Below, piece by piece: positions 1 through 27,603 of a stretch of DNA of 27,603 bases (its first letter is position 1; each line of letters starts with the position of its first letter). The position numbers were made by a program, and so were the translations under genes. Origin of the DNA: Ktedonobacteraceae bacterium (lineage in GTDB: Bacteria > Chloroflexota > Ktedonobacteria > Ktedonobacterales > Ktedonobacteraceae). The stretch is from contig DASTKE010000154.1 of assembly GCA_035716105.1 (NCBI GenBank), forward strand, positions 1 to 27,603. The letters are read 5' to 3'. Below the pieces are notes generated by a model. The model was not told the DNA's origin. It did not search any database and worked only from the letters and a program-made list of their open reading frames with translations.

Positions 1-299
1 ACAGGACAATACCACATACCTCTTGTGTTTGCAAGCATACATACAACCGCACACCTACTACGATACCCGCAACGAGAGCATTCTGTCAAGTTAAGTAATT
101 CAGGGATTAGCATATCGTTTGTGAAGGATAGGTTTTGAAGAGCAGCCTGCAAGGCTGCTCTTCAAAACCTATCCTTCACAAACGATATGCTAATCCCTGA
201 ATTACTTAACTTGACAGAATGCTCTCGTTGCGGGTATCGTAGTAGGTGTGCGGTTGCATGTATGCTTGCAAACACAAGAGGTATGTGGTATTGTCCTGT
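1..299. repeat. Long near-perfect inverted repeat (palindrome): arms 1-148 and 152-299, loop GCA (149-151); may extend beyond the window start
   Basis: Checked base by base: position i pairs with 300-i for 147 of 148 positions; the only mismatch is A43/C257. Confidence 0.98.
211..240 (+). promoter_or_regulatory. Candidate sigma70-type promoter TTGACA-N18-TATCGT, mirrored on the minus strand at 89-60
   Basis: Consensus -35 at 211-216 and a TA---T -10 at 235-240, upstream of the 322..558 ORF. Motif match only. Confidence 0.4.
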
Positions 300-321
300 T
301 CCTGATAAAGAGGTGAATTTC

Positions 322-558
322 GTGTCCAACCTGTTACAGTTTCTTGCTAACGAAGATAAATTGACGGACGAGCTTTTCGCGTTCGTCACCGACCCTAGCG
401 CCGATAACCGCAACGAACGCGCTATTATCAGCGTCCTGCACGAGGTCCTGCCCCAGATGGTTTCGGTCGCCGAATGCATGATCCTGGATGGGGTCGAGGA
501 GCGGCACTATGTCGCTGATTATGTCCATGCTGCCCTCAATGGCGCGAGCTTCGATTAG
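322..558 (+). CDS. Small acidic hypothetical protein (78 aa from GTG322; longest ORF 187..558, 123 aa)
   Basis: Open frame. A strong SD (GAGGTGA, 310-316) lies 5 nt before GTG322. The start at 187 lies inside the palindrome arm. No family recognised. Confidence 0.5.
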   Translation: MSNLLQFLANEDKLTDELFAFVTDPSADNRNERAIISVLHEVLPQMVSVAECMILDGVEERHYVADYVHAALNGASFD

Positions 559-685
559 GCGTCTCCAGCTTTCCTGAACCAGCGTGATACAACCCGTTGC
601 AGGATACGTATCATATATATGTGTGCCTGTAATAGTGCATTGGTACTGGTGAATCTGTTTCGCTGGTGGGAGGAGCGGGCAGTAT

Positions 686-1102
686 ATGACCATGACATTT
701 AAACGACGCCTGTACCGGCTCAGTCTGGTGAGCGCCACTTTATTGCTGCTTGGAGCGCTGGCATATGCTTTGGCGGATGTGGGCATTTATTCGCTGCAAC
801 TCTTCTGGTTCTGCTATCTGTTCACGTTTGCTGGCATCGTTTCTTGCATGAAGACGATGGAGACGTGGAGTTCCTGGCTAGAGGATACCAGCGAAGACTC
901 TGACGAGACGACCCTGCGGAGCAACATTTATCCCCTCGCTTTCAACCTGGAAGCGTTTGCTATTCTCCTGGTAGCCGCGTTTCTCTTTGTCTGGACGGTA
1001 GGAAGATCGCCAACGTCCCAGGAAGGACTGATCTTTATCTGGTGTATTATCGTCGCCATTGGTTGCGCATTGACCGGGCGTCTCGCCGCAGGCCTCGAAT
1101 GA
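686..1102 (+). CDS. Hypothetical membrane protein, about 4 TM segments (138 aa)
   Basis: GGAGGAG SD upstream of ATG686; four hydrophobic stretches with an acidic loop (EDTSEDSDE) between the second and third. Confidence 0.75.
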   Translation: MTMTFKRRLYRLSLVSATLLLLGALAYALADVGIYSLQLFWFCYLFTFAGIVSCMKTMETWSSWLEDTSEDSDETTLRSNIYPLAFNLEAFAILLVAAFLFVWTVGRSPTSQEGLIFIWCIIVAIGCALTGRLAAGLE

Positions 1103-1111
1103 GGCTTTATT

Positions 1112-1194
1112 TCTGGCCGACTAGTGTTTACAAAGAGGTGTAGAACAGCCTGCAAGGCTGTTCTGCACCTCTTTGTAAACACTAGTCGGCCAGA
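1112..1194. repeat. 40-bp-arm hairpin with GCA loop between convergent genes; possible bidirectional terminator or REP-like element
   Basis: 1112-1151 pairs with 1155-1194 at 39 of 40 positions (T1141/G1165). Core CAGCCTGCAAGGCTG is identical to 143-157. Confidence 0.95.
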
Positions 1195-1196
1195 TA

Positions 1197-2774
1197 TTAC
1201 CCGTGATGCCATTGGACGGTAAAGGTGCTGCCTGCCTGATCGAGCGATGATGCTGTCGCTTTTGCAATGCCTGTATCTGTCTGCATCTGGTAGAGAATGT
1301 CCTGCGGGCCGCTCGCGATGGGTTTGTTCTGGTTGAGCAGGCAGGAGATGCTCTCCGTGCCAAAGTCGGTCAACTGCGCGAGATGGCCCGTGTTGCTGGC
1401 GGGATTATCAACGATGGTTGGCGCTTCGACGATGCATTCTGCCACACTGGTATCAAAAGCGTTTCCCGCGTGGGTGGTTGAGAAATGATCGCCTTCCCTG
1501 GGCGCGTCTATACTGAGAGAGAAGGTACTGTGCTGAAAGGATACCGCAGCCGTCACGCTGTCACCCGGCTGAAGAGGCAAGTCAAGCGGCACGGCAGGGT
1601 CTGGAAATGTCTCCCACCAGAGATAGTACTGCGGGTCTCCCGCCTGGCAATCGCTATCCGATCCCAGTTGTGCCAGCAAGCTTTTGTCGGTGGCATCGCT
1701 GGTCATGCCCACCCAGGTGGCTGAAAGCGAGGTTTCTCCGGCGGAACAGTGCGCCTGTGGCACCGTCCACTGTCCCGTGACTTTCTGAAAGGCGACCGGC
1801 TGTCGCTGGTCAAGAGCCATAGCGGCGTATCCGGCGTAGTAGGTATTGGGCTGTGGCAGGATATAGCGAATGGTTCCACTGCGGGTGCCATCGGGATTCA
1901 CGCCCGTTGCCAGCACACTTCCGTCTCCCGTGTTCCCATTGATCGTAAAGCCCAGCGTGAACGGCCCATTGTGAAGGTAGGTGCCGTGTAGTGTGAGGTC
2001 CCAGTGGCAAGTATAAAGATCATTCCCGCTGCTCACGGCGCGACAGATAGGTACTGGTGCCTGTCCTGCAATAGCTGCGGTGAACTCCACGTCTGTGATG
2101 CTGGCATGTTGCGCAAAGACGTAGGCGGATAACTGTAAGCCTGCTCCCTGCACCAGAAAGCCCTCTTCCGGCGAGTTCCACAATCCAGCCATTGTCTTAG
2201 CCGGAACGATGAGGACAGTAATATGGAAGGCACCAGTATTATTGGCAACGTTGGAGGCGTTCACTCCCAGGAACAGGTTCCCTGCTGTTGTCGGATTGAA
2301 GCCAACGTGCGCCCCCACCCCTCCAACCTGTCCGGCGATACCAACACTATAAATGACCGAATAACAGGGAAAATCAGGATATGGCAGGGCAGCAGCATTG
2401 CACGTGAGGGTGCCTGCCGGGCCTGATTGTTTCCCACCTGGCAGAATGCCAGCAGAGCCGGAGGCGAAAATTTCGATCTTTTCGCCCGGCAGCACGGGAA
2501 TACCGGTATCGGCTCCACGTTTGCCAACCGAGAAATCACCGGCAATGTCTCTCAAGCGTTGTTGTGCGGAGAGCAGAAATGTGTAGATGAGTGGATGGGC
2601 TGGAGGCGTCCGACCGATAGCAGAAGCGGTGTCTGAAGGTAGCCCGGCGCAGCCTGATAACAGGATGAGCAAGGCGAGCGACAGGTAGAGCAATTTTCTG
2701 CGGCAGGGTCTGGCACGGTAGCTCGCCTCTCTTTGTGCTTCATGTATTCGCGCTTCATCGCTGTTAGGGGCCAT
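1197..2774 (-). CDS. Lipoprotein with LecA/PA-IL-like lectin domain, Ig-like middle region and C-terminal G1 (eqolisin, Peptidase_A4) glutamic peptidase domain
   Basis: Signal peptide with lipobox LLILLSGC. N-domain DTGIPVLPGEKIEIFASG...GNLFLGVN...NNTGAFHITV. C-domain YAGY, VTGQWTVP, SATWVG, AQLG (catalytic Gln position) and AECIVEAP (catalytic Glu position). Start uncertain: the ORF runs to 2849. Confidence 0.75.
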   Translation of the reverse strand: MAPNSDEARIHEAQREASYRARPCRRKLLYLSLALLILLSGCAGLPSDTASAIGRTPPAHPLIYTFLLSAQQRLRDIAGDFSVGKRGADTGIPVLPGEKIEIFASGSAGILPGGKQSGPAGTLTCNAAALPYPDFPCYSVIYSVGIAGQVGGVGAHVGFNPTTAGNLFLGVNASNVANNTGAFHITVLIVPAKTMAGLWNSPEEGFLVQGAGLQLSAYVFAQHASITDVEFTAAIAGQAPVPICRAVSSGNDLYTCHWDLTLHGTYLHNGPFTLGFTINGNTGDGSVLATGVNPDGTRSGTIRYILPQPNTYYAGYAAMALDQRQPVAFQKVTGQWTVPQAHCSAGETSLSATWVGMTSDATDKSLLAQLGSDSDCQAGDPQYYLWWETFPDPAVPLDLPLQPGDSVTAAVSFQHSTFSLSIDAPREGDHFSTTHAGNAFDTSVAECIVEAPTIVDNPASNTGHLAQLTDFGTESISCLLNQNKPIASGPQDILYQMQTDTGIAKATASSLDQAGSTFTVQWHHG

Positions 2775-2886
2775 TGGTTGAATCCATTCCAGTACTTCAG
2801 GGGTGTAACCAGACGTGCCTATCATATCGTATCTTACATATGCTCGCAAGCGTTTTGGCGGCGATTCGCTACATGTTCCTGCTATA

Positions 2887-2895
2887 TGTTACACT
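2887..2895 (+). promoter_or_regulatory. Candidate extended -10 promoter TGtTACACT
   Basis: TGn-TAnnnT match about 70 bp upstream of ATG2963; similar motifs occur at 12909 and 20304. Confidence 0.35.
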
Positions 2896-2962
2896 ACACG
2901 GAAGTTCCATGTGTTGATTGAATAATTGCCAGCAGGTCAAAGCAAACGGGGAGGAATTTTTT

Positions 2963-3652
2963 ATGCATGAAGAACGTCCAGGAGAAGAGTTTCAGGATGA
3001 ATATGGTATATCGGAAACAGTCCCTTCCGTCTCGGAGCCTTATTCGTCTGACTCTATGACCACAACGGATGAATACGGTATGCCGGAAACAGTCCCTTAT
3101 GTTCCCTATGAAGCATCATCCCCGCAAACATCTGGATCAGGGGCAGCCGAGGTTGCAGGTGAGCAGGATACCTTTGTTTCTCCTGCCGGGCAAGAAGGGG
3201 CGGCAATGCCTGCGCCTGATATCTTCGCTCCTGGGCCTGTGCCAAAGAAAAGCCATCGTCGGCGCTGGATTGTCGCGGGCATTGTGGCTCTTCTCGTTGT
3301 GGTGCTTGGCTCTGTTGGCTCATTCTTCCTCGTAAACTATATCAATCGCCCCACTCCCAACAAGACGCTTGATGCTTTTTGCAATGCTTTGCAGCATGAA
3401 GATTATCGCACCGCCTATAGCGAGTTTTCGCCAGGGATGCAGAGTACCATTCCAGAGGCGGACTTCGCGGCCTTGCTCTCGCAGGATAAAGTCACGACCT
3501 GTACCCACGGGAATACCGATGACTCTAAAAACAGCGTAACCACCAATCTGAAGCTTGTTCACGTCTCCAAGGGCATCAACGCCGACGTGGTGACGCTGAC
3601 GAAAGATAAGGACAACAACTGGAAAATCTCTGATATCGGTCGCCAACAGTAG
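2963..3652 (+). CDS. Single-pass membrane protein: acidic low-complexity N-terminus, one TM helix, NTF2/DUF4878-like extracellular domain
   Basis: SD GGGGAGGA before ATG2963; HRRR followed by a hydrophobic TM; C-domain LDAFCNALQHEDYRTAYSEFS...WKIS resembles NTF2-like anchored domains. Confidence 0.8.
   Translation: MHEERPGEEFQDEYGISETVPSVSEPYSSDSMTTTDEYGMPETVPYVPYEASSPQTSGSGAAEVAGEQDTFVSPAGQEGAAMPAPDIFAPGPVPKKSHRRRWIVAGIVALLVVVLGSVGSFFLVNYINRPTPNKTLDAFCNALQHEDYRTAYSEFSPGMQSTIPEADFAALLSQDKVTTCTHGNTDDSKNSVTTNLKLVHVSKGINADVVTLTKDKDNNWKISDIGRQQ
2995..3098 (+). repeat. Intragenic direct repeat, two 32-bp copies 72 bp apart (DEYGISETVP / DEYGMPETVP)
   Basis: 2995-3026 vs 3067-3098, 29 of 32 identical. 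Confidence 0.9.
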
Positions 3653-3837
3653 CGCACACTCACACCCGCTCGCGACGTGTTGGAATAGATACCCCGGTAT
3701 CACCTTCACGACAGCATTTTCACGGCTGCCTCGACCTGATTTCTATGATTGCTCGGTATCCTTAAACTCAGGAGAGAGAGCGAGACTTTTCAGGCCCTGG
3801 GATGATTGTTTGCTAGACTCTCTCGAAGTGTGCAGCC

Positions 3838-5172
3838 ATGAATCTGATCATGTTTTCCGTCAAAACGAAGGGCATCCATAATTTTGCCCGGCGGCTCTGG
3901 ACCGTGTTCGCCAGATTCGGCATTTCTGAGAGGCAGACGCGCAATGCCTTGCACTCCCTTGTCGATTCGGTTCGTGCCTACAATTCAGCACCGACATTTT
4001 TCATTCCCGCCGTCGTGCTGAACCGGCACCCTGCGTTGATCGCGGAGATCAAGGGTCTGGGCGCGGAAGTTGGGGTGCATGGATATGTCCACAACGACTA
4101 TCGCACGCTGACTCCTGGTGAGCAGTATAAGCAGACCGAGAAAGCCATCTCTGTATTCCAGCAAACGAACATTCCGCACCAGGGGTTTCGCAATCCCTAT
4201 CTTGGATGGACAGAGGACTCGCTGCGGGTGTTCGAGGCGCTGGGCTTTCTCTACGAGAGCAATGAGGCGGTCATCCATGACGTGATCAACCTCGATGCGC
4301 TCTCGCCTCTCATCAGAAGCGGCTATGAAAAATCGTTGAAGCTGTTCCAGGCCATTTCTCGCAGCACATACTCCCTGCGCCCGCATTTTGAAGGGAATCT
4401 CCTGCGCATTCCCACCAGCATTCCCGATGATGAGATGCTGTTTGATCGCTTGCGCATGGGCGCGAACGAAGTTGGGCGGGCCTGGAGCCGGGTCATGCAG
4501 GGCGTCTATGATCTGGGTGGGCTATATACTCTCAACCTGCACCCCGAACGCGGCATCCTCTGCAAACGCGCCCTGGACGGGTTGTTACGGTACGCGAGCG
4601 CTCGTCCACTTATAGTCTGGACAACCCGATTACAGGATGTCGCGCAGTGGTGGCAGGAACGCCGCCGGTTCAGGCTGGCTATCACGCCAGTTGCGCCCGG
4701 TCGCTGGCAGGTCGAATTGACCTGTACTCCTCGCGCAACGCTCCTGGCGCGCCATGTAACAGTAGAAGATCAGCCCACAAGCGCCTGGTTCGGCGTTGAT
4801 AAGCGTGTGCATTGCGCCTCTCAGCACATGCTCGTATCGGCGGCGCAGTGTCCGTGTATCGCGCTTTCACCAGAAACGCCTCAATCGGTGGCCGATTTTC
4901 TGCACGAGCAGGGCTATCCCGTTGTCTATGATGCAGAGGAGGTGGCTTCCACCTATGCTCTGTATCTCGATATACCACAGGGGCTGGGGACAGTCCGCGA
5001 GGAGCAGTTGCAGCGCCGCAGCGAGCTGGTGGAGCGGATCGAACAACTGGAAGCGCCACTTCTCCATTTTGGCTGCTGGCCCGACGGACAGCGTGCCGCG
5101 CTGGCTATCAGCGGGGATATCGACTCGGTGACTGTGCAAGATTTCTTCCTGCGCATTCTCGAAGTCCATTGA
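3838..5172 (+). CDS. Polysaccharide deacetylase family (CE4/NodB-like) protein
   Basis: TFFIP, H81-G-Y-V-H85 metal motif, FRNPY, LNLH235P, and a motif-1-like WPDGQRAALAISGDID at the C-terminus. Confidence 0.85.
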   Translation: MNLIMFSVKTKGIHNFARRLWTVFARFGISERQTRNALHSLVDSVRAYNSAPTFFIPAVVLNRHPALIAEIKGLGAEVGVHGYVHNDYRTLTPGEQYKQTEKAISVFQQTNIPHQGFRNPYLGWTEDSLRVFEALGFLYESNEAVIHDVINLDALSPLIRSGYEKSLKLFQAISRSTYSLRPHFEGNLLRIPTSIPDDEMLFDRLRMGANEVGRAWSRVMQGVYDLGGLYTLNLHPERGILCKRALDGLLRYASARPLIVWTTRLQDVAQWWQERRRFRLAITPVAPGRWQVELTCTPRATLLARHVTVEDQPTSAWFGVDKRVHCASQHMLVSAAQCPCIALSPETPQSVADFLHEQGYPVVYDAEEVASTYALYLDIPQGLGTVREEQLQRRSELVERIEQLEAPLLHFGCWPDGQRAALAISGDIDSVTVQDFFLRILEVH

Positions 5173-5184
5173 CAGGTCTGCAAT

Positions 5185-5248
5185 GAAGAGGCCAGGAAAA
5201 AGCGCTTCTCTGGATATGTCCAGGGAAGCGCTTTTTCCTGGCCTCTTC
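5185..5248. terminator. 30-bp stem hairpin between convergent genes; probable bidirectional terminator
   Basis: 5185-5214 pairs with 5219-5248 with one T/G pair (5209/5224), loop TATG; no clear U-tract. Confidence 0.7.
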
Positions 5249-5249
5249 G

Positions 5250-6500
5250 CTATTCCACCGCTATCTCTGCATCGCTCGCGACCTGGTAGCGCTCTTCCTC
5301 TTGTTCTCTCTTCCCAGAGAGCGTTTCCAGTAACTGCTGGTAGCGTTGCGCCATTGTTTCCCAGCGATACGGAATATAATCCTCGGAGGCGTTGGCGATC
5401 AGGGATGCACGCTTCTCCGGGCGCTGGTAGAGGTCGATAATGGCCCCGGCGAATGCTTCGTGCTCTAAGGGAGAACAGAGCATGATAGATTCTGGACGGA
5501 ACAGCGAGCGGATGGCCGGCGTATCCGAGGCGATGATGGGACGGTGCATCCAGGCGAACTCGTAGGCTTTCGTGGGCAGCACCAGGTCCATGAAACCATC
5601 GCGGCGATACGGGATGATGCCAACATCGCCATGTACCACGAAATCAACGATCTCGTCGGAGCGGCATGGCTCCGTGAATATCACCGCGTCGCTTATGCCC
5701 AGTTCCGCGGCCAATTGTTTGAGTACGGGCAGATGCTCGCCTCTGCCTTTAATATCCAATCGCACGTTCGGTATGCTCTCGCGTACCAGGGCAATGGCGC
5801 GTATGGCGATATCGAGGCCGTTGCGTTCCGCCAGCGTACCATGATACATCACAATGAACGGGTGGGGTTCCTCGGATGACTCAAATGGGAGGGGATAGCG
5901 GCGCGAGGGCGGGAAGAGTTTGGGATCTGCGCTGTTGAGAATAATGGTCATCTTCTTAGCAGGGATACCGCGCTGCAACAGGACTTTTTCAAAAGGCCAG
6001 CCAACCGTTATCACGGAATCGGCAAACGCGGAGGAGAGGCGCTCCTGCCAGATCGCCAGCAGGGTCACGATATTCTTCTTCGCCCCACTCGACTTTGCCG
6101 CCATCAATTCCGGGCTGGTATCCTGTATCTCTAGAATGACTTTTGCCCCCAGCAGCTTTGGCACCAGAGCCGCGAAGACGAGAAAGTCCGGCATATTGTG
6201 GACGTGGATGACATCGTAACGTCGCTTGAGGTGCAGCCGGGTGATGGTCATCGCCGCCAGGAGGAGGAACCAGCACCAGCTCAGGATGGTCATGGGCAGT
6301 GAGCGGCCAAAGCCTCGATCCATTGGCAGGCGATAGACATGCACGCCGTTGCAGACTTCATGGCGCTTCTCGTCCGCCCGGCGCAAGCAAATCACATCGA
6401 CGCTATTCCCGGCGGCGACCGCCGCGTCAGCGACGCGGCGTACCAGGGGATCAAAAGGGAACCAGTCAAAGGTAATTGTGCCAACTCGTATTGACGACAT
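5250..6500 (-). CDS. Glycosyltransferase family 4 (GT-B), 416 aa
   Basis: SD AAAGGA before ATG6500; HVHNMPD, YHGTLAERNG and PTKAYEFAWMHRPIIASD motifs. The track's extension to 6701 overlaps the upstream gene and is probably non-coding. Confidence 0.9.
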   Translation of the reverse strand: MSSIRVGTITFDWFPFDPLVRRVADAAVAAGNSVDVICLRRADEKRHEVCNGVHVYRLPMDRGFGRSLPMTILSWCWFLLLAAMTITRLHLKRRYDVIHVHNMPDFLVFAALVPKLLGAKVILEIQDTSPELMAAKSSGAKKNIVTLLAIWQERLSSAFADSVITVGWPFEKVLLQRGIPAKKMTIILNSADPKLFPPSRRYPLPFESSEEPHPFIVMYHGTLAERNGLDIAIRAIALVRESIPNVRLDIKGRGEHLPVLKQLAAELGISDAVIFTEPCRSDEIVDFVVHGDVGIIPYRRDGFMDLVLPTKAYEFAWMHRPIIASDTPAIRSLFRPESIMLCSPLEHEAFAGAIIDLYQRPEKRASLIANASEDYIPYRWETMAQRYQQLLETLSGKREQEEERYQVASDAEIAVE

Positions 6501-6525
6501 AACGATAACATCCTTTCGTATCATT

Positions 6526-7785
6526 TCAGGCACTGCGGCTTGTACGTACCCATTCACTTGTATGTTTTTTGCTTCTCCTGAGCACGAAGTATACCCAGAG
6601 TTTCCAGAGCATAAAGCCCGGAGCGTGCAGGAGCGCCCGGTACACGGCTTGAGGCGGCTGCAACAGGTACAGGGGAGTAGCGATGTACCCCAGCAATCCA
6701 CCGATCAGCAGCAGGCTGAGCAGGAGTTCAATCGTTGCAAGAAGTGCGAACGGCGACCAGAGGAAGCCTATGAGCGCAGCCAGCAGCATGAGCAAGCAAC
6801 CGCATACCAGCGAAGAAAGCGGCGGCGTCAGCAATTCGGCTGTCGCCTCGATACGTGCGGGATCGCGAAAGCGAATGCCCGCCCGCAGCAATCTCGCGGC
6901 GATGCGCCATGTTGATTGAGAACCGTCTCCGGTTGGTGATTCCCAGCGTACATCTTGCGTGCGCATCTGAGAAAATGTGGTCGGCATCTGCGAGCGTACC
7001 ACCGCTTCAGGGACATAGCATACCCGCTCACCATGTTCTATCAGGATGAGGTAATACTGGTAGTCCTCTCCAATTGTGAATGCTTGCCAGGGATAGCGCT
7101 GGAGAAGATCGTGGCTCAAACACATGCCGTTGCCGGTGAGCGTAGAGGAGGCACCGAGGCCATTTCTACCGAGGGTGCGCACGTGGTTGACCAGCGAGAG
7201 GGCAATCCAGCGCAGGGCCGCGCTGGGAGATTCTGTAATATTGAGTACCGTGTTATTTGCCTGCAATGCCCGTGCGCCTTGCGAGAATGCTCTTGCCATC
7301 GCCTGTAAAAAGGTTGGTACTACCACTGAGTCGGCATCGAGCACAATGTAGGCATCGTGGATACGCCGGTCTTCAGCTAGCTTCTGTAAGAGCCAGTTCA
7401 GCGCGTAGCCCTTGCCACGCTTGCTGCTATCAAAGCGCTCGTAGACCTGTACGCCCCCCGTATCTCCCATCGCACGAGCCAGCGCGGCTGTGTCATCCGT
7501 GCAATTGTCGGCTACCACGTAGACCATGAAGTGTCCCTTTGGATATGCAAGCTCTTTCAGGCTGCTCAATAAGCTCGCCAGTATCATTGCCTCGTTGTGG
7601 GCCGGAATCAGTATGGCGAAGTTGGGCAACTGCGCTGGCGCAACATCTGTGTGAGTGTGCTTACTTCTCCTGCTTCTCGTGGTCAGAATTGCGGAGATGC
7701 TCAGGAGACACAAATACAGGATCGGGAGGGCTATGCTTATTTCCACAAACAGAAGTAGCCATCTGATGATCTGCGCTGCTAGCAT
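6526..7785 (-). CDS. Glycosyltransferase family 2, membrane-bound, synthase-like (IcaA/BcsA-type motifs)
   Basis: IPAHNE, ADNCTD, KGYALN, LDADS (DxD), GED and QDVRW (QxxRW); N- and C-terminal TM segments. Confidence 0.92.
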   Translation of the reverse strand: MLAAQIIRWLLLFVEISIALPILYLCLLSISAILTTRSRRSKHTHTDVAPAQLPNFAILIPAHNEAMILASLLSSLKELAYPKGHFMVYVVADNCTDDTAALARAMGDTGGVQVYERFDSSKRGKGYALNWLLQKLAEDRRIHDAYIVLDADSVVVPTFLQAMARAFSQGARALQANNTVLNITESPSAALRWIALSLVNHVRTLGRNGLGASSTLTGNGMCLSHDLLQRYPWQAFTIGEDYQYYLILIEHGERVCYVPEAVVRSQMPTTFSQMRTQDVRWESPTGDGSQSTWRIAARLLRAGIRFRDPARIEATAELLTPPLSSLVCGCLLMLLAALIGFLWSPFALLATIELLLSLLLIGGLLGYIATPLYLLQPPQAVYRALLHAPGFMLWKLWVYFVLRRSKKHTSEWVRTSRSA

Positions 7786-8987
7786 ATGTATGCTCCTGCT
7801 TTATTGATCGTTTCCATCGCCTGTAGGAGCCTCGTGCCGCACTCTTGCCAGCTGTATTCAGCTTCCACAAGCGCCCTACCGGCAGTTCCGTATGTTGCCC
7901 GCAACTGTGGATTGCGTAAAAACGCGACTACGGCCCCGGCAAATGCCTCCGGTTGATCTGCTACAGCCAGGTGTTTTCCTGCTGTCACCGCCAGTCCTTC
8001 GCATCCCACGCTGGTAGAGACGACCGCCTTTTGCATTGCCAGCGCCTCAAGTATCTTCAGGCGCGTGCCGCTGCCAATCTGCAAGGGGGCAATAGCGACC
8101 GCCGAGGTAGCGAGATAGGGACGCACATCGGCAACCTGACCGGTGACAGTGACCCCCGGCAATTCCGCCAGTTTCTGCACCTCTGGCTCCGGTTTTCTGC
8201 CGACAATCAGCCATGTCGCATCAGGCACCTGTGCTCGAATGAGCGGCCAACAATATTGTGCGAAAAAGTGTACCGCCTGAATGTTTGGGTAATAATTCAT
8301 CGACCCGGTAAAAATAATCTGGCCGCCTGCTTCCGGTTCAGTGCCATCATTGCTGAACGCTTCGACATCAACGCCATTTGGTACAACTTCGATTTTTTTC
8401 TCCGGCAATATATCCTTGAGGAGAAGTTGTTCGCGCTCGCTCGTCACCAGCACCAGGTCGGCATTGCGGCAGCGTGCTCGTTCACCCGGCTTGAGCAAGC
8501 CAGCTTCCAGGCGGTTATACCACTTACGGAGCGCGCTTTGCTCGATTTCAGCGGTGCGCTCTAAAAGCTCGTATTCGATGTTATGCTGATCGATAATGAC
8601 GCTTATATGCTCTGGCAGCCGGTAGCCTGCTGTCAGCGCGCTTTCAAACACGACGCCATCGTAGTGTGCAGCGTTGAACTGTGCATCAAGTGCATGTTGC
8701 ACCTCTGGCAGGATAAACTGTGTGAGGGTATACGATCTGCCACGAGCCAGATTAAGTAATTGCCGCCGCCTTTTGGCGGTGAATAGCGGGTGAGGGAGCA
8801 ACTGCACGGTTGGCGTGATCCCGGTTAGCAGGGCGATCTCTTCCTCCGTTGCTGGCTCGTCTTCGTGTACCAACGCTACTAACGCAACCTCGTGCTGGCG
8901 TGCGAGCGCTTTGAGCAGGTGGTAGTTACGCCCGCTTGCCCCCCACGAGGGCTGAGGCAGGCAGGCGGACACCATCAGAAGCTTCAT
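7779..8987 (-). CDS. Glycosyltransferase family 4
   Basis: IDQHNIE, VPNGVD, FTGSMNYYPN and GSGTRLKILEALAMQKAVVST signatures. Confidence 0.93.
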   Translation of the reverse strand: MKLLMVSACLPQPSWGASGRNYHLLKALARQHEVALVALVHEDEPATEEEIALLTGITPTVQLLPHPLFTAKRRRQLLNLARGRSYTLTQFILPEVQHALDAQFNAAHYDGVVFESALTAGYRLPEHISVIIDQHNIEYELLERTAEIEQSALRKWYNRLEAGLLKPGERARCRNADLVLVTSEREQLLLKDILPEKKIEVVPNGVDVEAFSNDGTEPEAGGQIIFTGSMNYYPNIQAVHFFAQYCWPLIRAQVPDATWLIVGRKPEPEVQKLAELPGVTVTGQVADVRPYLATSAVAIAPLQIGSGTRLKILEALAMQKAVVSTSVGCEGLAVTAGKHLAVADQPEAFAGAVVAFLRNPQLRATYGTAGRALVEAEYSWQECGTRLLQAMETINKAGAYIC

Positions 8988-10515
8988 CGGTAGTTTGCTC
9001 CTTTTCTTTCGTCATATTCTTATCCTTATCCAGCGCGGGCAGCTTCACAAGCACGCCGACCAGCAGTCCGAGATAAATGATATTGCGGTAGAAGAACAAT
9101 TGATAATCGGCATAGGCGGCAATGACCTCCATGAACGTGATGGCCACGACAAAGATAGCCACCGATCTCAGGTAGGTGTCTCGAAGTTGGCGGGCAACCA
9201 TACAGCCGCGTACAACAATGGAGCCAAAGACGAGCCAGAGGGCAAAATATCCCAGCGGCCCCAGGCGCATCCAGACCCAGTAGATGGTGTTGTGAGGAAC
9301 GTACAGATAGTACGGGTCTAAGCTCAGAATATTTGGCAGCGGTATCGGCTGGAGGAATTCTTTGCCGAAGCCATAGCCGAGAAGAGGATTCTGCTTCAGT
9401 GTATACTTGAGATCATAGTTTTCGATGGTGCGGTAAAGGTTGGAGGCCGCGTCTCTCGGATCAGGACGAATAAGCGAGAGAACAGCGCGGGCAGGCTCGC
9501 TAAGACCGCCCGTGGAGTTGGCGAAGGCCAGAACATACGCGCCCCCGGCTAGCAGGAAGATAATCATGCCGGTAAGCAGCGGTTTGCGCGCATGTGGTTT
9601 GACGATGAAGGTGATGGCCCAGGCGACCAGTGCTCCTATCAGCAGGGCAATGTAATCGGTACGTCGCTGGTTGCCGACCAGGGCAATGCCTAAAAGTGGC
9701 AAGAGCAGCAGGATGGTAAAAAACTGAGGGCGGTGGTTGGCATGGAGAATAAAGATGATTGCCAGCAGCAGCACGGCCACGAAGAAGAACGATTCTTCGT
9801 GCGCCATGATTTCGTTGTGACCAAGCAGGCTGCCATGATATTGCACCAGATAGATATAGGTGCCTTGTAGCGCCTTGATCCCGGCACAAACGATGACAAA
9901 CCAGAATAAGATGCGCACCTGCTTTTTACCGGTAATCAAGTTTACAGCTAGCAGGTAGGAGAGGAACAGGTACTCAAATGGGCGTACTTCCAGCACAACG
10001 ATTTTCAGGTTTCCACCGGTAGCAAGGCCGTGCGCGGCACCCATGACGACGCATAGCAGGAAGAACAGCAGCGGCCAGAGCAGATTGCCGCCTTGCAGCA
10101 GCTTTTCCCTTTTCGCAAATCGATGGCAGATGACAACCAGAAAGGTGAAAAGCAGCAGGAAGCCAATGGGGCGCTCGATCAGGCCAGCAAGCTGCGGAGG
10201 CCAGTAGAAGATGTACAGGTAGTAGCTGACTTTTCCGTCGACCACCAGTGGGTCTTGTTCCACCAGCAGCGCGCATGCCGCTGCCGCGTAAAAGCCGACT
10301 ACCGGCCAGCGAACGATGAGAACCAGCCCTACTAGAACCGCCGTACCTGCCAGCAGCGTGCTAAAACCCACATCCGAACCAAGTAGCACGAGCAAGGGTG
10401 CCAGGCACAGCGCTATTCCAGCAATAAAAATGAAGATGAGCCTGTTACTTTTCTTCTGCGCTATGAGTGGAGCGGAGACTGATGGCAGTTTGTCTGTAAA
10501 AGCCGTGGATTGCAT
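8926..10515 (-). CDS. O-antigen ligase / Wzy polymerase family membrane protein
   Basis: Many TM segments; GNQRRT, PLLGYGFG and PHNTIY...RLGPLG motifs of the Wzy_C/O-antigen ligase family. Its 3' end overlaps the GT4 start by 62 bp. Confidence 0.85.
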   Translation of the reverse strand: MQSTAFTDKLPSVSAPLIAQKKSNRLIFIFIAGIALCLAPLLVLLGSDVGFSTLLAGTAVLVGLVLIVRWPVVGFYAAAACALLVEQDPLVVDGKVSYYLYIFYWPPQLAGLIERPIGFLLLFTFLVVICHRFAKREKLLQGGNLLWPLLFFLLCVVMGAAHGLATGGNLKIVVLEVRPFEYLFLSYLLAVNLITGKKQVRILFWFVIVCAGIKALQGTYIYLVQYHGSLLGHNEIMAHEESFFFVAVLLLAIIFILHANHRPQFFTILLLLPLLGIALVGNQRRTDYIALLIGALVAWAITFIVKPHARKPLLTGMIIFLLAGGAYVLAFANSTGGLSEPARAVLSLIRPDPRDAASNLYRTIENYDLKYTLKQNPLLGYGFGKEFLQPIPLPNILSLDPYYLYVPHNTIYWVWMRLGPLGYFALWLVFGSIVVRGCMVARQLRDTYLRSVAIFVVAITFMEVIAAYADYQLFFYRNIIYLGLLVGVLVKLPALDKDKNMTKEKEQTTDEASDGVRLPASALVGGKRA

Positions 10516-10532
10516 AGCTATCCCTGTCTTGT

Positions 10533-10664
10533 CTAGAGAAAAGTAACGTAGACCACAACCGCCAGGATGCTGGCGATGAGCAGTGCGCGCACCAGTGAGT
10601 TATAGGTACGCGCAAACAGCCCGATGCCGAGAAAGATCAGCAGCAGCAGGGCAAGGACTTTCAT
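10533..10664 (-). CDS. 43-aa two-TM microprotein, MKVLALLLLIFLGIGLFARTYNSLVRALLIASILAVVVYVTFL (below the ORF-track cutoff)
   Basis: SD GGAGGAG (10680-10674), ATG at 10664, TAG at 10535-10533; it fills the gap between the co-oriented kinase and polymerase genes. Confidence 0.8.
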   Translation of the reverse strand: MKVLALLLLIFLGIGLFARTYNSLVRALLIASILAVVVYVTFL

Positions 10665-10683
10665 GACGAATATCTCCTCCCAA

Positions 10684-11580
10684 CTAGAGTAAGCGTCGCA
10701 GCCAGCGCGGCAGACTGCTTTCCACCTGATTGAGCAGCATACCCCTGACGGGCATATGTTTGAGCTGAGTACATGTTTCGGCGATCAGCGTTTCAGATGT
10801 GACTTTTGCTCGCACCACGATTACCAGTGCATCTACTAAACCTGCCATTAGCGAACCGTAAGCAGAGGTGATTACCGGCGGCAGATCGACGATCAACAAT
10901 TCGTCTGCATGATGCAGGGTGTCCAGGAGATCTTTCTGGCGCAGGTGTTGTGCCAGTTTCACCGCGTCCTGCCTGCCCTGGCCCGCGGGGATGATCGTTA
11001 AGTTGTCGCTTACCTGATAGCGGATGTCACTTTCGCTGGCCTCTCCTCGCATCCATTCCGCCAGGCCCGGAGAAGCTGCAACGCCAAAGTACTCGTGCAG
11101 GTCTGGATGCTCCCAGTTGCATTCCAGCAGCGTGATGGGCATGCTGCTGTCGCTGGCAAGCGATTGGGCGGATATCGCGGACAGAAACGATTTTCCCTCT
11201 CCATTGACGGCACTGGTGAAGCCCAGACTGCGTGCCGTCGTCTGCTCGTGGAAAAAGATGGAGAGGCAGAGGTGGCGACAGCGCTCTTCGACCAGGTAGG
11301 CGTTCATCTGGTCATGTTTTGTGACTGACGGCGATGAAACGGCGACGGCATCCGCCTTCTTCCTCTTTGCCCGTTTCCTGATCGCTTTGGTCTCTTTTCC
11401 TACTGGTACCAGGTCAAGCGCCGGTGCTGAGTCTGGAAGCTCGATCAGCAGCGTCTCGGCTGTGTTCGCGGTATGTCCATTGGACGCATTATTCTGCTCC
11501 GGCTCCGGCGTATCGGGTATGGAAATGTTCTTATAGGCCGGAAATTTCTGCGTGAGTTCTTCCAATGTATCCTCTGGCAT
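10684..11580 (-). CDS. CpsD/CapB-family tyrosine-kinase-like P-loop ATPase
   Basis: Walker A TSAVNGEGKS, Walker B IVDLPP, GLAEWMRG, DALVIVVRA and GMLLNQV; adjacent to the co-polymerase. Walker A' is degenerate and there is no C-terminal Tyr cluster. Confidence 0.85.
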   Translation of the reverse strand: MPEDTLEELTQKFPAYKNISIPDTPEPEQNNASNGHTANTAETLLIELPDSAPALDLVPVGKETKAIRKRAKRKKADAVAVSSPSVTKHDQMNAYLVEERCRHLCLSIFFHEQTTARSLGFTSAVNGEGKSFLSAISAQSLASDSSMPITLLECNWEHPDLHEYFGVAASPGLAEWMRGEASESDIRYQVSDNLTIIPAGQGRQDAVKLAQHLRQKDLLDTLHHADELLIVDLPPVITSAYGSLMAGLVDALVIVVRAKVTSETLIAETCTQLKHMPVRGMLLNQVESSLPRWLRRLL

Positions 11581-11588
11581 GTCTACCT

Positions 11589-12641
11589 CTAACTTTCCAG
11601 GTAAAACAGATCAACGTTTTTTCCACCTGCTGGCGGGTTGCCGTGTCCTGCTGTCGCATCAATCAGCAGCGGTATGGCGGCTTTTGCCAGGTGGGGGAGT
11701 TGCATAACAACAGGAAATGGTGATACCTTCTGAAGGTCGCGTGCGCTATATGCTGAGCGATCGCGACGAAGAACAATCACGACATACAATGCACATGCCA
11801 GAAGCCCTACACCCAGTCCAATGCCTCCCCCGAACAGGAGTTCTTTGAGACGCGATACCGGCTTTCGCGGCACAATAGGCGCGTCCAGCACTTTGAAAAG
11901 GCTTTCAGTGGCATTGCCCTGAGAGCTGATCTCCTGATTAATGGTGGCGATCTGATTTTGAATGGCCTGCAACGTCGTCTGTGCCTGTTGCGTTTGTGAG
12001 TGTAGCAAGGCGTATTGCGGGTCATTTGCCAGGTCCGCGGGTTTCTCCTGTGGATGCCGGGCAATATATTGTGCTTCAGCATTGGCTGCCGCAGTCGAAT
12101 CTTGTTTCGCCTTTGTCAACTGTGTCTGGTAACTTTCAAGCAACAGTTCGCCTTCTACAACCGTAAAGCCCTGACTTTGCAATCCATAGTTTTGAATGAC
12201 AGATTGGACAACCGATTGGGCTGCCTGCCCATCTTTATTCTGATACGTGACTACGAACAGGTTATACCCTTCCGCTGTTACCTTCACCTTTTGTGCTATC
12301 TCGGCGTACAGGGTATCGTTGCGATCCTGTGTATCGGCCTGTACCGCCGGATCAAGGGTGGATGGAAGGGAACTGCCATCGGCTACCGCCAGGGCGAAGG
12401 TGCGCGATTGCAGCAATTCGCTCAGGGCGGTTGCTTGCGTCTGTGCCGGCGTTGAGGTCAGGTCCGTCTCCGGCCCGGTTGCGCCAATAATCACATATCG
12501 ACGCAAGGCCCACAAACTGGTCGTGACCTCATAGGTACGTGGTAATAGATATGCAACCGCCACACTGATGATTGGCAGCAGGATAACAAGCATCAGAAGT
12601 GAAAGAAGTCTCTGAAAGATGACTTCAAGAGTACGGGTCAC
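11589..12641 (-). CDS. Polysaccharide co-polymerase / chain-length determinant (Wzz/CpsC/CapA-like)
   Basis: SD AGGAGG before GTG12641; N-terminal TM, PRTYEVTTSL, Gln-rich coiled coil, VLDAP...P, and a Gly-rich second TM. Confidence 0.85.
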   Translation of the reverse strand: MTRTLEVIFQRLLSLLMLVILLPIISVAVAYLLPRTYEVTTSLWALRRYVIIGATGPETDLTSTPAQTQATALSELLQSRTFALAVADGSSLPSTLDPAVQADTQDRNDTLYAEIAQKVKVTAEGYNLFVVTYQNKDGQAAQSVVQSVIQNYGLQSQGFTVVEGELLLESYQTQLTKAKQDSTAAANAEAQYIARHPQEKPADLANDPQYALLHSQTQQAQTTLQAIQNQIATINQEISSQGNATESLFKVLDAPIVPRKPVSRLKELLFGGGIGLGVGLLACALYVVIVLRRDRSAYSARDLQKVSPFPVVMQLPHLAKAAIPLLIDATAGHGNPPAGGKNVDLFYLES

Positions 12642-12908
12642 GAGCGCCTACCTCCTCTTTGCGTAACAACAATCCTTTCTAAGGATACAGGTACTCGCAT
12701 AAGAAGATGGTATTTATCGACGTTTAAATGGTGTCTTGAAGGACAGGGGCAGGTATACATTGTGCTACCTGATCGGTTTCATCCTGAGAGGTGCATTGCT
12801 TCATAACCCTATCCTCTTCCCTCCATATGCGAGGATGCATTTATCTACTTTTCCCGCTCGTCAGCACTCATTCTTTACCTGGACGAATATTCCCTTAGCA
12901 CGTTGCTG

Positions 12909-12917
12909 TGTTACTAT
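12909..12917 (+). promoter_or_regulatory. Candidate extended -10 promoter TGtTACTAT for the 13010-17680 operon
   Basis: Motif match in the divergent intergenic region 12642-13009. Confidence 0.4.
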
Positions 12918-13009
12918 CGAAACGCAGAGGGAGAAAACGAGGCGTTGTACCCGCTCCGTTTCCTTGATTCTTTTGCGCTATCCATAACATATGAGGAGGA
13001 CGTATTGAG

Positions 13010-14167
13010 GTGAAAGACAATGATGCCACTGTCGTGATTGGCGCGGGTCCCTATGGACTTGCCGTAGGAGCACACCTGAAGGCGAAGCGTGGAGACACGC
13101 TCATCTTTGGGAAACCAATGGAGTTCTGGAAGAAGATGCCGCCCAGAATGAATCTGAAATCGTCATGGAGTGCGCTGACTATCTCTGATCCTGCGGGCGC
13201 GTATAGCCTGAAACGCTTTAGTACGTTCTCCGGTATTGCGCAGCAAGAGCCTGTCCAACTGCAAACCTTTCTCAAGTATGGCGACTGGTTCCAGCAGGAG
13301 CTGCTGCCAGATATTGATCAAACCTATGTCCGGTCACTGTCTCGTGATGGGAACCGCTTTCAGCTCGATCTTGAGGATGGACGGAGCGTGAGAGCGAGCA
13401 GTGTGGTAGTGGCTACCGGCATCGCCTCGTTTGCCCACATTCCCCCGGCTCTCGCGCACCTTCCCGCGGAACTGGTATCGCATAGCCAGGAGCATAGTGA
13501 TTTCTCGCGCTTCCAGAACAAGCGTGTGGTCGTCGTGGGCAGCGGGCAGAGCGCTTTGGAGGCCGCGGCTTTGTTGCACGAGGCGGGAGCTGCTGTCGAA
13601 TTGATCGCTCGTGGGCCTGTGGTCTGGATTGATCGCCGGTTGCATCGCTATACCGGCCCGGCGAAGCGTCTCTTCTATCCGCCCAGTGATGTTGGCCCTC
13701 CTGGCATCAACTGGTTAGTCGCGTTTCCCTTGCTCTTCAAAAACTTCCCGGATAAAACGCGGGTGGCTCTGGATGAGCGTGCGGTGCGCCCGGCAGGAGC
13801 GCCGTGGCTGCGTCCAAGAGTCGAGGGGCACATCAATATTACCGCCAGTACGACGATCACCTCTGCGAAGGAGCAGGGACAGGGTGTGTTGCTCCAGTTG
13901 AGCGATGGGACAACACGAGAAGCAGACCATGTAGTCACCGGCACGGGCTATCGCCCGGACATCGACACCCTGAGCTTTATCGATCCAGCGTTACGCCAGC
14001 AGATACAGAGACATGATGGTTCTCCGCGCCTGAATGAATGGTTTGAGTCATCAGTACCGAATCTGTACTTTGTTGGTGCGCTCGCCGGCTATGTCTTTGG
14101 ACCACTGTGTCGTTTCGTTGTCGGTTCAAAGGTGGCTTCACGCCAGATCGCACGGCACGCGGCATAG
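13010..14167 (+). CDS. FAD/NAD(P)-dependent oxidoreductase, flavoprotein monooxygenase-like
   Basis: GAGPYG (FAD), ATG, GSGQSALE (NAD(P)H), TGTGYRP and ESSVPNLYFVG; SD GAGGAGG. Confidence 0.88.
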   Translation: MKDNDATVVIGAGPYGLAVGAHLKAKRGDTLIFGKPMEFWKKMPPRMNLKSSWSALTISDPAGAYSLKRFSTFSGIAQQEPVQLQTFLKYGDWFQQELLPDIDQTYVRSLSRDGNRFQLDLEDGRSVRASSVVVATGIASFAHIPPALAHLPAELVSHSQEHSDFSRFQNKRVVVVGSGQSALEAAALLHEAGAAVELIARGPVVWIDRRLHRYTGPAKRLFYPPSDVGPPGINWLVAFPLLFKNFPDKTRVALDERAVRPAGAPWLRPRVEGHINITASTTITSAKEQGQGVLLQLSDGTTREADHVVTGTGYRPDIDTLSFIDPALRQQIQRHDGSPRLNEWFESSVPNLYFVGALAGYVFGPLCRFVVGSKVASRQIARHAA

Positions 14168-14188
14168 TTGCCAGCGAGGAGGAAAGAC

Positions 14189-15490
14189 ATGCCAGATCAG
14201 TCGGACCATCGGGACCATCAAGGTCAACCGGGGGCAATAGTGCTTGGCAGTGACTTTAAGGCATTAGGAGTTGTGCGTAGTTTAGGACGGAGGGGTATAC
14301 CATGCGTTGTCATCGACAACCTGCCTCGCTCCGCCTGGTTCTCGCGCTATACCTCCCGGCGTTTCAAATGGGAAGGCTCACTCGATGATCCTGCCTTTTT
14401 GCCTTTCCTCCTCGATCTCGGCCAGCAATATCACCTGGAGCAGTGGGTGCTCTTTCCCATGCAGGACGAGGTGGTAGGATTCGTGGCCCGCCATACACAG
14501 CAGCTCACGAAGTTCTATCAGCTTGCCACACAGGATTGGGACATTGTGCAATGGGCGAATGACAAGCGCCAGACCTACTCCATGGCCGGAGAACTGGACG
14601 TTCCCTATCCGAAAACCTGGTATCCTGCCTCGGAAGACGAACTACAGGCGATGGACGTGGCCTTTCCCGCCATCATTAAACCCGCCATCTCCACCAATTT
14701 GCAGTATGCGATGCGTCTCAAAGCCCTTCCCGCACGCGATTCCGCTGAATTGCTTGCCCAGTATCGTCTCGCGGCTACCGTGATCAGCCCGCGGGAAATC
14801 ATGGTGCAGGAAGTGATACCGGGAGATGGACGTACACAATATTCTGTCGCGACCTTTTGCGAAGCCGGACGCATTCTCATGGGCATGACGGCCCGCCGCA
14901 CACGTCAATACCCGATAGATTACGGCCTGGGCAGTAGTTTTGTCGAGGCGATGGAGGTACCGGCGCTCTTTGAGCTTGCCGCGAAGCTGCTGCGGCACAT
15001 GGGCGTCTCAGGTATGGTCGAGGTTGAATTCAAGCACGATCTGCGCGACGATGCATACAAGTTGCTCGATATTAACGTACGTCCCTGGGGCTGGCATACC
15101 TTATGCATCGCCTGCGGTTTGGATTTCCCCTACATGCAGTATTGTGCCGCGCAGGGGCGACAGGCGCTCCCAGTTTCTTCAACGGTGAACTACGATTACC
15201 ACTGGGTGCGTCTCCTCACCGATATTCCTGCTGGCCTGCAAGAGATGCGGGCTGGCATTACAACGCCACTGGCCTATATGCGCTCGCTGCTCGGTAAAAC
15301 GGCATTCTCCGTCTTTGATTGGCGTGATCCTCTTCCGGCGGCAGGAGACTTTGCGGTCGTCCTGTCCCGCCTGGTGAGAGGTTTTACGGGGAAAGGAGCA
15401 AAGGTACATGAACCGACTCCACAAAACCACGTTAGTCAGGTTGGAAAACAGTCAGAAGATGCAAGCAGTGTTGGCGCACATGCCATATAG
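14189..15490 (+). CDS. ATP-grasp carboxylate-amine ligase (D-aspartate-ligase-like)
   Basis: SD AGGAGG before ATG14189; RSLGRRGI, NDKRQTY, PAIIKP, VQEVIPG, RQYP...G.S and VEVEFKHD...KLLDINVRPW. Confidence 0.88.
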   Translation: MPDQSDHRDHQGQPGAIVLGSDFKALGVVRSLGRRGIPCVVIDNLPRSAWFSRYTSRRFKWEGSLDDPAFLPFLLDLGQQYHLEQWVLFPMQDEVVGFVARHTQQLTKFYQLATQDWDIVQWANDKRQTYSMAGELDVPYPKTWYPASEDELQAMDVAFPAIIKPAISTNLQYAMRLKALPARDSAELLAQYRLAATVISPREIMVQEVIPGDGRTQYSVATFCEAGRILMGMTARRTRQYPIDYGLGSSFVEAMEVPALFELAAKLLRHMGVSGMVEVEFKHDLRDDAYKLLDINVRPWGWHTLCIACGLDFPYMQYCAAQGRQALPVSSTVNYDYHWVRLLTDIPAGLQEMRAGITTPLAYMRSLLGKTAFSVFDWRDPLPAAGDFAVVLSRLVRGFTGKGAKVHEPTPQNHVSQVGKQSEDASSVGAHAI

Positions 15491-15518
15491 CCAGAAGGTA
15501 GAAGCGGTGCTAAAACCT

Positions 15519-17129
15519 ATGCAGAACAATCACAACGGTCACTTTAGCGGTATAAGCATGAAGCGCATTGTGAATAACACGGTCATCTCGCTTACCGGGC
15601 AGGCTGTGACCTGGGGGTCGACACTGCTGTTGACGATTGCTTATGGGCGCTTCCTCGGAGATTTCAAATTTGGAGAACTCTATTTTGCCATTACCTTTGT
15701 GCTTCTCGTAGGCTTCCCGATTGAGTTTGGCTTCAACCAGCAACTGACCCGTGACGTAGCGCAGGAGCCGGATAAGGCGCTGCGCTATCTTTCCAATACC
15801 CTCGTCATCAAAGTTGCGCTCTGGCTGGTACTGTATAGCGCCATTCTGTTGATTTGCAAGCTGCTGGGATACAGTCCTGAACAGCGTTTTCTGGTGGCGA
15901 TCTGCGGCATCATGCTGTTAACCGCGTCGATTGCCAATGCCTTTGGCTCGCTTCACTATGCCTTTGAACGGGTTGTCTTTCCCGTCTTTGGCACCATGCT
16001 CGAAAAGGGGCTGTCGGCGCTTGTCGGTTTCCTCCTGCTGAGAAACGGGGCGAGCGTGGAGACGATAGCGTTCGTATTGCTGGGTGGCTCATTCATCAAT
16101 GCGTGCTGGCAAGGCTTCTGGTTTTTCCGCCTGGTCGGGTTCAGCTTTACTATCGAGGGTGGGCTTATCCGCGACCTGATACGCACAAGTATTCCATTCC
16201 TGACGTATGGCGTTCTCGGTGTGATATATTATCGCCTGGATACCATTATTCTCTCCCTCGTGGCAGATGCGACCGTTGTGGGGTGGTATGGTGCGGCTTA
16301 CCGCCTGTTTGACACGCTGATATTCTTACCCAGCCTTGTCATCAGTGCCATCATGTATCCCGTTTTCTCGAAGCTTTCTATGACATCCGAGGCCAGCTTG
16401 AAAACAGCCATCGAGAAAACGACCAACTTTTTGCTCTTTTGCGCCATTCCTATTACCAGTATATTGATCATCGCCGCCCCGAATATCATCGGCTTTCTCT
16501 ACCACAACGCCGATTTTCTGCCGAGCATCCCGGCGCTGCAGGCGCTTGCCCCCGGCCTCACCTTCCTCTATGTAAACTCTGTCTTTAGTGCCATCATCAT
16601 GAGTACGAAGCAGGAGAGAAAGATCACGATCATGGCAGGTATTGCCCTGCTCTTCAATCTTGGACTCAACTTGATCCTGATTCCGCTATACAGGCACGTG
16701 GGGGCTGCCATTGTCACCTCACTGACCGAGTTTCTCCTGCTGTGCATTGGCCTGGCGTTTGTTCCTGGGCGTTTGCGTCCATTTGGGAGCCTGCGTGTGG
16801 CGGGGAAATCTCTGCTGGCGGCCCTGATTATGGTTGGAGCCGTTTTTCTCTTCCAGCACATCACGTTCAATGTTTTTGTGCTGCTGCTGGTTGGAGCGCT
16901 CGTTTATGCCGGCGTGGCGATGTTGCTGGGCGCAATCCCCAGAGAAGATATGCGTGCGCTCTTTGGCTCTGTACGACAGAAGGCGCACAGGGGCGTTGCA
17001 GAAGCTCCTGTAGATCAGCCAGATCAGCACCCACCTGTGGTAGAACAGGAACCTGTGCCGGTAGTCGCGGATGTAGAACAATCTGAGGCATATGATCTTG
17101 ATCTCACAGGAAGCGGGAGGATGCCATGA
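15519..17129 (+). CDS. Wzx-type oligosaccharide flippase
   Basis: Many TM segments; GRFLG...FGELY, EFGFNQQLTRDVA, YYRLDTIILS, VGWYGAAYRL and LNLILIPLY..VGAAI are typical of the polysaccharide-export MOP family. Start uncertain (15408-15558). Confidence 0.9.
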   Translation: MQNNHNGHFSGISMKRIVNNTVISLTGQAVTWGSTLLLTIAYGRFLGDFKFGELYFAITFVLLVGFPIEFGFNQQLTRDVAQEPDKALRYLSNTLVIKVALWLVLYSAILLICKLLGYSPEQRFLVAICGIMLLTASIANAFGSLHYAFERVVFPVFGTMLEKGLSALVGFLLLRNGASVETIAFVLLGGSFINACWQGFWFFRLVGFSFTIEGGLIRDLIRTSIPFLTYGVLGVIYYRLDTIILSLVADATVVGWYGAAYRLFDTLIFLPSLVISAIMYPVFSKLSMTSEASLKTAIEKTTNFLLFCAIPITSILIIAAPNIIGFLYHNADFLPSIPALQALAPGLTFLYVNSVFSAIIMSTKQERKITIMAGIALLFNLGLNLILIPLYRHVGAAIVTSLTEFLLLCIGLAFVPGRLRPFGSLRVAGKSLLAALIMVGAVFLFQHITFNVFVLLLVGALVYAGVAMLLGAIPREDMRALFGSVRQKAHRGVAEAPVDQPDQHPPVVEQEPVPVVADVEQSEAYDLDLTGSGRMP

Positions 17130-17680
17130 AGCAGGCACTGGGAGCGGTTATCAAGTACGCTACGAACCATATTATCAGTCATGTACCATCCTACACGCTG
17201 CGTCACGCCTGGTATCGCAAGGTGCTGGGATGGCATATGGAGCCGGGGGCGTCTATTCTCATGGGGCAACAGGTGCAGATGGCTGGTATACGCACGAGCG
17301 GAAAGAAAGTCTCCATCGGTGAGGGAACGGTGATTAACTGGAACTGTCTCCTCTACACGACGGGTGGATTGATTATCGGCAGGCATGTCAGCATCTCTGC
17401 CGGGGCCTGGTTAGTGACCGGCTCGCACGACATGAACGATCCGTTGTTTCCTGACTTCTACAAGCCCATCGTCATTGGTGACTACGCCTGGATCGGGATG
17501 CGCGCTACCATCCTGGGAGGCGTCACTATCGGTGAGGGGGCCGTTGTGATGGCAGGAGCAGTAGTGACACACGACGTTGCTCCCTTCGCGGTTGTCGGCG
17601 GCGTTCCCGCGAAGGTTGTCCGGGAGAGATCACTGCGAGAGCCTTCCTACACACTCGAATTCCACCCGGCTCTAGAGTGA
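17126..17680 (+). CDS. Hexapeptide-repeat (left-handed beta-helix) O-acyltransferase, WcaF/MAT-like
   Basis: IGEGTVI, IIGRHVSIS, IVIGDYAWIG, VTIGEGAVV and VVGGVPAK; ATGA overlap with the flippase stop. Confidence 0.92.
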   Translation: MKQALGAVIKYATNHIISHVPSYTLRHAWYRKVLGWHMEPGASILMGQQVQMAGIRTSGKKVSIGEGTVINWNCLLYTTGGLIIGRHVSISAGAWLVTGSHDMNDPLFPDFYKPIVIGDYAWIGMRATILGGVTIGEGAVVMAGAVVTHDVAPFAVVGGVPAKVVRERSLREPSYTLEFHPALE

Positions 17681-17711
17681 GCGGCGCTTTGCTAATACTT
17701 GTGACCATGAC

Positions 17712-17931
17712 GTAGGGGCGCGATTCATCGCGCCCGCCAGGGCATCGGTGCAAAAATGGAACAAAGGCACCCGCAAGGGGCCACTCGTTCCCCCTGGCTC
17801 TACACTCTATGGCCCGACGTCGGTGGCTGTAGGGACAGGGGTGGTTGGGAGGCGGTGGAGCGGCCCCTTGCGGGTGTCCTGGTGGTATTTCCCGCTGCCC
17901 GGCGGACGCACGCGATGGATCGCGCTCCTAT
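17712..17931. repeat. Nested, degenerate GTAG-type REP-like palindromic cluster between convergent genes
   Basis: GTAGGGGCGCGATTCATCGCGCCC (17712-17735) has an inverted degenerate copy at 17908-17931. Inner inverted pair 17766-17786 / 17858-17878 (19 of 21). Further partial pair near 17790-17805 / 17828-17843. Confidence 0.75.
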
Positions 17932-17940
17932 GTTCGTCCA

Positions 17941-20103
17941 CTATCCGCCATAGACGGACGTGCGCAGCGCTTGAAACCAGGCCTGATTCATCGCGATGGC
18001 TCCTGCCGGAGTGGGGTGGATGCCATCGGAGAGCAGGTAGGTGCTGGCGTGGCTCTGGAACAGGGAGTAGAAATCCGGCCCGGCCATCAGTCCATTGGAG
18101 GTCGTCAGTTGATCGATGGCCGCGTTCAACGCCTGTATTTCCTGCTCCATGCTTGCTCCCCTCCCTTTTATATAGGGAATATGAGCCAGAACGGGAATGT
18201 GTCCAGCTTGTTTGATGCTGGTGATGACCGTTTGCATATTTGCCTTGAACTGCGCGGGCGGCACCTGTTCTAAGGCATCATTGGTTCCCCAGCCCAGCAG
18301 CCAGTAATGCATATCGGGGTTGAGGGAAAGCCAGAGTCCGATATCCTGCGCAGCCCCTTCGCTGTTCCAGCCTCCCAGGCCGATATCAAGCATGGGTGGG
18401 AAATGTTTGGGAAAAGCCGTGTGGACAAGGTCAGTGTAGGCAGGAAGATTCGCGTCAAAGCGATTGTAGGCCATCACTGTGATCGAATCGCCTGAGAAGA
18501 CGTAGGTGTCTTCCAGGCTGGCAGCGGCGGAGACATCGTAGACATCGATCTGGTCAATGGTGAGGTAGGGTTGGCTGGCTTGCGGCTGCCCTCTGGTCAC
18601 TGTCAGCTTGACCCATGACTGACCCGCGAATGGCAGCACGTGCTCGCGAATGCGGGTATGGTTATCGACTACCGAGACCTCTGTCTGCCAGGTGCCATCC
18701 GCGCCGTTGGTGCTATTTGCTGAGACCGAGATGGTATAGTCTTGCGGACTCATACCGTTGTTACTGATATAATCAAAGACATAATCGCTGTTCCAGGAGA
18801 GCAAGATACGAGATGGCCCACTGCCGATATGAAGAGCACACCAGGAGGGGAGCGCGGACAGGTTCGTGCGCCAGAACGAAAAGTTGCCGTAGTGTCCGTT
18901 GACAATCGCCTGCGGCCCTCCTGGCCCTTGATTATTGGGTGAACAGTAGACCGGCTTCCCACGGGAGATCAGCGGCCAGGTGTTCGTATTCGTAGTTGTC
19001 GTTGTTGTCGCGGCTGTCGACGCGGCTGTTGGTGATTGTCCCGGCGTTTGCGCGGGCAAGTAATGCTGAATCAGCGCTTTGAGGGCATAGTATTGCGGCT
19101 TTGGCTGATTTGTATCGACATCGAACATGTCGAGATGCCCATAGCCACTGTAACTGGCCGCGTCAAATTGACAGGCAAAAGCAGCGCCTGCTTCCGCCAT
19201 GGAGTGAATCGCCTGGGTGGTGAACTGGTTGATGAAGTTTGTGTCCTCTCCATATGCTGGTGGAGGGTTGCCGGGATCAAAGTTCCATTCGGTGATGCCC
19301 ACGGGCAGGTCTTTCCCCAGGACATCGTAGGCCATAGATTTTACTTCTCGTATCACTTGCCCGTAGCTGTTGGCTTTGGCGAGACAGCTTTCCTTACTAT
19401 CGTTATAGCAGGGATACCAGTGGAAGCTGATCGCATCGGGGAGGACGCCTGATGCTTTCACGCCTTCCAGGAACGCCCGCATGAAGCCATTATTTCCCTG
19501 ATCGTTATAGGTCACAGGTCCGATAAATTTGGCCTGTGGATTGATTTTCCGTAACATCGGAATAACTGTGTTCCACTGCTTAAGGTAGGTATTGATAGAG
19601 ATACCATTGTAATCCGGTTCATTGCCGAATTCATAGATGTTGCAGCGGGAGCCTGCATACTTGACGACGTGAGTAGCGAAGGCCACGTTGGAGATGTTCA
19701 CTAATACTCCCAGGCAGGTCATGCCGCTATTCTCGATGGTTTTCAAACGCTGCTCAATCTCGGCATCGGTTGTGGCGTGTCCATCGGCGAGGCTTTTATC
19801 GAAGAAAAAGGTGCGCATGAGGGTGAAGTGCGCGTCCTTGAGAGCCTGCTGGATGCTCGAACTGGTTTCGACGTTATTCTTCGCCCATTCCTGCGTATCG
19901 TTCGTCCCGAAGAGAAAAGAGGAGGCTCCTTGCTGCCAGATTTGCTGTCCAGGAAGCACGGTTGCTCCGGTCGAGGCTGCCTGTGTCGAGGAAGTTGTTC
20001 CCTGCGATGAACACGATGCGCAGGCAAGACAACAACACATCCCTATGATGAATGCATAGCGCTGCCACCATAAGTGCCGGGAATTTGCTCTCATCGATTG
20101 CAT
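17941..20103 (-). CDS. Secreted/lipoprotein trimodular enzyme: clan GH-A glycoside hydrolase, Thr-rich linker, discoidin/galactose-binding-like module, SGNH/GDSL esterase
   Basis: Cys-rich signal IIGMCCCLACASC; YEFGNEPD (acid/base) and GITEWN (nucleophile); LISRGKPVYCS module; GDS, G, GTND and DGIHP SGNH blocks. Start 20103 chosen from SD GAGAGGG; the ORF runs to 20157. Confidence 0.85.
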   Translation of the reverse strand: MQSMRANSRHLWWQRYAFIIGMCCCLACASCSSQGTTSSTQAASTGATVLPGQQIWQQGASSFLFGTNDTQEWAKNNVETSSSIQQALKDAHFTLMRTFFFDKSLADGHATTDAEIEQRLKTIENSGMTCLGVLVNISNVAFATHVVKYAGSRCNIYEFGNEPDYNGISINTYLKQWNTVIPMLRKINPQAKFIGPVTYNDQGNNGFMRAFLEGVKASGVLPDAISFHWYPCYNDSKESCLAKANSYGQVIREVKSMAYDVLGKDLPVGITEWNFDPGNPPPAYGEDTNFINQFTTQAIHSMAEAGAAFACQFDAASYSGYGHLDMFDVDTNQPKPQYYALKALIQHYLPAQTPGQSPTAASTAATTTTTTNTNTWPLISRGKPVYCSPNNQGPGGPQAIVNGHYGNFSFWRTNLSALPSWCALHIGSGPSRILLSWNSDYVFDYISNNGMSPQDYTISVSANSTNGADGTWQTEVSVVDNHTRIREHVLPFAGQSWVKLTVTRGQPQASQPYLTIDQIDVYDVSAAASLEDTYVFSGDSITVMAYNRFDANLPAYTDLVHTAFPKHFPPMLDIGLGGWNSEGAAQDIGLWLSLNPDMHYWLLGWGTNDALEQVPPAQFKANMQTVITSIKQAGHIPVLAHIPYIKGRGASMEQEIQALNAAIDQLTTSNGLMAGPDFYSLFQSHASTYLLSDGIHPTPAGAIAMNQAWFQALRTSVYGG

Positions 20104-20303
20104 AACGGACCCTCTCGATCTAGCTTCACTGACATTGTACCGCTTACACAATACCATATGATAGTGCTAATGATGTGCCTGCTGATGTCGTGATCTGGTA
20201 TAGATTGAATATCCATCGCCCCGATCATACGCATTGCTGCACTATTTATTCCTCGAAAGTACGCTCCCACTACCCGGTTAATCACCATAATTATACACGG
20301 CTC

Positions 20304-20312
20304 TGCTACACT
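20304..20312 (+). promoter_or_regulatory. Candidate extended -10 promoter TGcTACACT for the GNAT gene
   Basis: Motif match about 85 bp upstream of ATG20396. Confidence 0.35.
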
Positions 20313-20395
20313 GAATTTCTGAGTATATGGTATGTGGAGGCTGTTTCCATCACGATCACAACCTATGACGGCAGCTTTCAGGGAGGGATATTCAA

Positions 20396-21442
20396 ATGGC
20401 ACTTGCGCTCGCCACCAACTCCGATTTAAACGCTTTTATTGAACAGCAGGCTACAGAAACGTTTTATTTCCGCCAGGAATGGCTTGATCTGATCGCTCAG
20501 CTTTACGGGTACACAGTCATTCCACTCACCACGAAAAACGCGGCTGGGGAATATAGCGGCTTCCTGCCTCTTTGTGATATGCACAGTCCGCTAACGGGCA
20601 GGCGGTTGGTGGCTTTGCCTTTTGCCGATTTCACTCCTCTGCTGGCAAAGGACGAAAGCAGCGCCCACGATCTGATTGATCAGGCGCTTCGTCTGGCACG
20701 GCAGCACAGGGCAAAATACCTGGAATTGCGCAGCGGTGCCAATGCTGTGCTCGCAAAGCGCCCTGAACTGGTGGAGGAAAACCTGTATGTGAGCTGGCAG
20801 CTCCCGCTGGCTGCCGATGCCGGTGCTGCCTGGTCAGCATTGAGGAAACCAGTACAGCGCCAGATCAAGAAATCACAGGGATCAGGTGTGCAGGTGCGCA
20901 TTGCCGAAAATCGCGAGGATATGTTGCATTTTTATCGTCTCCACCTGCAAACGCGCAGCAAAAAGCACGGTATGCCTGCGCAGCCACGGCGTTTCTTCTT
21001 TGATCTCTGGGATGCCTTTGCCGCTAACGATGCCATGCAGTTGCTGCTGGCGGAGCACGAGGGAAACGTCATCGCCAGTATGGTCCTGTTCGCTTCCGGC
21101 TCAACTGTGCGCTATGCCTACGGCGCGTCTGATGAGCGGTCTCTGCGCCTGGCACCCAACAACCTGCTGATGTGGAAAGCTATCACATGGGGCTGCTCGC
21201 GGGGATATAAGACGCTCGACATGGGACGAACATCGTGCGACAACGAGGGGTTGATGGAGTTTAAGCGCCGCTGGGGGGCAGTGCAGCAGCCGCTGCCGTA
21301 CTATTACTATCCACAAACGGCTGGACTGGCCTCTACATCTGAAAGCAGTTGGAAATTTCGCCTGCTCACAACAAGCTGGAAAAAGCTCCCGCTTCGGCTA
21401 GCAGGGCCATTGGGCGGGCGTATCTACAAGCATCTTGGCTGA
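20396..21442 (+). CDS. FemAB-like / GNAT (Acetyltransf_6-type) protein
   Basis: LVALPF.D, YLELRSG, RQIKKS, YAYGAS, PNNLLMWKAI and LDMGRT..DNEGLMEFKRRWG; double-GNAT length; SD GGGAGG. Confidence 0.88.
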   Translation: MALALATNSDLNAFIEQQATETFYFRQEWLDLIAQLYGYTVIPLTTKNAAGEYSGFLPLCDMHSPLTGRRLVALPFADFTPLLAKDESSAHDLIDQALRLARQHRAKYLELRSGANAVLAKRPELVEENLYVSWQLPLAADAGAAWSALRKPVQRQIKKSQGSGVQVRIAENREDMLHFYRLHLQTRSKKHGMPAQPRRFFFDLWDAFAANDAMQLLLAEHEGNVIASMVLFASGSTVRYAYGASDERSLRLAPNNLLMWKAITWGCSRGYKTLDMGRTSCDNEGLMEFKRRWGAVQQPLPYYYYPQTAGLASTSESSWKFRLLTTSWKKLPLRLAGPLGGRIYKHLG

Positions 21443-21452
21443 AAAACCGGAG

Positions 21453-21506
21453 CGTATAATGGAGGGCGATGGTTGCGCATTCTCGACCATCGCCCTCCAT
21501 TATGCG
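21453..21506. terminator. Hairpin of about 21-23 bp between convergent genes; probable bidirectional terminator
   Basis: 21453-21475 pairs with 21484-21506, including two T/G pairs. A T5 run follows shortly after the stem on the minus strand. Confidence 0.7.
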
Positions 21507-21525
21507 TATGCGCTCTCGGCTGCCA

Positions 21526-22548
21526 CTAATCGCTTGCCGCCAATGCAACGTCTCTCTGGCGTTCTTGTCGATCCAGCGTTTCCTGAGCCATCGCCAGGAT
21601 ACGCACGACTTCCAATCCGACACCGCCGTGGGCGCGGGGCTGTTCGCCAGTACGAATGGCATGGGCGAAATCCTCGCATTCGAGCCGCAGCGGTTCCCGC
21701 CAGTCAATGTAGGGAATGGTGATTTCACCGTTGCGATAGGAGATAACCGGGTCGGCGTAGACATCGGCTCCTTTGTTATAGACCTTGATCATTTCAGAAG
21801 GGTTGGTGTCATCATAGACTACCATGCGCAGGTCGCCAATCACCGTCACACGGCGAATCTTGCAGGGATGGAGCCAGCTCACATGAATATGGGCAACCGT
21901 TCCGTCCGCGAAACTCAAATCCAGATCCGCGACATCCTGGATATGCGTCTGGATATGGGCGTGGGCATGAACCCGAATGCGTTCCGGTTTTTTGCCGAGA
22001 ATGTACAGCAAAATCGAGATGTCATGGGGCGCAAGGTCCCATATGACATTGATATCCCTACGAAATAGTCCCAGGTTTACCCGGTCTGCCTCGATGCGGT
22101 AGATTTTGCCGAGGTCTCCGCTTTGTACGAGCTTGCGCAACTCGTTGACGGCGGGATTGTACTCAAAGGTATGTCCAACCATCAAGATACGCTGCTGCTG
22201 CTTTGCCAGGGCAACCAGTTCTTCGGCTTCCGCGACGCTGGCTGTCAATGGCTTCTCGACAAGCACATGCTTTCCATGTAATAAGGCTTCTTTCGCCAGC
22301 TGGTAGTGCGCACGCACAGGTGTGACGATCACGACTCCATCGACATCTGACCGGAAGACATCCTCTGCTCGTGTTGTCTTGCGCACCCGCGACAGGTACT
22401 GATCTGTTTCCAACAAGGCCAGGCGGTGTGCATCTGCATCTGCTACCATCGTCACCGCCGAATGTGGTAAGCTATCAAGGTTGCGTGCCAGTTTAGGACC
22501 CCAGTATCCCCAACCAATAACCCCGAAACGCAGGTCCATCATGTCCAT
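21526..22548 (-). CDS. Gfo/Idh/MocA family oxidoreductase (probable nucleotide-sugar dehydrogenase)
   Basis: GVIGWGYWG, GKHVLVEKP, MVGHTFEYNP and WDLAPHD motifs. Confidence 0.93.
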   Translation of the reverse strand: MDMMDLRFGVIGWGYWGPKLARNLDSLPHSAVTMVADADAHRLALLETDQYLSRVRKTTRAEDVFRSDVDGVVIVTPVRAHYQLAKEALLHGKHVLVEKPLTASVAEAEELVALAKQQQRILMVGHTFEYNPAVNELRKLVQSGDLGKIYRIEADRVNLGLFRRDINVIWDLAPHDISILLYILGKKPERIRVHAHAHIQTHIQDVADLDLSFADGTVAHIHVSWLHPCKIRRVTVIGDLRMVVYDDTNPSEMIKVYNKGADVYADPVISYRNGEITIPYIDWREPLRLECEDFAHAIRTGEQPRAHGGVGLEVVRILAMAQETLDRQERQRDVALAASD

Positions 22549-22866
22549 AATACCCCCAATCTATCTGAAATATGTTTTGCATCGCGAACTCCCTCCATAA
22601 CGGGTACAGTACCATCCAGATGTTTTTTCACCATGCCCATAGTGGTTGAGAACAGGTGCTGTCATCCCAGGCGCGTAGAGAAAGCTCTACCAGAACAAAG
22701 CGTGATGTTCTTCCTGATTTGAGTGTTTATATGGCTACTTCTTTCTACTCTTTTCATCCATCTTTCGATAAAAATTTACACCCCACATACACCTACGGCA
22801 TGTATGCTCTTGAAGAGGGTATCGGATAATAAGCTTTCAGCCTCTACCTGTAAAAGGAGTGTTCGT

Positions 22867-23541
22867 ATGGTCGTTGAGTCTGCACCACTTCAGATTGTCA
22901 GCAGTAATCCTGGCTACCTGAGAGCCAAGCGTGTACTTGATATTGTGTTTACGTTGCTTATACTCCTCCCACTGGTTCTGGTTATCGCCATCGTTGCGCT
23001 GGTGATTCGTCTTGACTCGGAAGGGCCGATCTTTTTTCGCCAGAAACGTATAGGAGCAAATGGTGAGGAGTTTACGATGTTTAAATTCCGCTCGATGCAT
23101 GTAGACAGTAATGATGCCATCCACCGGCAGGCTGTAGAACGCTATATGCAGGGCGAGATTCTCAATAGGGAGGATCAGCCTGGGAGCCTGTACAAGTTGA
23201 GTGCTGATCCCCGTATCACAAGAGTTGGGCGCTTCATTCGCAGAACCAGCATTGATGAGCTTCCCCAATTTTTTAATGTCCTGCGTGGCGAAATGTCCCT
23301 GGTTGGCCCACGCCCTCCATTGCTGTATGAGGTTGATCTTTATTCATCACACGACTGGCTGCGCCTCTCTGGCAAGCCGGGCCTGACCGGTACATGGCAG
23401 GTCTACGCACGCAGCCAGGTTAGCTTTCAGGAAATGGTAGAGATGGATATTGTCTATCTAGAACAGCAATCGCTCTGGCTAGATATGAAACTCATTCTGC
23501 TTACCCCTGCTATCATGGTTTCTGGACGCGGCGGCGCGTAA
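22867..23541 (+). CDS. Priming sugar (phosphoglycosyl) transferase, Bac_transf family, stand-alone catalytic domain (224 aa)
   Basis: SD AAAGGAG before ATG22867; [51 protein letters not shown] and KPGLTG. Confidence 0.95.
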
Positions 23542-23627
23542 ACAAGAACATGAGCCGGGCCTGATTTGCGTTCCCGTCGATCTGCTTTCCCTCCTTATAG
23601 ATAGTGATAGTAGCACTCTCTCCCTGT

Positions 23628-24002
23628 TCAGGGCAGAAGTGCCACTATTGCGTGGGCCTGGCGTGGATGGAGAAAGCACGAGGGCTTCAGTCTGTTATAT
23701 CGTCGACGTTCGTGGACTTCCATGTGTTCAATGAGCGTACGCATCCGGGCTGAATCGATAACCACCGGAAAAATCGTATATCCGGTGATCTTACTCAAGA
23801 ACTCGATCAGGAAGGTATCGTAGCGGTCTATGATGGCGACGGTGAGTACCCCTTGTGCGGCACCTACGACGACACAGTGGTATTGCTTCATCATTTTGAG
23901 TGGCAGGACACGTTGATAGCGCGTTGGCACTCGTCGCAACGCTGGGAATTGTGGTATGAGATCACCGCGTACATCTTGCGCCATATCTTTTAAGTTCCCC
24001 AT
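23628..24002 (-). CDS. Stand-alone GspE/PilB N-terminal-domain (T2SSE_N-like) protein
   Basis: LPLKMMKQYHCVVVG...LTVAIID..D..LIEFLSKITGYTIFPVV resembles the N-domain of secretion/pilus ATPases; no ATPase domain. Start uncertain (up to 24074). Confidence 0.65.
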   Translation of the reverse strand: MGNLKDMAQDVRGDLIPQFPALRRVPTRYQRVLPLKMMKQYHCVVVGAAQGVLTVAIIDRYDTFLIEFLSKITGYTIFPVVIDSARMRTLIEHMEVHERRRYNRLKPSCFLHPRQAHAIVALLP

Positions 24003-24160
24003 GCAGCAATGTCGTCCCTTAGCCGACCTCGACCTGGCGTGCATAATAGGCTCTTTTGAGAAGTATACAGGCAAGATGTTCTCATGAGATGTTCAAGAGG
24101 GCAAAAATAAGGTGTTAGCAAGTATTCAATGTGGAAATATGTTCACTATCCATATAGAGA

Positions 24161-24195
24161 GGGGGAAGTGACACAGAGGGTGTGTCACTTCCCCT
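24161..24195. terminator. 14-bp perfect stem-loop downstream of the response regulator; probable terminator
   Basis: GGGGAAGTGACACA (24162-24175) pairs with TGTGTCACTTCCCC (24181-24194); 5-nt loop. Confidence 0.6.
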
Positions 24196-24234
24196 TCTTT
24201 CATAAAAAGAAGTTCCGGGTGGTTCGTGCTGGGA

Positions 24235-24975
24235 CTAGGAAACGAATGCGCGAGGCCGCGCTTTCTCGGACTCAGGTTCATGCTCATCAACGGAACGGCG
24301 TACCAGGGTGTAGCCAACACCCGGAACCGTCAAGATATAGCGCGGGTTGGCAACATCCGGCTCGATCTTTTGGCGCAGGTGGCTGATGTGGGCTTTGATG
24401 AGGCTGGTATCACCATCGTTTCCCAGACCCCACACGTGTGAAACAATTTGATCATGGGTGCAAACGTTGTTTGCGTTCACTGCAAGGAGATGGAGCAATT
24501 TGCACTCCGTGGGCGTCAGGCGGGAAGTCTTCCCGAACATGCTCACTTCATTATGCAGTGAGTCAACGCAAACAGGGCCGACGGTGATAATGGAGGCGGG
24601 TCGCTGGCTGAGTGTGGAACGCGCCCGGCGACTGACCGCTCGAATATGGGCCAATAGTTGTCCGGGAAAGAACGGCTTGCGCAAATAATCATCGGCTCCC
24701 GCCTCAAGCGAGCGAATCTCATCCTGCACACTTTTCCCGTCGGTGATGACCAGCACCAGTGCATCATGCTTGTGCCGCATGTTATGACACAATGCCAGTA
24801 CATCGGTATTTTCAAAGGCAGTGTCTATAATGACAAGGTCAGGTTTTTGCTCTTCCCATTCGAGTTTTGCCCGGTCTTCTGTATAGGCTCGATATACTTC
24901 ATGACCGAGGGTTTTTAGCCAGCCGGTGAGCATTTCGACCAGGTCACGATCACTGTCAACAACGAGGAGTTTCAT
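24235..24975 (-). CDS. OmpR/PhoB-family response regulator
   Basis: Receiver domain (LVIID, AGADDYLRKPF...LLAHIRAV) and winged helix (LTPTECKLL, IVSHVWG, AHISHLRQKIE, ILTVPGVGY); no cognate kinase in the window. Confidence 0.93.
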   Translation of the reverse strand: MKLLVVDSDRDLVEMLTGWLKTLGHEVYRAYTEDRAKLEWEEQKPDLVIIDTAFENTDVLALCHNMRHKHDALVLVITDGKSVQDEIRSLEAGADDYLRKPFFPGQLLAHIRAVSRRARSTLSQRPASIITVGPVCVDSLHNEVSMFGKTSRLTPTECKLLHLLAVNANNVCTHDQIVSHVWGLGNDGDTSLIKAHISHLRQKIEPDVANPRYILTVPGVGYTLVRRSVDEHEPESEKARPRAFVS

Positions 24976-25732
24976 CAGTTCCCCCCAATCCTTTGTGAGA
25001 AATAGTGTCCTAAAGCGCTACTCTTTTACGTACTACAGAAATAAGGATTTGCACTGTAAAACAGCGCAGGGAAATCCCAAAAGAATGCCTTACTCTTCTT
25101 ATCCCCCACGGAAAGAAAGAGTTACAGTCAGATGCGATGGGTTCCAGAGTCTCAAACTATGGTTTTGCGAGGAAGAGATGCGTCTCTCCGGGTCTACACC
25201 GTCCCACCATCCTCACAATAGAGATGTGAGCGCCGAGCGTCTCACGAAATGTGGATGTCGATAGAATGTATGCAGCTTTCTTCCGATAAGCTGTCCCCTA
25301 ATTGCCTGTATTGAAAGGCATCAATCTACAAGTACCCATTTTAAACGAGTCTGTTTGTTCCCCCGAAATTTCAACTACCTCAGATACTATAACCTATACA
25401 ATAATAAATTTCAATAGGCATAAATAAGGTGTATATCATGAATGCTCCTTTCTTTGGGGTTACATTTTGTAAATAAAACAGATATTTAATGGTAAAAATA
25501 TTTTAGCTGAAGCATAAGAAAGCCCTTCATACCTTGTCTTGCTTGCATCTCATGAATAAGCCATTCTCAACAAAGCGGAAAGGCGTGTTTATTTGCATAC
25601 GAGAAATTCTTCTTCTTTACCCTATTTTAACAAAAATCTGCACCACCTTTGCACGAGTAATGGGCAAAGAAGGCTTATTTTTGTGAGAAATTGAGGATAA
25701 TTCAGAGCCACTTACCTGTATAAAGCCTGTAG

Positions 25733-26011
25733 TTATGGTTGCGGTGTGTGGTGTACACAAGGTGTTGTCGCCCGTTCAAGTGAGATCAGACCGGTAAAGG
25801 CTTCTTGGAAAGAATGCCCACACATCTCTTCGGATGGGTGCAATGCGCTGCAGACTGCCGGGCGCTCTGGTTTGCCAAAGAGCTTGCAGCGATTATCCTC
25901 CGTCAGTTGGATGCAGCGCACCCCTGCCGGTTTGCCGCCTGGCATTCCTGGAATGGCTGATGAGATGGACGGAGCGATACAACATGCTCCGCACCCAACG
26001 CGACACTCCAT
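25733..26011 (-). CDS. YkgJ/UPF0153 cysteine-cluster (CxxxCxxCC) protein, YeiW-like
   Basis: [32 protein letters not shown]...RC.LFG.PERP.VC; SD GAGGGG. Confidence 0.92.
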
Positions 26012-26067
26012 GGACTGTTTCTCCCCTCATGCTCACAAAACGCCTGTTCACAGGAGCTGGATACATG

Positions 26068-26673
26068 TTATCCCGCAAGCCCTGTTCCCACGAAGGCTAA
26101 GAATTGTTCGATGCGCGTAGTATAGCTCTCCATCTGGTTACTTTTCACGGCCTGGTTCACAATGGTTCCATAGAGGGTCGAGATGAAGCCTGCCAGTTCC
26201 TCTAGCGGCAGGTCGTTACGCACGTCGCCGCGCTCCTGACCGTAGCGCAGAATGCTGTTCAGCGTGGCGGCAAAATCGGGAACGTGCTCTGCCGCGTCCT
26301 CTCCAACCATCCCGATGGCTTTGATGAGTGCCCGTGTCAGGTCTGAAAGTTCCTCGATGCGCTGCCCGATCAAGTCGAAGTAGTAACGCAAGGCTTCAAT
26401 GGTCGTTGGCTGTTGCTCAAGCAAAGTCTGAACCTGTGGGCGAAGCTCGGCAAAGAGAATCTGTTGGGCCAGAGGCAGCAGCAGGGATGATTTTGTCGGA
26501 AAGTACTTAAAGAGCGTGGCGCGTCCGACTTCGGCCTGTTCCGCGATGGCATCCATCGTAGTCTGATCAAATCCGTGCGCGGTGAATAGGGACAATGCCG
26601 TCTCCAGGATACGCTGGCGAATGCGCTCATGATTGCGCTGCCGCAGAGATGGTTTTTTCTCATCAATAGCCAT
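26068..26673 (-). CDS. TetR/AcrR family transcriptional regulator
   Basis: ILETALSLFTAHGFDQTTMDAIAEQAEVGRATLFKYFPTK helix-turn-helix. Confidence 0.95.
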   Translation of the reverse strand: MAIDEKKPSLRQRNHERIRQRILETALSLFTAHGFDQTTMDAIAEQAEVGRATLFKYFPTKSSLLLPLAQQILFAELRPQVQTLLEQQPTTIEALRYYFDLIGQRIEELSDLTRALIKAIGMVGEDAAEHVPDFAATLNSILRYGQERGDVRNDLPLEELAGFISTLYGTIVNQAVKSNQMESYTTRIEQFLAFVGTGLAG

Positions 26674-26775
26674 ACAGATCCCCTATCTCATGCCTTCTCT
26701 TGACTTTAGTGTGTACTGGATATTAATATATACTCAGTATGAGTTTGGATGTCGTCTCTGTAAGGTACATCGTGC

Positions 26776-26806
26776 CTTGACCATATTATCTAACATTATG
26801 GTCAAG
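26776..26806. promoter_or_regulatory. Candidate TetR operator: perfect 10-bp inverted repeat CTTGACCATA-N11-TATGGTCAAG
   Basis: Lies in the divergent intergenic region between tetR and the P450 gene. Confidence 0.5.
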
Positions 26807-26860
26807 ACGGCTATAGACATAAGACGATTGTCTCTGACAAAGAGAGAAAGGTATAGACTG

Positions 26861-27603
26861 ATGGCTGTCGTGCAAGAACACGAGCAACTGTTCAACCCGT
26901 TTCCCTGGTATCAAGCGATGCGCCAGTCGAGGCCCGTCCATTTCGATGAAGAGCGCTGCACCTGGAATGTGTTTCGCTACCAGGATGTGCAACGTGTGCT
27001 GACCGATTACGAAGCTTTCTCATCACAGATGATGATGGAGGGCAGCCACGCGCTCAGCAGCAGCATGATTAATGTGGATCCGCCGCGCCATCGCCAGCTG
27101 CGCTCCCTCGTGACCCAGGCATTTACGCCGCGCACCATTGCCCGGCTTGCTCTTCGCGTCAGTGATATCGTGCATGAATTGCTCGACCGGGTGGTTGCAA
27201 AGGGGGAGATGGATGTGATTGATGACCTCTCCTATCCGCTGCCCGTCCTGATTATTGCGGAACTGCTGGGTGTCCCTGCCGGAGACCGCGACCGTTTCCG
27301 CCACTGGTCGAATATCATTGCTGGCACGGACGATGGTGGGGGATATGCAGCGCAGCAGGAGATGGCCGAATACTTTCTGGCTCTACTTGCCGACCGCAGG
27401 CGAGAGCCGCAGGACGACCTGCTCTCCGCCCTGCTGGCTGCTCAGGTCGATGGGCAGAAACTCACTCAGGAAGAGCTGCTTGGCTTCTGTGTGCTCCTGC
27501 TGGTAGCCGGGAATATCACCACCACGAACCTCATTGGTAACGCCTTCCTCGCGTTTCAGCAGGTTCCCCCGGCTCTGGAACAGCTGTATGCCGACTCGTC
27601 GCT
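26861..27603 (+). CDS. Cytochrome P450 (bacterial class I, CYP109-like), truncated by the window end; absent from the ORF track
   Basis: Own translation: MAVVQEHEQLFNPFPWYQAMR...WNVFRYQDV...DPPRHRQLR.LV.QAFTPR...YPLPV.IIAELLGVP...DDLLSALL...LLLVAGNITTT; SD GAAAGG. Confidence 0.95.
   Translation, partial: MAVVQEHEQLFNPFPWYQAMRQSRPVHFDEERCTWNVFRYQDVQRVLTDYEAFSSQMMMEGSHALSSSMINVDPPRHRQLRSLVTQAFTPRTIARLALRVSDIVHELLDRVVAKGEMDVIDDLSYPLPVLIIAELLGVPAGDRDRFRHWSNIIAGTDDGGGYAAQQEMAEYFLALLADRRREPQDDLLSALLAAQVDGQKLTQEELLGFCVLLLVAGNITTTNLIGNAFLAFQQVPPALEQLYADSS

Follow-up and report, generated by a model that had tools for sequence, protein, structure and literature searches.

A 299-nt palindrome at a contig end of a Ktedonobacteraceae genome: a probable assembly fold-back on a natural gene-end hairpin

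The window analyzed here is the whole of contig C154 (27,603 nt) of a Ktedonobacteraceae metagenome-assembled genome (MAG G000; 4.67 Mb in 893 contigs with a median length of 4 kb, 77% complete), and its features are collected in Table 1. To the right of a palindrome that occupies the contig end, a promoter scan detected a promoter-like site, TTGACA-N18-TATCGT, at positions 211-240; both CTTGACA and GGTATCGTA were invariant in an alignment with four Ktedonobacteraceae relatives and one strain variant. The product of the small gene that follows found no match in Pfam, and its relatives share 72-94% amino acid identity in Ktedonobacteraceae and 46-49% in Solirubrobacteraceae MAGs. In relatives this small gene lies, together with its promoter, inside chromosomes, as seen in a congener's long-read contig of 1.27 Mb and in complete Dictyobacter and Ktedonosporobacter genomes; many of the closest relatives are short-read soil MAGs with contig names of the k141 type. 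Beyond the next ORF and a second hairpin, an opposed gene at 1197-2849 (- strand) has a product of 550 aa whose residues 350-503 match a Peptidase A4 (eqolisin-type) domain; this family is unusual in bacteria.

Table 1. Features of the window, with their positions and the evidence for each.
Feature	Positions	Strand	Evidence or remark
Artefactual fold-back, T257 allele	1-101	none	X1/X5 k=31 contigs; A43 = T257 allele
Natural hairpin, left arm, 47 nt	102-148	+	Stem and loop unitigs, flank translation
Natural hairpin, GCA loop	149-151	+	Sequence, folding
Natural hairpin, right arm, 47 nt	152-198	+	47-nt Logan unitig covering exactly 152-198
Native intergenic region and 5' leader of the small gene	199-321	+	Promoter scan, alignment
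Small conserved gene, 78 aa from GTG 322	322-558	+	SD-like AGAGGTG upstream
138-aa ORF, no Pfam family	686-1102	+	Stop codon 7-10 nt from hairpin 1109-1197
Second natural hairpin, 43-nt arms at 95%, GCA loop	1109-1197	none	Perfect core 1112-1194
Gene-end hairpin, 30-nt arms, 4-nt loop	5185-5248	none	Flanking genes convergent: 3838-5172 (+), 5250-6701 (-)
Gene-end hairpin, 21-nt arms, 12-nt loop	21453-21506	none	Flanking ORFs convergent: 20396-21442 (+), 21526-22548 (-)

The original prediction for this DNA described a palindrome of 148-bp arms around a GCA loop that runs to base 1, and our repeat search and a script reproduced every part of that description: positions 1-148 pair with 152-299 at 147 of 148 positions, the spacer GCA occupies 149-151, and the symmetry extends to base 1 of the window. 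The sole mismatch between the arms is A43 opposite C257. For a palindrome of such length chance is irrelevant, and the central part (95-215) folds as RNA at -99 kcal/mol (z = -23). The suspicion that base 1 might be a contig end was also borne out, the window being the entire contig.

Near-identical sequence (at least 90% of the sampled 31-mers) was present in soil metagenome runs of at least eight studies, and the Logan k=31 contigs of four of these runs were placed on window 1-1400. Around the palindrome these contigs broke into four pieces: a loop piece of 63 nt at 119-181, a stem piece of 47 nt at exactly 152-198, a right-flank contig that begins at 169 and runs rightwards, and, in X1 (1160 nt) and X5 (2082 nt), a second contig that has only 169-198 in common with the window and then continues as unique sequence, ACTGGGCGGGTGGGCGATTT... 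Both flank contigs start 30 nt (k-1) inside the stem, at 169, and leave the stem base at 198/199. As both arms collapse into one unitig and each of the two flanks overlaps it by k-1 = 30 nt, the arrangement is the one that a 47-nt hairpin stem produces in a k=31 graph. The depth of the right flank and of the other flank was 7.4 and 5.3 in X1, and 10.0 and 12.1 in X5. As a positive control, the hairpin at 1109-1197, for which both flanks are known, fell into four corresponding pieces in these runs (1112-1151, 1122-1184, a left contig reaching 1141 and a right one from 1166 onward).

The four-piece pattern and the two flanks imply that the order in the genome is the unique flank, 102-148, GCA, 152-198 and then 199 onward. 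The genomic part of the palindrome is therefore only its inner 97 nt (102-198, with a 47-bp stem), and window 1-101 is an inverted copy of 199-299 instead of the upstream sequence of the genome. Positions 199-299 are the template of this artefactual left arm, and the promoter seen at 89-60, directed off the contig, is a mirrored copy. The original prediction was accordingly right in part: its cruciform element survives as the 47-bp hairpin at the centre and fails as an element of 148 bp or more, and its fold-back artefact, suggested by an arm length near that of a read, holds for the outer 101 nt of each arm.

The reverse complement of the loose end is the true upstream flank, which is known solely as a 30-nt consensus. 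Joined to position 102 it closes an ORF ending in ...PLENRPPAQ*, whose stop codon TAG is made up of the last T of the flank, A102 and G103 and is flush with the base of the stem. This position agrees with the distance between stop codon and stem in the genome as a whole, which peaks at -5 to +11 nt. MAG G000 holds no contig with the true upstream flank or with the outer stem; the missing flank contig probably fell under the 2-kb contig cut-off or was left unbinned. The flank 30-mer gave no meaningful match in any fetched locus, and an exact 30-mer from 195-224 had no match in JGI metagenome contigs.

An ENA contig from another sample (ERZ1761209, 1860 nt) carries a 302-aa ORF on the + strand upstream of the 91-aa and 138-aa products. 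The reverse strand of 152-1100 contains no such 302-aa ORF, so that ERZ1761209 is not itself a fold-back. Its 302-aa ORF ends 84 nt before ATG 283, and the gene coordinates alone would suggest an allele 95 nt shorter, without the hairpin, in which the upstream stop abuts base 199. Strains may thus differ by the gain or loss of such hairpins at gene ends. In a strain that is 97% identical (L005), the sequence upstream of position 194 is unrelated. In two congeners (G001 and G002) a GH20 hexosaminidase lies upstream of the small gene, and it had no match in G000. A GH20 identity of the upstream gene found no support: neither GH20 homologues nor cluster members have a C-terminus that fits the end of the flank ORF. 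Contigs encoding P0125 were likewise discarded as a source of the upstream gene; they belong to another organism.

The single mismatch of the palindrome had been put forward as an argument for real biology, and it loses that value here. T257 was found in 6 of the 8 Logan contigs fetched via the 138-aa protein and in 3 of the 4 runs placed, and the window has C257. A43 of the left arm is the base that would pair with T257, and the right arm carries C257; the two arms are two alleles of one locus and the mismatch is a population SNP. The presence of two alleles in two arms fits an assembler walking back via the variant branch, unlike a self-copied duplication. The haplotype T225/C257/T928 occurred in none of the runs, and the sample of the MAG itself was not recognized among them. 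At the locus 152-2400 SNPs were seen only at 225, 257 and 928, and at least 90% of its sampled 31-mers were also present in runs labelled with one organism only by name; this species or strain is thus found very widely, with near clonality over the interval. More generally, a mismatch inside such a palindrome is no proof of authenticity in a metagenome, where it may be a strain SNP.

A palindrome scan of all 893 contigs of G000 placed this contig end among others of its kind. Inside contigs it found 299 palindromes, or 297 once overlapping ones are merged, whose arms measure 15-51 nt and mostly 20-45 nt. Arms longer than 51 nt occurred in 13 palindromes, and 13 of 13 were within 3 nt of a contig end. 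Altogether, at 49 contig ends the last base coincides exactly with the outer edge of a palindrome; contig ends stopping at natural stems of 15-47 nt numbered 37. The perfect loop-less terminal palindromes, found on contigs C157, C356, C817, C137, C460, C629 and C519, measured 118 (one case), 128 (three cases) and 138 nt (three cases), that is, they increase in 10-nt steps, and terminal palindromes with asymmetric loops had arms of 116-148 nt. The longest perfect run was 132 nt, and all arms above 138 nt contain mismatches. These size classes would reflect a multi-k de Bruijn assembler advancing in 10-nt steps. Hairpins are a main cause of fragmentation in G000.

Together, a palindrome that touches a contig end and recurs at other ends, long arms that are never internal, arm lengths bounded as k-mer logic expects, and unique sequence replacing the outer arm in independent data lead us to conclude, with a probability of about 0.88, that assembly folded the contig back on a real hairpin, whose stem is 47 bp, and so made the 299-nt palindrome. 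Neither a replicon end nor a palindrome of 299 bp or more should consequently be annotated in this genome. Inverted duplications of this type at contig ends risk being taken for telomeres, cruciforms or inverted-repeat mobile elements in automated scans.

As to how such a fold-back would arise, the contig may, during short-read metagenome assembly, have entered the hairpin from the right, crossed the loop and then run back along its own reverse complement, missing the true flank. In a de Bruijn graph a long stem has the same nodes for its two strands, so that a fold-back path would be possible, and a few snap-back or chimeric reads, or an uncovered true junction, could let this path win. A perfect fold-back is limited to about k-1 nt, as a unitig cannot hold a k-mer plus its reverse complement, and a unitig entering a perfect palindrome would end about k/2 beyond the centre. 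The arm could have reached 148 nt by using the T257 k-mers of the second allele, which would be distinct nodes; every word of at least 106 nt in the left arm covers position 43, so that the SNP would have let the arm exceed k-1. The end of the arm at 148 may mark the end of minor-allele support, roughly one read length.

True reads cannot supply words that connect the stem with the inverted flank when k is larger than about 49, and such words would thus call for snap-back or chimeric molecules or for a step of the assembler; the fold-back junction could be due to chimeric reads or be the work of the assembler by itself. Library preparation is documented to yield chimeric reads that start from inverted repeats (PDSM model, PMC10908179). 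A perfect stem of 47 bp is an ideal seed for them. The hairpin also seems to be under-sequenced, with a depth of 3.2 for the loop piece against about 7 expected and of 6.7 for the stem piece against about 15, which, where coverage is low, would leave the true junction weakly supported. Fold-back molecules cannot be counted from the k=31 contigs, since a fold-back on a 47-nt stem yields no distinctive word until k reaches 49.

The natural hairpin at 102-198 is most likely a transcription terminator or a stem-loop that protects 3' ends. It has a perfect 47-bp stem with a GCA loop, it stands just downstream of a stop (the TAG overlaps the base of the stem), and the conserved promoter lies 12 nt downstream. 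It belongs to a population of 212 internal hairpins with arms of at least 25 nt in G000 (median 34 nt, range 25-51 bp), 81% of which are perfect. Of these hairpins, 80 stand between convergent, 82 between co-directional and 11 between divergent genes, and 17 fall within ORFs, although coding sequence makes up about 85% of the genome. Whichever strand is read, purines prevail in the 5' arm and C and T in the 3' arm (T 30-43%), and the GC content is 0.59 at the apex against 0.43 at the base. The flank after the stem is mildly T-rich; a separate T-run does not follow 102-198, and a terminator consensus scan does not call this hairpin. Placement and polarity match bidirectional terminators or 3'-end stabilizers with stems several times longer than usual. 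In the window, the hairpins at 1109-1197 (between 686-1102 on the + strand and 1197-2849 on the - strand), 5185-5248 and 21453-21506 each fit exactly between the stops of convergent genes.

At the position of 102-198 the congeners carry different and shorter hairpins, with arms of 11 bp (G001) and 18 bp (G002). Hairpins with arms of at least 25 nt occur at 45 per Mb in G000 and at 7.5 per Mb in 400 kb of the long-read congener G001, a difference of about sixfold. Similar hairpins were seen in other members of the family, including a long-read MAG with 39-nt arms. A literature search on hairpins or palindromes of Ktedonobacter found nothing specific. Hundreds of unique, perfect stems of 25-51 bp that abut stop codons make a moderately interesting case for the study of transcription termination and of palindrome stability in Chloroflexota.

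If an inverted duplication had really formed in vivo around the natural hairpin, in every cell or only in some cells of the species, it would give the same palindrome without any error of assembly. The k=31 data are compatible with it, and the k-mers of the assembly that join the stem to the inverted flank indicate that some molecules, in vivo or in vitro, were probably so built; palindrome-centred inverted duplications are known biology (PMC3315005), and palindromes can seed them in E. coli. Against it, the unique upstream flank is as deep as the right flank in two independent runs, the arms differ in a SNP allele, which is unlikely for a fresh self-copied duplication, and the same type of end recurs on the 49 contig ends, with assembler-like sizes and never internally, so that we consider this duplication very unlikely. 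An equally slim chance is given to an in-vivo process, hairpin-primed or template-switch synthesis, by which perfect gene-end palindromes would arise and grow and true inverted duplications would occasionally form; if true, it would explain stems of 30-50 bp that are unique, 81% perfect, some six times denser than in the congener and apparently variable between strains. A hairpin telomere formed by a protelomerase, or a Streptomyces-type telomere with a terminal protein, read around its tip, would likewise leave a contig-end palindrome limited to about k-1, and Streptomyces telomere fold-backs contain GCA loops. The sequence beyond the hairpin is nevertheless the unique flank in X1 and X5, present at normal depth, and a 302-aa ORF on the ENA contig; the small gene and its promoter are chromosome-internal in relatives, with an upstream gene in direct orientation, 49 contig ends cannot all be telomeres, and a single perfect stem stands in place of the series of short successive palindromes of Streptomyces-type ends. 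A gene for a protelomerase, which the original prediction had suggested to look for, did not turn up, the domain of ResT/TelK (PF16684) giving no match in the 77%-complete G000. The replicon end proposed there was rejected on the equal depth of the flank and on the internal position of the locus in relatives, and its probability is close to nil.

The fold-back thus remains the preferred account of the outer arms, and a further question concerns the core at 102-198, which could be a mobile palindromic element (MITE- or REP-like, with a Y1/RAYT transposase), the two hairpins bracketing a two-gene cassette and owing their apex to common descent. The second copy of the core that had been noted at 1146-1160 is there, CAGCCTGCAAGGCTG being present both at that place and at 143-157; it had been offered as an argument for real biology, and it turned out to be the apex of another natural gene-end hairpin. 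The two hairpins, 102-198 and 1109-1197, lie 1 kb apart and are identical in 11 of 13 apex stem bases and in the GCA loop, an identity (at least 11/13) reached by 9 of 40,186 hairpin pairs in G000, among which apex identity follows a random-like distribution. The 13-mer of the apex occurs three times in 4.67 Mb and the 15-mer twice. This likeness mildly exceeds chance for neighbours and bears nothing on the 299-nt palindrome. A similar apex was observed in GCA-loop hairpins on C255, C615 and C727. The rare apex identity, the different and shorter hairpins of congeners at the same spot, and the ENA coordinates, which would fit a hairpin-less allele shorter by 95 nt, speak for mobility, and the search for a Y1/RAYT gene, also part of the original prediction, returned a single marginal Y1_Tnp match in G000. 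On the other side, the stems of about 300 hairpins are unrelated in sequence, each one unique, so that the one shared consensus of REP/RAYT systems is missing; terminal repeats and target duplications were not found, and hairpins that are flush with stops, rare between divergent genes and patterned in purine and pyrimidine arms point to the 3' ends of transcripts. We therefore regard a mobile origin of the core as unlikely and retain the gene-end stem-loop as its explanation.

With respect to known systems, the contig end resembles the fold-back ends of de Bruijn assemblies and PDSM chimeras, as it is a recurrent structure centred on an inverted repeat, with arms that come from the same locus and are bounded by k or read length; it differs in its 47-bp perfect seed and in the strain SNP that would let the arm exceed k-1. 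It shares with hairpin and Streptomyces telomeres the terminal position of the palindrome in the assembly and the GCA loop, and differs from them in the unique sequence beyond it, in its one stem and in that no protelomerase domain was found in the 77%-complete G000. As in REP/BIME elements with their RAYT proteins, the hairpins of G000 are intergenic palindromes in hundreds of copies, but they form no shared sequence family and are accompanied by a single marginal Y1_Tnp match. Hairpins lacking much of a U-tract, called 'I-shaped', have been proposed for mycobacteria and actinobacteria (discussed in PMC3993855). The hairpins of G000 differ from intrinsic terminators in stems of 25-51 bp against the usual 5-14 bp and in the missing separate T-run at 102-198, where the terminator role is predicted; they resemble them in the stem-loop right after stop codons, the enrichment between convergent genes, the GC-richer apex, the A/G-rich 5' arm facing a C/T-rich 3' arm, and the possibility of acting on both strands.

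Follow-up and report, generated by a model that had tools for sequence, protein, structure and literature searches.

Two hairpins with an identical apex lie 1003 bp apart at the start of a contig from a soil Ktedonobacteraceae bacterium, and we consider it likely that both belong to a lineage-typical class of DNA palindromes that are very long and almost perfect and that sit immediately behind stop codons in the genus of this bacterium. This level of confidence is meant for the explanation as a whole, which comprises the class itself, a subfamily with a common apex to which both hairpins belong, the copying of arm sequence, and a fold-back of the assembly at the contig end. The window, that is, the whole stretch of 27,603 nucleotides analysed, begins at the first base of contig C154, and the assembly to which it belongs consists of 893 contigs and 4.67 Mb. 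The features on which the argument turns are as follows.

1-101, no strand: assembler fold-back, a mirror of 199-299 from another strain's reads
102-148, no strand: left arm of hairpin 1, about 47 nt, placed from the unitig branch point
152-198, no strand: right arm of hairpin 1, placed from complementarity and unitigs
110-204, no strand: 95-bp strain-variable stretch, with the direct repeat ATTA at 106-109 and 201-204
143-157, + strand: core copy 1, 15 nt, a 6-bp stem with a GCA loop
211-240, + strand: promoter of gene 1, TTGACA, 18 nt, TATCGT
322-558, + strand: gene 1, 78 aa, GTG start after AAGAGGTG
686-1102, + strand: gene 2, 138 aa, four hydrophobic stretches
1109-1197, no strand: hairpin 2, arms 1109-1151/1155-1197, GCA loop
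1146-1160, + strand: core copy 2, 15 nt, the same core
1197-2849, - strand: peptidase A4 family gene, 550 aa (Pfam PF01828, E 7.8e-21)

A census of long hairpins in this genome recovered 244 internal hairpins and 12 more with arms longer than 53 nt. The internal hairpins have arms of 22-53 nt (median 35) with 3.3% mismatches, and they are mostly unique in sequence, only 13 pairs being found by BLAST. The base of the hairpin lies between -20 and +40 nt of an inward-pointing stop codon in 191 of 244 cases (78%), against 5% at random places. Among spacers, 76 of the 636 between convergent genes hold a hairpin, as do 95 of the 1963 between tandem and 11 of the 646 between divergent genes. Hairpin density is about 40 per Mb in the sister genome G001, about 30 per Mb in G002 and 0-25 per Mb in the other genera sampled; the G001 assembly has 7 contigs only, and the class thus also holds up outside the present assembly. 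At orthologous gene ends, G000 and G001 have hairpins that are unrelated, or no hairpin at all, and the same holds for the rpoB-rpoC spacer across the family. No description of these hairpins was found in the literature searched on Ktedonobacter, and in Rfam they matched nothing but miRNA-precursor models, below threshold, as long hairpins generally do.

Hairpin 1 is real, and its arms are about 47 nt long (102-148/152-198). An apex unitig spanning 119-181 is present in run X2, and k=31 contigs from several independent runs fork at 169, thus the complementarity ends at 198/102 and leaves a stem of about 47 bp with no mismatch. Bases 1-101 were produced by the assembler, which folded back at the contig start, and are not genomic sequence at that place: in reverse complement, the contigs of a haplotype with T at position 257 (L114, L115, L119-L122) match positions 1-148 with 100% identity, whereas the window itself carries 257C, and a mirror image of the promoter is found at 89-60. 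All 12 hairpins with arms longer than 53 nt touch a contig end, and the same kind of fold-back occurs at 32 contig ends of the assembly. The arm of at least 148 bp assigned to hairpin 1 in the preliminary description, and with it the contrast between arms of 148 and 40 nt, is therefore an artefact of the assembly. A true giant palindrome, or a covalently closed hairpin end of a linear replicon, might be suspected from the 299-bp near-perfect palindrome with which the contig opens and from some k=31 contigs that reach 152 unbranched, but we find either one scarcely credible given that the left half bears another strain's SNP, that unitigs fork at 169, that a contig from another sample passes leftward from 201 into a gene of 302 aa, and that fold-backs of this type recur at so many contig ends. 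A hairpin telomere, in which the fold-back would have no continuation past the apex, was rejected on the fork at 169 and on the entry of that contig into the upstream gene.

Hairpin 1 adjoins the promoter of gene 1 and would close a + strand gene upstream, which is missing from this contig. The branch point and an 8-nt match with the hairpin-less haplotype B suggest that the TAG stop codon of this gene lies at 101-103, which puts the base of hairpin 1 at a stop codon. In haplotype B, whose junction reads ...CAGT-AGGGATTA-CTTAAC, the upstream gene region ends with the bases that stand at 102-109 (AGGGATTA), and the 8 nt at the outer end of hairpin 1 are a mirror of this gene's 3' end, part of the stop codon included; the left junction of the hairpin-bearing haplotype is predicted as ...CAGT-AGGGATTAGCAT.... 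No other contig of the assembly contains the loose-end sequence of haplotype B or any of the 18-mers from window positions 1-330. The hairpin-less haplotype differs by a 95-bp indel between the ATTA repeats. In record 2 of run X1 a different sequence is joined to 201-255, and in an ENA contig only 84 nt lie between the upstream gene, which ends at the equivalent of window position 198, and gene 1. The interval is collinear throughout the species, and what varies is hairpin 1 itself; whole hairpins would seem to be gained or lost quickly. Metagenome scans with the 23-mer apex pattern and with the haplotype B junction gave no matches.

Hairpin 2 is real as well. Its arms of 43 nt are 95% complementary, with a T-G mismatch at 1141/1165 (a stem of 43-45 bp with 2-3 mismatches), and its folding energy is -78.7 kcal/mol on the + strand and -76.0 kcal/mol on the - strand (z about -16). 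Contigs with hairpin 2 were found in independent runs from three other studies; these contigs are interrupted at 1141 and at 1166, with short unitigs covering 1112-1195. It fills the spacer between two convergent stop codons, at 1100-1102 for gene 2 and at 1197-1199 for the peptidase gene, beginning 6 nt past the former and overlapping the latter. Gene 2 probably encodes a membrane protein, to judge from its hydrophobic stretches. The gene is species-specific, its protein being identical on 14 contigs from other samples and having no match among 40 relatives; searches of Pfam and NCBIfam assigned it to no family, and the ESM Atlas suggested no function. The peptidase gene points toward gene 2, and its orthologues in G017 and G012 (about 50% identity) have no hairpin downstream. 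Resemblance of the two hairpins to others is limited to the apical 20-34 nt, and their basal stems are unique.

Judging from their position, the hairpins would most likely act as structures at the 3' ends of transcripts, either as two-way terminators or as barriers to 3' exonucleases, and hairpin 2 would then close both convergent units, that of gene 2 and that of the peptidase A4 gene. They resemble bidirectional intrinsic terminators in lying a few nt from stop codons, in being strongly enriched where genes converge and rare where they diverge, and in folding equally well on both strands. However, their stems of 25-50 bp far exceed the roughly 5-14 bp of intrinsic terminators, and their pairing is near-perfect Watson-Crick with no preference for G-U. 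A T-rich tract (5 T or more among the following 8 nt) follows only 6% of hairpins genome-wide, which makes them unlike canonical intrinsic terminators, and by direct reading no T run follows hairpin 1 or hairpin 2.

It had been suggested that the two cores delimit a mobile cassette of two genes, and such a role as recombination sites, of the integron attC or the IS200/IS605 type, would agree with the presence of two similar hairpins around two small genes and with the restriction of gene 2 to this species. Against this stands the history of gene 1, which is kept across the genus: its orthologues in the sister species G001 and G002 show 84-85% DNA identity and a nearly identical protein, and they retain the promoter (10 of 12 consensus matches in the window), with CTTGACAG...GGTATCGTA conserved on their 5' side, and have neither gene 2 nor either core. 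Persistence of the interval in coreless relatives was what the preliminary description had named as speaking against its cassette, and this is largely what we see, for gene 1 and its promoter though not for gene 2. Furthermore, the strain that lacks hairpin 1 keeps both genes in place, hairpin 2 sits between convergent genes and abuts both of their stop codons, and no transposase or integrase family is represented in the interval or the window. An attC site is an imperfect, bulged hairpin with RYYYAAC/GTTRRRY at its base, one per cassette of co-oriented genes, whereas the stems here lack bulged bases and are perfect by direct reading, and the only complementary pair of attC core sites is in the artefactual mirror half. 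The hallmark of IS200/IS605 elements, tnpA (Y1) or tnpB between the hairpins, was not found either: both ORFs of the interval match no family (for gene 1, none in Pfam or NCBIfam, with ESM Atlas leads that yielded no function), and the window contains no Y1_Tnp. The cassette reading is thus largely refuted, and we hold it to be very improbable.

The core itself was correctly described. CAGCCTGCAAGGCTG is present at 143-157 and 1146-1160, and a scan of the 893-contig assembly, as had been proposed, found just these two copies, both at this locus, and no reverse-complement form; in 100 shuffles no copy was expected by chance. The 29-mers around both cores are 86% identical, and the pair swap between the two 23-mers, AGAG/CTCT against AGAA/TTCT on both sides, is borne out by direct reading. 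Alignment and pair counts place the core in an apical module common to about ten hairpins and close to TGTAGAAyrGCC-TGCAA-GGCyrTTCTACA; the members differ from each other on both sides of the stem, have unrelated basal stems and reach about 75-90% identity in the apex only. Hairpin 1 and the hairpin of contig C67 agree at 26 of 34 arm positions, with a score of 33, whereas the highest score among 3000 null pairs was 27. Hairpins 1 and 2 would thus have the same core because both belong to this subfamily of about ten copies, and the common module points to descent of the subfamily from a dispersed palindromic element. Searched for as an exact degenerate pattern in preference to a covariance model, the strict apex occurs at three loci in G000, one in G002 and one in G069, which belongs to another genus, and at none in the other 109 genomes of the family that were searched. 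Across 203 hairpins, inner segments of the arms are as dissimilar as outer ones; apex conservation is therefore not genome-wide and is confined to small families.

How the arms stay complementary can be approached from the same data. We infer that complementarity is maintained at the DNA level, by a copying process that would also extend the arms outward into the local flank, and outward copying would explain why a common apex is found with locus-specific basal stems. The candidate process is quasi-palindrome correction through intramolecular template switching; cases in which template switching perfects inverted repeats and lengthens them have been documented (PMC8794818, PMC5941160, PMC13100816). 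Such correction would explain the perfect arms, the paired changes on two sides and the outward growth that includes stop codons, but it is known as a mutational process on short repeats, whereas here it would have to act at hundreds of loci and produce arms of 30-50 bp in a single lineage. Mismatches on the sense strand are about equally G-T (47) and A-C (53), with no bias to G-U, which weakly argues against selection purely at the RNA level, the symmetry test having little power, as a single mismatch has hardly any effect on a stem of 40 bp. In two cases convergent genes end in identical arm-encoded codons (ARTT* in C418 and SESE* in C683), and the G001 orthologue of one such gene ends differently. 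Orthologous spacers of G000 and G001/G002 at C782 and C67 were too diverged to show an ancestral arm. The proposal that symmetry is maintained around the apex survives in part: the two-sided changes and the unrelated basal stems are consistent with it, and its other half, the apex as a site for an HUH/Y1 nuclease encoded by a linked gene, is not supported, there being no Y1 gene in the window and none linked in the genome. A more specific version, in which the apex is a REP-like seed that spreads to gene ends and is grown into a palindrome of 30-50 bp by hyperactive fold-back or template switching, is speculative and rather unlikely. If it were true, the element would encode the tip only and the host flank would supply the rest, stop and last codons included, a mode of palindrome birth undescribed for bacterial repeats, by which the C-termini of neighbouring genes would be rewritten.

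An apex that is a degenerate REP, the hairpins being REP or REPIN elements moved in trans by a RAYT (Y1) that recognises GTAG and the short apical stem, is to our mind a similarly doubtful alternative to the gene-end class with DNA-level arm copying. REPINs are likewise extragenic hairpins of about 100 bp with two-sided changes that keep pairing, and they too are lost as whole elements in some molecules or strains (Bertels and Rainey 2011, PMC3116915); the hairpin-less haplotype resembles a REPIN excision (PMC3116915), and another strain has a REPIN-like repeat exactly at the site of hairpin 1. Hairpin 2 and four other members carry GTAG, so that 5 of about 10 have GTAG followed by a 7-bp GC-rich stem, and a genuine REPIN-like family with GTAG heads exists in the genus (about 30 matching places in G001, 20 of which were read). 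However, GTAG is replaced by GAAG in hairpin 1 and by GGAG or GTAA in other members, and it is not enriched in the apexes, with about 10 counted by eye against about 12 by a rough estimate of expectation. The conserved part here is the middle and the ends vary, which is the opposite of REPINs, with their conserved ends and variable middle (PMC3116915), and the copies are about ten and diverged by 15-25%, with no cloud of near-identical ones, the core occurring twice only. Y1_Tnp-like ORFs do occur in G000, G001 and G002, yet none of the Y1 genes examined is flanked by the module: the one weak Y1_Tnp ORF of the genome (25.8 bits, contig C290) has no such hairpins beside it, the Y1 genes of G001, G002 and G069 have no such motifs within 1.5 kb, and the check for a RAYT or TnpA found no Y1 transposase linked to the hairpins. 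Less probable still is that the apex is the palindromic site of a dimeric regulator or an RNA-binding protein, with its sequence kept at several gene ends by selection and not through shared ancestry. The module does recur at the tips of unrelated hairpins, and once each in G002 and G069, but paired changes at many of its positions keep pairing and not sequence, the homology between hairpin 1 and the C67 hairpin reaches 34 nt into the arm, beyond what a protein site would need, and the genes next to the members have no visible common theme.

Long gene-end palindromes of this kind break short-read assemblies and give mirror-image contig ends, 32 of them here, which can be mistaken for giant palindromes, telomeres or the borders of cassettes. 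The locus described here is a within-species snapshot of the turnover of gene-end palindromes in Ktedonobacteraceae. If template switching does keep the arms perfect and extend them, this lineage would offer a natural setting in which to study palindrome growth, with a limit near 50-bp arms and, as a side effect, identical last codons in convergent genes.

Two hairpins sharing the 15-nt apex CAGCCTGCAAGGCTG lie near the start of the window, and the features concerned are as follows:

102-148 and 152-198: hairpin 1, true arms, 47 nt each, with a GCA loop
143-157, + strand: core in hairpin 1
322-558: gene 1, 78 aa, GTG start after AAGAGGTG
686-1102: gene 2, 138 aa, four hydrophobic stretches
1109-1151 and 1155-1197: hairpin 2, arms of 43 nt, 95% complementary
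1146-1160, + strand: core in hairpin 2

The core is expected not even once in shuffled sequence, and no third copy was found on either strand of the whole 4.67-Mb, 893-contig assembly (G000). The 29-mers around the two cores are 86% identical, and AGAG-core-CTCT and AGAA-core-TTCT differ by a pair changed on two sides, so the identical cores and compensatory swap of the preliminary description stand. Folding energies for hairpin 2 are -78.7 kcal/mol on one strand and -76.0 kcal/mol on the other (z about -16). The earlier observation of paired hairpins is partly confirmed: the arms of at least 148 nt ascribed to hairpin 1 did not hold.

As assembled, hairpin 1 has arms at 1-148/152-299 with a single mismatch, and five lines of evidence concur that this length is an assembly fold-back at the end of contig C154, at whose first base the window starts. 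G000 has 276 hairpins whose arms measure 22 nt or more; the 12 with arms longer than 53 nt all touch a contig end, and no internal hairpin (n=244) has arms exceeding 53 nt. The sole mismatch (43A vs 257C) is a strain SNP: 257T is found in six k=31 contigs of other runs, which over their initial 96-148 nt, depending on how far each one extends, match the reverse complement of the corresponding stretch of window 1-148 at 100% identity; the left half thus mirrors another strain's right flank. Unitigs branch at 169 in DNA runs X1 and X7 and contigs L115 and L118, which with k=31 makes 198 the last self-complementary base. To the left, one X1 contig links 201-255 with unrelated sequence whose end is CCCAGTAGGG, and a 1860-nt ENA contig carries a partial + strand gene (302 aa) ending at window-equivalent 198, followed by identical genes 1 and 2, the contig itself ending at 1147 inside hairpin 2. 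Finally, a promoter match (TTGACA-18-TATCGT, 211-240) inside the supposed right arm is kept upstream of gene 1 orthologues in the congeners G001 and G002, and the mirrored copy at 89-60 likewise scores as a promoter, on the opposite strand, which is what an artefactual left half should give. Altogether 32 contig ends in G000 fold back on themselves (e.g. C214:1-290, C842:2361-2641 and C736:1-373), with arms of 22-186 nt among which lengths of 64 and 69 recur; these are assembly artefacts seeded by real hairpins, and likely one reason for the fragmentation into 893 contigs.

At the base of the real hairpin 1, a haplotype without the hairpin reads CAGT-AGGGATTA-CTTAAC, and in the form with the hairpin AGGGATTA occupies 102-109. 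The T predicted at 101 from upstream would mismatch G199, exactly where the unitigs branch; haplotype junction and mismatch together place the TAG of the upstream gene most likely at 101-103, inside the stem base. In the right arm, the outermost 8 nt (TAATCCCT, 191-198) are a mirror of that gene's 3' end. The haplotypes differ by 95 bp (110-204), bordered by ATTA at 106-109 and 201-204, a pattern that fits either loss of the palindrome by slipped-strand deletion at short repeats or its insertion accompanied by a 4-bp duplication. In L116, from a more distant strain (97% identical), a different repeat, headed by GTAG, has its end exactly at the hairpin 1 site.

It had been suggested that the interval between the cores (150-1153) could be a two-gene cassette delimited by them, and that the apex may be a recognition site for an HUH/Y1 nuclease or a resolvase. 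A cassette is not supported: G001 and G002 keep gene 1 (84-85% DNA identity, nearly the same protein) and its promoter amid different neighbours, without gene 2 or a long hairpin, and the interval was collinear wherever contigs were compared (in 3 DNA runs, plus 9 contigs fetched from Logan). At least 83% of sampled words of 150-1400 were present in fourteen DNA runs from seven studies; 14 contigs of other samples carry an identical gene 2, which was not found in the 40 relatives searched. Neither ORF has a Pfam or NCBIfam match. Position 928, within gene 2, is T in the window and A in every other run and contig examined, a synonymous difference (ATT/ATA) reflecting either a strain variant or a MAG consensus error.

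Nor did a linked nuclease emerge. The window holds no Y1 transposase; the single Y1_Tnp ORF of G000 (165 aa, on C290) is a weak match (25.8 bits) with no hairpin repeats flanking it, and in G001, G002 and G069, a genome of another genus, neither the apical module described below nor the GTAG-headed repeat was found within 1.5 kb of Y1 genes. A TIR-domain protein gene adjoins the C290 ORF (C290:5038-5907 and 6366-6863). The genus does possess a genuine REPIN-like family (GTAGG...CGATTTATCG...) of GTAG-headed inverted pairs with arms up to 49 nt and a loop of about 11 nt, with about 30 matching places in G001 (77-87% identity; 20 read, L167-L186) and three copies in G000:

C370:2538-2643: REPIN-like copy
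C690:3489-3586: REPIN-like copy
C305:9552-9651: REPIN-like copy

While REPINs have conserved ends and a variable middle (PMC3116915), the apical-module hairpins are the reverse, with a conserved apex and variable ends. This module, close to TGTAGAAyrGCC-TGCAA-GGCyrTTCTACA, is common to about ten hairpins: hairpins 1 and 2, those on C67, at the end of C370, and on C3, C255/C31, C615, C519 and C201, one in G002 and one in G069. Changes between members are two-sided at 15 of 18 aligned pairs, which partly follows from each copy's being a palindrome. Homology between hairpin 1 and the C67 hairpin covers 34 arm positions, 26 of them identical (score 33; the highest among 3000 random arm pairs was 27), and their outer 13 nt differ. 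The strict apex pattern was found at three loci in G000 and at single loci in G002 and G069; the remaining 109 family genomes searched had none. Over the hairpins as a whole, conservation at the apex does not exceed that of the outer arm, and apex sharing is the mark of a small family rather than a general rule. We put the chance of two members falling 1 kb apart at 0.02-0.07, a mildly unlikely coincidence.

The internal hairpins of this Ktedonobacteraceae MAG (n=244; arms 22-53 nt, median 35; 3.3% mismatches) are nearly all unique in sequence, with only 13 BLAST pairs. The hairpin base lies -20 to +40 nt from a stop codon pointing into the hairpin in 191 of the 244, mostly at 0-10 nt, against 5% for random places; 12% of convergent spacers hold a hairpin, as do 5% of tandem and 2% of divergent ones, and a T tract follows only 6% of the hairpins. 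The window contains a third hairpin, shorter than the other two, at 24158-24198 (arms 18 nt, loop 5 nt). Just ahead of hairpin 2, a small terminator-like hairpin (1090-1107; AGGCCTC/GAGGCTT, then TATTTCT) overlaps the gene 2 stop; with two such hairpins found and 1.3 expected, it is no more than chance yields. Density per Mb is about 52 in G000, about 40 in the 7-contig G001, about 30 in G002 and 0-25 in small samples of other genera and families. At gene ends that are orthologous between G000 and G001, the hairpins are unrelated or missing, and the rpoB-rpoC spacer, filled in G000 by a hairpin with 31-nt arms (C71:10746-10810; L032:1833-1897), holds in relatives across the family unrelated hairpins, GTAGGGGCGACC-type REP repeats or nothing. 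Arms often extend into coding sequence, and convergent pairs ending in ARTT* (C418:2999-3086), SESE* (C683:486-565) or Y* (C689:5174-5245) have identical C-terminal residues because the two arms of one palindrome supply their final codons and stops; in G001, the orthologue of the right-hand C418 gene ends in LAHESKVVS*, vs LARTT* in G000.

The data establish gene-end placement, uniqueness, near-perfect arms and fast turnover, as well as a family that shares its apex but has locus-specific bases, and arms containing stops and last codons. The hairpins probably serve as two-way transcript-end structures, and their arms may be kept complementary by DNA-level copying of one from the other. Such arm-to-arm copying, proposed earlier, is plausible, and template switching (PMC8794818, PMC5941160, PMC13100816) could provide it; mismatches in sense-strand stems show no G-T over A-C bias (47 vs 53), which weakly fits a DNA-level process. 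Copying would also lengthen arms outward until selection, acting on promoters or coding sequence, or palindrome instability halted it. No description of these Ktedonobacteraceae hairpins was found in the published literature searched, and what is novel is the subfamily sharing an apex, the strain polymorphism of 95 bp and the fold-back artefact.
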